Source: a virus
Lineage: Duplodnaviria > Caudoviricetes
Virus record (IMG/VR): IMGVR_UViG_3300042542_005195
Location: 1 to 58,796 of that record
DNA: 58,796 bases
Strand: one strand, 5' to 3'
Shown: positions 1 through 58,796 of the stretch, piece after piece
How the letters are laid out: each line of letters starts with the position of its first letter
How positions within the stretch are numbered: the stretch's first letter is position 1
The notes under the pieces: model-generated
The model's input: only the letters and a program-made list of their open reading frames with translations
Database searches by the model: none
Told to the model about the DNA's origin: nothing
Program-made: the position numbers and the translations under genes

Positions 1-264
1 GTTAGGTCAAAAAGTGGATTGGCATTAAAAGAAGGTTTAATGGTATTAAACTCACCTGGCACGGTAGATAACGGATATACAGGTGAAGTACAAGTAATCA
101 TATTTAACACCAACAACCATGAGTATTCCATCAAAAAAGGAATGAAAGTCGCTCAAGGAGTATTTTCAAATGTGTTAAACGGAAACATAATTGAATTTAT
201 AAAAACAGATAAAATAGAAGATAAAGATAGAAATGCAAACGGTTTTGGTTCAACTGGAATCTGA
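1..264 (+). CDS. dut: dUTPase, 5'-truncated by window edge
   Basis: Frame is open from base 1 (VRSKSGLALK). Trimeric dUTPase motifs RSxSGL, GTVDNGYTGE and C-terminal RNANGFGSTG. Confidence 0.95.
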   Translation, partial: VRSKSGLALKEGLMVLNSPGTVDNGYTGEVQVIIFNTNNHEYSIKKGMKVAQGVFSNVLNGNIIEFIKTDKIEDKDRNANGFGSTGI

Positions 265-643
265 TAAAAGTCCAGTATTGTCATATAGTTTAAAAAATTA
301 TCTCATTGATATTGATGGGACAATAACGGAGGATGTTCCAAACGAACAATCCGAAAGAATGGGAACAGTAGAACCCTACGAAGGTTCTGTTGAAATGATT
401 AACACTTGGTATGGTGAAGGTCATATTATTACTTTTTTTACATCAAGAACTGATGAGCATGAATTGGTAACAAAACAATGGTTAGAAAAATGGGGATTCA
501 AATATCATAACATCTTGTTTAATAAACCAAGAGGCGGAAACTACCATTGGATTGATAACCATATTGTAAGAGCAACTCGTTATAATGGTAAGTGGTCAAA
601 ATTAATTAACAAAACACATAATATAGAAGTATTTGAAGAATGA
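233..643 (+). CDS. HAD-superfamily small phosphatase
   Basis: IDIDGTI motif I, FFTSR motif II, KPRGG...IDN. Resembles a Bacteroidota family I recall being annotated phosphoheptose isomerase (unverified). Confidence 0.75.
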   Translation: MQTVLVQLESDKSPVLSYSLKNYLIDIDGTITEDVPNEQSERMGTVEPYEGSVEMINTWYGEGHIITFFTSRTDEHELVTKQWLEKWGFKYHNILFNKPRGGNYHWIDNHIVRATRYNGKWSKLINKTHNIEVFEE

Positions 644-2298
644 TAACAATAGGTTATAGTACAAGAGTTTCAAATCCAAAGTTCTCACAATATTTGAGAC
701 AATCTTGCGGATTAAAAGGTGTCGAAATAATTGAGAAAGTTAATAATGGTGAAAAATCATTATCTCAGGTTTATAATGAGATAATTGATGAGTCATCAAA
801 TGATATTCTTGTTTTGTGTCATGATGACATATATTTTGATACAAATAGGTGGGGTAAAAAATTATTAAGGTCATTTGATAATCACTCAGATTATGGGATT
901 TTGGGAGTTGCGGGAAGTACTTATATGCCAAAATCGGGTCAATGGTGGGAGGATAGGTCCAAAATGTTTGGAGTAGTTAATCACGAACACGAAGGTAAAA
1001 AATGGGTCTCAAGATATTCTCAAAATGAAGAACACGAAGTTAAACAAACGGTTATTGTTGATGGTTTATTTATATCATTAAATAAGAATAAAATCAAAAA
1101 GAGGTTTGATGAAACTGTAGAGGGATTCCATTTTTATGATGTACAATTTACATTCCAAAACCATATAGAAGATGTTAAAGTTGGGGTTATTTTTAATGTT
1201 AGAATAACTCACAAATCAATTGGAATGACAAATGAAAAGTGGGAAAATAATAAACAAATTTTTGCAAACAAATATAAAGACATTTTACCCTTAAAAGTTA
1301 AAATAACCGAATCTGATAAATTAAAGGTCTTGATTGGGTGTTTATTTTTCCAAAAATTTACAGGTTCTGAAATGTATGTTTATGAATTATCAAAAAATTT
1401 AGTAAAATTAAACTGCGATGTTACAGTGGTTGCTTCAGAAACCAATGGTCCACTTGTCAGTATGGCGGAAAAAAATGGTGTCAAAGTAAAAAATATAAGA
1501 GAAACTCCAGGTTTTAAATTGGGTGATGGTAAATGGATGTTAAAAACCCAAAATGGTCAAGAAGTTTCAAAACCTAACCAATATTATAAAATGTCAGAAG
1601 TTAATTTTGATATTATTCATTGCCAACACAAACCAATAGTAGATATAATGAACATGTTGTATCCTAACATTGATAAGATATGCACAATACATTCAGAAGT
1701 TATAGATTTAGAAAATCCGGTAAAACATCAATCCATAAAAAAATACATAGCAATTAGGTCCGAAATAAAAGAACATATTGTAAATAATTTTCAAATAGAC
1801 GAAAAAGATGTTGATGTAATTTATAATCCTGTTGATGAGACAAAGTTTTACAATAAAAATTTACCATCAAAAAATTATATATTGTTCGTCGGTTCTATCG
1901 ATTATTTAAGAGAGAAAACTATACGAGATTTGATTGAATACTCTAAATCAGAAAACAAGGAATTATGGTTAGTTGGCGAGAATAAATCATCCTATCTAAA
2001 CGATATTTTGAAAAATGAACATGTAAAACATTTCAATCCAACATTAAATGTTGATAAATACATACATGAGTGTAGTGAGACCGCAGGAATATTGTTAGGT
2101 AGAACAACCATTGAAAGTTGGATGTGTGGTAAACCTAGTTGGATTTACAATGTCGATAAATTTGGTAATATTTTAGAGAAAAAACAATTTGAAGTACCTA
2201 ATGATATTTTTAAATTTAATTCTAAAAACGTCTGTGAAAATATAAAAAAACAATACATCAATAATATAAATTATGATAGTGTTAACAACAACCTATAA
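640..2298 (+). CDS. Two-domain glycosyltransferase (GT-A/GT2-like fused to GT-B/GT4-like)
   Basis: N-half has LCHDD and FDE...FHFYD. C-half has FTGSEMYVYEL, IYNPVD and GRTTIESWMCGKP. Confidence 0.85.
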   Translation: MITIGYSTRVSNPKFSQYLRQSCGLKGVEIIEKVNNGEKSLSQVYNEIIDESSNDILVLCHDDIYFDTNRWGKKLLRSFDNHSDYGILGVAGSTYMPKSGQWWEDRSKMFGVVNHEHEGKKWVSRYSQNEEHEVKQTVIVDGLFISLNKNKIKKRFDETVEGFHFYDVQFTFQNHIEDVKVGVIFNVRITHKSIGMTNEKWENNKQIFANKYKDILPLKVKITESDKLKVLIGCLFFQKFTGSEMYVYELSKNLVKLNCDVTVVASETNGPLVSMAEKNGVKVKNIRETPGFKLGDGKWMLKTQNGQEVSKPNQYYKMSEVNFDIIHCQHKPIVDIMNMLYPNIDKICTIHSEVIDLENPVKHQSIKKYIAIRSEIKEHIVNNFQIDEKDVDVIYNPVDETKFYNKNLPSKNYILFVGSIDYLREKTIRDLIEYSKSENKELWLVGENKSSYLNDILKNEHVKHFNPTLNVDKYIHECSETAGILLGRTTIESWMCGKPSWIYNVDKFGNILEKKQFEVPNDIFKFNSKNVCENIKKQYINNINYDSVNNNL

Positions 2299-2992
2299 TT
2301 GTGAAAATTATATCGATTTATGTCTTAACAGTTTAATGAGACAAAATTTCAAAAATTTCAAGTGTTACATTACCGATGATATGTCCACTGACGGAACTTT
2401 AGATAAAATTAAAAACAAAATAAATGGAGATGACAGATTTATTTTAATTCAAAATACCGAAAAACTATTCCAACCAGGAAACTACGACCAAGTATTAAGA
2501 GATAATAATAACATAGATGATTGGGAAGTATGTGTGGAGGTTGACGGTGACGATTGGTTACCTGATGAGTTTGTTTTGGATAGGGTAAATTCATTATATA
2601 ATAATAAAAAAATTTGGTTAGCAAATGGTAGTTTTATTTATAGTGACGGCAGGTCTGGGTTTGCAAAACCATACTCAAGTTTTGATAATATTAGGGAAGA
2701 AGTTTTTACATTAACACATTTAAGAACTTGGAGGGTTTTTTTGTGGAGAAATATTCTACAACAAGATTTAAAAGATGAAAACGGTTCATACTGGAGTGTG
2801 TCTGGCGATTTGTCATTCATGTATCCCATGGCAGAAATGTGTGGAATAGAACACTACAGATTTATGAAAGATATAAATTATATATATAATGAACATAATC
2901 CACTGAACGACCACAAAATTAATTTAGGTTTAGTTTCAGCAACGACACAAAAAATAAGGAAAATGAATCCATATAACAAGTTAATTTTATAA
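2273..2992 (+). CDS. GT2 glycosyltransferase
   Basis: TTYN, DDMSTDGT and VDGDD motifs. Confidence 0.9.
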   Translation: MIVLTTTYNCENYIDLCLNSLMRQNFKNFKCYITDDMSTDGTLDKIKNKINGDDRFILIQNTEKLFQPGNYDQVLRDNNNIDDWEVCVEVDGDDWLPDEFVLDRVNSLYNNKKIWLANGSFIYSDGRSGFAKPYSSFDNIREEVFTLTHLRTWRVFLWRNILQQDLKDENGSYWSVSGDLSFMYPMAEMCGIEHYRFMKDINYIYNEHNPLNDHKINLGLVSATTQKIRKMNPYNKLIL

Positions 2993-2997
2993 AAAAT

Positions 2998-3792
2998 ATG
3001 AACAGAACGAATTTAGTAGGCACTATTGATAATAAATTTTCAGAACAGAAAAAACAAGTTTGTATATTTGCTGATAACTTTGATTTCAATCACGTACTTT
3101 TGGAAAGTGCGGATGTAAAAGTTTTTTTGCAATGCGAACCTAAACAGTTCAATAGAATGAACCTTGTATTACAAAATCATGAAAAATTTGATTTGATTTT
3201 GACTCACCAAGATGAAATATTAACTAATTGCAGTAATTCATTGGTTTTTCCTTGGGGTGATTGTTGGATTTCAGAAGAAGACCAACAAATACATAATAAA
3301 AGTGAATTATTTTCGATAATTGCTTCACCTAAAAGACATACCAGGGGACATCAGTTGAGACACGAAGTTATAAAATTAAATAATTCCAATTTAACGGCGT
3401 TTGGTCCCGAATATAATGATATAGGAAGTGAATTGAAATCGAAAATCAAGGCCAGCAAAAATTTTGCTTTTCAGGTAGTCATTGAAAATGAATCTTGGGA
3501 AAATTGTTTCACAGAAAAATTAATTGATAGTTTAAGAACTGGTTGTATCCCAATTTATTGGGGATGTACTAATATAGAAGATTTTTTTGATGTTAGAGGT
3601 TTTTTTGTTGTTAATAATTTGGAAGAAATTAATTTTCTTCTAAATAATCTTACTTTTGAAGATTACAATTCTCGAATTGAATATGTAAAAACCAATTACG
3701 AAATATCAAAAAAATATTTATCAATATACAAAAGAGTTGACAATATTATTTCAGACTTTATAAACCAAAAATATAATTTTGATGACAATTGA
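2998..3792 (+). CDS. GT10-like (alpha-1,3-fucosyltransferase-type) glycosyltransferase
   Basis: FQVVIEN...FTEKLIDSLRTGCIPIYWG matches the GT10 motif. Confidence 0.8.
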   Translation: MNRTNLVGTIDNKFSEQKKQVCIFADNFDFNHVLLESADVKVFLQCEPKQFNRMNLVLQNHEKFDLILTHQDEILTNCSNSLVFPWGDCWISEEDQQIHNKSELFSIIASPKRHTRGHQLRHEVIKLNNSNLTAFGPEYNDIGSELKSKIKASKNFAFQVVIENESWENCFTEKLIDSLRTGCIPIYWGCTNIEDFFDVRGFFVVNNLEEINFLLNNLTFEDYNSRIEYVKTNYEISKKYLSIYKRVDNIISDFINQKYNFDDN

Positions 3793-3977
3793 AATTGTAA
3801 TTTTATTTTACATTGTTAAAACCTATGAATGTTTTCAAGTCTGTCTATTTTAGATATCAACTTATTTTACAAAAATAATCTATTATATTATTTATTGATA
3901 AATAAAATATAGTCATAATTGGACATTTCAGAAGTCAAACATAACAACAAAAAAAATTATAAAATTTATAACTCATT

Positions 3978-4664
3978 ATGAAAGTTTCTATTTGCATACC
4001 TACTTGGGAGCAACATGGGTATGGAGTTTTTTTCTTAAAAAATTTATTAGACACCATAAAAAATCAATCCTATCAAGATTTAGAAATTATAATATCAGAC
4101 CATAGTGATGACTATGAAATTAAAAATTTATCAAAATCTTATTCAGAACTTTTAGATGTAAAATATATAAAAAATAATAACCTAAAAGGTAATAGCCCAC
4201 ATAATACAAATCAAAGTATAAGATATGCCACAGGTGAGATAATTAAAATAATGTTTCAGGACGATTTCTTTGTAGATGAAAATGCACTAAAAATCATCAA
4301 TGAAAAATTCTTAAATAACAAAACAATGTGGGTGGTTAATGGATGTAATCATACTAATGATGGTTTGAACTTTTATGGTGAAATGACACCACAATGGAAT
4401 GATAGATTAATTTTTGGAGTAAACACAATAAGTTCTCCTTCTGTTTTAAGTTTCAGGAATCAAAATGTTTCTTTTTTTGATGAAAATCTTACAATGTTAA
4501 TGGACTGTGAATACTATTATCAACTTTATTTGAAATATGGTGAGCCTACCGTTTTGAACGAAACATTAATTAGTAATAGAATTCATCAATTTCAAATTAG
4601 TACCAATTACGAGGGTAATATTAATGAAGAGATAAACTACATTAAAAAAAAATATAAATGGTAA
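3978..4664 (+). CDS. GT2 glycosyltransferase
   Basis: VSICIPT, ISDHS and FQDD motifs. Confidence 0.9.
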   Translation: MKVSICIPTWEQHGYGVFFLKNLLDTIKNQSYQDLEIIISDHSDDYEIKNLSKSYSELLDVKYIKNNNLKGNSPHNTNQSIRYATGEIIKIMFQDDFFVDENALKIINEKFLNNKTMWVVNGCNHTNDGLNFYGEMTPQWNDRLIFGVNTISSPSVLSFRNQNVSFFDENLTMLMDCEYYYQLYLKYGEPTVLNETLISNRIHQFQISTNYEGNINEEINYIKKKYKW

Positions 4665-5428
4665 CTTGTAGTTTGATGGGGGGTCTCGGTAATTACATGT
4701 TTCAAATTGCCACGACATTATCGGTGTCAATAGACAATTCTATTGAATATTTTTTTAATATAAACTCAGTATCTAAAGCACATAACCACATAAATACATA
4801 TACTCAAAATATTTTTAGAAAAGTAAAATTTGTAGAACATGTTTTACCAATAGAAAATGTTTATGCTGAACCATTTTTTCATTATAATAAAATATCCTAT
4901 AAAAATAACTTATTATTACAGGGGTACTTCCAAAGTGAAAAATATTTCAAACATAATACAGAAAAAATAGTTGATTTGTTTGAGATAGATGTCTCTTCAA
5001 AAAAATATATAGAAGATAAATATGGTACTTTGTTAAAAAATAATACATGTTCATTACATGTTAGAAGGGGGGATTATTTAGGATTACCTGATTTTCACCC
5101 TTCATGTGATATTGATTATTACAAACAAGCAATGGATTTTTTTGATGATGATACACTATTTCTAATATCATCTGACGATATTTTATGGTGTAAAAAAAAT
5201 TTAATTAAAAAAAATATAATTTATTTGGAAAACAATATCGACTATTTAGATTTGTGGATAATGTCATTATGTAAAAATAATATCATTGCAAATTCTACTT
5301 TTTCTTGGTGGTCGGCATGGTTAAACCAAAATGAATCAAAAAAAGTGATTGCGCCTATAAAATGGTTTGGTAAATCTTTACCACTAAACACTGAGGATTT
5401 GATACCGAAGGAATGGATAAAAATTTAA
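4658..5428 (+). CDS. GT11 alpha-1,2-fucosyl/colitosyltransferase
   Basis: GGLGNYMFQ, GYFQSEKYF, HVRRGDY and NSTFSWW motifs. Confidence 0.92.
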   Translation: MVTCSLMGGLGNYMFQIATTLSVSIDNSIEYFFNINSVSKAHNHINTYTQNIFRKVKFVEHVLPIENVYAEPFFHYNKISYKNNLLLQGYFQSEKYFKHNTEKIVDLFEIDVSSKKYIEDKYGTLLKNNTCSLHVRRGDYLGLPDFHPSCDIDYYKQAMDFFDDDTLFLISSDDILWCKKNLIKKNIIYLENNIDYLDLWIMSLCKNNIIANSTFSWWSAWLNQNESKKVIAPIKWFGKSLPLNTEDLIPKEWIKI

Positions 5429-5432
5429 AAAA

Positions 5433-5594
5433 CTTGATAAATTACGTCAAATATTCTATAATTTAGATTATAGTTGTTATGAAAGTAAATTAAGGTCAAT
5501 TAATCACAATTATAATATATCAAAATAATATTTTGACTTCCATGTCAGAATAAAATCATAAATAAAAGAATTTATTCGAAGTGTAAAAAAATGA
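5433..5594 (+). pseudogene. Relic 3' end of a GT10-like paralog
   Basis: Frame reads LDKLRQIFYNLDYSCYESKLRSINHNYNISK*YFDFHVRIKS*IKEFIRSVKK*, colinear without gaps with the C-terminus of 2998..3792. It has two internal TAA codons, and its TGA overlaps the ATG at 5591. Confidence 0.65.
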
Positions 5595-6493
5595 GGGTGT
5601 GTGTTATAGGTGGTGCCGGTTTTATAGGGCACCACATTGTTAATAAATTTCTGTCTTTAAATCACGAAGTATTAGTAATAGACGATTTGAGTACTGGTAA
5701 GTTAGAAAATTTACCAATTGAATGTGAGTTTATTAAATTGGATATTTCCGAAGTTAATATTGACACATTAACTAAACACTTAGAAAATATTGACTTGGTT
5801 TACCATACGGCTGCTAAAGCACGTGTTCAACCTTCAATAGAAGACCCTCTTTTATATAATAAAAAAAATGTAGATTCGACATTAAAAGTTCTTATATCTA
5901 GTCATAAGGCAAAGGTTAAAAGAGTCATTTATTCGGCATCTAGTAGCGTATATGGTAATACCGACAATTTTCCTACAACAGAGGATACTAAAACTAATCC
6001 ATTGAGCCCGTATGGATTACAAAAATTCATCGGGGAACAATACTGTAAGTTATTTTCAGAACTTTATGGGTTAGATACGGTCTCGTTGAGATATTTTAAC
6101 GTGTACGGTGAAGGTATGTTAGACGAAGGAGCATATTGCACTGTAATTGGTATTTTTGGTAAACACTATCGTGAAAATAAAAAATTACCAATCACAAATA
6201 ATGGAGAACAAAGAAGAGATTTTACTTATGTTGGAGATGTTGTTGAAGCGAACTATTTAGTAGGTATGTCCGAATCTAAATTACATGGGGATGCCTTCAA
6301 CGTTGGGAATGGAAAAAACTATAGCATTAATCAAATCGCAGAATTATTCGAAACAGAAACTGAGTTTATTGGAAATAGAATCGAGCCGTACCAAACCTTA
6401 GCCGACAACTCCAAAATTAAAAATAAATTCGGTTGGCAACCAAAAGGAGATGTTATTACTTGGGTTAAAAAGTATAAAAGTAAAATTAAATAA
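5591..6493 (+). CDS. NAD-dependent nucleotide-sugar epimerase/dehydratase (extended SDR)
   Basis: GGAGFIG, YGLQK (YxxxK), RYFNVYG and RDFTYV. Confidence 0.92.
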   Translation: MRVCVIGGAGFIGHHIVNKFLSLNHEVLVIDDLSTGKLENLPIECEFIKLDISEVNIDTLTKHLENIDLVYHTAAKARVQPSIEDPLLYNKKNVDSTLKVLISSHKAKVKRVIYSASSSVYGNTDNFPTTEDTKTNPLSPYGLQKFIGEQYCKLFSELYGLDTVSLRYFNVYGEGMLDEGAYCTVIGIFGKHYRENKKLPITNNGEQRRDFTYVGDVVEANYLVGMSESKLHGDAFNVGNGKNYSINQIAELFETETEFIGNRIEPYQTLADNSKIKNKFGWQPKGDVITWVKKYKSKIK

Positions 6494-6494
6494 A

Positions 6495-7169
6495 ATGAAG
6501 ATAGCAATTTTAACCTCAAAATTTGGTCATGGATTAAAGTTACGAGACCCTAATATTAAATTTGAAAATGTTGATTATTTTGCATTTGTAGATAAAACAA
6601 ATAATGATTGTAGAATATGGAACCAAGTAGAATCTTTGGATTATAGTTTGGATGAAAGATTTAAAGACAGAAGAAATGCTAAAATATATAAAGTTATGCC
6701 GCATCTTTTTTTACCTGATTATGATTATTGGTTTTGGGTCGACTTGACTCATGAGGTAATTATGAATCCTTTTGAAGTTATAAAAAATTTTTTAGTAGAT
6801 GAAGAAATTGGTCTATGGAATCACACTTCAAGAAAATGTATTTACCAAGAAGCGGATGCTGTAAGTCTTTATGGTTATGACCATAAAGATTTGTTAGATG
6901 CTCAAGTACAATATTATAAAAATAACGGTTATCCTGAAAATAACGGTCTATTTGAATTACCTGTCAGTATTAGAAAAAATACAGAAAAAATTAAAATCTT
7001 AAATTTAAGATGGTGGGAACAAATATGTAGATTCTCCTCAAGGGACCAAATAAGTCTTCCATTTGTTTTGTGGAAAACCAACATAAAGCCAAAAATACTT
7101 CCAGGATGGGCTAATGGGGGATTCAATCAAAATTCAATAATGCCTCAAGTAAGAAATAAAGGAGAATAA
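6495..7169 (+). CDS. DUF616/TOD1-MUCI70-like glycosyltransferase
   Basis: K.MPH.FLP, WVD, H..R.C.YQEA and SSRDQISLPFVLWK. Start moved to the ATG at 6495. Confidence 0.75.
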   Translation: MKIAILTSKFGHGLKLRDPNIKFENVDYFAFVDKTNNDCRIWNQVESLDYSLDERFKDRRNAKIYKVMPHLFLPDYDYWFWVDLTHEVIMNPFEVIKNFLVDEEIGLWNHTSRKCIYQEADAVSLYGYDHKDLLDAQVQYYKNNGYPENNGLFELPVSIRKNTEKIKILNLRWWEQICRFSSRDQISLPFVLWKTNIKPKILPGWANGGFNQNSIMPQVRNKGE

Positions 7170-7170
7170 T

Positions 7171-8496
7171 ATGTGTAGTTTTATTTTTTCAAACAAAGAA
7201 ATAATAGATATTGATAATGTCAATTATTTCAATAAATTCAGAGGTCCTGATAACACAAATCTATTTAAAAAAAATGGTTACACTTTTTTACATAACTTAC
7301 TTAGTATAACTGGCGAATTTAAAATACAGCCATTTGTAGATGATAACATAGTTTGTTTATATAATGGCGAAATTTATAATTTTGAAGAATTTGGTAACTT
7401 TAAATCAGACGGAGAATGTTTAATACCTCTTTATAAAAAAGAAGGTGTTAGTTTTATAAAAAAATTGGATGGTGAATTTGCAGTAACTTTGGTGGACTTC
7501 GATAAAAATTTGGTAGTCATATCAACGGACACCTTTAAAACCAAACCAATTTTCTACACACTAACCGACGGTATTGGTGTATCATCTTACAGTGAACCAT
7601 TAAAAAGACTTGGTTACAACAATGTTTCCAAAATGGAACCTAACACAACTTTGGTAATTAATTTAACAACCAAACAAATTATTGAGAAACATTCAGTGCA
7701 TGATTTTGACATAAACAATCAAAATAAGAGCAGTTATGATGATTGGGTTACCGCATTTGAAAACTCAATAAGAAAAAGAACAAATAAAATTCGTGAAAAA
7801 GTTTTTATAGGGTTGAGTGGTGGTTATGATAGCGGTTCAATATGTTGTGAATTGTTAAATCAAAATGTTGTGTTTAAGACATATTCTGTTATAGGTAACG
7901 AAAATCAAAAAATTTTAGATGCAAGAATATCGTTATTGAAAAATAACGAACATAAGTTTCTAACAAAAAACCAAGATGAGGTTATTATTGCTTATGAATA
8001 TATAAAAAAATCAACCGAACCGTTCAAATACCTAACATATTCTAAATCTAGTGATTATAATGAGTTCTGGTTGTCGTTAATTGATGACAACGGCGCTAAA
8101 CATTTATCGCATGTGTGTAGACATGCTAAAGAAGATGGAAAAAAAATACTTTTATCAGGGCAAGGTGCTGACGAAATATTTTCCGACTATGGTTTCGACG
8201 GTAGAAAAATATACAACCACAGTAATTTTGGAGGTAAATATCCAAAGGATTTGAATGAGATATTTCCATGGCCTAGTTTTTTTAATAGTTCTATGGAATC
8301 GTATATCGCTAAAGAAGAATATGTTGCCGGCTCATATGGAATAGAATCAAGATATCCATTTTTGGATTTGAATGTTGTCCAAGAATTCCTTTGGTTAAAA
8401 CCTGAACTTAAAAATTTACATTATAAATCTGTTCTTTATTATTATCTTACAAAAAATAATTACCCTTTTACTGAAAATGAAAAGATTGGATTTTAA
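7171..8496 (+). CDS. Asparagine synthase-like glutamine amidotransferase (probably sugar/glycan amidation)
   Basis: N-terminal Cys2, RGPD, NGEIYN, LSGGYDS, SGQGADE and RYPFLD. Confidence 0.88.
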   Translation: MCSFIFSNKEIIDIDNVNYFNKFRGPDNTNLFKKNGYTFLHNLLSITGEFKIQPFVDDNIVCLYNGEIYNFEEFGNFKSDGECLIPLYKKEGVSFIKKLDGEFAVTLVDFDKNLVVISTDTFKTKPIFYTLTDGIGVSSYSEPLKRLGYNNVSKMEPNTTLVINLTTKQIIEKHSVHDFDINNQNKSSYDDWVTAFENSIRKRTNKIREKVFIGLSGGYDSGSICCELLNQNVVFKTYSVIGNENQKILDARISLLKNNEHKFLTKNQDEVIIAYEYIKKSTEPFKYLTYSKSSDYNEFWLSLIDDNGAKHLSHVCRHAKEDGKKILLSGQGADEIFSDYGFDGRKIYNHSNFGGKYPKDLNEIFPWPSFFNSSMESYIAKEEYVAGSYGIESRYPFLDLNVVQEFLWLKPELKNLHYKSVLYYYLTKNNYPFTENEKIGF

Positions 8497-8504
8497 AAAA
8501 AATT

Positions 8505-9080
8505 ATGAAAGAATTTGAAAAATATAAAGAAATATATTCTGGTTTAGTTGGCGAAGATTACCAAAAAACACACGGAGAGGGTTACGGTAGAGGTTTTTGG
8601 GGTGAAAATGCTATCAATTTTATTTTGAATGAGAGCCCCAAGTCGGTCTTGGATGTTGGTTGTGGTTATGGACGATTTTGTGACGCAATATCCGATAAGG
8701 TTGATTCTGTGTATGGTCTTGACATTGCCAGTGTAATAACAGATAATGTCATAAAAAATTCTAACATAAAATTTATGCACGGTGAGGCCAAAAATTTACC
8801 GTTCGAAAATAATAGTGTAGAGTGGATAACATCCTTCGATTGTTTAGAACACTGTCTGACCGAGGACATTGACAAAATATTTGATGAGTTTGATAGAGTG
8901 TCAACAAAAGGATGGGTATTATCAATCTCATATTTACCTGATGCCCACAAAGATACAATATTACATATGACCGTTCAACCGGAAAATTGGTGGATTGAAA
9001 AAATAGAAAAATATGGAAAAGTGACTTTAGGTGAATTAATCGGAAACTCCAATAATAGGTACATTATATTAAAAAAATAA
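8505..9080 (+). CDS. Class I SAM-dependent methyltransferase
   Basis: VLDVGCGYG, LPF and DCLEH motifs. Confidence 0.88.
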   Translation: MKEFEKYKEIYSGLVGEDYQKTHGEGYGRGFWGENAINFILNESPKSVLDVGCGYGRFCDAISDKVDSVYGLDIASVITDNVIKNSNIKFMHGEAKNLPFENNSVEWITSFDCLEHCLTEDIDKIFDEFDRVSTKGWVLSISYLPDAHKDTILHMTVQPENWWIEKIEKYGKVTLGELIGNSNNRYIILKK

Positions 9081-9083
9081 ATT

Positions 9084-9812
9084 ATGGATGAAAATAGTTT
9101 GAGATTGATTGAGAATGAATTTGGTACAACTTCATTCAAATTTTTTGATAAAATTATCAAATCGATTCAAAATGGTAAATTAATTGATATTGGTGTCTAT
9201 CAGGGCGCTAGTTCTAAATTAATGATTGATTCATGTTTGAATAATAATAATATAATTTATGGAATTGACCCAATACCATACTTCAATAGTAACAATCCAA
9301 ATTATAATTATTTAAAAGAAGATTCTGTACATGTTGGTCAGAATTGGAAAAGTGGTGAAGTGAATTTGGTTTTTTTTGATTCTGTACACGCTAAAGAACA
9401 AGTGCTTTGTGAACTTTACTATTGGTGGGATTTGATAGCCGAAGGCGGATTTGCGATATTTCATGATACAAGTTGGGAAGGATACGTACACAAAAAAGGG
9501 CATCCTTGTGAAGGTAAATTTACTGGTAACTCCGGATTAGGATATGACACATATGGAGGTATCAATTGGGAAACACCAGACAAAGCAATTAATGAGTTTT
9601 TCAAAATAGAATTAAATGGTGATATGAGGAACATAACTTCACAGGAAGTATATAAAATATACGAAGATGACTTCATTTTAGTTGAAACTATTTACTGTGA
9701 CTTGGGAATGACATTCATAACCAAAAAAAAACATAAAAATTTTAAATTGAATATTAATAATTGGGGTGAGATATTCAATAAAAGAAAAATTTTATTGTCC
9801 TATTTCAAATAA
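9084..9812 (+). CDS. Class I methyltransferase (Methyltransf_24-like)
   Basis: DIGVYQGAS, GIDP, FFDSVH and GG.AIFHDT. Confidence 0.8.
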   Translation: MDENSLRLIENEFGTTSFKFFDKIIKSIQNGKLIDIGVYQGASSKLMIDSCLNNNNIIYGIDPIPYFNSNNPNYNYLKEDSVHVGQNWKSGEVNLVFFDSVHAKEQVLCELYYWWDLIAEGGFAIFHDTSWEGYVHKKGHPCEGKFTGNSGLGYDTYGGINWETPDKAINEFFKIELNGDMRNITSQEVYKIYEDDFILVETIYCDLGMTFITKKKHKNFKLNINNWGEIFNKRKILLSYFK

Positions 9813-9814
9813 TT

Positions 9815-10645
9815 ATGTCTTATATTATAAATTACTCTTCCGGTGGGTTAGGTAATAGACTTATTCCATTATCCTGTGTAATCGAATTTGCCAATAAAAC
9901 TAATAGAGAAGTTGGAATAATTTGGCCTAAAACCTTGAGATGTATGGCAAATTTTAACTCTCTATTTGATAATAATTTCAAATTTTTTGAAATACCAAAC
10001 TTAGACCCTACGGATACTGTAATATATTCACAAAGAGAATTTATAGAACATGATGCAAATCTCAATAATAACATAGACTTATTAGAATTATCAAAAAAAT
10101 GTGATTTCAAATCTTTAAATTTGATGAGTCATTTAGAAAAAGAAAATAAAAAAAACATAATTATATATCACAATACGTCATTTATAAGTGACGAACTTAT
10201 ATCTAATCAACTAAAACAACTAAAACCAACAAAATACGTATTATCTGAGGTTGATGATTTTTGCAAAAAGAACTTAATAGATTCGAATGTAGTTGGGATT
10301 CACGCTAGAAGCACTGATTTTGTAAATTCCAATTTGTCTGACTATACTGATAAAATAATCAATTCTATAAAAAATAATAGTCAAATAAAAATATTATTTT
10401 GTTCTGATAATGTGAATTGGGAAAGACATGTTAAAATATCATTCCCAAACAATATAATTATACGAGAAAAAAAGAGTTTTGTTGAAAAACACGATATACA
10501 TCGGAGTTGGATAAATAATGTATTAACAACTGAAGAAAGTGTTGTTGAAGGTTTAATCGATATCTACCTTTTGTCGAAAACAAATTTTTTACATTACAAT
10601 CCTGAAAGCACTTTTGCAAAAATTGTAAAATTATTGAAATTATGA
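9815..10645 (+). CDS. Fucosyltransferase-fold glycosyltransferase (NodZ/GT23-like)
   Basis: GGLGNRL, GIHARSTD, CSD and DIYLLSK...STF. Confidence 0.72.
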   Translation: MSYIINYSSGGLGNRLIPLSCVIEFANKTNREVGIIWPKTLRCMANFNSLFDNNFKFFEIPNLDPTDTVIYSQREFIEHDANLNNNIDLLELSKKCDFKSLNLMSHLEKENKKNIIIYHNTSFISDELISNQLKQLKPTKYVLSEVDDFCKKNLIDSNVVGIHARSTDFVNSNLSDYTDKIINSIKNNSQIKILFCSDNVNWERHVKISFPNNIIIREKKSFVEKHDIHRSWINNVLTTEESVVEGLIDIYLLSKTNFLHYNPESTFAKIVKLLKL

Positions 10646-11406
10646 AATGTTTAACAATAAAAAGAGGTCCTGATGGATTTGGTTCACAATTATTCAGTAT
10701 AATTTCAGGTATTCTATATTCCAATTATAAAAATTACAAATATTATCACACAAAAATAGAAAATATTAAATTAGTTGATAAAGTGTCGTATCAAAATGAT
10801 GAAATTATTTTAGCAAACAAACTAATTGATAATTTTATTAATAATATGGGTTATGAAAGTTTACTTGATAAACAATGTGATACTTTACCTTTTACTCATG
10901 ATTTAATTTTTGACGAAGGCTCAGAATTATTCTTCACAGAGTCAATAATGGATAAATTAAAAAATTCATATTTTTTCGATTCAAAAACAAATTTTGACAA
11001 TGAAAAAATTAATGTTGCCGTACACATTAGAAGAGGTAATGATGTTTTAGAATCTGACAAAACATTTAGATGGATTGAATCTAGCGTATACGATGATTTA
11101 ATTTATAAAATTAATTCTAAGATTGAAAATGCGCATTTTTATGTATATTCTTGGAACGAACCTAATTTGTCAATAAATATACCTAATCTAACTTACAAAA
11201 CAGTGGAATCTGGAAATAGATTTATAGATGATTTTCATGAGTTGGTGAATTCAAATATACTTGTTGTCGGCTCAAGTACATTTAGTATTTCAGCGGGCTT
11301 CTTCAATAAGGGAATGGTAATATGTGATAATACATTATGTAAGTTACATAAGACACCAATACCACAAAAATGGAAAGAAAATTTCAATAAATTATTAAAC
11401 ACTTAA
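10642..11406 (+). CDS. GT11-like glycosyltransferase
   Basis: DGFGSQ, VHIRRGND and ILVVGSSTFS. Confidence 0.72.
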   Translation: MKCLTIKRGPDGFGSQLFSIISGILYSNYKNYKYYHTKIENIKLVDKVSYQNDEIILANKLIDNFINNMGYESLLDKQCDTLPFTHDLIFDEGSELFFTESIMDKLKNSYFFDSKTNFDNEKINVAVHIRRGNDVLESDKTFRWIESSVYDDLIYKINSKIENAHFYVYSWNEPNLSINIPNLTYKTVESGNRFIDDFHELVNSNILVVGSSTFSISAGFFNKGMVICDNTLCKLHKTPIPQKWKENFNKLLNT

Positions 11407-11407
11407 A

Positions 11408-12337
11408 ATGAAAGAAAAAAAAATATTAGTTACAGGTTCTAATGGTCTTTTAGGAACGGCATTGAAGAAAAAATTAGGGGTTAATCATCTTTACCACACA
11501 AGAGCCGATGCCGATTTGACGGACTACTTAGAAACATATAAGTATATCAAATACGCAGTCCAAGAAAAAAAAATCGACACAATAATTCATTGTGCTGCTA
11601 AAGTTGGTGGTATAAAAGCCAACATGGAAAATAATGAAGAATTTTTCAGGATTAATTATTTAATAAACAACAATGTATTAAGGTCTGCCGCAGAATTCAA
11701 AATAGAAAACTTTGTAAACGTACTCTCCACTTGTATTTTTCCCTCAGAAAATGTAACATTTCCATTAACACCAAATCAGATAGATTGCGGGGAACCTCAT
11801 ATAACAAATTATGGGTATTCATATTCAAAAAGATTATCTGGTTATGAAACCAAAATATTCAGAAAAATCTTAAATAAAAATTGGTATTCGGTGATTCCTA
11901 CTAATATATACGGACCAAACGACAACTTCAATTTGGAAACAAGTCATTTGATTGCAGGAATGATACATAGGGCCTTTTTATCAAAAAAAGAAAACAAAAA
12001 ATTTGAGATTTGGGGTGATGGTAATCAATTACGTCAATTTATCTTCGCTGAAGATTTAGCAGAACTAATTATATGGTCTTTAGATAATTGGAAAAAAGAA
12101 GAACACTGTATGCTTATCAATGAAACGGAGATTTCAGTTTTAGAAATTGCTTCACTAATTAGAAAAAAATTAGGGTTTGTTGACGACGAATTAGTTTTCG
12201 ATTTGACTAAACCAAAAGGGCAACATCGTAAACCAGCCATTTCAGACGTTAGAAATTTTAATTTTAAATCAATAAATGAAGGTATTGATGAAACTATAGA
12301 ATGGTTTATAAACAACTACAATGATATTAAAAAATGA
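11408..12337 (+). CDS. fcl: GDP-L-fucose/colitose synthase (epimerase-reductase, Fcl/ColC family)
   Basis: GSNGLLG, AAKVGGI, STCIFP, YSYSK, PTNIYGPNDNF and WGDG..LRQF. Confidence 0.9.
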   Translation: MKEKKILVTGSNGLLGTALKKKLGVNHLYHTRADADLTDYLETYKYIKYAVQEKKIDTIIHCAAKVGGIKANMENNEEFFRINYLINNNVLRSAAEFKIENFVNVLSTCIFPSENVTFPLTPNQIDCGEPHITNYGYSYSKRLSGYETKIFRKILNKNWYSVIPTNIYGPNDNFNLETSHLIAGMIHRAFLSKKENKKFEIWGDGNQLRQFIFAEDLAELIIWSLDNWKKEEHCMLINETEISVLEIASLIRKKLGFVDDELVFDLTKPKGQHRKPAISDVRNFNFKSINEGIDETIEWFINNYNDIKK

Positions 12338-13491
12338 AAAAAATTAATTTAGTGAGTGACACAATAGATAAAAAAGACATCATGACTCTAAGTCAATGGT
12401 TGTTACAAGACGAAATACCAAGATTAACAAAGGGAAACTTAACTTGGGAACTCGAAAAAAAATGGGCAAACAAAATTGGTACAAAATTTTCTGTATTTGT
12501 CAATTCAGGTTCTTCGTCAATTTTATTAACGTTAGCGTCTTTAATACATTCTAAAAGATTAAGGAATAATAAAATAGTAGTTCCGGGTTTGAGTTGGGCA
12601 ACCGATGTAAGTTCACCAATATTACTTAATATGGAACCTATTTTGTGTGATTGTAATTTGAAAGATTTGTCTTGTGATTTGGAACACTTAGAACAATTGT
12701 TCTTAGAGTATGACCCATCTTGTTTCATTTTGGTATCAACCTTAGGATTGGTACCTGATATGGATAAGATAGTTTCTTTATGTGAAAAATATAACGTAAT
12801 TTTATTAGAAGATGTGTGTGAAAGTATGGGTTCCAAATACGGTGAAAAATATCTCGGAACTTTTGGTTTTGCATCTTTTTTTTCTATGTATTTCGGACAT
12901 CATTTATCAACAATAGAAGGTGGTTTTATAAACACTGATGATGAAGATTTCTATTACGCATTACTTATGATGAGAAGTCATGGTTGGGATAGAGATTTAC
13001 CTGAAAAAGTACAAAAAGAGTTGCGTAATAAATACAACGTTAGTGAGTTCGATTCGTTATACACTTTTTATTTACCCGGATTCAATTTAAGGTCAACTGA
13101 CTTACAAGCATTTTTAGGTCTTAGGGCCATAGATAAACTAGACAATGTTTCAACAATAAGAAACAAAAACTTTTCAAGTTATCAGAAATTCATTAAAGGT
13201 AATTTACTCCAAATACAAAATAGTGAAAATGATTTTATTTCTAATTTCGCGTTTCCAGTAGTTAAAAAAGAAAGAGAATCAATAATCAAATCCCTTAACG
13301 AAAATGGCGTAGAAGTTAGACCATTAATTGCTGGTGACATGTCAAAAAAACCAATGTGGTTAGAAAATTATGGAGAGGTGTTTTTACCTAATTGTGATTT
13401 AATAAATAAATTCGGATTTTATTTACCCAACCATCAAGATTTAACAACAGAACAAATTAATTTTATTTCTTCAATAGTTAATAATGGATAA
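12334..13491 (+). CDS. colD: GDP-4-keto-6-deoxy-D-mannose 3-dehydratase (ColD-like, DegT/DnrJ family)
   Basis: VNSGSS, EDVCES, and SMYFGHHLSTIEGG with His at the position of the PLP lysine. Confidence 0.78.
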   Translation: MKKINLVSDTIDKKDIMTLSQWLLQDEIPRLTKGNLTWELEKKWANKIGTKFSVFVNSGSSSILLTLASLIHSKRLRNNKIVVPGLSWATDVSSPILLNMEPILCDCNLKDLSCDLEHLEQLFLEYDPSCFILVSTLGLVPDMDKIVSLCEKYNVILLEDVCESMGSKYGEKYLGTFGFASFFSMYFGHHLSTIEGGFINTDDEDFYYALLMMRSHGWDRDLPEKVQKELRNKYNVSEFDSLYTFYLPGFNLRSTDLQAFLGLRAIDKLDNVSTIRNKNFSSYQKFIKGNLLQIQNSENDFISNFAFPVVKKERESIIKSLNENGVEVRPLIAGDMSKKPMWLENYGEVFLPNCDLINKFGFYLPNHQDLTTEQINFISSIVNNG

Positions 13492-14281
13492 AAAATTCGT
13501 AACAAATCAAATTTTAGACCACGGTATGGGGTCTAGGGTTTTAAAAATGATTAATTTATTTGCTTATGTAGAACTTTTAAAAAGAGAAGGAAAAAATTAT
13601 GAGTACGTACACACACCATTGTCATATGAAGGATTCGGAAAAAATTTTGATAACAATCAATTACCCTTATATTACCATACATCAATACAAAATAATAGAG
13701 ATGAATATCTTAAAATATGTAAAAGGTGGGATGATATGTTCGAATATAAAGGGTTAACCGTAAATCAAATAGGAGAAAGCACTTTGATTCCGCATATACA
13801 TCCTGATTTTTTAGGTGGGGACCAATATCATTGTTATAATTTTACGCGAGAAATTAAAGAATTAATAATAGAAAAATTTAATTTACAAAAAAAAGAAAAA
13901 ACAAAAAAAAACGAAATCAATGTCCACATAAGAAGAGGAGATGTTACCAATATAACTAATAATGATAGATGGTTAAGTGATGAATATTACTTAAATACTT
14001 TAGATTACCTTAAACAAAAATTCCCAAATTCTGAAATCAAAATTTATACGCAAAAAAAAAATTTCAATAAAGAGAAGTTTTCGAAATACAAAGTTTATTA
14101 CGATGATGAAATTTTAGATAATGAGGTGTGGTTGAATTTTATGAATTCGGATATATTAGTAATTGGTAAAAGTTCTTTCAGTTACAGTGCAGGAATATTA
14201 TGTGACGGTATTGTTATTTACCCTTCGGATGGAATGTTTCATCCTAAATTAAAAGATTGGAAAAATATATATGAATTATGA
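13484..14281 (+). CDS. GT11-like glycosyltransferase
   Basis: HGMGSR, VHIRRGDV and DILVIGKSSFSY. Confidence 0.72.
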   Translation: MDKKFVTNQILDHGMGSRVLKMINLFAYVELLKREGKNYEYVHTPLSYEGFGKNFDNNQLPLYYHTSIQNNRDEYLKICKRWDDMFEYKGLTVNQIGESTLIPHIHPDFLGGDQYHCYNFTREIKELIIEKFNLQKKEKTKKNEINVHIRRGDVTNITNNDRWLSDEYYLNTLDYLKQKFPNSEIKIYTQKKNFNKEKFSKYKVYYDDEILDNEVWLNFMNSDILVIGKSSFSYSAGILCDGIVIYPSDGMFHPKLKDWKNIYEL

Positions 14282-15255
14282 ATAAAGTTTTAATAACAGG
14301 AATAAACGGACAAGACGGTTCCTACTTGGCCGAAATTTTATTGGAAAAGGGATACGAGGTGCATGGTACATTAAAAAGAAATTCTGTATCTGAAAATCAA
14401 ACCGTAAGATTGGATTCTATCTACACAAAAATTGTGTTACATTACGCCGATTTAACAGATTTGTCTTCTTTAGTGTCAGTAATACAAAAAGTTATGCCTG
14501 ATGAAATATATAATTTAGCGGCACAATCCCATGTTAGGATTTCATTCGACCAACCAATATACACCGCTAACTCCACAGGATTAGGGACTTTGAATTTATT
14601 GGAAGCGGTAAAGTTAATAAAACCTGATGCTAAGATATACCAAGCATCTTCATCTGAAATGTTTGGTAACTCAATTGACTCAGACGGATACCAAAGAGAA
14701 ACAACACCAATGAATCCGGTCTCTCCTTATGGATGTGCAAAGGTATTTTCTTACAATATTTGTAGAAATTATAGAAATTCATATGGTATGAAAATATGGA
14801 ACGGTATTTTATTTAATCACGAATCTCCCCGTAGAGGAACAAATTTTGTAACCAACAAAGTAGTTAAAGAGGCGGTTAAAATTAAATTAGGTTTATCTAA
14901 TGAATTAAGATTAGGAAATTTAGATGCTACAAGAGATTGGGGTCACGCTAAGGATTATGTTGAAGCGATGTGGTTGATGTTACAAGATGATACACCAGAT
15001 GATTATGTTTGTGCTACAGGTATTTCGCACTCCGTAAAAGATTTATGTGACTACACTTTTTCTAAATTAGGTTTAGATTATAAGCAATATGTTAAACAAG
15101 ACCAAAAACATTTCAGACCTGAAGAATTAAATGATTTAAAAGGTGATTCATCTAAATTGAGAAAAAAATTAGGTTGGGAACCTAAGTATACATTCGAAAC
15201 TATGATTGATGAAATGATTAATTATTGGTTACAATATTATGGAGAAAAAAAATGA
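14278..15255 (+). CDS. gmd: GDP-mannose 4,6-dehydratase
   Basis: LITGINGQDGSYLAE, NLAAQSHV, QASSSEMFG and LFNHESPRRG. Confidence 0.97.
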   Translation: MNKVLITGINGQDGSYLAEILLEKGYEVHGTLKRNSVSENQTVRLDSIYTKIVLHYADLTDLSSLVSVIQKVMPDEIYNLAAQSHVRISFDQPIYTANSTGLGTLNLLEAVKLIKPDAKIYQASSSEMFGNSIDSDGYQRETTPMNPVSPYGCAKVFSYNICRNYRNSYGMKIWNGILFNHESPRRGTNFVTNKVVKEAVKIKLGLSNELRLGNLDATRDWGHAKDYVEAMWLMLQDDTPDDYVCATGISHSVKDLCDYTFSKLGLDYKQYVKQDQKHFRPEELNDLKGDSSKLRKKLGWEPKYTFETMIDEMINYWLQYYGEKK

Positions 15256-15983
15256 CACAAAGAAAAAAACAGAATTCTCAACCGAGGACTGAACCTTCAG
15301 AAAAAAAATTGACCAAAAAAGAATATATCAATTCTTTGGTTAGTAAAAAAATTAGAAACAAATTCCTTACTGAAAGTCAAAAAGAATATTACGAGTTATT
15401 AACTAATAACCAAATTGTGTTATGTTCAGGCCCCGCTGGTGTCGGTAAAAGTTATATCTCGATGAAGGCCGCAGTTGATTTATTATTAGACCCCGCCAAC
15501 TCATACGAAAAACTTGTAATTGTTAGACCGGCAGTTGAAGCGGAAGAGAAATTAGGTTCATTACCAGGAAATGTGGAAGAAAAGTTGGACCCCTATATTT
15601 TTCCATCTTATTATCTTTTAAATAAAATCATCGGTAAAGAGGCCCGTGAAAAATTAAAGGAGGCGGAAATTATTGAGGTATTTGCCTTGGCTTATATGAG
15701 AGGTATGAATATCGATAACACGATATTGATTTTTGAGGAGGCACAAAACTCAACACCAAATCAAATGAAATTATTATTGACAAGGATTGGTTATAACTCT
15801 AAATTTTTTATATCAGGAGATTTAGAACAAACCGACAGATATAAAGACAAACGTCAATCAGGATTGTGGGACGCACTTCAAAGGTTTAAAGCATTAAATG
15901 ACGTAGGTGTATTTGAATTTTCAGACAAAGATGTGGTAAGAAATCCACTAATTAGTAAACTATTAAAAAGATACGAAGAATGA
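15252..15983 (+). CDS. phoH: PhoH-family ATPase
   Basis: GPAGVGKS, LGSLPG, YMRG, EEAQN, GDLEQ and VVRNPL. ATGA overlap with gmd. Confidence 0.95.
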   Translation: MTQRKKQNSQPRTEPSEKKLTKKEYINSLVSKKIRNKFLTESQKEYYELLTNNQIVLCSGPAGVGKSYISMKAAVDLLLDPANSYEKLVIVRPAVEAEEKLGSLPGNVEEKLDPYIFPSYYLLNKIIGKEAREKLKEAEIIEVFALAYMRGMNIDNTILIFEEAQNSTPNQMKLLLTRIGYNSKFFISGDLEQTDRYKDKRQSGLWDALQRFKALNDVGVFEFSDKDVVRNPLISKLLKRYEE

Positions 15984-16645
15984 GAATTGGTTTTGAATTA
16001 AATGGTGTCCTAAGAGATACAATTGAGAAGTTTAAACAAACTTACGAAAGATATTTAATTGACGAGGAATATGATGAAAAACTAAGGACCTACGAAGCAA
16101 TTGATAATAACGAAGATTATAAAGAAATCTTAACTAACGTAGAGACACCATTCAAGTACGAGGTTTTATCTGAACCAGATTCACTTGATTTGGCAAAACA
16201 TTTTGCATTTCCAAATAATGATGAGTTATATAATTTTATGTACCAAGAATTTCCAATGCAGATTTTTGGTCATGCTCCATCCACCGAGATGACATCGTTC
16301 AATGATTTAAATGATTTATATGTTAAATTAAGAGACGAACATGACTTGTTGATTGTTTCCGATGAGATTGGTAAATCAAAACCCGCATCACTTTTTTTCA
16401 TTTCAAAATTTGGATGTTTGTTAGAGAAAGTAAAATTTTATTCCAATCAGACAATTAAATCTATGTGGGATGAAGTAGATGTTTTACTTACGGCAAATCC
16501 TGACTTATTATTAAATCATCCACAAAATAAAATTGTGGTTAAATATGAAACAAAATATAATAAACACGTTTCTTCCCCATATACAATTTCTTCATTAAAA
16601 GAATTTGAATCTATGTTGGAGAACATCTTAAAACAATACGCATAA
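15980..16645 (+). CDS. HAD-like 5'(3')-nucleotidase-fold protein with degenerate motif I
   Basis: RIGFELNGVLRD resembles xIGxDxDGVLxD but lacks both Asp residues. Confidence 0.5.
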   Translation: MRIGFELNGVLRDTIEKFKQTYERYLIDEEYDEKLRTYEAIDNNEDYKEILTNVETPFKYEVLSEPDSLDLAKHFAFPNNDELYNFMYQEFPMQIFGHAPSTEMTSFNDLNDLYVKLRDEHDLLIVSDEIGKSKPASLFFISKFGCLLEKVKFYSNQTIKSMWDEVDVLLTANPDLLLNHPQNKIVVKYETKYNKHVSSPYTISSLKEFESMLENILKQYA

Positions 16646-16908
16646 TGTTCAAAATTTTTAATGATAACTATTACATCGATATTGATGAAATTGAAAAATA
16701 TATCAATATCCCAAATGTTTCAGGTGGTTCTGAAATGCACATCAACGTTGTGAAATACGAGGCCGTTAAAATGCTGTTGGAGGTTTTGGTAACCGAAGAC
16801 GAAGAAATTGATGAGTCATTGGGTTTAAAGGGAGGAAACGGTTTAACTATCCCATTCAAATTAGCGTTTAATTCATTATTAAATAAAAAATTAATTAACA
16901 AATATTAA
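16645..16908 (+). CDS. Hypothetical protein
   Basis: Translationally coupled ORF (TAATG overlap). Confidence 0.75.
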   Translation: MFKIFNDNYYIDIDEIEKYINIPNVSGGSEMHINVVKYEAVKMLLEVLVTEDEEIDESLGLKGGNGLTIPFKLAFNSLLNKKLINKY

Positions 16909-16909
16909 T

Positions 16910-17974
16910 ATGACACAAGAACAAATTCAAAAATTAGAAAAATCTATTGAGAATTTAAAAAATAAATCAGTAAGGATTTATTTTATGGTACAAGACACCA
17001 AAGGTAATGCAAGGGCGTCAATCGCATATACTTACCGAATGGCATTAACATTAAAGAAAAACGGATTTAATCCTGTAATTTTACATGAAAAACCTGATTA
17101 TGCTGGCGTTGCAAATTGGTTGGGTCAAGAATTCATGGATGAACTCCCTCATAAACCAATTGAAGGTCAGAACTTGGAAGTGTCCCCTGAGGATTTTATT
17201 ATTGTTCCTGAACTTTATGGTTTTGTAATGACGCAATTAGCGAATTTACCATGTGCTAAAATTGTATTATGTCAAGCATATGACCATGTATTAGAAACAT
17301 TACAACCTGGTCAAAATTGGGTACAATTTGGTTTTACAAAATGTATTGTAACTTCAGAATCACAAAAAGAATATGTATCAGCATTTATGAAAAACATTTC
17401 ATATGACATTATTCCTCCTGTTATTTCTGAGAACTTTGTTAAACAAGAATTACCACCAAAACCAATTATTGCAATTCACACAAGAGACCAACGAGATACT
17501 ATGACTCTTATTAAAACCTTCTATCTGAAATACCCTCAATATCGTTGGGTTACATTTAGAGATATGAGAGGTTTGTCAGAAAAAGAATTTGCAAACGCAC
17601 TTAAAGATTGTTTCTTATCTGTTTGGATTGACCCAACTAGTGGTTTTGGAACATTCCCACTGGAATCTATGAAGGTTGGTGTACCTGTAATTGGTAAAAT
17701 TCCAAATATGTTCCCTGAGTGGATGAACGAAGATAATGGACTTTGGATTAGAGAACACAATCAGATTGTAGATTTCGTATCTGACTTTTTACATAATTGG
17801 TTGGAAGATAACATCAATGAATCACTTTATGAGAATATTGAATCTACTTCAAAAGCATATTCAGACACAAAAAAATTCGAAAGACAAGTTGTTGATACAT
17901 TCAATAGATATATTGATACACGACTTGAACCATTCCAAGAACAATTAACTAAACTTGAAACAACAGAAAAATAA
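16910..17974 (+). CDS. GT-B/GT4-like glycosyltransferase
   Basis: SGFGTFPLESMKVGVPVIG matches the GT4 nucleotide-binding signature. Confidence 0.75.
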   Translation: MTQEQIQKLEKSIENLKNKSVRIYFMVQDTKGNARASIAYTYRMALTLKKNGFNPVILHEKPDYAGVANWLGQEFMDELPHKPIEGQNLEVSPEDFIIVPELYGFVMTQLANLPCAKIVLCQAYDHVLETLQPGQNWVQFGFTKCIVTSESQKEYVSAFMKNISYDIIPPVISENFVKQELPPKPIIAIHTRDQRDTMTLIKTFYLKYPQYRWVTFRDMRGLSEKEFANALKDCFLSVWIDPTSGFGTFPLESMKVGVPVIGKIPNMFPEWMNEDNGLWIREHNQIVDFVSDFLHNWLEDNINESLYENIESTSKAYSDTKKFERQVVDTFNRYIDTRLEPFQEQLTKLETTEK

Positions 17975-17975
17975 T

Positions 17976-18782
17976 ATGAGCGAGACATTAAATTTATCAG
18001 TAATATTACCTATTAAATCTGCAAAGGTTAAAGATTTTGAAGAACTTTATGATAAAGCAATTTCATCATTGAAATCTCAAAAGACACCATTTAATGAACT
18101 TATCATTGTTCATACAGATGAAGATAGATTACAAGAAGTGGTTAATTCATACGATTATGGTGATTTGAATGTAAAAAAATTGGTTTGGTCTGAAACTCCA
18201 AATTATACATCACAAATTAATTATGGGGTTGAAAACTCAAATTCAGAGTGGGTTTCATTTTTTGAATTTGATGATGAGTATTCATCAATTTGGTTTAAAA
18301 ATGTTGCGATTTATGCAAAGGCATATAAAGATGTTGACGCATTTTTACCAATCGTCGTTGATATTGATGACAAAGGTACTTTTGCAGGTTTTACAAACGA
18401 AGCAACCTTTGCGGCAAACTTCTCACCTGATATGGGAATTTTAACTAATGATACTCTACAGAGTTATCAAAATTTCCAGTCATCGGGTATGGTGATTAAA
18501 AAATCCATTTTTGAACAGTATGGAAAATTCAAACCGTCATTTAAATTAACCTTTGTTTATGAATTCATGTTAAGAATGACACACAATTCTGCAAAGATTA
18601 TGACAATACCAAAAATTGGATACAAACACGTTAATTTGAGAGAAGGTTCAATTTTTTGGAATTACAAAAATGGTTCGGATGTTTTGGTTCCTGATGAAAT
18701 CAAATTTTGGATTGACGCAGCAAAAAAGGAATATTTGTTCACTGTTGATAGACAGATAAAATATGAACCACAAACCGTTTAA
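17976..18782 (+). CDS. GT2-like glycosyltransferase
   Basis: LSVILPI and INYGV...EWVSFFEFDD. Confidence 0.78.
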   Translation: MSETLNLSVILPIKSAKVKDFEELYDKAISSLKSQKTPFNELIIVHTDEDRLQEVVNSYDYGDLNVKKLVWSETPNYTSQINYGVENSNSEWVSFFEFDDEYSSIWFKNVAIYAKAYKDVDAFLPIVVDIDDKGTFAGFTNEATFAANFSPDMGILTNDTLQSYQNFQSSGMVIKKSIFEQYGKFKPSFKLTFVYEFMLRMTHNSAKIMTIPKIGYKHVNLREGSIFWNYKNGSDVLVPDEIKFWIDAAKKEYLFTVDRQIKYEPQTV

Positions 18783-19525
18783 TGACTTTAAGTGGAGACA
18801 CGATAGATGAATTAAAGAAGAAGGGACGAAAACCAAAATCCGATAATTATTTTGACGAAAGAGAGGAAACTGCTGTAAGATTATTTTTATCCGCAAATAC
18901 ATTTGAGGAAAAAAACAAAATATATAATCAAGCGCTTAGAAAACCTTTAGACAAAATGATATCGTCAATTATAAGACGATATAAATTATACAGAAAGGAT
19001 ATGGATTTTCAGGAGATTCATGCCGACACCCATTCCTTTTTAATGACCAAAATTGAAAAGTTTAAGCCTTCTAAAGAGAAGAAGGCTTACTCTTATTTTG
19101 GTACAATCTGTAAAAACTATCTTATGGGTCAAATTATAAAAGACCAAAAAGATGTTAATAGAAAAATTTCATATGAGGATATATCATCTGATTTAGAAAA
19201 TGAGGGAAGAGAAGATTTGATATATTACATCGAGGATGATAATATCACAAGTAATCAGATAATTGATAGATTTTTAGATAGTTTGGTTGAAATATTACAG
19301 GAAAAAAATTTATCAGAAAACGAAAGAAAGTTAGGAGAATCATTATACGAAGTATTTTTAAACTACGATACAATTTTTATTAGTACCGATAATAATAAGT
19401 TCAATAAGAATATTATTTTATTATCTCTACGAGAGATGACCAATTTATCAACTAAAGAAATAAGGGCTTGTATGAAAAAATACAAAAAGTTGTATTTTGA
19501 TTTAATACAAAATATGGTTCGGTAA
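18782..19525 (+). CDS. Phage RNA polymerase sigma factor (gp55-like, late)
   Basis: KFKPSKEKKAYSYFGTICKNYL resembles sigma region 2 of T4 gp55-type factors. Located just upstream of the structural genes. Confidence 0.65.
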   Translation: MTLSGDTIDELKKKGRKPKSDNYFDEREETAVRLFLSANTFEEKNKIYNQALRKPLDKMISSIIRRYKLYRKDMDFQEIHADTHSFLMTKIEKFKPSKEKKAYSYFGTICKNYLMGQIIKDQKDVNRKISYEDISSDLENEGREDLIYYIEDDNITSNQIIDRFLDSLVEILQEKNLSENERKLGESLYEVFLNYDTIFISTDNNKFNKNIILLSLREMTNLSTKEIRACMKKYKKLYFDLIQNMVR

Positions 19526-19537
19526 ATATTTATAAAT

Positions 19538-19900
19538 ATGTCTAGACCACAAAAAAAGAAAATTGAGTTAACAAAAGAATCAATGTTATCTCTGATGCAA
19601 GAAATCTATAATGAACTTGTAGAGCAAAGAAATACTGCAATTCGTATCCAAAACAAGATGTTATCCATGATGAAAGACCCAGAGGATATGACATTAATTG
19701 GACCCGTGATTGAAAAACAACAAAAAATAATCAACGATTGTGTAGAAAAGAAATTACAACTTTCAAAACTGCAATCAACTATTTGGGAAAAATCTTCATC
19801 AAAAGAAGAAAGTTTCTCAATATCTGATATGGACGATGATTTGATTGAGGATTTAATCAAAAAAGATGTCGAGCAAAATAAAACCTTCAAACTTAAATAA
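19538..19900 (+). CDS. Coiled-coil hypothetical protein
   Basis: 120-aa ORF preceded by TATTTATA. Confidence 0.75.
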   Translation: MSRPQKKKIELTKESMLSLMQEIYNELVEQRNTAIRIQNKMLSMMKDPEDMTLIGPVIEKQQKIINDCVEKKLQLSKLQSTIWEKSSSKEESFSISDMDDDLIEDLIKKDVEQNKTFKLK

Positions 19901-21807
19901 TGGCGGATTTAAACAAGGGGTATGGTGAGGCAAACAAAAAGATTAGCGGGTTCCAAACCTTTAAACAATCTAAATCAGACATAAAATCAATAACTTCAAA
20001 ATTAGGTGATTCTGACTCACCTGCCGATTCCGATATTGCCAATCCACTTAACAAACTGGAGGAGCAAAAAAATAGAGCTCAAAAAGCAGTACAAGACCAA
20101 ATTTCACAACTTTTGGGTGTTTTGAAACAGTTCAGTGGTCAAGGTTTGGCCACTACAAAAGTATTCAAAAGAATAATGGTTAAAACTGTAAAAAAAATAA
20201 GACCTGAAGTTGATGAGTTAGTTATTAATGAAATTATAAAATTATTAGGTTGTTCTCAACAACAATCATTCGAAGGTGACCAAGATTTTTATATAAAAGT
20301 AAGAACAGCCGATTTTAAAAACCTATTTCAAGTAGACCCCGAGTCCAATGTAGGTAAAACAAAATACGAAAAAAATAAAGATTTAGATAGTTTTGGACCT
20401 AAATACCCGTTAAACAGACAACTTTATAAAAGAATACAAGAAGAGGGTATTCCATATACCTTCAAAGGGGCATCTGAACAAGAGTTATTTGATATTAGTT
20501 ATGTACAACAAGACGAAAACGGAACACCTGGTGATTTTTTTAAGGTTTCTTTAAAGAATAGACAAACTGTACCGAATAAAGTTGTCGAATTCTTGAGAGA
20601 CTATTATAAAAGAGTTTCACTATTTGATTTCTCAATAATAATGGGTGAGTTAATGAATAATCTAACAGGTGCCGTGTCAATACAAGGAGGCGCGGGTGTA
20701 AGTACAACTAAAGATAATTCAAAATTTGGAAGAATCTTAGCAAGAATATTGGGTATGTGTTTTGACAATAGACGAGAGATTGATGTAAGTGGTGTTGCTA
20801 AAGTTGGGGAATTAGATAATTTGGATGATGATTTTTTTGAATTTACTGATTTGGATTTGATGTCTATTGACCAAGAAGTTACAAACATACAGAACAGTGC
20901 GGTTGAGATTGAGGGTTGTGATAATATCAAATTTCCTGTAAATTCTTTTGAAATTTTACAAGCAATCGATGATATAAATTTTGTTGATGAGAATGACGAT
21001 GAGGCTTTACTTGCGGCACTTGATAATGTGATTAATTCATTTACGAATAGTCAAGCAGGAATAGGTATTGGTGTTGATATAAATCTTTCACTACAATTCA
21101 ACTTCGGATTTGTGTCTAAATTTCCACTTTCATTTATTTCATCAATTTTTTCCCCTAAAGTATTTTTGGGGTTATTAATAATGTTAAAAGCCCTTGGAAA
21201 ATTTACAATATCCAATGAGGTCGAATCTATGGTCGATTTTACAAAAAAATATAAATCATTAGTTGTTGGATTGGCCTCTAAAATTGGAGGATTGTTTGTG
21301 AGAGAACTTTTTAAATACATAAAAAAAGACATTGTAATTTTATTGAAATCTATTTCAAAAGATGTTGCAACAGAACTTAAGGACAAACAAACCGCTATGT
21401 ACATTGCATTAGCCGCGTATCTGATTCAAATTATACAGATAATACAAGATTGGAGGCAATGTAAGTCAGTTTTGGACCAATTACTAGGTTTGTTGCAAAT
21501 ACCCGGATTACCAGGCCCTAATCAAATCGTTCCGCCACCACTCTTATTTTTCACACCTCAATTAAAAGGGTATTCTGCTGAACGTTCATACTTAGAATAT
21601 ATAAAAGAACTCCAAAAACTTGGGTTACCAACGGGACCACTACCTGACGGTAGTCCGAACTTGGGGTTGATTGGGGATTACGCCCTTTTGAAGGGTCAAT
21701 CAAGTGAGTTATTTGCAAACGGTAAAACTGAATTTGTGATACCGGCCTTAGGAGTTACCCCAGCTGGTGTAACCTCACCAATTAATTGGTCAGGAAAATT
21801 CGTTTAA
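19900..21807 (+). CDS. Putative virion/baseplate protein
   Basis: 635-aa ORF in an operon with the spike gene. Function inferred from context only. Confidence 0.5.
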   Translation: MADLNKGYGEANKKISGFQTFKQSKSDIKSITSKLGDSDSPADSDIANPLNKLEEQKNRAQKAVQDQISQLLGVLKQFSGQGLATTKVFKRIMVKTVKKIRPEVDELVINEIIKLLGCSQQQSFEGDQDFYIKVRTADFKNLFQVDPESNVGKTKYEKNKDLDSFGPKYPLNRQLYKRIQEEGIPYTFKGASEQELFDISYVQQDENGTPGDFFKVSLKNRQTVPNKVVEFLRDYYKRVSLFDFSIIMGELMNNLTGAVSIQGGAGVSTTKDNSKFGRILARILGMCFDNRREIDVSGVAKVGELDNLDDDFFEFTDLDLMSIDQEVTNIQNSAVEIEGCDNIKFPVNSFEILQAIDDINFVDENDDEALLAALDNVINSFTNSQAGIGIGVDINLSLQFNFGFVSKFPLSFISSIFSPKVFLGLLIMLKALGKFTISNEVESMVDFTKKYKSLVVGLASKIGGLFVRELFKYIKKDIVILLKSISKDVATELKDKQTAMYIALAAYLIQIIQIIQDWRQCKSVLDQLLGLLQIPGLPGPNQIVPPPLLFFTPQLKGYSAERSYLEYIKELQKLGLPTGPLPDGSPNLGLIGDYALLKGQSSELFANGKTEFVIPALGVTPAGVTSPINWSGKFV

Positions 21808-21810
21808 ATT

Positions 21811-22017
21811 ATGGACTTAGAAGAATTAAAAAAAATTGTTAATGAGTATGAGTCAAGACCTAATAGAGATTTGATTAAGGTTATGGACCATATCAATGAA
21901 GAATTTGAGAAAACAAAAAAGAATTTATTAACCATGACATATTATTTAGATAATTTAGAATCTACCTATAATAAAATTCTAAAGGAATATCAAAAAAGGA
22001 AAAATGGAGCAAATTAG
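21811..22017 (+). CDS. Hypothetical protein
   Basis: Helical 68-aa ORF overlapping the next start. Confidence 0.7.
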   Translation: MDLEELKKIVNEYESRPNRDLIKVMDHINEEFEKTKKNLLTMTYYLDNLESTYNKILKEYQKRKNGAN

Positions 22018-23590
22018 TAAAATAATATTTCAAGGATACGTTGTTGACGCTGATGACCCTTTAAGATTAGGAAGATTACGAGTAGTACCTGAATCTGAAA
22101 ATCTTGATGATATAAAATCAAATATACCACCCGAATGTAAAGATGACGGTGATATAGAAACAGGTCTAAAGAAAAAATGCAAATGGACTAAAGACGACCC
22201 ATATGTAATCTTACCTTTATTACCATTTACCATCAACATAACACCTAAAAATGGTGAATTAGTCCATATTATATACCCAGTAGTTCAGGATGCTAATTCA
22301 CAATCAAGAAAATTTGCCGATAGAGCCAGATTTTATTTGCCTGCAACCCCATCAACACCTCTGTCTGTTTCTTATGAAAACAAAACCGCATCAAAAACTA
22401 ATTTAGCATATGGTGATAATTTTAAACAACAAAAAGGGTTGAAAGAAGTTGATGGTCGTATTCAAGAAAACACATTTGGTGTTTTTCCTGAACCAGAGGA
22501 TAATTCATTATTAGGTCGTGGTAGTGCGGATTTGATTTTAAAAGAAGATACTGCACTATTAAGAGCGGGTAAATCCAAGAATATCGTAGGACCATCCACT
22601 AAGTTACCAACTTCAAATGAAAAAAGAGCTTTTTTACAACTTACAGATTTTACAACTAATCAAAGTAAACAACAAAAAGTTTCATCATTACAAATAACAC
22701 AAAATTATAATCAATTAATTTTACTTATTGAGTGGCATATATTAAATCCAGAAAATGAATTTGGTGTTTTTTCAGGGTACATTAATTTATACAATGTTCA
22801 AAGAAATGTTGTTGATAAACTTAATACGAGAAATTTCAGAGTAGATACGGATGTTGAATCCTTAAAGGGGTCTCCATTACCTGTTAGTATTAACTTTATT
22901 GGTAAATCATTTGATGAAGTTTTAAATATATTTAACTCATTTATAAACGGATTAAATGAGGGTAAAATTTTTGTTTCAGGATATACACAAACCGCATTTG
23001 TACCTTCACAGGGTAAACAATTTCCGTTTGCGTTTAGACCTTCCCCCGCAACCTATAAAAAAATGATTTCACAAGGCCCAAATCCTTTGGCCGAAGTATT
23101 TGAAACCGCAAATCTAACTAGATTTTATCAAAACATAGGTTTAAACAGGGGTAGTAAAGATAGAGGTTTTGGTATTATAACACAAAAAAATTCGTCATCA
23201 CCGCCAACATCAATTAAAACACCATCTTATAAACCTGTTGCATCAAAAGAAGATGGAATTTCATATGGTATGTTAGGTGCCCAAAAAATTTATATTTATT
23301 CACACGACAGTCAAGTGGGTGTAAAAAAACCATCTTTACGAAATACCATTTATGGTATTAATCAACCCAAGTTTTTGGAATTGGAAGACAGTACAGAACC
23401 GATGGTTAGAGGTCAAAAACTAATGGATTTAATAAATTTGGTAGTAAAATATTTGATAGCCCACGTACATCCTTATCACGGAATACCACCCGTTCCTGTT
23501 GCATCAGACGGAACACAAGCAGGAGAAATTTTACAAAAAATGTTGGATGCTCCAAATACAATATTAAACGAGAACATTAGAATTAACTAA
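22004..23590 (+). CDS. Baseplate hub/central spike (gp5/VgrG OB-fold-like)
   Basis: N-terminal G.VVD.DDPLRLGRLRV and P..GE.V; C-terminal HxH (HVH) as in spike tips. Confidence 0.7.
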   Translation: MEQISKIIFQGYVVDADDPLRLGRLRVVPESENLDDIKSNIPPECKDDGDIETGLKKKCKWTKDDPYVILPLLPFTINITPKNGELVHIIYPVVQDANSQSRKFADRARFYLPATPSTPLSVSYENKTASKTNLAYGDNFKQQKGLKEVDGRIQENTFGVFPEPEDNSLLGRGSADLILKEDTALLRAGKSKNIVGPSTKLPTSNEKRAFLQLTDFTTNQSKQQKVSSLQITQNYNQLILLIEWHILNPENEFGVFSGYINLYNVQRNVVDKLNTRNFRVDTDVESLKGSPLPVSINFIGKSFDEVLNIFNSFINGLNEGKIFVSGYTQTAFVPSQGKQFPFAFRPSPATYKKMISQGPNPLAEVFETANLTRFYQNIGLNRGSKDRGFGIITQKNSSSPPTSIKTPSYKPVASKEDGISYGMLGAQKIYIYSHDSQVGVKKPSLRNTIYGINQPKFLELEDSTEPMVRGQKLMDLINLVVKYLIAHVHPYHGIPPVPVASDGTQAGEILQKMLDAPNTILNENIRIN

Positions 23591-23625
23591 TTTGTTTTTA
23601 TTGATATTTATAGAAAAACAAAAAA

Positions 23626-25119
23626 ATGTCTATAAATAATTCATATTTCAGTAGAAATAATACCATATTATCTAACGTTTATACAAACACAGGAAAAGCC
23701 CCTGTGACACAATTATATTTTGGAAATATAAATCCTGAAAATCCAATACCTGTTTATTCTAGATTTATTTTTAATTTAGACTTATCTTTATTGGAAGAAA
23801 AAATCTCAAACGGTATAATCCAAACAGGTTGCACATCATCAATGACTCACACATTGATTATGACTAACACGGCCTTTTCTTCTCCTGATTTGTTAAAAGC
23901 GAACAGATTTGGTGATACCATAACAAGAGGTGCAGGATTTGATTTGATATTATTTAGAATACCGTTAACATCAGGAGCGACAGGTATGGAACAAACTTGG
24001 GATGAGGGATTAGCGTCGGTTTATGATTTAGGAATACAAATTAATGACACGGAATCTTTGTTTTCACGAGAAAATTATTCTACAGAACCATCAAATTGGT
24101 TTAAAAGGAAAATTACAGATGATTGGACAAACCCTGGATTATATAATAACGAAAACTCTCTGACAGGTTTAACAGGGCTTAATTATTCTGCTCTCACAAT
24201 TATTGCTGAACAACATTTTGAATTTGGAAATGAAAACATTTCATTTGATATGACAAATGAAATAAATGGAATTCTAAATGGTACAATTACTGGCGTTACA
24301 GGTTGGGGTGTTGCATTTAAACCATCGATTGAATTATTAACAGGGTTAACTTCGTATTATTCAGTTGGATTTTTTACTCGTCATACTCAAACTTTTTACG
24401 AACCTTATTTATTAACGGATTATGATGATTTAATTCAAGATGATAGGGATTTATTCTCATTGGGAAGAGCAAACAAACTTTATTTATATGTTTATGAAGA
24501 TGGAAGTCCAATTAATTTGGATTCTAACCCATATGTTAATATTATAGACAGTACAGGAGAACCAATATCAGGATTGACATCATTAACTACTTGTAGAAAA
24601 ACAAAAGGGGTTTATGAAGTTATTATACCAGCCTTATTAGGATATAAAGCCCCTTGTACATTTAATGACGTGTGGACAGGAATTACTCTAAATGGAATTA
24701 CACTACCAAACATAGAAAATGAATTAATTGTAAGACCTTATTCATCGTCAATTTCAATTGGTACCTCAACAAACGACCCATCTGTTTATGGTTTTGATTA
24801 TTATGGTATAAGACAAGATGAAAAAATTCTAAATACTGACATTAGAAAAGTGGGTGTCATAATAAAAAAAGAATATACATCAAATCAACCTCTTAACAAA
24901 ATCAAAGCGTATTATAGGGTTTATGTTAAGGAGGGTCAAACAGAAGTTCAAGTTCAAGATTGGACACAGGTTAATAAAACTCCAAATGAATACTATTTTA
25001 TTTTTGATACAAGAGATAAAATTCCAAACGAATATTTCATAGATTTAAAGTTGAATATTAATAGTGAAGTAACAACATATAAAAAACAAATAAAATTTCA
25101 AATTGTAAATAAAAAATGA
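23626..25119 (+). CDS. Putative virion structural protein
   Basis: T/G/N-rich, beta-type composition; preceded by TATTTATA; seven [ST]GxT motifs. Confidence 0.6.
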   Translation: MSINNSYFSRNNTILSNVYTNTGKAPVTQLYFGNINPENPIPVYSRFIFNLDLSLLEEKISNGIIQTGCTSSMTHTLIMTNTAFSSPDLLKANRFGDTITRGAGFDLILFRIPLTSGATGMEQTWDEGLASVYDLGIQINDTESLFSRENYSTEPSNWFKRKITDDWTNPGLYNNENSLTGLTGLNYSALTIIAEQHFEFGNENISFDMTNEINGILNGTITGVTGWGVAFKPSIELLTGLTSYYSVGFFTRHTQTFYEPYLLTDYDDLIQDDRDLFSLGRANKLYLYVYEDGSPINLDSNPYVNIIDSTGEPISGLTSLTTCRKTKGVYEVIIPALLGYKAPCTFNDVWTGITLNGITLPNIENELIVRPYSSSISIGTSTNDPSVYGFDYYGIRQDEKILNTDIRKVGVIIKKEYTSNQPLNKIKAYYRVYVKEGQTEVQVQDWTQVNKTPNEYYFIFDTRDKIPNEYFIDLKLNINSEVTTYKKQIKFQIVNKK

Positions 25120-25622
25120 AAAAAGTGGTTAAGTTAACTGAATCCGATTTAAGTCGTATTGTTAAAAAAGTATTAAATGAATCTCACGAAGATTATTCAG
25201 ACAGATATATGTTCTTTTCAAATTTAGAACAAATGAGAAGACAATGTGATATGTTATTAGAGTTAGACAAAGATATGGTAACTGAGATATTAGATGACGG
25301 TCACGATTGGGCTCAGGACCATATATCTGAAGCCAAAAATAATATGGACCAAGTGTTTGATTTTATGATGAATCATACTAAAGGAGATGGTAAACAAGAT
25401 ATTGAGGACGCATCTTTCACAGGTATGGTGGAAGAAGGAAGAAAAAAAACAGGAACAAAATTGTGTGCGAGAGGGTACGCCGCTGCCAAGTCTAAGTTTA
25501 AGGTTTTTCCCTCGGCATATTCGAACGGTTACGGAGTACAGGTTTGTAAAGGAACAATGCCAGGTTCAGATGGTAAAAAAAGATGTTCTCCGCCTTATTG
25601 CGGGTCAAAAAAGAAAAAATAA
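25116..25622 (+). CDS. Leader-bearing putative head protein with basic Cys-containing C-terminal domain
   Basis: N-terminal MKKVVKLTESDLSRIVKKVLNE; C-terminal KFKVFPSAYSNG (DUF5872-like by recollection, unverified). Confidence 0.65.
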   Translation: MKKVVKLTESDLSRIVKKVLNESHEDYSDRYMFFSNLEQMRRQCDMLLELDKDMVTEILDDGHDWAQDHISEAKNNMDQVFDFMMNHTKGDGKQDIEDASFTGMVEEGRKKTGTKLCARGYAAAKSKFKVFPSAYSNGYGVQVCKGTMPGSDGKKRCSPPYCGSKKKK

Positions 25623-25656
25623 TTAATTTTTTTTGTATTCCCGTATATTTATATGT

Positions 25657-26148
25657 ATGGATAAACAAAAAATATGTAAAATTTGCGGCGAAACTAAATC
25701 GCCTGATGAGTTTTATCAGAGTCAAAGGGGAATGATATGTAAAATTTGTACATTGAATATTACGAGAAATTACAAAAGAGAAAAAAGAAAAAATTCTGAA
25801 TTTAAAAAATTAGAGGGTATAAAACAAAAAGAAAGAAGAGTACGTTTATGGCAAAACACATTAATACACGACTCTAAACATAGAAATTATGAACATACAT
25901 TAACAGTTCAAGATATCAATGAAATTTACGACAAACAAAATGGACTTTGTTTTTGGTTTGGCGTACCTTTAATACCTTCCGATAAACCTAAACACCCTCA
26001 GCAACCATCTATTGATAGATTAGATAGAAATAAAGGATATACTAAAGATAATATCGTACTTTGTTGTTACTCGGCTAATATTGGTAGGAATGAAAATGAT
26101 TTAGAAACATGGAAAATTTTTTTAGAAACACTTAAGAAAAACTTATAA
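25657..26148 (+). CDS. Zn-finger plus HNH-like endonuclease
   Basis: CKIC...CKIC finger, then C...G.PL...PSIDRLDRNKGYTKDNIVLCC..AN..RN (beta-beta-alpha-Me fold). Confidence 0.8.
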   Translation: MDKQKICKICGETKSPDEFYQSQRGMICKICTLNITRNYKREKRKNSEFKKLEGIKQKERRVRLWQNTLIHDSKHRNYEHTLTVQDINEIYDKQNGLCFWFGVPLIPSDKPKHPQQPSIDRLDRNKGYTKDNIVLCCYSANIGRNENDLETWKIFLETLKKNL

Positions 26149-26156
26149 AACTTTTA

Positions 26157-26164
26157 TATCTTTG
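26157..26164 (+). promoter_or_regulatory. Bacteroidota sigma-A -7 element (TATCTTTG)
   Basis: Matches TAnnTTTG, 19 nt before the ATG at 26184. Confidence 0.6.
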
Positions 26165-26183
26165 TAATCACAAAACATCCCCT

Positions 26184-26603
26184 ATGACACTTTATCAATT
26201 TGTTAAAAGAAAAATCAAACGAGTATTTCTTAGATACCACCTTTGGTTAAACAAGAGGCCATTAGACCAAAAGGTTGACCCCGATATGAACAGGTATCAG
26301 CAAACCTGTTTCCATATTGCAAGAAAACTGCTCAAACAGAGTGACACCGAATTAATATTCGCTCCAGTTTCTGAAAAGAAAATCATTATTAATGATAGAT
26401 TGGGAATTTATTTAACTCTACAACATCAACAGGCGTTTGTTACAAACCACGTATATCATTATTCTATATTAATGGATGCAAGAGTTTGGCAAAGAGTTAA
26501 TTTCTTATTTAATAACGAAATTGAGTTACGTAGAAAATCCTATGAAACGGTAATCCACTCACAAATTAATTGTTCTCTAACCGATATTCTTAAGAAGATT
26601 TAA
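26184..26603 (+). CDS. Hypothetical protein
   Basis: 139-aa ORF with an upstream promoter element. Confidence 0.75.
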   Translation: MTLYQFVKRKIKRVFLRYHLWLNKRPLDQKVDPDMNRYQQTCFHIARKLLKQSDTELIFAPVSEKKIIINDRLGIYLTLQHQQAFVTNHVYHYSILMDARVWQRVNFLFNNEIELRRKSYETVIHSQINCSLTDILKKI

Positions 26604-27286
26604 TTTCATTAAGAATATTCTTAATGATACTTCTTAAGTTTTCGTTTGTTTTTTTCTTCTTAGGTTTGTAAGAAACCATTGTTGGTTTGTTCCCCGTACC
26701 CGTCTTAGGTTCTGATTTTTCAGCACTTCTTTTTTGTTGACACGCTGACCTTTTTTGAGCATCTGTCATTTTGGATGCAACACCTGCGGCGCGACATTTT
26801 GGATAACCTTTAGAAGATGCTTCAGGTCTACCACAAGGGGGGTGTCCACCACCCTCTTTTTTTCGACAAATATTTACCCAAGGACCTTTTGGTTGTTTTG
26901 AACCTTTTGGTTTTTTCTTTGTCCCAAACCAAACCGCCAAATCCTCAGTTAATAAATCAACATCTGTATCACTTGTTATTTCAACCCATTCATTAACTTT
27001 TAATGGACCGGTCAAAATGTTTCCATCATCATCGCTTAGGGTTGGGTGTTTTTTTATAAAATATGAAACTTTTCTTGCCATTTTTTTTTTTTATTTCATT
27101 TTTTGAGGTACTCATTTCTCCATCGTAACTGTCATATGCCAACTCAGCACTATCGTATTTTGAAGTTGGTATATAAAAAGGTTGCATTTGTTGTTTGTTA
27201 AACAACCTTTCTCCTGGCACCAATGGAATGTTTGAGTATTTTCCCGATGCAGAAGTTCCAGTACCTTCATTAATTTTATTTGTCAT
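26590..27286 (-). CDS. Putative head protein split by a frameshift at an A12 tract (ORFs 27029..27286 and 26590..27081)
   Basis: Removing one A from 27081-27092 fuses both ORFs into 231 aa. The C-terminal part has EDLAVWF...WVNI...PPCGR...YPKC. Confidence 0.6.
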
Positions 27287-27336
27287 ATTAAAATAAATTT
27301 ACTATATTATATAAATATCGTACTAAATCAAAACAT

Positions 27337-27528
27337 ATGAAAAATACAGAATTTGTTTGGACAACCGAATTATCAGAGGAATTTTACAAAGTAGTTCTTG
27401 ACAATTATCATTGTGTAGATGATATTGAAAAAGAAACTGAAAATTTCATAAAGAAAAAAATTATCACAAGTAATGGAAAATACGGAACCCTTAGCGGTAC
27501 TCTTTGGGAGATTAGAAATCTCAACTGA
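27337..27528 (+). CDS. Hypothetical protein
   Basis: 63 aa with an A-rich start; overlaps the next ORF by 56 nt. Confidence 0.45.
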   Translation: MKNTEFVWTTELSEEFYKVVLDNYHCVDDIEKETENFIKKKIITSNGKYGTLSGTLWEIRNLN

Positions 27529-27685
27529 GGAACAATTAGAAACATTGTTACAATCTATGGATAATAATGTTGCGACAATATTTTTAATACATGCCGCAAA
27601 GTATGCCTATGAGAGGGGTGTTTATAATATTGGTGAAACAGAATTGTTGGCAAAATGTATTAGAATTCTTTCTAAAGAATCTTAA
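27473..27685 (+). CDS. Hypothetical protein
   Basis: 70 aa with globular-looking composition. Confidence 0.6.
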   Translation: MENTEPLAVLFGRLEISTEEQLETLLQSMDNNVATIFLIHAAKYAYERGVYNIGETELLAKCIRILSKES

Positions 27686-28065
27686 TTATTTAGACCGTTA
27701 AATCCTCCTAATGCTACAGTATTATTCTGAGCGATAGCCCTGTTTTGACCATTTGTGTAGACAGCTTGATTGAATGTACTTGAACTAAACACACCAGTAT
27801 CACAATCTTTACAATTTCTTGAAGTTACTCCTCCTGAATTAACGGGGGTTAAACATTGTGTACATGCTGTGTATGGACCAAATGCTATATAAGCTGTTGC
27901 TCCGTTAGTTGTGGTAGCACCTGATGCTGTTAATGTGAAACACACACCTGTATCTAATTGATAAATTCTATTTAGAGGATTAGCAGCAACTACTACATCA
28001 TCTGCGATGAATGTAATTACTGAACTACCTCCACATGTTGTTCCTGTCATTAATCTTAGTGCCAT
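27682..28065 (-). CDS. Small Thr/Gly/Cys-rich virion protein (possible capsid decoration)
   Basis: Directly downstream of the MCP, has its own TATTTAT motif and two CxxC pairs. Confidence 0.55.
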   Translation of the reverse strand: MALRLMTGTTCGGSSVITFIADDVVVAANPLNRIYQLDTGVCFTLTASGATTTNGATAYIAFGPYTACTQCLTPVNSGGVTSRNCKDCDTGVFSSSTFNQAVYTNGQNRAIAQNNTVALGGFNGLNN

Positions 28066-28110
28066 AATATTTACTTTATAAATAAATATCTTAATAACCT
28101 AAAAAAACAA

Positions 28111-28138
28111 AAAAAGGGACAATTTCTTGTCCCTTTTT
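28111..28138 (-). terminator. Intrinsic terminator after the major capsid gene
   Basis: AAAAAGGGACAA-4nt-TTGTCCCTTTTT, giving a GAAA loop and U-tract on the minus strand. Confidence 0.85.
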
Positions 28139-28159
28139 CGCTTTAATTATTAAAATTGA

Positions 28160-30031
28160 TTATCTCAATTCATTCAAGTCAAATGTACGAACTCCGTCAA
28201 CAGTGATACGTCCGTAGAAACGGTTGTTAACCATTTTCTTAGCGTAACGTGTCATGATACCTTTGATAGGTGTGAAGTTGAATGGATTGTACATAGTTGG
28301 AGTCAACTGTAGAGGTACGTACGGTGCGTAGATGTATCCTGTATCAAGTAATGAAGTACCTTTATGACCAATCAACACAGTGTTTGCTGGGAAGTATGGG
28401 TCACGGTAAACTTGATAACGACCTGATAGAGTACCTACTCTTTCGATACCCATGTTATATTGGTCTTGCTCAGGAGAAGCGTTTGATACGTGGAAATATT
28501 CCAAATCATCGAAAATTGCTGAAATTTCAGATGAAACAATAATCCAATTAGCACCACCACGAAGTGTTGATTTGTGGATTTGTGCAGAAATTTGATTAAT
28601 TGCAGTAATCAAAGTTTGATTCCAATCTTTCTGAGTATATGGAGTAGTTCCTGAAGACAGTCTCTTCCAACCATTGTAATCCCAACGTAGGTTCCAAGCC
28701 GCACCTTTACGTAAGTCACGTAAAATTTCACGGTCGATTTCTGCAGCAACTTGTTCAGACAATAGTGCTGTCAATTCAGCCTCAGCATCGATATTATGGA
28801 ATGCCGCAACGTCTTGTGCAAGTTCAGGTGACCATTGAGCTCTTAATTTTCTTTCAGTAACAGAAACTGTTACCGACTCAAGGTCAAAAGAAACCTCACC
28901 GATTTTATCTTCAAATTCAAGTTCTTCGTAACGTCTCCAAGCCGCTTTGATGTTAGTATTAGCAGAAGCGCCTGACCATGAAGCAGCGGTTAATGTTGCT
29001 CCTGAATAACCATCAGGTGTTGATTGACCACAAGAAACACACACAGGAACCTGAGCATCAATTTCCAAGTAGATAAATCCTTGAACGCTACATACGTTAT
29101 CAAAGTAACCTCCATTACCACCAGTTGATGATGTTCCGAAAGCCGCTTGTGTTGATGTGTATTGAGGACCGTACATTGCTTGACCATATTTCTGAGTTAC
29201 TACTCTGAAAAGAAGTGGTGTGAATGTTGATGTTCCCAAATTAGATGCTGCAGTAGCGTTGTCGGTATAAAGTACTAAATTAGACAAGAAAGATTCTGTA
29301 TCTTGTTCTTGACCATCAGGACCGATTAATTTACCAATACCCGCGGTTGAGAAACCTGAAAGTGCAACGATGATTTTTCTGAATTCAGCATTTGTACTAG
29401 TGGTGTATGCAGATGGAATTAACGCTCCGTTAGACCATGCAACTGTCGGTGTTGCCGCAGTTAATGTTACAAAACGACCTTTAGAGTAATCAAAAATACC
29501 CGCAGGATTTAAACCTGGTTCAGTACCTTCGTAGAATAAATCATAAAGATTTTTTTGGTAAGTTGAATTGTATGAACCTGTACCGGTAGCGTAACCTGAA
29601 TTTGGGTCGCCAGGGTAATTGCCAGGACCACCAACTGGAGGATAGTGGTCACCTGACACAACACCTAATGAATCTGTTACAGTTCCACCTGAGTAACCCT
29701 GAATTTTAGGTACGAAATAGAACAATTTACCGATTGGTAAGTTCATCGCCTGAACAGATACAATTTCGTTCGCTAACAATTTAGAGAATACACGTCTAAC
29801 GATAGGAAATACAACAGTTTCAAATGAACCTGATGATGAGTCAGAAGTTGCTTCGTTAATCAAATGTGACGCTTGGTTTTCATAAAGTTGTGCAACATTT
29901 TCTTTTAGGTGGCCTCTAAGACCTTCAAGGAACCCTAATCTGTCCCATTTGTTGATAGTATCTTCTTTGATAACTTTAAGGTGCTTAAGACCGATGTTAC
30001 CAACAAGACCTGATTCTAATAATGCTCCCAT
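28160..30031 (-). CDS. Major capsid protein (T4 gp23-like)
   Basis: VSVQAMNLPIG.LFY, RKLRAQWSPELAQD..AFHNIDAEAEL, EIDREI, YAPYVPL and P..GIMTRY. Confidence 0.97.
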   Translation of the reverse strand: MGALLESGLVGNIGLKHLKVIKEDTINKWDRLGFLEGLRGHLKENVAQLYENQASHLINEATSDSSSGSFETVVFPIVRRVFSKLLANEIVSVQAMNLPIGKLFYFVPKIQGYSGGTVTDSLGVVSGDHYPPVGGPGNYPGDPNSGYATGTGSYNSTYQKNLYDLFYEGTEPGLNPAGIFDYSKGRFVTLTAATPTVAWSNGALIPSAYTTSTNAEFRKIIVALSGFSTAGIGKLIGPDGQEQDTESFLSNLVLYTDNATAASNLGTSTFTPLLFRVVTQKYGQAMYGPQYTSTQAAFGTSSTGGNGGYFDNVCSVQGFIYLEIDAQVPVCVSCGQSTPDGYSGATLTAASWSGASANTNIKAAWRRYEELEFEDKIGEVSFDLESVTVSVTERKLRAQWSPELAQDVAAFHNIDAEAELTALLSEQVAAEIDREILRDLRKGAAWNLRWDYNGWKRLSSGTTPYTQKDWNQTLITAINQISAQIHKSTLRGGANWIIVSSEISAIFDDLEYFHVSNASPEQDQYNMGIERVGTLSGRYQVYRDPYFPANTVLIGHKGTSLLDTGYIYAPYVPLQLTPTMYNPFNFTPIKGIMTRYAKKMVNNRFYGRITVDGVRTFDLNELR

Positions 30032-30059
30032 TTTTATTGGATTTTTTTAAGTTTATTTT

Positions 30060-31616
30060 TTATTTGATTATTTTACTCATGATATCCTTCATTCTTAAGA
30101 ATTGAGGATTTTCGTAAGTTTTTGATTCGATTAATGTCGATGCTGAACCTGATGTTGGAGTTCTTTCAATTTTTTCTTCAATCGATTCAGTCAATGACGA
30201 TTTATTTTTAGATGATAACTCATCTTTGATTGTTCTGTACAAATTTTTTGATTCTTTAATAGTTTCAGCACCATCAAATCTTCTCAAGATGTTAATTTTT
30301 TCTTGTTTAGATGTTGAATGTTCGGTGAATAATCTTGTTGCGTAAGCCAAGTTTGAATTAAAAATAGCTACTTCATTTAATTTATCTCTGAACACATTAA
30401 GTGCTTTACGATATTCTTCGTTTTTCTCTCTTAGAACATTAATTTGTTCTTGGTGTTTTGACTCATCAATATTCATGTTGAATTTTGAGTAAGCTCTAGG
30501 TTTTGGTAATCCACCTTTTCTAAATTTAGAACCCATACCTAATGTACGTGCCGCTTCTTTAGTTTCTTTTTTCTTAAAAGAAGACATCTCTTTTTTAGTT
30601 GATGCGGAAATATCTTTTTTACCTTCTTTGAATTCGAACTTAGGTTTACCCATACCAACACCTCTTGTACCTTGTTTCATAGATTCTTTGAATCCCCCTG
30701 AAGATTTTTTGTAAGAGAATTTTGGTTTTCCGATTTTACCTCCCTTACCAACTTTTGGTTTGGTTGATTCCATCTGCATATCATCGTCAAACTCCATCAT
30801 TTCATCTTCATCAGATTCCATCATTTCGTCGTCCATTTCAATTTCATAAACCACTTCTTCCTCATTTTCACTACTACCGAAAACGGAATCAACGATACTA
30901 TCAATGTCTAACATGTCTTCGTCTTCTTCCATTTCTTCGTAAGATTCCATCATATCATATTCCATGTCGTCTTCTTCCATTTCTTCGTAAGATTCCATCA
31001 TTTCATCTTCCATGTAGTTTTCTTCCATTTCTTCGTAAGATTCCATCATTTCATCTTCCATGTAGTTTTCTTCCATTTCTTCGTAAGATTCCATCATTTC
31101 ATCTTCCATGTAGTTTTCTTCCATTTCTTCTTCGGATTCAGTTTGAATCATATATTCTTTATCTGTGTTTTCGTCTCTAAGATTTATCATCCTGTCGTCC
31201 TTTTTTACTATAACACCGTCATTTTCGTCCATAGCCAAAAAGACTTTAAGTAAATCTTCATCAGAGATATCTTCTCCTGATAAATCAATAACTTCGTCGT
31301 CCATTTCGGTGTCATCTATATCAGAATCCATATCCATATCCATTTCATCAGAATCCATGTCTAAATCCATATCTTCGTCATCAGAATCCATGTCTACATC
31401 CATATCATCAGAATCCATGTCTACATCCATTTCATCATCTGTTGTTTCAATCTCATCATCTTCACCTTGTTCAGATACGATAGATTCTTTTACCAATTCT
31501 TTGATTTCTTCCTTCATAGTTGAAGCAAGTATTCCTTTTGCATTCTCGGCTACAGCCTCTTCCAAATTTTTCATTTGTATAAGAGCCTCTTCCACTAAAT
31601 TTTTTTCTTTTGCCAT
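30060..31616 (-). CDS. Prohead core/scaffolding protein (gp22-like)
   Basis: Very acidic, with a coiled-coil C-terminus, immediately upstream of the MCP. Start moved to MAKEKN at 31616. Confidence 0.8.
   Translation of the reverse strand: MAKEKNLVEEALIQMKNLEEAVAENAKGILASTMKEEIKELVKESIVSEQGEDDEIETTDDEMDVDMDSDDMDVDMDSDDEDMDLDMDSDEMDMDMDSDIDDTEMDDEVIDLSGEDISDEDLLKVFLAMDENDGVIVKKDDRMINLRDENTDKEYMIQTESEEEMEENYMEDEMMESYEEMEENYMEDEMMESYEEMEENYMEDEMMESYEEMEEDDMEYDMMESYEEMEEDEDMLDIDSIVDSVFGSSENEEEVVYEIEMDDEMMESDEDEMMEFDDDMQMESTKPKVGKGGKIGKPKFSYKKSSGGFKESMKQGTRGVGMGKPKFEFKEGKKDISASTKKEMSSFKKKETKEAARTLGMGSKFRKGGLPKPRAYSKFNMNIDESKHQEQINVLREKNEEYRKALNVFRDKLNEVAIFNSNLAYATRLFTEHSTSKQEKINILRRFDGAETIKESKNLYRTIKDELSSKNKSSLTESIEEKIERTPTSGSASTLIESKTYENPQFLRMKDIMSKIIK
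30918..31130. repeat. 48-bp tandem repeat (about 4.4 copies) encoding EEMEENYMEDEMMESY
   Basis: Three identical copies plus degenerate ones, in frame in the scaffold gene. A 21-bp DMDSD-type repeat also lies near 31320-31430. Confidence 0.9.
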
Positions 31617-31710
31617 TTTTTCGTAAAAGTTTATTTTTTCATATAAATATTGTGTTTTTACAAAAAAATCCATTTCACAATAAAATCCTGCAAAAAAAAT
31701 TAAATAAATA

Positions 31711-31742
31711 AAAAAAGGAGGACTTTTTTGGTCCTCCTTTTT
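31711..31742. terminator. Intrinsic terminator
   Basis: AAAAAAGGAGGAC...GTCCTCCTTTTT hairpin. Confidence 0.8.
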
Positions 31743-31758
31743 CAAACTATATTATGTT

Positions 31759-31974
31759 TTATTCTACCTCAATTACTTCATCAATTTTGCTTTCAGCAAT
31801 TGAAGTGATTCTCCAATCATAGGTCAAATCACTGTATCTTTTTGTTATTTTAGCCTCAACGTCCGTAGGACTGTAAGCCTTAACTAACTTTTCTTCTTTG
31901 ACTTTTTTTATTTTTCCCGATTCTGAATCAGGAAATTCATAATAAAGTTTTGCAATAAAATATTTTTCGTCCAT
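31759..31974 (-). CDS. Small hypothetical protein (DUF4494-like)
   Basis: KVKEEKLVKAYSPTDVEAKI pattern; family recalled from memory. Confidence 0.55.
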   Translation of the reverse strand: MDEKYFIAKLYYEFPDSESGKIKKVKEEKLVKAYSPTDVEAKITKRYSDLTYDWRITSIAESKIDEVIEVE

Positions 31975-32020
31975 AGTTTTTTTATTAAAATATCCAAAAA
32001 CATTTTAATAAAATCAAGTA

Positions 32021-32749
32021 TTATTTATTTAGATAGGTATTTAATCTTTTCATCAAATCTAAAGAATCATTACCCGTAGGACCTACATGTCTTTCTCTTT
32101 GAGTTTGTTTTTCTTCTTCTAAATTTTCCTCAAAATTATTTCTGTCTTCAGGATTTGAAAATAAATAAGCACCAGGTGTAGATGGTGACGATACGAGGTC
32201 AAAACAAATTAATTCAAAATCATCTTGAACCTCATTTTGTTCTCCAACCTTTTTCAATGACCCAACTCCTCTTGATGATATACCCAATGTTACACCTTGT
32301 CTTAAATAATTTGCGGCCAAATCACCTTTTGTAGAACATACACCTCTTTCGTGAAATCCTGGGGATGTCAATAATCTTAATTTACCCATTAAGATTTTAC
32401 CATCCCACCATATATCAGTTATAATGTGTGATACTCTGTCCAAATCAATCAAAGATGATTCAGGGTGGTTTAATTCTGAAAGGGAAACTCCCTTATTAAT
32501 TATTTTCTTATAATTCTCGGATTCTCTTTTTAAAATTCTTTCAGGGTAGATTCTACCATTACGATTTGGTGTATCGTATTTTTGTAATACAGCATAAAAC
32601 TCAAAAGGTTTGCTATAATCCATAAACGATTTTGATTCCATCAAATGTTTTTGATTTCCAAATTCTTTTGGTGATACATATCCAGCATCATACTCAATAA
32701 GAATCCCCCTCCCTAAGTCGGAAGGTTTCAATATTTTAAGTTCGTTCAT
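32021..32749 (-). CDS. Prohead protease (T4 gp21-like)
   Basis: NRNGRIYP, ELNHP, GISSRGVGS and FDLVSSPSTPGA. Confidence 0.95.
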   Translation of the reverse strand: MNELKILKPSDLGRGILIEYDAGYVSPKEFGNQKHLMESKSFMDYSKPFEFYAVLQKYDTPNRNGRIYPERILKRESENYKKIINKGVSLSELNHPESSLIDLDRVSHIITDIWWDGKILMGKLRLLTSPGFHERGVCSTKGDLAANYLRQGVTLGISSRGVGSLKKVGEQNEVQDDFELICFDLVSSPSTPGAYLFSNPEDRNNFEENLEEEKQTQRERHVGPTGNDSLDLMKRLNTYLNK

Positions 32750-32779
32750 ATCGATATTTTTATATAAATACCGCAAACT

Positions 32780-33238
32780 TTACATTTCTACCTGAACTAA
32801 TTGAGATTTGTCTTTTTTGCTGATGTGAAAATTAAAATATTCGTTCTTTCTGAATATGTCTGAATGAATACAAGAAACAATACTTTTAACTGATTTTTTT
32901 AATACTTGTGATTTAAAATCTAATTCATCTACCAAATACAAATTAATTTCTAAATTCATAAAAGACCTTTTTTTGTATTGGATTCCACTTGTTCTTAAAT
33001 CTAAATCCACAATGAATTTTTCATCATATAAAGTTTTGTCAAGACAATTTAAAACAACGTGTTTGACTGCTCGAGACATATTAAGAACAATTCTTGTCCA
33101 ATTGTCGTAATCGTCCTTTGGTTCTACCCAAGTTTGAATGTTAATGTAAATTGATTTTAAGTTTTTTGAATCTACTGTTCCATAATTAACTTTTGATGAT
33201 TTGAATCCGCTAATTTTTGCGGTTTTTCCTTTTTTCAT
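32780..33238 (-). CDS. Hypothetical protein
   Basis: 152-aa ORF within the head module. Confidence 0.75.
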   Translation of the reverse strand: MKKGKTAKISGFKSSKVNYGTVDSKNLKSIYINIQTWVEPKDDYDNWTRIVLNMSRAVKHVVLNCLDKTLYDEKFIVDLDLRTSGIQYKKRSFMNLEINLYLVDELDFKSQVLKKSVKSIVSCIHSDIFRKNEYFNFHISKKDKSQLVQVEM

Positions 33239-33307
33239 TCCCTCACTTTTTCCGAGTTTATTTTTGTTGAAAAAAATTTAGGAAATGTTTGTCAAATTGT
33301 CAAAATT

Positions 33308-34033
33308 TTATATGTTATTCACTAAGTTCTTTAAACGAAAATACTCTAATCTGTCAAATTTTTTAATTTTGATGTTATCTATTGTTTCAGAAATTGTATT
33401 TTTGACATTCTCGTCAGATTCTTGTTCCAATATAACAACTAATTTTACAATCGCCTCTTCTTTTAGAAAGTTGAAATTTTCGTTTAATTTAACCTCGTCT
33501 TCTTTTAATAAAGAATTAAGTTCTTTTTTTTCGGATTCATTTAATTCAGATATAAATCCTTCTATTGTGTTATTTGCAACTTTAACCATTGACGACAAAG
33601 GTAAATTAATAACTTCTTTATCTGAATTAATTGGGTTTTTTTTCAGAGTTTCTACAATAACGGATTTGCTTCTCACTTTATTTTCCAACTGTAAAACATC
33701 AGATGAACCATAAAACAAATTATCAATATCAGAATATTGGTTGTGTGAATTTACACCAACAACCCATTTTCTAAGTTTTTCAACATCTTTTTTATCTGTT
33801 TTATTTAAGATATTTTCAAATATTGTGATTGATTCAAAAACAAAATCTTCGGCAAGTTTTTGATTATATCCCTTATTTTCGGATAATTCATCGTATAAAA
33901 AAAACAATTTTGAAATGTTTTTATTGGATAATACGTTCCTATTGAAGTTTTTTATTTCTTCTTTGAAAGTCCCTTTACTATATGATTCTGAAAGCAACTT
34001 CTCAACCTTTGATTTTAAAATACCTATTTTCAT
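33308..34033 (-). CDS. Hypothetical head-module protein
   Basis: Helical, between portal and protease, preceded by TATTTAT. Confidence 0.75.
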   Translation of the reverse strand: MKIGILKSKVEKLLSESYSKGTFKEEIKNFNRNVLSNKNISKLFFLYDELSENKGYNQKLAEDFVFESITIFENILNKTDKKDVEKLRKWVVGVNSHNQYSDIDNLFYGSSDVLQLENKVRSKSVIVETLKKNPINSDKEVINLPLSSMVKVANNTIEGFISELNESEKKELNSLLKEDEVKLNENFNFLKEEAIVKLVVILEQESDENVKNTISETIDNIKIKKFDRLEYFRLKNLVNNI

Positions 34034-34058
34034 TTTTCTGAAATTTTATTAATAAATA

Positions 34059-35867
34059 TCAATCATTTAGTAATCTATCCAATTCTTTACCCATATCACC
34101 TAAAGAATTTCTCGCTTTTGATAAATCTATAAAGTCATCCTCATTTATAAAATCAGTACTTTCAAGTAATATGTTCATGTTTTCTCTTGTTTTGGACTCG
34201 GGGGTAACTCCCGCTTCTCCACCTGGTTCAGGTCCTGGCGGTGGCGGTGGTAATCCACCTCCAATTTCCCCTCCTTCAGGTGGTGGTGGAGGTGAGGCTC
34301 CTGCAGATGCGGTAGTTCCTGATTTTTGACCATATAATTTATCTACGTTATCAAAAATTCCCGTATGAACAATAATTGTAGATGTGTTTGTTAATTCAGC
34401 ACCAACCGCCTTTTCAATTCTTTGTTGTTGTAAATCAAGTTTGATTTCTTCATCAGAGAACCCTAAGATATGTTTTTTGGCCCACGATACTGATACTGGT
34501 GCAATTCCCTCAATTGCGCCGACCGCATCTTTATATAACAACATCTTTTCTTTCCAAACATCAATACCCAATAAATCGGCTTGTTTTGATGGATTGTTAA
34601 GGCCTAATGTAAAATTACTTAGTTCGTCCTCAAAACCTAATAAGAACAAATGTATAATGGCAATTTTATTCATTTCTGCCAACATACTTTTTTGAATTCT
34701 ATTGATAGTTCTTGCAAAACGAATATCCATTAATGATAAATTTTTTCCATCACCAACAGGTTCCTCAAATCCTAAAAACGCTTTTGGAACACGAAGTGCG
34801 GTTAATAATTTCTTTTGGATGTATTCGATATCCGCAATTTCAGCCAAATTTTGAGCACCTGGTAATGTTTCAATAGGACTAGGCGATGCTGGGTCACGAA
34901 CAGGAACAAAATAATCTTGGTCTACTGCCATTTGATTAAATCTTAAATCCACATTTCCTGATTTATGGTCAACAACTTGTTGACGTTTAAATTTGTTTGC
35001 AACACGATTTACATACGCCTCAACATCTTGGTCATCCATGTTTCCAACAAAAACTTTGAAAATCCTTCTTTCAGGCGCTCTTGATGTACGATAAATTAAC
35101 ATTGCGTCCTCTGCCAGAATTAATTGTTTCCAAATACGTCTTGCCTTTTCTAACATTGATGTCCCGTATGGAAGTTTTCTATCATCACCTAATAATCTAA
35201 AATGTGCTACTTCCCATGAATTAAATTCCATATCACGGGCTTTCCATTTGAATCTCAAACCAGTGTTTCTTGGGTCCGCTTCAGTGTTGTACGTTTTTGA
35301 TGCCATACCCATTTCCAATCTTTCAATTTCAATGTTTGGTAATTGCATACAACCAACAACACCTTTTTCAGGGTCTAGTTTCAGATACACAAAATTATCA
35401 CCATATTTACAAGTATTTCTTGTCCACATTGGTAAGTTCGTATTTACGTCCAATGCGTTATTAAATAAATCACTCAAAATTGATTTAATTCTTTGCGAAT
35501 CTGAATAAACCTGAACCATTAAACCATCCTGATTTACAGTTGTTGATTCTTCGCCATAAATGTCAAGTGCTGCAGATATTTCTGGTGTATATTCCATTGA
35601 CTCAAAGTCATAAAACGATGCCAATCTTGTTGGTTCATAATATGTTGCTTGAGTATAAAGGTTATTTTCAATTTTGGTCCATTGATTGGCTAAGTAATAA
35701 GTTTGCTGAGCCTGTAATTTTTCTTTATCGTATTGTTGTTTGGAAGTTGTTTTTAACAACTCCTGTTTGTCATATTGATAAGTTGGGTAGTCCTGACCTA
35801 ACAACGAATAGGGTCCAAATGTTTTGGTTAGCCTTTGCCAAACTGTAAGATTTTGATTATTTTCCAT
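34059..35867 (-). CDS. Portal protein (T4 gp20-like)
   Basis: QL.LAEDAMLIYRTSRAPERRIF.V.VGNM, IETLPGAQNL and LRVP. Confidence 0.96.
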   Translation of the reverse strand: MENNQNLTVWQRLTKTFGPYSLLGQDYPTYQYDKQELLKTTSKQQYDKEKLQAQQTYYLANQWTKIENNLYTQATYYEPTRLASFYDFESMEYTPEISAALDIYGEESTTVNQDGLMVQVYSDSQRIKSILSDLFNNALDVNTNLPMWTRNTCKYGDNFVYLKLDPEKGVVGCMQLPNIEIERLEMGMASKTYNTEADPRNTGLRFKWKARDMEFNSWEVAHFRLLGDDRKLPYGTSMLEKARRIWKQLILAEDAMLIYRTSRAPERRIFKVFVGNMDDQDVEAYVNRVANKFKRQQVVDHKSGNVDLRFNQMAVDQDYFVPVRDPASPSPIETLPGAQNLAEIADIEYIQKKLLTALRVPKAFLGFEEPVGDGKNLSLMDIRFARTINRIQKSMLAEMNKIAIIHLFLLGFEDELSNFTLGLNNPSKQADLLGIDVWKEKMLLYKDAVGAIEGIAPVSVSWAKKHILGFSDEEIKLDLQQQRIEKAVGAELTNTSTIIVHTGIFDNVDKLYGQKSGTTASAGASPPPPPEGGEIGGGLPPPPPGPEPGGEAGVTPESKTRENMNILLESTDFINEDDFIDLSKARNSLGDMGKELDRLLND

Positions 35868-35927
35868 ATAATAAAATTAACTACAAGTATAAATAGATAA
35901 ACAATATATTTGTAGTTAAAATAAATA

Positions 35928-37703
35928 TTATCTCATACCACCAAAAAGCCAATTATACTTCATATATTCCTCCCTTGATGGTCCAGAGTTAAGATTTGGG
36001 TCACCGTATCTTGACGGCATATTCGGAATTTGTGGGTTAAATGCGATTGATTTTGAAGGTAAATCGTCCTCTTGAACCATCCACGAATTTAACATTGCTT
36101 TTGTCTGTTCTGTAACTTTTGTTAATTGACTAAACGAGGATTCTGCAACATACATCGCCATCGCAATTGACATAATTAAGTCGTCATGACCCCCTTTTTG
36201 ATGGTCAGGTCTTCCATTAACGTAAACAAACCCATTCATTTCATTTAACAATCTTGAACTTTTGAGTTTGAACTCATGTCTAACCGCCTCTTCAAAAGAT
36301 GCGATAATTTGAACCCTTTTTGAATTGAAATTAATACCAGGAATTTTTTCCGCTTGTTTAGGGTCATATTTCCATTTATTTTGATAATCAACCCCATCAA
36401 CATATAAATTTTTATATCCCAATTCTTGCATTTTTCTTGATGTAGAAACTCCCATACCTCCCGTGATATCAATTACAACAAACGCTGAATACATATTTGC
36501 CCACTTATAACAAATCTCAGCCATGATATCAGGAGGAAGTTTACCAACAAATTCTGCAACTTGTTCTCTTTCGTCAAAATCAATTATCTGAAATGTTGAA
36601 AAATCCTCGGAATCTCCTCTTGAGACATCGACACCCATTACATACTTATGTCCGGCAACAGGTTCTTTCCAAATCCAAAGTGAATTTGACATCATCTTAT
36701 TTTGAGGTTCCGTAATTTGGTTTTCTCTGATTTTTTGTAGAACCTTTGAGTCAAATACGTTATCCCCTGAACCTAAAAAGTTGCACTCTAATTCTTGTGA
36801 TACTTTTCGTTTGTCGTATTTTAATTTTTTAACCATAGATTCAAACCACGATGATGATGGTTTGTATCCTATTGACATATAATGTTTTATTTTTTCATAA
36901 TGTTCTTGATTTGTAACATCATAATCGTTGATTGGTTTAATTAAATCTTGGCTATAATTTTCTTTATTTAAAAAATAATCAATAATATCATCCGTTTGAA
37001 CCAAATATAAATCTTTTGTATATCTTGGGTCTTTATACCAATACATTTCAGAGATTTTGAAATCATTCATCGCTCTGATTGATTGGTCGTAAATTTCATA
37101 ATAAATTGGGTCGTGCCCGTTTGGTGTTGAGATAACAATCACTTTACCACCCGTAGATAGTGATGCCATACACGCCGACCAAAAGTCAGCATCTGCTTCA
37201 ATATAAGCGGCCTCATCAAAAATAAGAATTGTTGGGGTATATCCACGAAGAGCATCCTTTGATGTTGCAACCGCCTTTACCTCACAACCATTGGTTAATT
37301 TATAGTGTCTTTGTGAATTTTTTTCTTTTGTAAAACCAACATCAACCCACGATGGCCATTGTTCAACAAATGCTCTGACCTTATTCGCCATTTCTTGAGC
37401 GGTATCCAATTTGTTAGCAATAATCAGAATTTTTTCAGGTTTTGTTTTTTTCGCAAATACCAATCTTTTGGACGCCCAAGCCGCGGTTACAGTAGATACA
37501 CCCGCCTGACGATACTTAAGTGCAATATTTTCGTTAAAATTTTCGTAATCATCTAATAAAGATACTTGGTCAGGAAATAATTCTAATGGAACGTATTTAG
37601 ATACAGTATTATCATAGGTCTGTAAATATGTGCGAAGTGCGTAAGGGGTATCCTTTACGCACTTCACATATTCTATTAATACTTGTTCTTTTGTATAACT
37701 CAT
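35928..37703 (-). CDS. terL: Terminase large subunit (gp17-like)
   Basis: KYRQAGVST (Walker A variant), LIFDEAA, ISTPNG, GVDVSRG and HDDLIM nuclease motifs. Confidence 0.95.
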   Translation of the reverse strand: MSYTKEQVLIEYVKCVKDTPYALRTYLQTYDNTVSKYVPLELFPDQVSLLDDYENFNENIALKYRQAGVSTVTAAWASKRLVFAKKTKPEKILIIANKLDTAQEMANKVRAFVEQWPSWVDVGFTKEKNSQRHYKLTNGCEVKAVATSKDALRGYTPTILIFDEAAYIEADADFWSACMASLSTGGKVIVISTPNGHDPIYYEIYDQSIRAMNDFKISEMYWYKDPRYTKDLYLVQTDDIIDYFLNKENYSQDLIKPINDYDVTNQEHYEKIKHYMSIGYKPSSSWFESMVKKLKYDKRKVSQELECNFLGSGDNVFDSKVLQKIRENQITEPQNKMMSNSLWIWKEPVAGHKYVMGVDVSRGDSEDFSTFQIIDFDEREQVAEFVGKLPPDIMAEICYKWANMYSAFVVIDITGGMGVSTSRKMQELGYKNLYVDGVDYQNKWKYDPKQAEKIPGINFNSKRVQIIASFEEAVRHEFKLKSSRLLNEMNGFVYVNGRPDHQKGGHDDLIMSIAMAMYVAESSFSQLTKVTEQTKAMLNSWMVQEDDLPSKSIAFNPQIPNMPSRYGDPNLNSGPSREEYMKYNWLFGGMR

Positions 37704-38935
37704 TATACTAATGGTTCTTCCTCATCGTCATCATCACTTCCAAACATAGACTCCCTATCTTGTTGTTTTAATTCTTCTACGATTTCATCAACCATGTATT
37801 GTAACGCCTGTCTTCCTTTAGGGTCACCAGATAAAATAAATTTAGTAAGTTTGAAGAATTTCTTCGGGTCTAATGCCGAAAATCTTTGGAATAGATAATG
37901 TTGAATGTATTTTTTATCTTCATCGAAAAGTTCATCGGGATATGCTTCTGTGAATTTCTCCCAAAAAATAGGACCTAATCTTAAATCCCAAATCTCTGCA
38001 GGAAGTGTATCTTCACTTGCCATAACCATTTCTGCTTGACGAGGGTCGTCAGGTAATCCGTGAGTTCCTAAAACCTCAAAAACACCTTTAACTAATTCGT
38101 GTAATAAAATTGGAAATGTAATACCGCGAGCCTTTACAGTCGGGGGGTCAGTTTCTGTATCAATTTCAGATTGACCCGCTTGTCCTGAACCTCCTGCCGC
38201 CATCATAGATGACATATCCTCAGGATAAATCCAATAAAGGTGGTCTAGAATCGATTGAGACATACCATATAAACGAATAAGTTCAGGATGAATTCTTTCT
38301 AATTCATCAGCAACTAATTGAAACATGTAATGCCCTTTTTTGGATGCTCCACCAATCAAGGCGTTAATAAATCTACGTTTTGCTTTTTGTTGGTCAAATT
38401 TTTCCATTGCGTCCATGAAAGCCTCTAACTCGTCAACATTTTCATTTGCTTCACCAAAAGCATCTTTAATTTCTTCGGGTGTAGATTCTTCTGAAGCTCC
38501 TCTCATACCTTCTGCCGCTCCCATCATACCTGATACCAATTCGGCGTCAAATTGTAAAGCACCTTCAGGAATTGCCATTTCCTTTTTAACTAATTCTACG
38601 GCTAAATTTTCCAAGAATTCTTTATTATTACTTTCAATTTGAGCAATTCTTGGGAATAAGCCCATAGCTGATTGCATCAATCTCATCAGAACCATTTGCG
38701 GTGGTCCTTGGATAGATGAGGTATCCCCCATGAAACGTCTTACATTCTCGACAGATTGTTTAAATCTTTGTGACGATATCAATTCAACAACATCCCTATC
38801 CAATTTTGGTAAACCAGGATGTTCTGCGTAAGGAGTTGTTTTAGATGTGATTTTTCTTTCAATACTTGGGTCCATTCTTTCAGGTCCCTCATAATCAATT
38901 GGTGCTTCGTTAAGTTTTCTTCTATATTTTGCCAT
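37703..38935 (-). CDS. Hypothetical protein (HE motif LLHELVKG)
   Basis: 410 aa, coupled to terL, with an N-terminal KLNE. Confidence 0.8.
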   Translation of the reverse strand: MAKYRRKLNEAPIDYEGPERMDPSIERKITSKTTPYAEHPGLPKLDRDVVELISSQRFKQSVENVRRFMGDTSSIQGPPQMVLMRLMQSAMGLFPRIAQIESNNKEFLENLAVELVKKEMAIPEGALQFDAELVSGMMGAAEGMRGASEESTPEEIKDAFGEANENVDELEAFMDAMEKFDQQKAKRRFINALIGGASKKGHYMFQLVADELERIHPELIRLYGMSQSILDHLYWIYPEDMSSMMAAGGSGQAGQSEIDTETDPPTVKARGITFPILLHELVKGVFEVLGTHGLPDDPRQAEMVMASEDTLPAEIWDLRLGPIFWEKFTEAYPDELFDEDKKYIQHYLFQRFSALDPKKFFKLTKFILSGDPKGRQALQYMVDEIVEELKQQDRESMFGSDDDDEEEPLV

Positions 38936-38944
38936 GACTTATAA

Positions 38945-39703
38945 TTAAAAATTAAGACCTAAATTATCCCACTTCAACCAAGTAGGTACTGAGTTTTTTC
39001 CCGCTTTTGGTGCCGGTTTGATACCAGGTTTCGGACTAAACGGAGTTTTCGGTTTAGTTGTTGGTGTTTTTGGTTTTACAATCGGTTCAGCAGTTTCCGC
39101 TTCATTAGTTTCTTTTTTAGCCTTAGGTGCGGGTTTAATACCAGGTTTTGGATTAAACGGAGTTTTAGGTTTACCTTTCTCAGTTTTTTCTTTTTCCTTT
39201 GGTTTTGAAGGTGCTGTTTCAGTTTCAGAAATCATTTGTAAAAACTCTCCTTTTGTTATTTTTGGTTGAACGTGTCTTTCTAGCAAAGATACAATTTTTT
39301 TTTCCAAAAACAAATTAACGGGGTCTTTCCCTTCCTTAATTGATTTTTTAACATCCATAACACATCTTTCATACTTTTTCTTATCTTTTCTACCAACAGA
39401 TGCGGTACAGATTGCCCAAGGATTGTATTTTTTTGATTTTTTCTTTTTGGCTTCTTTCATTTCACTGTGTTGAACTTTAACCCCTGTTGGTGTCTTGGTT
39501 ACCTTACTGCCTCCATCAATATCAACACCTTGGTTTAGTTCATCATTTGAATATTCAGTATAGGTAGCGGCTTCTTTACTTTCCTTTTTTGATTCATTCA
39601 ATTTCTTATACAACAATCTTAACTGCGATTCAGTTAGATTTGATAATGTTTCGGCATTTAGTCCCATGTCAATTAATTTAAATGCTAGTTTAGTTTTGCT
39701 CAT
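38945..39703 (-). CDS. Basic Lys/Pro-rich putative head/DNA-binding protein
   Basis: LTESQL and LNE motifs; two KPKTPFxPKPGIKPAPKA repeats (39002-39055 and 39119-39172). Confidence 0.7.
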   Translation of the reverse strand: MSKTKLAFKLIDMGLNAETLSNLTESQLRLLYKKLNESKKESKEAATYTEYSNDELNQGVDIDGGSKVTKTPTGVKVQHSEMKEAKKKKSKKYNPWAICTASVGRKDKKKYERCVMDVKKSIKEGKDPVNLFLEKKIVSLLERHVQPKITKGEFLQMISETETAPSKPKEKEKTEKGKPKTPFNPKPGIKPAPKAKKETNEAETAEPIVKPKTPTTKPKTPFSPKPGIKPAPKAGKNSVPTWLKWDNLGLNF

Positions 39704-40103
39704 AAACAACTTTTTTTTCAAATTCTAAAACTATATCTCTTTCATATAGTCTATCCTTTATTGTTTTTTCATCTTCACCAAATCTGAATACCAATCTTTT
39801 TGTCATATCAAAATTGATATCAGAATCATCACTTTCCCACGCTAAGGCAATTACATCGTCCAAAGCGTCAATCATAGAAAAAAAATCGGAGTCCTGAATT
39901 AACGACAATTTAACTTCGTCATTTTTTAGGACTCCGACTTTCTTAATAAACTCTATATTTGGGGGTAGAGGGTTTCCATTTGATGGTTTTGATTCCCAAC
40001 TTTCACCCCAAACATCATTTTTTACATCAGAAAAAATAAATTCATAGATGTTATCACCTTTATAGTTTGGTCCAAGTCCATTAACATAAATTAAATAACT
40101 CAT
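39690..40103 (-). CDS. Hypothetical protein
   Basis: 137-aa coupled ORF. Confidence 0.8.
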   Translation of the reverse strand: MSYLIYVNGLGPNYKGDNIYEFIFSDVKNDVWGESWESKPSNGNPLPPNIEFIKKVGVLKNDEVKLSLIQDSDFFSMIDALDDVIALAWESDDSDINFDMTKRLVFRFGEDEKTIKDRLYERDIVLEFEKKVVYEQN

Positions 40104-41506
40104 AGAATTGCTCCGTCTGGGGTAATTTTATATTGTTTTCCATTCACTTCAAATACTAAATTATTTTTGTTAGTTTTTCCGATGAATTTTGCATTATTGT
40201 ATCTTGTTAAAAATTTGTCAGCAGTTTTTTCTTGTTGGAATGACTCTGATAAGTTTTTAACTTCTCTCATTGTTTTAATTTTTTTGGTTTTTTCTGTCAA
40301 AAATTTTCTTTGTTTTTGTTCCTGCAAAAATTTCTTTTCAGTATCAGACTCTACGAAATACGATTTAATAATGTTATCAACTTTAGATTCCGAAAAAACT
40401 GAGTCAAATATTCTACCCAATCCATCAACATCAGAATCTTCCATCATATCGCCCATTTTTTGTTTGATTGTGGATGCGTATGCGTTTTTCACAAAATTGT
40501 CATATTTCATTTCTTTTGGTTCTGATTTAAAACCTAAATCATATTCGCCAGCCATTGTACCTTCCCATTGTTCATCATTTTCTTCTTCGGTCATTTCACC
40601 TTCAGGGATTGGTTCTTCTTCTGGTGCGGGTTCCATACCCTCTTCACCTTCTACATCCATATCCTCAGGAGCCATTTCAGGTTCTTCTTCACCCTCACCT
40701 TCAAATTCAGAATCTTCTAATCTTCCTATAATTTCTTCCATATCTTCGTCTGATAATACAGACAAATCAAGTGCGGATAAAATAGAATTAATTACATATT
40801 TTGTGTCATCTGCCGAAATAGGTTCTTCACCCTGATTAATTTTTCTCAACTTCTGACCAAGTTTTCCTGTCAATTTTTGAATTGATTTGAAAGATACAAT
40901 ATCATCATCTGTTTCATCTCCCTCCATATCAGGCTCATCCATAGGGGGTTCTTCTTCCATTTCTGGTTCAGTTGGTGGCATTTCACCCTCCATTCCTGCA
41001 TCAGGTGGCGGTGGAAGTTCTCCACCCATGTCCGCTGCCGGTGGCGGTGGAAGTTCTCCACCCATGTCCGCTGCCGGTGGTGGTATAGCGGCAGGAGCCT
41101 GCGGTGCGTCAACTGCCGCTTCAGGCTTTGGGGTTTTTAAAACGTATTTTTTTTGTTCGTGAAATAAAGAAATATTTTCATCGTTTCCTGTCAAACTATT
41201 AACTTCCTTAACAATTAAATTAAGGCGTTTGAACGCTTGAGAATAAGACGAATAAAATTTTCTATTTTTCATTGGTTCAACATATTCTGTTGTACCTTCT
41301 TTTATTGTTCTTTTGATTACATAACCATTTTTTTCTTTATCTATATGATAAGTGTTACCATCAGGTAAAGTTATGTTATATTCATTAGACGCATTTTCGT
41401 TTACTGAATTAGGAATTACTTCTTTATATCTTGCAATTTCCAAAATTCGTTGTAATTTCTCAACACCTTCTAATTTTTCACTTCCTATCGGTTTTAATTT
41501 TCCCAT
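40100..41506 (-). CDS. Acidic Pro-rich putative prohead core protein
   Basis: Low-complexity acidic middle region with many hydrophobic-x-E sites; TATTTAT upstream. Confidence 0.7.
   Translation of the reverse strand: MGKLKPIGSEKLEGVEKLQRILEIARYKEVIPNSVNENASNEYNITLPDGNTYHIDKEKNGYVIKRTIKEGTTEYVEPMKNRKFYSSYSQAFKRLNLIVKEVNSLTGNDENISLFHEQKKYVLKTPKPEAAVDAPQAPAAIPPPAADMGGELPPPPAADMGGELPPPPDAGMEGEMPPTEPEMEEEPPMDEPDMEGDETDDDIVSFKSIQKLTGKLGQKLRKINQGEEPISADDTKYVINSILSALDLSVLSDEDMEEIIGRLEDSEFEGEGEEEPEMAPEDMDVEGEEGMEPAPEEEPIPEGEMTEEENDEQWEGTMAGEYDLGFKSEPKEMKYDNFVKNAYASTIKQKMGDMMEDSDVDGLGRIFDSVFSESKVDNIIKSYFVESDTEKKFLQEQKQRKFLTEKTKKIKTMREVKNLSESFQQEKTADKFLTRYNNAKFIGKTNKNNLVFEVNGKQYKITPDGAIL
41004..41080. 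repeat. 36-bp tandem duplication (AADMGGELPPPP)
   Basis: Two identical units at 41004-41039 and 41040-41075. Confidence 0.9.
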
Positions 41507-41609
41507 TTTTTATTTTTTTTAAAAAAGTTAATAATCCTTGTAAAAAGATTTTTTTCTTTATAAATATATGCAATTCATTAATTGTTAATAAAAAAAATTA
41601 AGTAATGTA

Positions 41610-43643
41610 TTATCCTGTATAATACAGATGCCAAGGTTCTGCAATTCTTAACGGACCGTTGGTTTTATAAGTAACATCAAAACCATATTTAGATGCGTTT
41701 TGAGCCACCCAATTTTTTACATCTGAATTTTGATTCCACCAACTTGTTTCTGTAGTAAAAATATCAAAAGTTTTTCCATTATGATGTTGTGAAAACCCTG
41801 GTAAAGCATTTGCCGATTGAGTATTATCGACACCTCTTGATTTGGCTTTACTTCCAAAATTATCAACTTGTTTGTCGTAACTTCTGTAACCCGAAACTAT
41901 ACCTCTACTACTATTAATCTTTGGAAATTTAATCTTAGCATCTCTTATTAATTCTTCTATCTTTTTTCTTGCTTGGGAGTTTTCTCCTCCAGCATCTTCT
42001 TGATAATTCCCTTCTTGCTCAAATTCTTTGGCTATATGTTCATCAGTAACTTTGATACCATGTTTCGACTCAAGTTTTTTGATTGCATCTTGAACCCTTT
42101 TTGGTAATTTATCAAAATATTTACCTTTTGATTTTGTTACGGTTTGTTGTCCTGACTTGACCTCTTTTTCTGAGGAATTTTTTTGCGACTCTAAATCACT
42201 CTTTAAATCATCGATTTTTTTATCATCAATTTTATATCCCGCATCTCTTAATTTTTTTAATATAGTATCAAAAAAGTTAAATCCTCCAAACAATCCACCC
42301 GCAGTGGTAAGTTGTGAAAGGTCAATACCTGATGAATTTTTACTACTTGTGGATTTTTCAGTATCGGTTTTTTCTGTCGAGGTTTGTGAACTTTTAGTAT
42401 TCGGAACATCGGCACCCACCTTTTTAACACCAATGTGTATATGGTCAAAGTGATTTTTAACTCTCCATCCTATTTGATATCTATAACCGTCTTTAATGAT
42501 ATCAACCCATCTACCTCCTTTAACCTCAGGATGACCAAACCAATTCATTAGATGGGCGAGTAACGCATCTCCTTTTTCGCCCCTACACGCCAAATCCACC
42601 GCATATGCAGATTCCATACCTTCATAGTGGTCAGAAACTCGTCCCGACGCTGTCTTGACTCTACTTCTTTTTTGAGAAGAAATCACATTTTTTCCCATAA
42701 ACTCATTTGCTAATTTAGCAAATGCTAATGCTCGCGGCATTGCACCATCCCAATTACCATTTTTACCTCCAGCAGCAACTTTTCCTGAATCAACACCACC
42801 GCTTGGTAGACCAAAAGTTGGGTCAGAATATGAACCCGATGGATTAAATGCAAATTCGGCCTCATTTAAGAAAAATCTACTTAATACACCGTTACTATAG
42901 TTTTCAATAGATAATTCTTTATCAACCCTTTCTTTTTTATAATTAAATAATTTCTCTATATGACCGCTTCTTCTAAGGTATTTGAAAACAAGATTTTCGT
43001 ATGACATTTCGCCACCTTTGTCCAATCCTGTTTTTCTATATTTTTTAATTTTATCTTTGATATTATTGATGATTTTTTTTGATTTTGATAACTCCTTTTC
43101 CTCATCCGCTGACTCTAAAACCTTATCTATTTTTTCAGTCCATTGGTCAATTTTTGATTTCAAAACTGATTTGTTAATTTTGAAAGTTTCTTTTCTTGGT
43201 TTTTCCAACCATTTGTTTGTTATTAAAGAAAATATACCTGCTGATGCAGTTCTTTTCTCGTTTGAATCTTGAACAAATAACTCAACATCAAAACCAAAAA
43301 TTTTTATATTTTGAGTTGAATTAAATAATGTTTTTTTCAAATCGAATAATTCCTGATATAATTCTAATTGTGATTTTGGAAATTGATTAAAATCCGCAAT
43401 AATATGTAAATCAAAATCTGAATATTGGGACCAATTGTAGTTAGCCAATGAACCTGTTAAATGAACATCAGAAACAATAACATCAACATTTAAGTATTGA
43501 ATAAATTCGTAGGCAATTTCCAAAAGTTTTTCACGAACCTCGGGTTTTATTTTTTCAGCCGCGGCACCTTTTTGTTTAATCCAAATTTTTGGGTTTAGTT
43601 CGTCTTGTAATTCAAAACTTTTTATAATGTTATTATTTTCCAT
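41610..43643 (-). CDS. Pol-beta-type nucleotidyltransferase fused to two M15-like peptidoglycan peptidase domains
   Basis: NTase: LTGSLANYNW..YSDFDLH. Middle domain: SDH...AVD...HFDHIH. VanY/M15B domain: SGYRSY..Q, PGFSQHH.G..FD, EPWH. Confidence 0.8.
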   Translation of the reverse strand: MENNNIIKSFELQDELNPKIWIKQKGAAAEKIKPEVREKLLEIAYEFIQYLNVDVIVSDVHLTGSLANYNWSQYSDFDLHIIADFNQFPKSQLELYQELFDLKKTLFNSTQNIKIFGFDVELFVQDSNEKRTASAGIFSLITNKWLEKPRKETFKINKSVLKSKIDQWTEKIDKVLESADEEKELSKSKKIINNIKDKIKKYRKTGLDKGGEMSYENLVFKYLRRSGHIEKLFNYKKERVDKELSIENYSNGVLSRFFLNEAEFAFNPSGSYSDPTFGLPSGGVDSGKVAAGGKNGNWDGAMPRALAFAKLANEFMGKNVISSQKRSRVKTASGRVSDHYEGMESAYAVDLACRGEKGDALLAHLMNWFGHPEVKGGRWVDIIKDGYRYQIGWRVKNHFDHIHIGVKKVGADVPNTKSSQTSTEKTDTEKSTSSKNSSGIDLSQLTTAGGLFGGFNFFDTILKKLRDAGYKIDDKKIDDLKSDLESQKNSSEKEVKSGQQTVTKSKGKYFDKLPKRVQDAIKKLESKHGIKVTDEHIAKEFEQEGNYQEDAGGENSQARKKIEELIRDAKIKFPKINSSRGIVSGYRSYDKQVDNFGSKAKSRGVDNTQSANALPGFSQHHNGKTFDIFTTETSWWNQNSDVKNWVAQNASKYGFDVTYKTNGPLRIAEPWHLYYTG

Positions 43644-43661
43644 CACATTATAAATATATCA

Positions 43662-43907
43662 TCAAACCACTTTTTTATATGGATATGACTTTGCAATTTT
43701 TGAACTAAAAAATTTTCCCTGAGATTCTGATAATCTAAACTGTGTGTATAATTGGTGAGGTACCCCATCATAAACATACTTCAAATCATTATTAAATGTG
43801 ACCTCTAATGAATTTGTTTCAGTGTCGTATTCTGTATGTTTTATATTTGATGACTGAATGTCATTGATAATTTTTGTTCCTTTGATTTCTTCTTTTAAGA
43901 TTGCCAT
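43662..43907 (-). CDS. KTSC-domain protein
   Basis: SSNI...YD...LEVTF....Y.Y.GVP..Y..F..SESQGKFF. Confidence 0.9.
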   Translation of the reverse strand: MAILKEEIKGTKIINDIQSSNIKHTEYDTETNSLEVTFNNDLKYVYDGVPHQLYTQFRLSESQGKFFSSKIAKSYPYKKVV

Positions 43908-43910
43908 AAG

Positions 43911-44189
43911 TTAAAATTTTATTTTAAGATATGAAATTGCACGGTTAACTAAAGACCAATCTTGATTCTCTACCGCCCTTTTTAACATGTTAGCAACATA
44001 ATCCTTTTTAGGTAAAATGTGTCCTGATAAATTTCCCGAACTATCATCAAGATAAACATCTTCATCATCGCTTAATTTATCATAAAGTCCTCTAATATCT
44101 TGATGACCATATACTCTTTCATTTTCATTTAAAACCTTTTTAACAATTCTGTTAAGGTCGTTTTCTGTTAATTTTACTATTTTTTTCAT
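43911..44189 (-). CDS. Small leader-bearing putative head protein
   Basis: Starts MKKIVKLTENDLNRIVKKVLNE; TATTTAT lies 4 nt upstream. Confidence 0.7.
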   Translation of the reverse strand: MKKIVKLTENDLNRIVKKVLNENERVYGHQDIRGLYDKLSDDEDVYLDDSSGNLSGHILPKKDYVANMLKRAVENQDWSLVNRAISYLKIKF

Positions 44190-44213
44190 ATCAATAAATA
44201 TTAGATGAAAAAG

Positions 44214-44241
44214 AAAACCCCTCTTTTTGGGAGGGGTTTTT
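44214..44241. terminator. Intrinsic terminator after hsp20
   Basis: AAAACCCCTC / GAGGGGTTTT stem. Confidence 0.75.
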
Positions 44242-44254
44242 GAGATAACCAAAA

Positions 44255-44629
44255 TTAAAGAAGAGAGATTTTTTTCTTGGTTTCCTTTTCGGATGGTGTC
44301 GGAATAAAAATGGTCAAAATTCCGTCCTCAATTGTTGCTTCCAACTTTGATGAATCCACCTTGTTTCCTAATTCATAAGATTTATTAAACGTCCTTGTTT
44401 TTTCACCACTTGATGTTTTTTGAACCCTTTTTCCATCAATTGTTAAACGGGTTCCCTCAACCTCAACTTTTAGATTTGATTTATTAAAACCCGGTACTTC
44501 AAAAATATGATAAGCACCATCTTCAGTTTTATGAACATCATAATCTAACGATAAGGTAGGTTTTGATGACTCAAAAAGGTCGCGAGTTAATTCATCTAAT
44601 GAATTGAAAAATGTAAGTTTGTTGTACAT
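44255..44629 (-). CDS. Small heat shock protein (Hsp20/alpha-crystallin)
   Basis: EVPGFNK..L.V.V....L.I.G and A...DGILTI..P. Confidence 0.92.
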   Translation of the reverse strand: MYNKLTFFNSLDELTRDLFESSKPTLSLDYDVHKTEDGAYHIFEVPGFNKSNLKVEVEGTRLTIDGKRVQKTSSGEKTRTFNKSYELGNKVDSSKLEATIEDGILTIFIPTPSEKETKKKISLL

Positions 44630-44654
44630 AATAAATTAATTTTTATAAGTTTAT

Positions 44655-44686
44655 TTTGGCACGGTATTAGCGAACATTGTGCCAAA
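44655..44686. promoter_or_regulatory. Symmetric pair of sigma-54-like -24/-12 elements between hsp20 and clpC
   Basis: Plus strand TGGCACGGTATTAGC and minus strand TGGCACAATGTTCGC. Both have GG-N10-GC spacing and share the GC at 44670-44671. Confidence 0.55.
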
Positions 44687-44781
44687 CCTAATTAACTGAC
44701 AAAATGTCATATGTGTCATGTCAAACTGACACTGTTGAATTTATAAATCAAATTACTATATTTTATTAAAACTTTTATATC

Positions 44782-46815
44782 ATGAATGAATTAATGGATG
44801 ACTCACCGCAATCAAGGAAAAAAACTGATAGTGAAACTGGTACTCCCGTTTTAGATAATTTTTCCAAAGACCTTATAAAATACGCAGAAGAAGGCAAATT
44901 AGACCCCGTTATTGGTAGAGACAAGGAAATTTTGAGAATTGCTCAAATTCTATCAAGAAGGAAAAAAAATAACCCAATTATAATCGGAGAACCTGGTTGT
45001 GGTAAAACCGCAATTGTTGAGGGATTGGCAATGAAAATCCAACAAGGGGAATGTCCAAGAAATTTGTTGGATAAAAGAATTGTATTGTTGGATATGACCT
45101 CAATTGTTGCTGGCACCAAATATCGTGGTCAGTTTGAGGAACGAATGAAAGTAATTATTGAAGAATTGCAATCTCACCCTAACATTATTGTTTTTATTGA
45201 CGAAATTCACACTATAGTTGGTGCAGGAAATTCATCAGGTTCTTTGGATGCATCTAATATCTTCAAACCGGCTTTGGCACGAGGAGAAATTCAATGTATT
45301 GGCGCTACTACATTAGATGAATACCGTAAAAACTTTGAAAAGGATGGAGCGTTGGAAAGAAGATTTCAAAAAGTAGTTGTGGACCCTTCAACAAAAGAAG
45401 AAACATTACAGATTCTAAGAAATTCGAAATCAAAATATGAGGATTATCATAAGGTAATTTTTTCAGAGGAGATTTTAACCACATGTGTTGATTTAGCAGA
45501 CAGATATGTTACTGATAGAGAATTTCCCGACAAAGCATTTGACATTATAGATGAAGTGGGGGCAAGAAGTCAGGTCGATGTTAAAATGCCTGAGTCGATT
45601 GAAAAATTAAAGCAAGAGGCTGCAGATATCAAACAACTCAAAATTGATGTTGTCAAAAGACAAAACTACGAACAAGCTGCGGAATTAAGAGATAAAGAAA
45701 AAAGAATTCTTAACCGATTAACCGCGGAAAAACAAAAGTTTGAAGAACAAATGAACATCAATAAAAAAGAAGTTCATATTGAATTGGTGTATGAGGTGGT
45801 GTCGAATATGACAAAGATACCAGTTGGTAAATTAAATATTGATGATACAAAATCATTAATTAATTTGGAGTCGATGTTGGAATCAAAAGTTATCGGTCAA
45901 TCCGAAGCGGTTAGCAAAATCTCAAAAGCAATCAGAAGAAATAGGTTAGGTATCAAAGACCCAAATAGACCAATTGGCTCATTTATTTTTCTAGGTTCAA
46001 CAGGTGTCGGTAAAACTCACTTGGCAAAACAATTGGCAAAAGAAATTTTTGGTAGCGAAGATTCACTTATCAGAGTTGATATGTCTGAATATCAAGAAAA
46101 ACATTCAATATCAAGATTGATTGGTTCTCCTCCCGGATATGTTGGTTATGATGAAGGAGGTCAATTAACTGAACAAGTTAAAAACAAACCATACTCACTT
46201 ATTTTATTTGACGAAATTGAAAAAGCAAATAAAGACGTTTTTTCTACATTACTTCAAGTACTTGACGATGGACATCTAACCGATGGATTGGGACGTAGAA
46301 TTAACTTTAAAAATTGTTTGATTATTATGACCTCAAACTTGGGAGTTAAAAAAGTACAAGAGTTTGGTTCAGGAATTGGTTTCCAAAAGAAAGATTATGT
46401 TGTTGAAGAACAAAAAAGAGATACCCTTAAAAAAGAATTACAGAAATTTTTCGCACCTGAATTTTTAAATCGTATTGACGACATCATTGTGTTCAACACC
46501 TTGAAAGAGGAACATGTTAAACAAATCGTAAAAATTGAACTTGACAAACTAACTAGCAGATTATCAAAAATCAAATACAACTTCAAATTTGATGATACAA
46601 TTGTTGAGGTTATTTCCAAAATTGGTTTTGATGAAATGTATGGTGCTCGTCCGTTGAAAAGAGCGATTCAAGATAAAATTGAAGATTATATCTCAGAAGA
46701 AGTTTTGAAAGGCGCTTTGACAACAGAAACAAATTATATTGTTTCATCAGAAAATGATGAAATAAAAATCTCAGAAGAAAAGAAAGTTAAGAAAACAAAA
46801 AAGGAGGTCAAATGA
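44782..46815 (+). CDS. clpC: ClpC-type AAA+ unfoldase lacking the N-terminal domain
   Basis: Two AAA modules (GEPGCGKT and GSTGVGKT), UVR-like M-domain (QNYEQAAELRDKE) and ClpP-docking GIGF loop. Confidence 0.9.
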   Translation: MNELMDDSPQSRKKTDSETGTPVLDNFSKDLIKYAEEGKLDPVIGRDKEILRIAQILSRRKKNNPIIIGEPGCGKTAIVEGLAMKIQQGECPRNLLDKRIVLLDMTSIVAGTKYRGQFEERMKVIIEELQSHPNIIVFIDEIHTIVGAGNSSGSLDASNIFKPALARGEIQCIGATTLDEYRKNFEKDGALERRFQKVVVDPSTKEETLQILRNSKSKYEDYHKVIFSEEILTTCVDLADRYVTDREFPDKAFDIIDEVGARSQVDVKMPESIEKLKQEAADIKQLKIDVVKRQNYEQAAELRDKEKRILNRLTAEKQKFEEQMNINKKEVHIELVYEVVSNMTKIPVGKLNIDDTKSLINLESMLESKVIGQSEAVSKISKAIRRNRLGIKDPNRPIGSFIFLGSTGVGKTHLAKQLAKEIFGSEDSLIRVDMSEYQEKHSISRLIGSPPGYVGYDEGGQLTEQVKNKPYSLILFDEIEKANKDVFSTLLQVLDDGHLTDGLGRRINFKNCLIIMTSNLGVKKVQEFGSGIGFQKKDYVVEEQKRDTLKKELQKFFAPEFLNRIDDIIVFNTLKEEHVKQIVKIELDKLTSRLSKIKYNFKFDDTIVEVISKIGFDEMYGARPLKRAIQDKIEDYISEEVLKGALTTETNYIVSSENDEIKISEEKKVKKTKKEVK

Positions 46816-46827
46816 CCTCCTTTTTTT
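46797..46827. terminator. Bidirectional terminator
   Basis: AAAAAAGGAGGTCA-AA-TGACCTCCTTTTTT between convergent genes. Confidence 0.85.
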
Positions 46828-47659
46828 AAAATACCGAATAATATTTGTCAGGTTTTTCTGTTTTGAACCTGTATTTTTGGTTACCAAGTTTTTCAATCAT
46901 TTTCTTACCAACCTCAATTCCGTTATAAACATCTTCGACAACAACATATTCGTTTGGTGTGTGATAGTTATAATACCCTATTGAAAAGTTAATACAAGAA
47001 AAATCAAAGGATTCTTTTAAAGCGTAAACATCGGTGTAGGGGTGAGAAAAATATTTTAATTTGTCAGGAAAAGATTCTATAAGAATTTCATCACAACCAC
47101 GGAAAAAATCTGAGTTTCTATCAAACAAAGTTGTACCCCAACATCTTTCAGTAACCATCCAATTTTCAGGTGCGTCAAACTGAATTGCGTAACCAACGTC
47201 TGTGAAAAAAGACCTATCTGCTCTACGAGACCCGTGACAACCAGTTTCTTCTGAAACAAAAAATGCGGCCTTCAAAAAAGGTAGTTCTTTTAACAATTCC
47301 AAACAAGCATAAATACCACACTTATCATCACCACCAATACCGGTCGGTTTTCCTGAATTGTTGTAAGCCTTCAATGATAATTTTAATTCACCTTGAGCAT
47401 TTTTAAGTTGTTCTTCAACAACATTTATGGTATCTATATTATGGACCGTATCAGTGTGAGATACAACACAAGGGAAATAAAATCCATCAGGCACATCACC
47501 TGTTGTTTTGGTTGCATAAATATTCATATATTCATCAACAACATGGTCAATTTCATTTTCTGTGAGCCAATCGCTGATAAATTGAACCATCATTTCCTCT
47601 TTATAGGTTTTGGATGGGACGGATAATACATCCTTTAATAATTGATAATTTCTTTCCAT
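46826..47659 (-). CDS. M20/M28-family metallopeptidase
   Basis: SHTDTVH, GGDDKCG, EETGC and C-terminal YH...E. A TATATTTG element at 47664-47671 lies 4 nt before the ATG. Confidence 0.85.
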   Translation of the reverse strand: MERNYQLLKDVLSVPSKTYKEEMMVQFISDWLTENEIDHVVDEYMNIYATKTTGDVPDGFYFPCVVSHTDTVHNIDTINVVEEQLKNAQGELKLSLKAYNNSGKPTGIGGDDKCGIYACLELLKELPFLKAAFFVSEETGCHGSRRADRSFFTDVGYAIQFDAPENWMVTERCWGTTLFDRNSDFFRGCDEILIESFPDKLKYFSHPYTDVYALKESFDFSCINFSIGYYNYHTPNEYVVVEDVYNGIEVGKKMIEKLGNQKYRFKTEKPDKYYSVF

Positions 47660-47694
47660 AGGACAAATATATGAAAAAGTTTTGATATAAAAAA

Positions 47695-48867
47695 TTAACT
47701 ACCGACTTTAGAAATTGCACTAGCAACTTTTGAAGTTTTATCTATAACTTTTAAGGTTTCTCCTGATGAGTCGTATGATTTGTCTGCTAAATAACCCGCA
47801 CCTGATTTAACTAAATCGGTACCCGCTTTTGTTACCATTTTTTTAACTGCTTTGGCTGCCGTTACAAATTCCGAAAGACTACCCAATATTTTTTCAATAC
47901 CAACAATAATCGGTTCTAAAAATTTAAATTCTAAGGCCAACTGACCCAATTTTGATACCATAGCCTCAAAAAGAGACGTAAAGTTTGCCTTCGTTAACCA
48001 TTTAAACGCTTGAGGGTTGGCTTTTATGAAATCCACAACTACACTATAAGTCCCTTTAGTTAAAGAACTTGTCTTGAACACATTACTTACTATTTTGGCT
48101 CCAGGTCCAAATGTAATAACACCCGCTAAATCCGTTAAAATATTTATCCAATCGGCCTCTCCGGTATTTGTCCATTGTTTAATATCCCAAGCCAATAACA
48201 ATCCCCAAGCAACTTCTACAAGTATCGCTCCGAAACCTAAAGAATCTAAAACTACTTGTGCCCCTACACCCGCAACAGAATTCATTGCTTCTCTGAATTC
48301 CTTGAAGAATCCATCCCATCCCAACTCACTAATTTTTGCGGCTAAAGTGTTATTTTCACAAAGTTTTTTTTCAGGGTCGTATTTTTGTTCTCTATGATTA
48401 TTACAAAAATTTGTATGACATAAATATTTATATCCTCCTTGTTTAAATAAAACATAATCTGATTTTGGATTCGATTTACAGGCAGTATAAACTTGTTTTG
48501 TTACCTCAGCACTTTTTTGAAATTGTTGACCTGATTGATTATATGAATTTTTTTGGGATTGATTTTGTTGATTAGTTTTTTGATAGTCAAAACCTTGACG
48601 TAAAGTGTTTTGGTCTATTGTTGTTGGGAAAGAGTTTTTTTGATACGGTTGGTTAGGAAAAACATATTTCGCATCTATCCCACCTGTTGGTATCTGACCT
48701 TTAACGTCTTCTCCGAATTTACCTTTACTGTCATAATAATAAACAGTCATTTGTTCATTTAATAGATTAGAAAAAATCTCGAGCAAATTTTCAGATTGAG
48801 CCCTATCAAATTCATTTTTGTAATATAGAGACAATATTGCTTTTTTTTCAGATTCTGAGAGATTCAT
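47695..48867 (-). CDS. Leader-bearing protein with hydrophobic helical C-terminal half
   Basis: MNLSESEKKAILSLY...LLNEQ leader. Confidence 0.75.
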   Translation of the reverse strand: MNLSESEKKAILSLYYKNEFDRAQSENLLEIFSNLLNEQMTVYYYDSKGKFGEDVKGQIPTGGIDAKYVFPNQPYQKNSFPTTIDQNTLRQGFDYQKTNQQNQSQKNSYNQSGQQFQKSAEVTKQVYTACKSNPKSDYVLFKQGGYKYLCHTNFCNNHREQKYDPEKKLCENNTLAAKISELGWDGFFKEFREAMNSVAGVGAQVVLDSLGFGAILVEVAWGLLLAWDIKQWTNTGEADWINILTDLAGVITFGPGAKIVSNVFKTSSLTKGTYSVVVDFIKANPQAFKWLTKANFTSLFEAMVSKLGQLALEFKFLEPIIVGIEKILGSLSEFVTAAKAVKKMVTKAGTDLVKSGAGYLADKSYDSSGETLKVIDKTSKVASAISKVGS

Positions 48868-48879
48868 TACATATTAACT

Positions 48880-49515
48880 TTAAAATTTATATCGTTCTCT
48901 AGTAAACTTCATCAGACCTCTTATCAAACCTATTACAACAATTGCAATTATAGAAATTACCATTCCTGAGGCAGGTGAAATATTTATGCCCGCAATGGTA
49001 CTAAAAAGAAATGAATGTATCAGACCAAAAGATAAGACATTAATACCAAAAATTCTCTGTAACATAAAACCAATCTTTTGTTCTATTCCGCCTTTAACAT
49101 CTTTCAGTTCTGTATCGAAAGAATCCGCATCTTTACTATTATCGTATTTAAGATAATCAGACCAAAATCCCTCACCCAAATTCTTAGATGAAAACATACT
49201 TTCTAAAGATGATTTTACTTCGTCTTCACTCATTTTGGTTACGTCTTTACCAAAAAAATTAGAAGCATTTTGAATTAGTTTTTCAGGATTTGGTAGTTCT
49301 GATAATACTTTATCAGGTATTGATTCTACTTTTTCTTTTACTGATTGTAAAACATCAGATAAACTTTGACCTGCATCTTTTACATAATCGTCACCAGGGT
49401 AAAACATAGAATCCATTGGCGACTCTGAAATGATTGTACTATACCCTTTATTTTTATGCATTTCCAAAATTCTTTGTTTTTCTGATTTTGGAATATCGTT
49501 AAATAAATTTTTCAT
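48880..49515 (-). CDS. Leader-bearing protein with C-terminal transmembrane segments
   Basis: MKNLFNDIPKSEKQRILEMH...IISE leader; two hydrophobic helices. Confidence 0.75.
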   Translation of the reverse strand: MKNLFNDIPKSEKQRILEMHKNKGYSTIISESPMDSMFYPGDDYVKDAGQSLSDVLQSVKEKVESIPDKVLSELPNPEKLIQNASNFFGKDVTKMSEDEVKSSLESMFSSKNLGEGFWSDYLKYDNSKDADSFDTELKDVKGGIEQKIGFMLQRIFGINVLSFGLIHSFLFSTIAGINISPASGMVISIIAIVVIGLIRGLMKFTRERYKF

Positions 49516-50246
49516 TTTATTGTAGTTTTTTGATATTTACAATCAATTTTGAATTGACCTAGATGCGACTTTACCTTGGTTTAAGAACCTGTCTCTGATT
49601 TCACGGAATTCCTTTGCTGTTAAATTCTTTAAACACATCTTGAATAAAAGGTCTTTTTTAACGCCTCCATCTTTAATCCAACCTCCAGGTTTTTTATCTA
49701 CGGATGTATTGTCTATAGCGGTCTCTTGTTTATAACTCATACCTGAATCCTCCCACTCAATTTTAACAAATTGTTCTTTCTCCGCTTCAGGACTATTCAT
49801 TTTTGTTGCACTACCAACAACATTATAAGTGTTCCAAGTAACATTATTAACACCATCTTCTTTTGCTGCAGTGACAAAATTGTTTGCCCTTTCTTTCGCT
49901 AGCGATTTGTTGTCGAAACCTTGGGCGGTACCAACATTTGACGCACCTCCGGTCACTTTTACCAAAGTATTGTTTGGTAAATTTTTTAGTTTTTTAATGA
50001 GTTCCTTGTATTCAGGTAAATTTTTATTTATTGCAGAAATTCCGTTTTTGAATAGGTTAGAACCCAAAAGTTCTGTGTTTTTGTAATATGTTAATTTTTC
50101 TTTGAATGGTTTAGTATCGTCTTCCATACCTGGCGCTCCTGTTCTGTCATCCCTATAAGGTTGTTCAGACAATGTATAACCACGTTTTTTGTGTAATTCC
50201 AAAATTCTTTGTTTTTCTGATTTTGGAATATCGTTAAATAAATTTT
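49462..50246. repeat. 50-bp identical direct repeat encoding the shared leader (copies at 49462-49511 and 50197-50246)
   Basis: ttccaaaattctttgtttttctgattttggaatatcgttaaataaatttt occurs twice, 735 bp apart. Confidence 0.9.
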
Positions 50247-50250
50247 CCAT
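49543..50250 (-). CDS. Leader-bearing OmpA-C-like (peptidoglycan-binding) protein
   Basis: MENLFNDIPKSEKQRILELH leader; V.VTGGAS..G....N.SLAKERANN. Confidence 0.65.
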   Translation of the reverse strand: MENLFNDIPKSEKQRILELHKKRGYTLSEQPYRDDRTGAPGMEDDTKPFKEKLTYYKNTELLGSNLFKNGISAINKNLPEYKELIKKLKNLPNNTLVKVTGGASNVGTAQGFDNKSLAKERANNFVTAAKEDGVNNVTWNTYNVVGSATKMNSPEAEKEQFVKIEWEDSGMSYKQETAIDNTSVDKKPGGWIKDGGVKKDLLFKMCLKNLTAKEFREIRDRFLNQGKVASRSIQN

Positions 50251-50292
50251 ATGTTTATATTTTTATTATAAATATACAATCACTAAAAAAAA

Positions 50293-51642
50293 TCAAAATA
50301 AAGATAAATTGTTGATGGTTTTCATAAAATCGTCATAGGTCATTTGAGTTCTTCCCGAACCTTTATCGAAACCTCCTCTTCTCAAATCTACAATTATTTT
50401 ATTTGTTTTTGGGTCAACACCTACCAAATGAAAACTGTGTTTTGGGTTGGCAGGAAAATCATACCACTTACCGAACTTATATTTTTTTTGTAAGTCAGTT
50501 AAAACTTTACGGTATTCATTAATGTCTTTAATTAAATCTCCTTCCATTACCACGTCGTAAAATTTATCAACATAATGTGTTACACTTCTGTTAAAACTTT
50601 CTGTGTCAAATTCACCATAAAACTCGTACATGTATTCTTCATAATTGGTGACATCTAATTTATGTCCGAAATGTGAAATTAAATAATATAAATCTTTATC
50701 GTATAGACCTGATTTTTCATATAATCTTAAAGCATTACCTACGGTTGTAATATATTTGTAAAAACAACCGGTTTTTGAATATATACCAAATTTTTCATAT
50801 ACATCGCATGTTTCTTCCCTAACTTCTTTTTTAAATTGTTCGTTTCTTCCCTCGTTTTCCATGTTTACATAATCGCTCCAAACATCTTCACCAAATCTAG
50901 GGTAGATATTATCAAATATTTCAACCGCCGATTCCCAATCACCATCTCCATCTAACATAGATAATGTTGGAGCAAATAATTTCAAAATCTCATCAAGTTT
51001 TGCAAGGTTTTCATTATTGAATGAATAAAATACCCTACCTACTCTCCAATCATAATCATCACCATAATCGATAAATTCATAACCACCACCATAAGAAGAA
51101 AAAACTCTGTTCAAAATCCAAATTGTATCTTCTGATATATCAAAAGTTTTGAAAAATTGCTCGTCATCATCAAATTTCAAAAATAAAACAGAGTTTTTCG
51201 GATTCTTTTTTGCAAACTTAACATCATCAATTAAACTATCCATGCGTCCCAAGGTCCAACTACTTTTTGGAATTGTTCCTTCCGCCAATTTTTTTAATCC
51301 TAAATATGTTGTGGTTGAGAACCAATCTACATAATCTTCAATATATTCTACAATAAAAGAATAATTTTGAACTATGTCTGAAAATGATACAACACCACCA
51401 TCAAAGTTTTCTGAAGTTGTGTTACCACTTTCATTTACATGTATATAAAAAGATGAGTCATGGTCTGCTTTATTAATTAAAAAAAATAAATGACCTCTAC
51501 TTAATTGAGACCAAGAATATCTACCAAAATTTCTTTCTCCGCCATAATATACGGCAACACTATAAGTTATAACTTCAAAAAATTCGTAATTATCGTTTTC
51601 AAATAATAATTTTTTACCTTCATTTAACTCTTCTTCGGTCAT
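50293..51642 (-). CDS. Hypothetical protein (aromatic/acidic)
   Basis: 449 aa, TATTTAT upstream, N-terminal ELNE. Confidence 0.8.
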   Translation of the reverse strand: MTEEELNEGKKLLFENDNYEFFEVITYSVAVYYGGERNFGRYSWSQLSRGHLFFLINKADHDSSFYIHVNESGNTTSENFDGGVVSFSDIVQNYSFIVEYIEDYVDWFSTTTYLGLKKLAEGTIPKSSWTLGRMDSLIDDVKFAKKNPKNSVLFLKFDDDEQFFKTFDISEDTIWILNRVFSSYGGGYEFIDYGDDYDWRVGRVFYSFNNENLAKLDEILKLFAPTLSMLDGDGDWESAVEIFDNIYPRFGEDVWSDYVNMENEGRNEQFKKEVREETCDVYEKFGIYSKTGCFYKYITTVGNALRLYEKSGLYDKDLYYLISHFGHKLDVTNYEEYMYEFYGEFDTESFNRSVTHYVDKFYDVVMEGDLIKDINEYRKVLTDLQKKYKFGKWYDFPANPKHSFHLVGVDPKTNKIIVDLRRGGFDKGSGRTQMTYDDFMKTINNLSLF

Positions 51643-51671
51643 AAAACTTTTTTACATAAATATTAGTTTTT

Positions 51672-51702
51672 TTTGGTTTTTACAAAAAGTTCCGTATATT
51701 TG
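51672..51702 (+). promoter_or_regulatory. Bacteroidota sigma-A promoter for tmRNA
   Basis: TTTG (51672-51675), N19, TATATTTG (51695-51702). Confidence 0.75.
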
Positions 51703-51730
51703 TAAAAGAAATCAAGTTCTTTAAAATATT

Positions 51731-52110
51731 GGGGATGACATAGCATCGATTGGCACGGTTGTCAATCAAGGGCGCATCAAGGACGAACTAACCTTGTCAA
51801 AATGGTTCAAATCAATAGACGGAAACGTTATCAACAAACTTTCAGCTGTAGGACTTGTTCGTACTTCTGAAACAGTAGCAGTAGCCTAAGGCGAACCTAC
51901 CTCGGGTCGGCGTACTTATAACCTAGGAACAGAAGTACTTGAAGTGTGTGGTTTCTACCAAAAAAGAAACAAAAACCTCGTTTTGTCTGTTATGAGGAGG
52001 TATTCAAAACAGAATATTTCGGAACATTATGAATTAATGTTGTAATATGTGCGTAGTCCTTGATTCGCAAAGTGAGCAAGACCGGGGGGCGGCACCCCGC
52101 ATCTCCACCA
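51731..52110 (+). ncRNA. ssrA: tmRNA (one-piece)
   Basis: GGGGATG/CATCTCC-ACCA acceptor stem with G3.U70, T-stem CGGGG/CCCCG, and tag ORF 51821-51889 (A)GNVINKLSAVGLVRTSETVAVA*. Confidence 0.93.
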
Positions 52111-52113
52111 TCT

Positions 52114-52143
52114 AAAACCTCATCAGAAATGGTGGGGTTTTTT
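52114..52143. terminator. Terminator after tmRNA
   Basis: AAAACCTCATCA-GAAA-TGGTGGGGTTTT followed by T residues. Confidence 0.8.
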
Positions 52144-52954
52144 ATTTTAATAGGGATGCGGCATATTCCAATGCCCCCCAATGACCAATTCCTGAAGGTG
52201 TCTCTGTCGCCCCATCAACAACACCTGAACCCCTACCTTGACTTGGACCAACAATTACATTACTCGCAGGCACTCCTTTACTTACCGCATTATTAATTGA
52301 TGTTCGGACACCTGCAGATATCGCATAAGGTTCAACAATAAAAAGTTTATTTTTATCATCCATTGCACTTGAAATATCATTTGCATATCTGCAACCCGCG
52401 CTAAATAAAATCACATATGAATTTGGATTATTCTTTATAGAATTTAAAACATCAGATAACTCAAAATATCTATGTCCAATAACATTTTCTGAACCTGATG
52501 ATTTTTTAACTTTGTCAACTTGTTGATTTATATTTAAATCACCTCCTCTTGTATCTAACCCACCCATTAAAATGATATCGGAATTACCGCCATCTTTTTT
52601 TACTGTAATTGTAGAAGGTTCATTTTTTTCTTTTTCAATTTCTTCAGATGAAGATTCCGATTTACAAAAATCGGGTGTTTTCCATTCTACCTCTTTATCT
52701 TCCAATTTTTTAATATAACCTGTTGTTATCGGACCTACAACTCCGTCATCTTCAATCCCCATATCAGATTGAAATTTTTGAACACATTTTTTTGTTTGCG
52801 GACCAAATTTACCGTCAATATAAATCCCTAAAATTTTTTGTAATTCTTCAACATCAGTACCAACTGAACCTACTTTTAGAATTCCATCCAAAGTAAAGGA
52901 TTCATCAATTCTCATGATTTCTTTTATTCTTAATATGTTTTCAATCAAATTCAT
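52142..52954 (-). CDS. Peptidoglycan-binding domain plus alpha/beta-hydrolase-like domain
   Basis: LK.GS.G.DVEELQ..L...DG.FGP.T...V..FQ.....DGVVGP.T, followed by LFSAG and a C-terminal GH. Confidence 0.75.
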   Translation of the reverse strand: MNLIENILRIKEIMRIDESFTLDGILKVGSVGTDVEELQKILGIYIDGKFGPQTKKCVQKFQSDMGIEDDGVVGPITTGYIKKLEDKEVEWKTPDFCKSESSSEEIEKEKNEPSTITVKKDGGNSDIILMGGLDTRGGDLNINQQVDKVKKSSGSENVIGHRYFELSDVLNSIKNNPNSYVILFSAGCRYANDISSAMDDKNKLFIVEPYAISAGVRTSINNAVSKGVPASNVIVGPSQGRGSGVVDGATETPSGIGHWGALEYAASLLK

Positions 52955-52970
52955 AATAATAAATATCATA

Positions 52971-53006
52971 AAAATAAAAAAGGGTCATCACCGAAGTGAA
53001 AACCCT
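52971..53006 (-). terminator. Terminator of the minus-strand RNA island
   Basis: AGGGT-tt-TCAC-TTCG-GTGA-tg-ACCCT followed by TTTTT (cUUCGg loop). Confidence 0.8.
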
Positions 53007-53347
53007 GTTTGGCTATTGGTTTCGTGGTTGGGTTTCCAATAAACCCAAGTTTAATTGTAGTGAGCAAATAACTCGAATCGTTCGACCACTCGACGGATGT
53101 GTTAAACAGTTAATTACCTCTGTTTTTTATTCGTTTCGCTGAACCCCAAACGAACGGTGTGGTTATCACATCTACTCACACTCTTTAAAAGGTGGACTAT
53201 TTTTTTGTTTTCATGGGTATGGGGTATGAAACACATAACAAGTTCCTAGAACATAAACAAAAAACCCCCGAACACAATATTTTTTTTGTTTTTTTATTAT
53301 CCCGAAAAATTAGGTGGCTTCATCCGATTCCACCGTAAACGGTTCAC
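53007..53347 (-). ncRNA. Unidentified highly structured ncRNA (about 340 nt)
   Basis: No ORF of 60 aa or more; at least seven helices plus loop-loop complementarities; lies between the tRNA and the terminator. Confidence 0.6.
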
Positions 53348-53350
53348 TAG

Positions 53351-53424
53351 TTGCGACGCTTTGGAGTTGAACCAAATTAGTGATGCTTATGAGACACCCC
53401 CAGATACCGACCTGACCGCCCGCC
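53351..53424 (-). tRNA. Atypical tRNA with CAT anticodon (Met/fMet-like)
   Basis: Cloverleaf with anticodon loop CTCATAA, T-arm TTTGG-TTCAACT-CCAAA and D-stem TCAG/CTGG. The acceptor stem is irregular and is followed by CTA. Confidence 0.8.
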
Positions 53425-53447
53425 ATATTTTATAACCATAAGTAAAG

Positions 53448-53542
53448 AACAATTTCAGAATATGCTACTGACTCGCGTATAATCGGTGACTTTCATCACT
53501 CTTTATTGTCAGGTTCACACCAGACCTCCTTTCTGAATTGTT
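53448..53542 (-). ncRNA. Putative ~95-nt structured RNA or leader
   Basis: Ends pair (AACAATTCAGAA / TTCTGAAATTGTT) around CTGAC/GTCAG and GTGAT-GAAA-GTCAC. Starts just after TAACTTTG. Confidence 0.5.
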
Positions 53543-53545
53543 TGA

Positions 53546-53575
53546 CAAAGTTAAGTATTTTTTTTCAGTTGTCAA
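53546..53575 (-). promoter_or_regulatory. Promoter for the RNA island
   Basis: TTGACA (53575-53570), N16, TAACTTTG (53553-53546). Confidence 0.65.
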
Positions 53576-53595
53576 GCACTTTTTTTGATTTTTTT

Positions 53596-53662
53596 CATCT
53601 CCCCCACCCTATCATAAAAACAACAACCTAAATACTGACAGGGTGGGGTGACATCCAAATCT
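53596..53662 (-). ncRNA. Putative small hairpin RNA
   Basis: 13-bp stem CCCCACCCTGTCA/TGATAGGGTGGGG with a 21-nt loop. Own promoter TTTG-N19-TACCTTTG (53697-53667). Confidence 0.45.
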
Positions 53663-53779
53663 TTCACAAAGGTAAAAACTTTTTCGGATATCACAAAATT
53701 AAATTTAAAAAAAAACTATTTGACTTCTTAAAAAATGTTAATTATAATTGAACTTGAAATAAACAAAATTATAAGAACT

Positions 53780-53938
53780 ATGAAAAATCTATTATTTATT
53801 TTTGCAATCGTCATTGGACTTTCATCTTGCGGTGGGTCATCAGAGGGAACTCCATCAACTGATTCTACTTCAGTAGATTCTACAGTGGTTGATTCTTGTA
53901 CTGTAGATACTTGCAAAGTTGATTCTTGCAAAAAATAA
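53780..53938 (+). CDS. Small lipoprotein with D(S/T)x repeats
   Basis: MKNLLFIFAIVIGLSS-C lipobox; promoter TTGACT-N17-TATAAT at 53720-53748; hairpin at about 53961-53993. Confidence 0.75.
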   Translation: MKNLLFIFAIVIGLSSCGGSSEGTPSTDSTSVDSTVVDSCTVDTCKVDSCKK

Positions 53939-53994
53939 TTTACACAAGATTCACAAAAATAACCCTGAACATTAATTTGTTTGGGGTTTTTTTA

Positions 53995-54696
53995 TTAAAA
54001 CAATCTTTTGATTTTTTCTATTTCCTCTTTTAACAGATTTTGGAATTCTGTATTTCGATTCTCATTTGTCTTATTCTTATTAGCAGGAGTAAACCAAGTT
54101 TTACCCTTTAAAGGTGGTGCATATCTTTCCTCATCTGACATTTTACTTTTTTTTGCAGGAGTAAAAAAGGATTTTCCTTTGAGCATATTCAGAGGTGCGG
54201 CTAACGCATCGGCAAATACTTGATGCGCAATAGTTAATCCCTTGGTTCTTTTAAAAGCACCTGTGGAGGTGTCGTCACCATAAGTTTTTATATTTTGAGA
54301 TTTAGGTTTCGTTTCCTCACCTTTATTTCTTGTTGTTTTATTTTCAGGTTTTTCTCCTGAAACTCCAAAAAAGCTACTTGGGCTCAAATTACTAAATCCA
54401 TCATTTATACTAAACTCAACAGGGTTCGAGCCAAATCTACCTATTTTCTGACCAGTAGATACATTATCACCTCTTGATACCAATATTGTATTAACACCAC
54501 AAAATTCAGAATAAATGGTTGAGCCATTGAAATTGTGTTTTATTTTTATATTACCTCCACATGACGAGTATGATGTTGTTGTTACAACACCGTCGTAAGG
54601 AGATAAAATTTCTTGCATGTTATATCCTGCATATTCTAAAACATTATCACCTTTCTTATTTGACGAACCGTTTATTGGTTTTATAAATGTTGACAT
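53995..54696 (-). CDS. M23 peptidase-fold protein, catalytically degenerate
   Basis: SPYDGVV...GGNIKIKH...V..GD.V..GQKIG pattern, without HxxxD or HxH. Confidence 0.65.
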   Translation of the reverse strand: MSTFIKPINGSSNKKGDNVLEYAGYNMQEILSPYDGVVTTTSYSSCGGNIKIKHNFNGSTIYSEFCGVNTILVSRGDNVSTGQKIGRFGSNPVEFSINDGFSNLSPSSFFGVSGEKPENKTTRNKGEETKPKSQNIKTYGDDTSTGAFKRTKGLTIAHQVFADALAAPLNMLKGKSFFTPAKKSKMSDEERYAPPLKGKTWFTPANKNKTNENRNTEFQNLLKEEIEKIKRLF

Positions 54697-54737
54697 ACTT
54701 TTTTTGATAAATACTTATATTTATAAAAAAATCATAT

Positions 54738-55559
54738 ATGAACTTATTAAATTTAGCAAAAAGGTTAGAAAGATTAATTCCTGATGATTATAGATATAGT
54801 TTAACCAGTATTCTCGGATTTTTACGTACAAACTCAACTATGTCACAATTGACAAAACATTTAAGTTTAGAACAAAATATTCAATTATCAATTTATTTAA
54901 ATGCGATTGTAAAAGGACAAGACCTAAAAGTTGTAGAATGGTTTTCTAAAAACCTATATATGGTGGATGTAATTTGTTTTGAAAATCATCCTTATGATAT
55001 GGAGTGTGATGAATGTAATGGGCGTGGTGAATTTGACTGTAGTTATTGTGACGGTAGTGGTAGTCAACATTGTGGTGAATGTGATGGTGATGGTGAAGTA
55101 GAAAATGGTGAAGGTAATATGGAAACTTGTGATTGGTGCGATGGTGATGGTTCTGAAGATTGTGGTGATTGCGGAGGTTCAGGGACCGAATCTTGCGGCG
55201 CATGTGATGGTAGCGGAGAAGTAGATGGTCCTGATAATGTACCAGGTGTTGAATTGAGAACTTATTTGGGATTCAATCCGAAAATTATGGATAAATTATC
55301 TTTGATGGAAAAAGAAGGAAAAGAGGTTAAAGAAAAATTAACAACATTTTTACATGAAAATTTTATAGATTTAGGAAGTCACCAATATAACGATAACGAC
55401 CTATATGATGTTGATGAAGTTCCTGAAGAAAGGTGGGGTAAATGTTTTGTTAATAACATTTATGAATTTGACGGTTCAGTAATTACACCAAGTTTTTACA
55501 GAAAAAAATATTACGCATTACATGTAAATGATGTTTTATTGGACACTCCTAATCCATGA
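54738..55559 (+). CDS. DnaJ-type zinc-finger repeat protein
   Basis: Six CxxCxGxG motifs; no J-domain HPD. Confidence 0.8.
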   Translation: MNLLNLAKRLERLIPDDYRYSLTSILGFLRTNSTMSQLTKHLSLEQNIQLSIYLNAIVKGQDLKVVEWFSKNLYMVDVICFENHPYDMECDECNGRGEFDCSYCDGSGSQHCGECDGDGEVENGEGNMETCDWCDGDGSEDCGDCGGSGTESCGACDGSGEVDGPDNVPGVELRTYLGFNPKIMDKLSLMEKEGKEVKEKLTTFLHENFIDLGSHQYNDNDLYDVDEVPEERWGKCFVNNIYEFDGSVITPSFYRKKYYALHVNDVLLDTPNP

Positions 55560-55859
55560 GTAAGTTCCACCAATAGTTAAAGTTATACCAACTCCGAACA
55601 TTACATTAACAGGAAAATTTGTTAATATATTTGGTCTTACCACAGTTTTTTCAAACTGACCCGTTCTAGTATTATAAGTTGTTTTTATATATCCTTGAGT
55701 TTCATTTTCCAAGATGGATGCGGTTAATAACACAACACCACCAACAATCATTATAGGTCCGTTTTTTGGTTTATTTGAATAACGAAAAGTTTGAGCCTTG
55801 GAAAGACCAAAACTCAAACTTAACATCAAAACCAAAATAAAATTTTTAAAGTTTTTCAT
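55536..55859 (-). CDS. Secreted/membrane hypothetical protein
   Basis: Signal peptide ending SKA|Q and two hydrophobic segments. Confidence 0.65.
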   Translation of the reverse strand: MKNFKNFILVLMLSLSFGLSKAQTFRYSNKPKNGPIMIVGGVVLLTASILENETQGYIKTTYNTRTGQFEKTVVRPNILTNFPVNVMFGVGITLTIGGTYSWIRSVQ

Positions 55860-56916
55860 ATTTGGGTTTTATTAGTTTCCATATTATGGATGAGTAATCT
55901 TTTTTATCCCACATCGCGAACATAACCGCATGAAGTCCTTTTTTATCAAAATTTCTCTGAACAAATTCTGCAAACTCCTTTTTAGTAGGTTCAACCTCTT
56001 TATCACCATACTTCCCATATCTATAATAATCGTAGTATTTACCGCAATACTCAGATATTCTAAAGTATTTGTATTTTAACTCCCCCATATAGGACTTAAC
56101 TTTTTTATAGAATTCATCAGGAACGTCTTTTAATAACGCATCTATATCATCACCATTACTTAATACTTCCCATATAGAAGTTGTAGAAACTTGAGTCATT
56201 ATTTTATGTAATCTCAAATACTCTTCTCCTTTTATTTTCATTCTGTCTCCATTAGAAAATCTAACAACGAATCCTTCCTCGTTATTTTTCACAATAGATT
56301 TTAAAGTACGATAATCAGATATTCCATCGTATTTCTTAACAACTTTAAATCCTACGTTTGAAACTATGTTTTTTAATCTAACGTCAACATCTTCACTGTA
56401 TAAATCAACTTCATATCCTGTTTTTGTGTTTACCATACCTAACAAGATTATATCCTCAAAATCGTAATCCACCACTATCCGGTTTGATTTATATATGATT
56501 TCAAAAAGGTAAGTGTAGTCCTTATGTAAGGAGTTGTAGTGAGCGAAGTCATAATTAAACATCATTTCATACCCTTTTACCGCTTGGTCAGAAGTAAAAG
56601 AACCTCGAGTTGCCATAACCCAACCACCTTCGTAATAGAAGAATATACCCAAACTACCGTCCATTTTTTCATAAACCTCAAAATCTGAAGTTGGGGTGTG
56701 TTTTCCCTCCTCCATATTGAAGAATTTTTTAAATGGTCTTGCAACTACATTTCCTTTATCGTCAGTAACAAGACCACGGCACATTAAAGTGATATCGTCC
56801 CATAACCCTTCATATTGAACCTTTTCTGTGTAGTTCCATATGGTAAGTGGATAGGTTGGATGCTGTTGTTTATATAGCAGTCCATCCCGATAATATTTTT
56901 CTAATGTCTCTAACAT
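55846..56916 (-). CDS. RNA ligase (T4 Rnl1-like)
   Basis: CRGLV, KFFN, EKMDGSLG (motif I), TRGSF, FEII, EGFVV and KIK. TATCTTTG lies 4 nt upstream. Confidence 0.9.
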   Translation of the reverse strand: MLETLEKYYRDGLLYKQQHPTYPLTIWNYTEKVQYEGLWDDITLMCRGLVTDDKGNVVARPFKKFFNMEEGKHTPTSDFEVYEKMDGSLGIFFYYEGGWVMATRGSFTSDQAVKGYEMMFNYDFAHYNSLHKDYTYLFEIIYKSNRIVVDYDFEDIILLGMVNTKTGYEVDLYSEDVDVRLKNIVSNVGFKVVKKYDGISDYRTLKSIVKNNEEGFVVRFSNGDRMKIKGEEYLRLHKIMTQVSTTSIWEVLSNGDDIDALLKDVPDEFYKKVKSYMGELKYKYFRISEYCGKYYDYYRYGKYGDKEVEPTKKEFAEFVQRNFDKKGLHAVMFAMWDKKDYSSIIWKLIKPKYEKL

Positions 56917-56935
56917 TTTACAAAGATATAAAAAA

Positions 56936-57301
56936 TTATTTTAACATTCCTTTCTGAATTGCAAATTCAAACATATTAACCAAATCTTCATAAAACTCGG
57001 GATTTTTTAATTGTTCAGGTTCTCCCTCATGTTCAACATCACAATCATCAAATAAATCGGGTTTTAATTCGTATAAATTTACCTTTTCATCAACCGCCTG
57101 TTTCAAAAGCGGATAAAACTCATTTAATAACCAATATTCGTTATCCCATATAAAATCATATGACACCGAACCATTTGAATTTGGGTAATTGATACAAGCA
57201 AATGATGTCCCATAAAATTCATCATCTTTTTTTACAAGTGATGCAAGTTCGAATTGGATACCATCAATTTCTTCCGATAATATATTATAGGTTGCAAACA
57301 T
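56936..57301 (-). CDS. Hypothetical acidic protein
   Basis: 121 aa; TATATTTG at 57322-57329. Confidence 0.7.
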   Translation of the reverse strand: MFATYNILSEEIDGIQFELASLVKKDDEFYGTSFACINYPNSNGSVSYDFIWDNEYWLLNEFYPLLKQAVDEKVNLYELKPDLFDDCDVEHEGEPEQLKNPEFYEDLVNMFEFAIQKGMLK

Positions 57302-57339
57302 GGTTTTGGGTTTTTGAAAGACAAATATAATTAAAAAAA

Positions 57340-57939
57340 CTATAAACTTACAACACAGATTGGAAAAGTGTTTTTTGTAAAATATTTTACGTGTTCTGAT
57401 GGGGACACTGGATGATGTTCATGGACCAATTTTTTTATTTGACAACCATCAAATTCTTTCTGACATAAATTATTATTACTCAAATCTAAACCAAATCTTG
57501 AAAATTTACCCCCCGGTTTAAGGAAGTCTTTTATAAAATGAAAAAACTTATATGTATTTTGGTCACAGTGAGTGTCAAAATAAACAGAATCATATTTCAT
57601 ACTGTTTATTGATTCTATCACAGTTGTCCAATCACCATAAATTATGTTAACATTTTTTTTATCTTCAGACCAAATTTTTAATTTTTCATATACCTGAGGA
57701 TGCCCTTCAACTATTGTGTGGGTTTTTGGTTTTCTTTTTTGAGCATAACTTGCAAATATACCCATGCCGAAACCAACCTCTAATAAATCATCACCTTCAT
57801 CAACTAAAATCTCAGCAGTTCTTTCCATCAAAGAATCTTCACAAGAATCCATTACAATATTAATCTTTTCGTTGAAAGTAAAAAAAATACTATTTTCATT
57901 AAACGTTAATTTTTTTTTAAAAAAAGAATTATTATTCAT
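57340..57939 (-). CDS. Class I methyltransferase (GAMT/Rmt2-like)
   Basis: LEVGFGMGI, HTIVEGHP, GDW, YDSVYFDT and LKPGG. Confidence 0.8.
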   Translation of the reverse strand: MNNNSFFKKKLTFNENSIFFTFNEKINIVMDSCEDSLMERTAEILVDEGDDLLEVGFGMGIFASYAQKRKPKTHTIVEGHPQVYEKLKIWSEDKKNVNIIYGDWTTVIESINSMKYDSVYFDTHCDQNTYKFFHFIKDFLKPGGKFSRFGLDLSNNNLCQKEFDGCQIKKLVHEHHPVSPSEHVKYFTKNTFPICVVSL

Positions 57940-58054
57940 CTTCGAATCCTTTATTTTTGTTATTTTTTTTATTGGAAGATTTGTTTTTACTCTGATTCCC
58001 TTTGTTTTTTTGTTTTTGCGAATCGTTTTTTGTGTTGCGATAAGTTTTACCCAT
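57932..58054 (-). CDS. 40-aa basic Lys/Asn-rich peptide (not in the ORF track)
   Basis: MGKTYRNTKNDSQKQKNKGNQSKNKSSNKKNNKNKGFEDE*. It fills the gap exactly and overlaps the next ATG. Confidence 0.55.
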   Translation of the reverse strand: MGKTYRNTKNDSQKQKNKGNQSKNKSSNKKNNKNKGFEDE

Positions 58055-58059
58055 GACTA

Positions 58060-58719
58060 TTATCCAATTACTCCTTTTAATTCATCTGTGTGGTGGTCAA
58101 ATTCCATATCTGAAAGAATGTCCCTTTTTTCTAAAGTGGGAACAATCTCACGAATTAGGTCGTAGGGACGAAATCCTTCAGAACCATCCATGCCAACATC
58201 CATTTTTCTGCCCTTACCAAATTTCTTATCCTTTGGAAGGTGAACGTGGCCGTGAAGGTGCATGACACCTTTGTTCATACCGTTCCAAGAAGAAAGTGGA
58301 TAGTGCATCAAAACAAATTTTTTACTACCTACATTGAGTTCAACATAATCACTCACTTGTTTAAACAATCCTCGTGACCCATCTCTGTTTCTTTCAATAT
58401 GGTGGTCGTGATTACCTAATACAAGATATATGTTTTTACATACAATTTGGTCCCAAAATTTACGGATGTTTTCAAACCCACCGAAAGACCAATCTCCCAA
58501 GTGAATTAGAACATCATCTTGACCAACAACTTCATTGATGTTATTTACAATTACCGAGTTCATTTTTTCCAAACTTGAAAAATCTCTTGTTTGAGAAATA
58601 GGAATTGAACCATCGGGCATTCTCCAATCAGTTGTGGAGCGACAAATGTTTTTGTGACCGTAGTGAGTGTCAGATGTAATCCATATTTTGGTTCCGACAT
58701 CAAGTTTAATTACGCTCAT
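58060..58719 (-). CDS. Calcineurin-like metallophosphoesterase
   Basis: SDTHYGH, HLGD, GNHD, HYP and HGHVH. Confidence 0.92.
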   Translation of the reverse strand: MSVIKLDVGTKIWITSDTHYGHKNICRSTTDWRMPDGSIPISQTRDFSSLEKMNSVIVNNINEVVGQDDVLIHLGDWSFGGFENIRKFWDQIVCKNIYLVLGNHDHHIERNRDGSRGLFKQVSDYVELNVGSKKFVLMHYPLSSWNGMNKGVMHLHGHVHLPKDKKFGKGRKMDVGMDGSEGFRPYDLIREIVPTLEKRDILSDMEFDHHTDELKGVIG

Positions 58720-58796
58720 AAATCTTTTTTTTCTGTATTGATATACTTAAATTTTTTTACTTTTTGAGAAACAACAAAACCATCTTTTTTGACAAG
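58716..58796 (-). CDS. 3' end of an upstream gene cut by the window edge
   Basis: Open frame LVKKDGF...EKKDL* ending in an ATGA overlap. Confidence 0.5.
   Translation of the reverse strand, partial: LVKKDGFVVSQKVKKFKYINTEKKDL

Follow-up and report, generated by a model that had tools for sequence, protein, structure and literature searches.

A probable structured RNA family encoded as a module of GOLLD loci in large freshwater phages

What is encoded by some 340 nucleotides of phage DNA that lie behind a tRNA-like element, end at an intrinsic terminator and hold no sizeable open reading frame? The region is part of an IMG/VR virus record 58,796 bases long (below, the window, meaning the whole stretch of DNA analysed), which has ~30% G+C and is estimated to be ~20% complete. 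A preliminary description took the region to be a coding-free, structured non-coding RNA (ncRNA) read from the minus strand behind a tRNA, either a compact relative of the large phage RNAs GOLLD and ROOL or a new class. Sequence comparison indicates that positions 53348-53008 of the minus strand very probably encode an RNA, here called Y, that belongs to a so far undescribed structured ncRNA family and is a module of GOLLD loci in large freshwater phages. Y (53008..53348) is defined by its homologues, by close metagenomic variants and by RNA-library contigs, and measures ~320-340 nt in the window and 400-450 nt in other clades. The coding-free reading was correct, in that the largest ORF in 52970-53994 has at most 67 amino acids. 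Rfam likewise gave no family for Y in the window at the curated thresholds, nor within 52600-54000 at E <= 10, GOLLD and ROOL being included in both searches, in agreement with the initial failure to place the RNA in a known family.

The window encodes a ClpB-like ATPase, a T4 Rnl1-type RNA ligase and cell-wall hydrolase domains, plus a tmRNA gene on the plus strand (51731-52110). Its DNA is recurrent in lake-water metagenomes, 14 DNA runs containing 81-100% of the sampled words. A blastn search of deposited phage genomes with the window's gap gave no match, and no relatives in viral contigs were retrieved with the PG-binding protein, the M23 peptidase or a 449-aa protein as probe. The RNA ligase was the only neighbouring protein that could be used to retrieve related loci. 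It gave 297 confirmed relatives among 302 candidate stretches of viral contigs, from which 80 loci were kept. Many of these loci have a tRNA-Met(CAT) gene 3-4.7 kb downstream of the ligase gene and, behind that tRNA, an ORF-free stretch of ~400-450 nt having motifs in common with the window. A tmRNA gene is usually close by on the opposite strand. The ligase of locus L002 is 88% identical to that of the window and its RNA region matches at 85% identity; overall, the ligases of the phages that conserve Y are only 61-88% identical. The neighbourhood of Y is populated by tmRNA and the T4 Rnl1-type RNA ligase, and by tRNA arrays in relatives. A blastn search of deposited phages with the GOLLD-tRNA-Y stretch of another relative (L065) gave matches only through its tRNA part: all 15 matches listed fell within query positions 614-705, and none of the 142 records with a match covered even 80% of the query at one place.

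Pattern scans for Y returned 56 and 49 stretches. Of the 56, some 20 had no AGTGAC anchor and were treated as chance. Together with the window, L002 and L003 the scans gave 26 distinct sequences, four of which (L137, L138, L140 and L153) were dropped as chance hits because they could not be aligned, leaving 22 distinct homologues in viral contigs. A scan of lake metagenomes gave 17 loci with 13 distinct close variants. The collection of homologues that had been suggested as a check of the RNA thus yielded both of these sets, and compensatory changes are present among them. The window shares with the family the sequence AGUGA (53348-53344) at the start of Y, where the family has it directly after the tRNA or GOLLD, a hairpin H1 whose loop ends in (U/G)AUAAC and whose 3' arm is CCAC (the innermost pair being A.C in the window), a hairpin H6 with the 7-nt loop NUCACUA (53071-53051) and a same-strand intrinsic terminator at the end (53005-52976). 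A GOLLD RNA directly upstream is also a family trait, and is missing in the window and in L002, which therefore fall in a GOLLD-less subgroup. When just the window and L002 were used to build a covariance model, it recovered L003 at 115 bits and the other clades at their expected coordinates, the latter with weak scores of 12-24 bits (E 7e-5 to 0.5). Because those scores are weak, the homology between the window's subgroup and the other clades is drawn from position, motif order and the bridging L003 type. No description of a Y-like module was found in the surveyed literature on GOLLD-type RNAs, the original GOLLD paper and its supplements being outside that survey; a 3' extension of lake GOLLDs may have been noted in that original description.

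What fold do these sequences have in common? The alignments argue for a row of hairpins, P2, P4w, H1, H2, H3, H4, H6 and H5, all on the minus strand and most of them backed by compensatory changes. Before the row stands AGUGA (53344..53348), which is invariant at the start of Y in all alignment rows. P2 (53313..53334; GGUGG, 12 nt, CCACC) is invariant within the window's subgroup, and its position is occupied by GACGG/CCGUC in L003-type sequences and by yet other stems in other clades. P4w (53207..53232) is formed by GUUUCAU, the loop ACCCCAUACCC and AUGAAAAC; 100% of its cells pair (12 distinct sequences), and two of its six pairs show two-sided changes. H1 (53157..53181) has the arms GUGUG(A) and CACAC around a loop ending GAUAAC and is supported by covariation at both levels of comparison. 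Family-wide, 89.4% of its cells pair and three of six pairs change on both sides, and among the close variants the figure is 85.9% with two pairs having two-sided change. H2 (53130..53154; UUCGUUU, loop GGGGUUCAGCG, AAACGAA) pairs in 100% of the cells of the close variants, two of its seven pairs showing two-sided changes, and the 22 sequences have at least 10 different stems at its place. For H3 (53104..53125; AAACAG, 10 nt, CUGUUU) 97.4% of cells pair and two of six pairs have two-sided changes; one of its pairs is U.G in seven of the 13 sequences, U-A in four and C-G in two.

The remaining three hairpins are H4, H6 and H5. H4 (53073..53093), with ACGA in the loop, can be drawn either as UCGAGU/AUUCGA or as an inner UCGA [ACGAU] UCGA at 53085-53073. 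Its inner 4 bp are invariant in the close variants, its outer stem is shifted in L003, and other clades carry a loop of the CACGAUAGA type on covarying stems (ACCC/GGGU, AACU/AGUU, ACUC/GAGU and ACCU/AGGU). H6 (53051..53071; UUAUUUG [CUCACUA] CAAUUAA) has one U.U mismatch (53068/53054). Its five inner pairs form in 92.7% of cells across the family and all five change on both sides; in the close variants 91.2% of cells pair, three of seven pairs show two-sided changes and one pair is unpaired in six of 13 sequences. H5 (53028..53048) is composed of UUGGGUUU, the loop AUUGG and AAACCCAA; 98.1% of its cells pair, and at one pair three of 13 sequences have G.U, a change compatible with the minus strand alone. 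Downstream lies the intrinsic terminator (52976..53005, minus strand), seen in the sequence as GGGUUUUCAC, UUCG and GUGAUGACCC followed by a U run. Its variants have matching changes, e.g. GGGUUGUCAC..GUGAUAACCC, and the consensus scan did not list it. Several elements of the preliminary description are retained here: the hairpins TTCGTTT/AAACGAA, AAACAG/CTGTTT, TCGAGT/ATTCGA and TTGGGTTT/AAACCCAA lie where it placed them, all four are supported and most occur in the minimum free energy (MFE) fold, and its UUCG hairpin followed by a T run is likewise in place.

The case for the structure is comparative rather than thermodynamic, since the MFE is no better than that of shuffled sequences on either strand (z = -0.67 for the minus strand, matched by 28 of 100 shuffles; z = -1.00 for the plus strand, matched by 20 of 100). 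An anchored hairpin search found hairpins at the same places in all 22 homologues, many with different stems. For H1 plus the inner five H6 pairs 90.9% of 241 cells pair in the 22 homologues, versus 29.9-53.9% in slid controls, and eight of these 11 pairs change on both sides. For the 13 close variants 95.9% of 559 cells pair versus 32.6-53.0% when slid, and nine of 43 pairs (in H1, H2, H3 and H6) show two-sided changes, a number reached by one of 500 shuffles. Note that the main alignments were fitted to or derived from the tested structure and that the sequences are related, so these shuffle controls overstate significance. The inner stem of H4, H5 and the AUUGG/CCAAU complementarity have no informative variation in the close variants. 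RNAalifold on MAFFT alignments was set aside, as its structures were poor and inconsistent because stems were misaligned between clades; anchored hairpin finding and the covariance model were used in its place. The G.U pairs, which would be A.C on the opposite strand, fix the minus strand, as had been surmised (the U.G in seven of 13 sequences at one H3 pair is an example), and homologues with compensatory changes uphold the reading as a structured minus-strand ncRNA.

The long-range pairings of the preliminary description fared less well than its hairpins. Its 10-bp closing helix does pair in 83.9% of 205 cells from the 22 homologues versus 37.9-57.5% when slid, but competes with better-supported local hairpins: it would draw its 3' strand from the 5' arm and loop of H6, and on its 5' side it overlaps H1, making it mutually exclusive with both. 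In L002 two substitutions break the helix, one of which repairs the U.U mismatch of H6. Because this helix also beats its slid controls, Y may adopt alternative folds. The A/U closing helix TTTTTTGTTT/AAACAAAAAA lacks support, with 70.2% of cells pairing versus 49.5-66.7% when slid and no covariation. ACCCC/GGGGT was rejected, its GGGG, in the H2 loop, being found in only five of 17 rows while ACCCC or CCCCC stays; the two sides of TGAACC/GGTTCA vary without coordination, and that pairing was therefore rejected; and the proposed GGTGGA/TCCACC gives way to the local P2 partner, which co-varies in the L003-type rows (GACGG/CCGUC) while the distal site does not. Covariation thus favours the hairpin row over the two-multibranch architecture.

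Some contacts beyond the row can nevertheless be suggested. AGUGA is complementary to the UCACU in the loop of H6, which is also invariant, and the two may pair, at least in the precursor. We hold this view tentatively, inferring it from complementarity since invariance allows no covariation; AGUGA lies outside the cover of the RNA contigs. The sequence CCAAU (53015..53019, minus strand) is complementary to the H5 loop AUUGG (53040-53036), as had been seen, and a possible H-type pseudoknot can be drawn between them; neither differs among the 13 distinct sequences, although the linker that separates them is variable. Another possible pseudoknot would join the C-run in the P4w loop to a complementary G-run at 53269-53265, both also invariant.

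Is Y present as RNA? Six metatranscriptome runs from six studies contain 33-39% of the sampled words of 52975-53600, and contigs from four runs (four studies) together cover 53008-53333. By run, the contigs cover 53019-53333 (X15), 53094-53330 (X16), 53008-53328 (X17, with sequencing adapters abutting both ends) and 53013-53328 (X19, two overlapping pieces). As strand, level and true ends are not shown by such contigs, they are taken as presence of the sequence in RNA libraries and hint, weakly, at ends near 53330 and 53008. The contigs start 15-20 nt past AGUGA, within P2, and those reaching the 3' part end at 53008-53019, short of the terminator. An RNA with such ends would start beyond both AGUGA and the 5' arm of P2 and stop before the terminator hairpin, a weak hint that conflicts with AGUGA and P2 being in the mature RNA. 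In the X16 run a low-depth contig (53419-53603) covers the leader described below and continues into an L003-type tRNA. In the four runs 52654-53007, 53334-53418 and 53604-54100 are without cover, which was counted neither as absence nor as processing. An 87-nt record of X16 touching 52619-52653 has loose ends on both sides and looks unrelated.

The relatives place Y in a recurrent order of leader, GOLLD RNA, tRNA-Met(CAU), Y and terminator. The Rfam GOLLD model (RF02032) matched over its full length (model positions 1-416) with 304-328 bits in nine of ten loci, L002 being the exception, whereas the window nowhere reached the threshold of 150 bits with the same model. A match was also found in eight of 12 further loci. 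The matched sequence stops at the model's last hairpin, ~10 nt before tRNA-Met, and Y is directly behind the tRNA. Since Y starts after that last hairpin, it lies outside the described GOLLD helices P1-P27. Published accounts place tRNAs inside or beside GOLLD, sometimes in its linker, and describe the RNA as variable in its 5' region and conserved in its 3' region (P14-P27); the env-38 GOLLD that was imaged sits downstream of a Met-tRNA (10.1101/2024.12.08.627333; PMC12990946). The setting of Y is thus typical of GOLLD and ROOL, as had been remarked, and the idea that Y itself is a compact GOLLD or ROOL was abandoned: it matches neither even at E <= 10, and in relatives it is a separate module behind a complete GOLLD.

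The three elements occur in varied combinations. GOLLD is found alone with a terminator and neither tRNA nor Y in L080, with a tRNA in L009 and L010, and with Y but no tRNA in L053, L073, L062 and L105, where the spacing is only ~15-35 nt. All three are found in L003, L005, L015, L045, L065, L067, L103, L128 and L135, whereas L094 has GOLLD, a GIY-YIG-like ORF, a tRNA-like element and Y. The window and L002 have the leader, a tRNA-like element and Y without GOLLD. GOLLD, tRNA and Y are therefore separable modules, every tested combination of which was seen. Searches of the full records found no GOLLD in the 58,796 bases of the window or in the 40,813 bases of L002, although a GOLLD gene may lie elsewhere in the genome, as the phage record is only ~20% complete. 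Among the 17 metagenome loci GOLLD is present in three, all of L003 type, and absent in 14, some of which are short fragments. A motif proxy for the GOLLD census was dropped, having missed known cases such as L003. The window's leader and the beginning of the non-coding region in the GOLLD-bearing L003 are homologous, and in L002-type sequences the homology extends over a further ~150 nt past the leader, so that the GOLLD-less state has the look of a deletion.

Upstream of Y on the minus strand are three further elements. The element at 53541..53575, which is also an inverted repeat (TTGACAA...TTGTCAA) and which is promoter-like, perhaps of the -33/-7 type, is noted for its conservation: it is present in all close variants and is 77-89% identical to a stretch ~480-620 nt upstream of GOLLD in L005, L009, L045, L062 and L080. 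One RNA contig extends to 53603, upstream of this element. The 5' leader domain (53440..53539) is closed by AAUUCAGAA (53539-53531) with UUCUGAAAUU (53460-53451), has by eye one extra C-G pair in this closing stem relative to L003, and is common to L002 and the GOLLD-bearing L003. In its inner hairpin GUGA..UCAC (53499-53486) a G-C pair becomes A-U in L002 by changes on both sides.

Upstream of Y the preliminary description had placed a tRNA. An element of that kind is present, but it is a degenerate tRNA-Met(CAU)-like element (53350..53427) having intact anticodon and T arms and a defective acceptor stem. ARAGORN at default settings reports no tRNA at 53350-53427; at relaxed settings (-ps80/-ps70) it gives tRNA-Met(CAT), whose acceptor stem contains one mismatch and two G.U pairs. 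The best Rfam score there is 15.6 bits (tRNA-Sec) versus a tRNA cut-off of 29. The element has a 7-nt CAU anticodon loop and a T-arm loop of UUCAACU type according to ARAGORN, aligns with the tRNA-Met of relatives and fills their slot. It is 100% identical in L002, where its flanks have diverged. Near-identical metagenome backbones carry three types of tRNA-Met in this slot: that of the window, failing both ARAGORN at default and Rfam; an L003-like type that passes ARAGORN and fails Rfam; and a canonical type scoring 52-57 bits in Rfam. In L165 an HNH-like ORF abuts the slot.

What might this arrangement do? Judged from sequence, the leader, the tRNA or tRNA-like element and Y would form one precursor, in which the tRNA or tRNA-like element would show tRNA-processing enzymes where to cut so that Y is released, a proposal to which we give about even chances. 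A single precursor is suggested by the common strand, the lack of terminators between the modules and the RNA contig spanning leader and tRNA; the earlier proposal of a longer precursor with an embedded tRNA fits that contig and the relatives. The tRNA-like element is best read as a cutting mark because it is perfectly conserved yet non-canonical and lies between modules. More doubtfully, released Y could be a stable trans-acting RNA, serving as scaffold or decoy and not to regulate the next gene, that takes part in the same infection-stage process of translation or tRNA metabolism as GOLLD; besides GOLLD, that process would involve tmRNA, the tRNA arrays and the RNA ligase. The link of Y to GOLLD is made through adjacency. 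The trans-acting reading is favoured because Y is too large and ornate for a trailer, survives without tRNA or GOLLD and is followed by differing genes.

Two other readings were considered. That Y is a cis-acting 3' trailer (for processing, stability or termination) of the tRNA or tRNA-like element or of GOLLD, or else the leader of a downstream gene, would account for its constant strand, which is that of the RNA genes upstream, for the intrinsic terminator at its end in every case, for the direct abutment of AGUGA on the tRNA 3' end and for the same-strand gene ~10 nt past the terminator in the window. We regard this reading as very unlikely, as 340-450 nt with eight conserved hairpins and conserved loops go far beyond the needs of a trailer, Y persists without a tRNA (L053 and L062) or with a degenerate one (the window), and the RNA contigs have Y without the tRNA part. 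As to a downstream gene, tblastn with the PG-binding protein of the window found no homologue beside Y in the related loci searched. The region could also be a functionless spacer with chance hairpins, or a decayed gene, as the non-significant MFE z-scores and a 40-aa ORF overlapping 53114-53236 would allow, but this is extremely improbable: the region is conserved across phages whose ligases have diverged to the extent given above, compensatory changes and RNA-library contigs contradict it, and by eye the 40-aa frame is broken by indels in L002 and has no matching ATG in L003.

Alternatively, Y might be no independent RNA but an extra domain, the third, of the lake-phage GOLLD particle, or dock onto that particle, GOLLD-less copies being either decaying or reliant on a GOLLD encoded elsewhere. 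Outside the subgroup of the window all clades have Y directly behind GOLLD, at times with only the short tRNA-less spacer mentioned above (L053, L073, L062 and L105), the ~150-nt remnant in L002-type sequences speaks for recent loss, and the incompleteness of the record would leave room for such a GOLLD. This reading is nevertheless quite unlikely. GOLLD occurs without Y (L080, L009 and L010) and Y without GOLLD (14 of the 17 metagenome loci), the RNA contigs contain Y alone, and compensatory changes are still seen among the GOLLD-less copies of Y, indicating continued selection. Moreover, the solved GOLLD cages, as described, consist of P1-P27 alone (10.1101/2024.12.08.627333; PMC12990946). 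A broader form of the trans-acting reading, unlikely as it stands but worth stating, is that Y would be an autonomous ornate RNA with a higher-order assembly or ribonucleoprotein of its own. Together with GOLLD and tRNA-Met it would then make up a modular phage RNA toolkit whose parts, the tRNA cassette among them, are shuffled by recombination, and in which the tRNA or tRNA-like element would act both as cutting mark and as cargo or tether. If so, GOLLD-less lineages would show that Y alone suffices for part of the function, and the function of GOLLD could be tested by comparing the natural combinations of modules.

Few orphan RNAs of bacteria and phages are as large or as well studied as GOLLD, and the structure of its cage, though not its function, has been worked out. 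A second conserved structured RNA in its transcription unit would give a new handle on that function, the more so as Y is parted from GOLLD only by a swappable tRNA-Met and persists in lineages that lost GOLLD. Natural variants with every combination of modules exist, and lake RNA libraries already contain Y. Like GOLLD, Y is a large hairpin-rich phage ncRNA encoded beside tRNA genes, on the same strand as GOLLD where both occur and in lake metagenomes, and in the window it is virus-encoded with a tRNA-like element directly upstream. It differs in being half the size of GOLLD or less and in having no known oligomer. ROOL is described as a large structured RNA of phages and prophages that is often near tRNA islands (PMC5737381; 10.1101/2024.12.08.627333). 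Y is also large, structured, phage-borne and in a tRNA setting; it differs from ROOL in the lack of an Rfam ROOL match (at the gathering score and at E <= 10) and in a supported structure that is a row of hairpins. In organisation Y recalls species 1 and 2 of the phage T4 tRNA cluster, small stable RNAs of unknown function that are co-transcribed with tRNAs and released by tRNA-processing enzymes. The likeness is one of organisation only, the T4 RNAs being much smaller than Y, and a T4-type RNA ligase gene lies near Y. In the MALAT1-mascRNA system of eukaryotes a tRNA-like element is a processing mark. For the phage element such cutting is our proposal, and the two systems differ in their domain of life. 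The likeness is that a cloverleaf that makes a poor tRNA stands between RNA modules, where it could direct cuts by RNase P and RNase Z, and a tRNA that has decayed to a tRNA-like element yet is perfectly conserved is what would be expected of a processing signal rather than of a decoding tRNA.

The tRNA-Met slot, the position directly before the structured ncRNA module Y, is occupied in the window (53350-53427) by a degenerate tRNA-Met(CAU)-like element and has equivalents in the related loci L158-L174, L094, and L165. Near-identical backbones carry three unrelated tRNA-Met(CAU) types at this position, and the slot behaves like a swappable cassette. As an HNH-like ORF adjoins the slot in L165 and a GIY-YIG-like ORF adjoins it in L094, these tRNA replacements suggest that exchange is driven by homing endonucleases.

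The tRNA that follows the large phage ncRNA GOLLD also appears to have decayed repeatedly. Seven loci (L045, L015, L066, L067, L135, L103, and L128) have a canonical GOLLD-adjoining tRNA-Met that scores 41-65 bits with Rfam. The tRNA-Met species of L003, L005, and L010 fall under the Rfam threshold, although ARAGORN calls all three, and the L009 tRNA is called by neither program. GOLLD itself may have left traces in the leader. An insertion of ~150 nt flanked by two copies of AATTCAGAAA is present in the leaders of L002 (2690-2850), L158, L160, L168-L170, and L173. This insertion is homologous to the region 3' of the leader in the GOLLD-bearing locus L003 and looks like a remnant of the lost GOLLD 5' part. 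Directly upstream of the promoter-like element of the window lies a strong 13-bp hairpin, CCCCACCCUGUCA ... UGAUAGGGUGGGG (53602-53648, minus strand), which is kept in L002, L003, and the metagenome variants. No U run is found 3' of this hairpin.

At the 3' end of Y in one clade (L065, L067, L103, L150, and L015), the segment AGGCUA in front of the terminator has its complement, UAGCC, in the terminator loop. In L015 both sides are changed (GGUUA with UAACC), a two-sided change that suggests a terminator-loop pseudoknot in this clade. The window Y lacks this putative pseudoknot.

A small plus-strand ORF (53735-53938), in which an internal start gives a lipoprotein-like signal, MKNLLFIFAIVIGLSSC, is accompanied by a sigma-70-like site (53720-53748, 11/12 matches) and a terminator-like site (53961-53988). 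A tblastn search of the collected loci yielded no homologue of this ORF. Farther away, ARAGORN reported an 80-nt tRNA-Trp(CCA) at 23680-23759 (minus strand) within the opposite-strand ORF 23626-25119. As Rfam did not report this tRNA, it is probably a false call. The window also encodes a phage tmRNA (51731-52110, plus strand, 69.2 bits). In most relatives (6/10, 6/12, and 10/17 scanned loci) a tmRNA lies ~0.5-2 kb away on the strand opposite GOLLD/Y.
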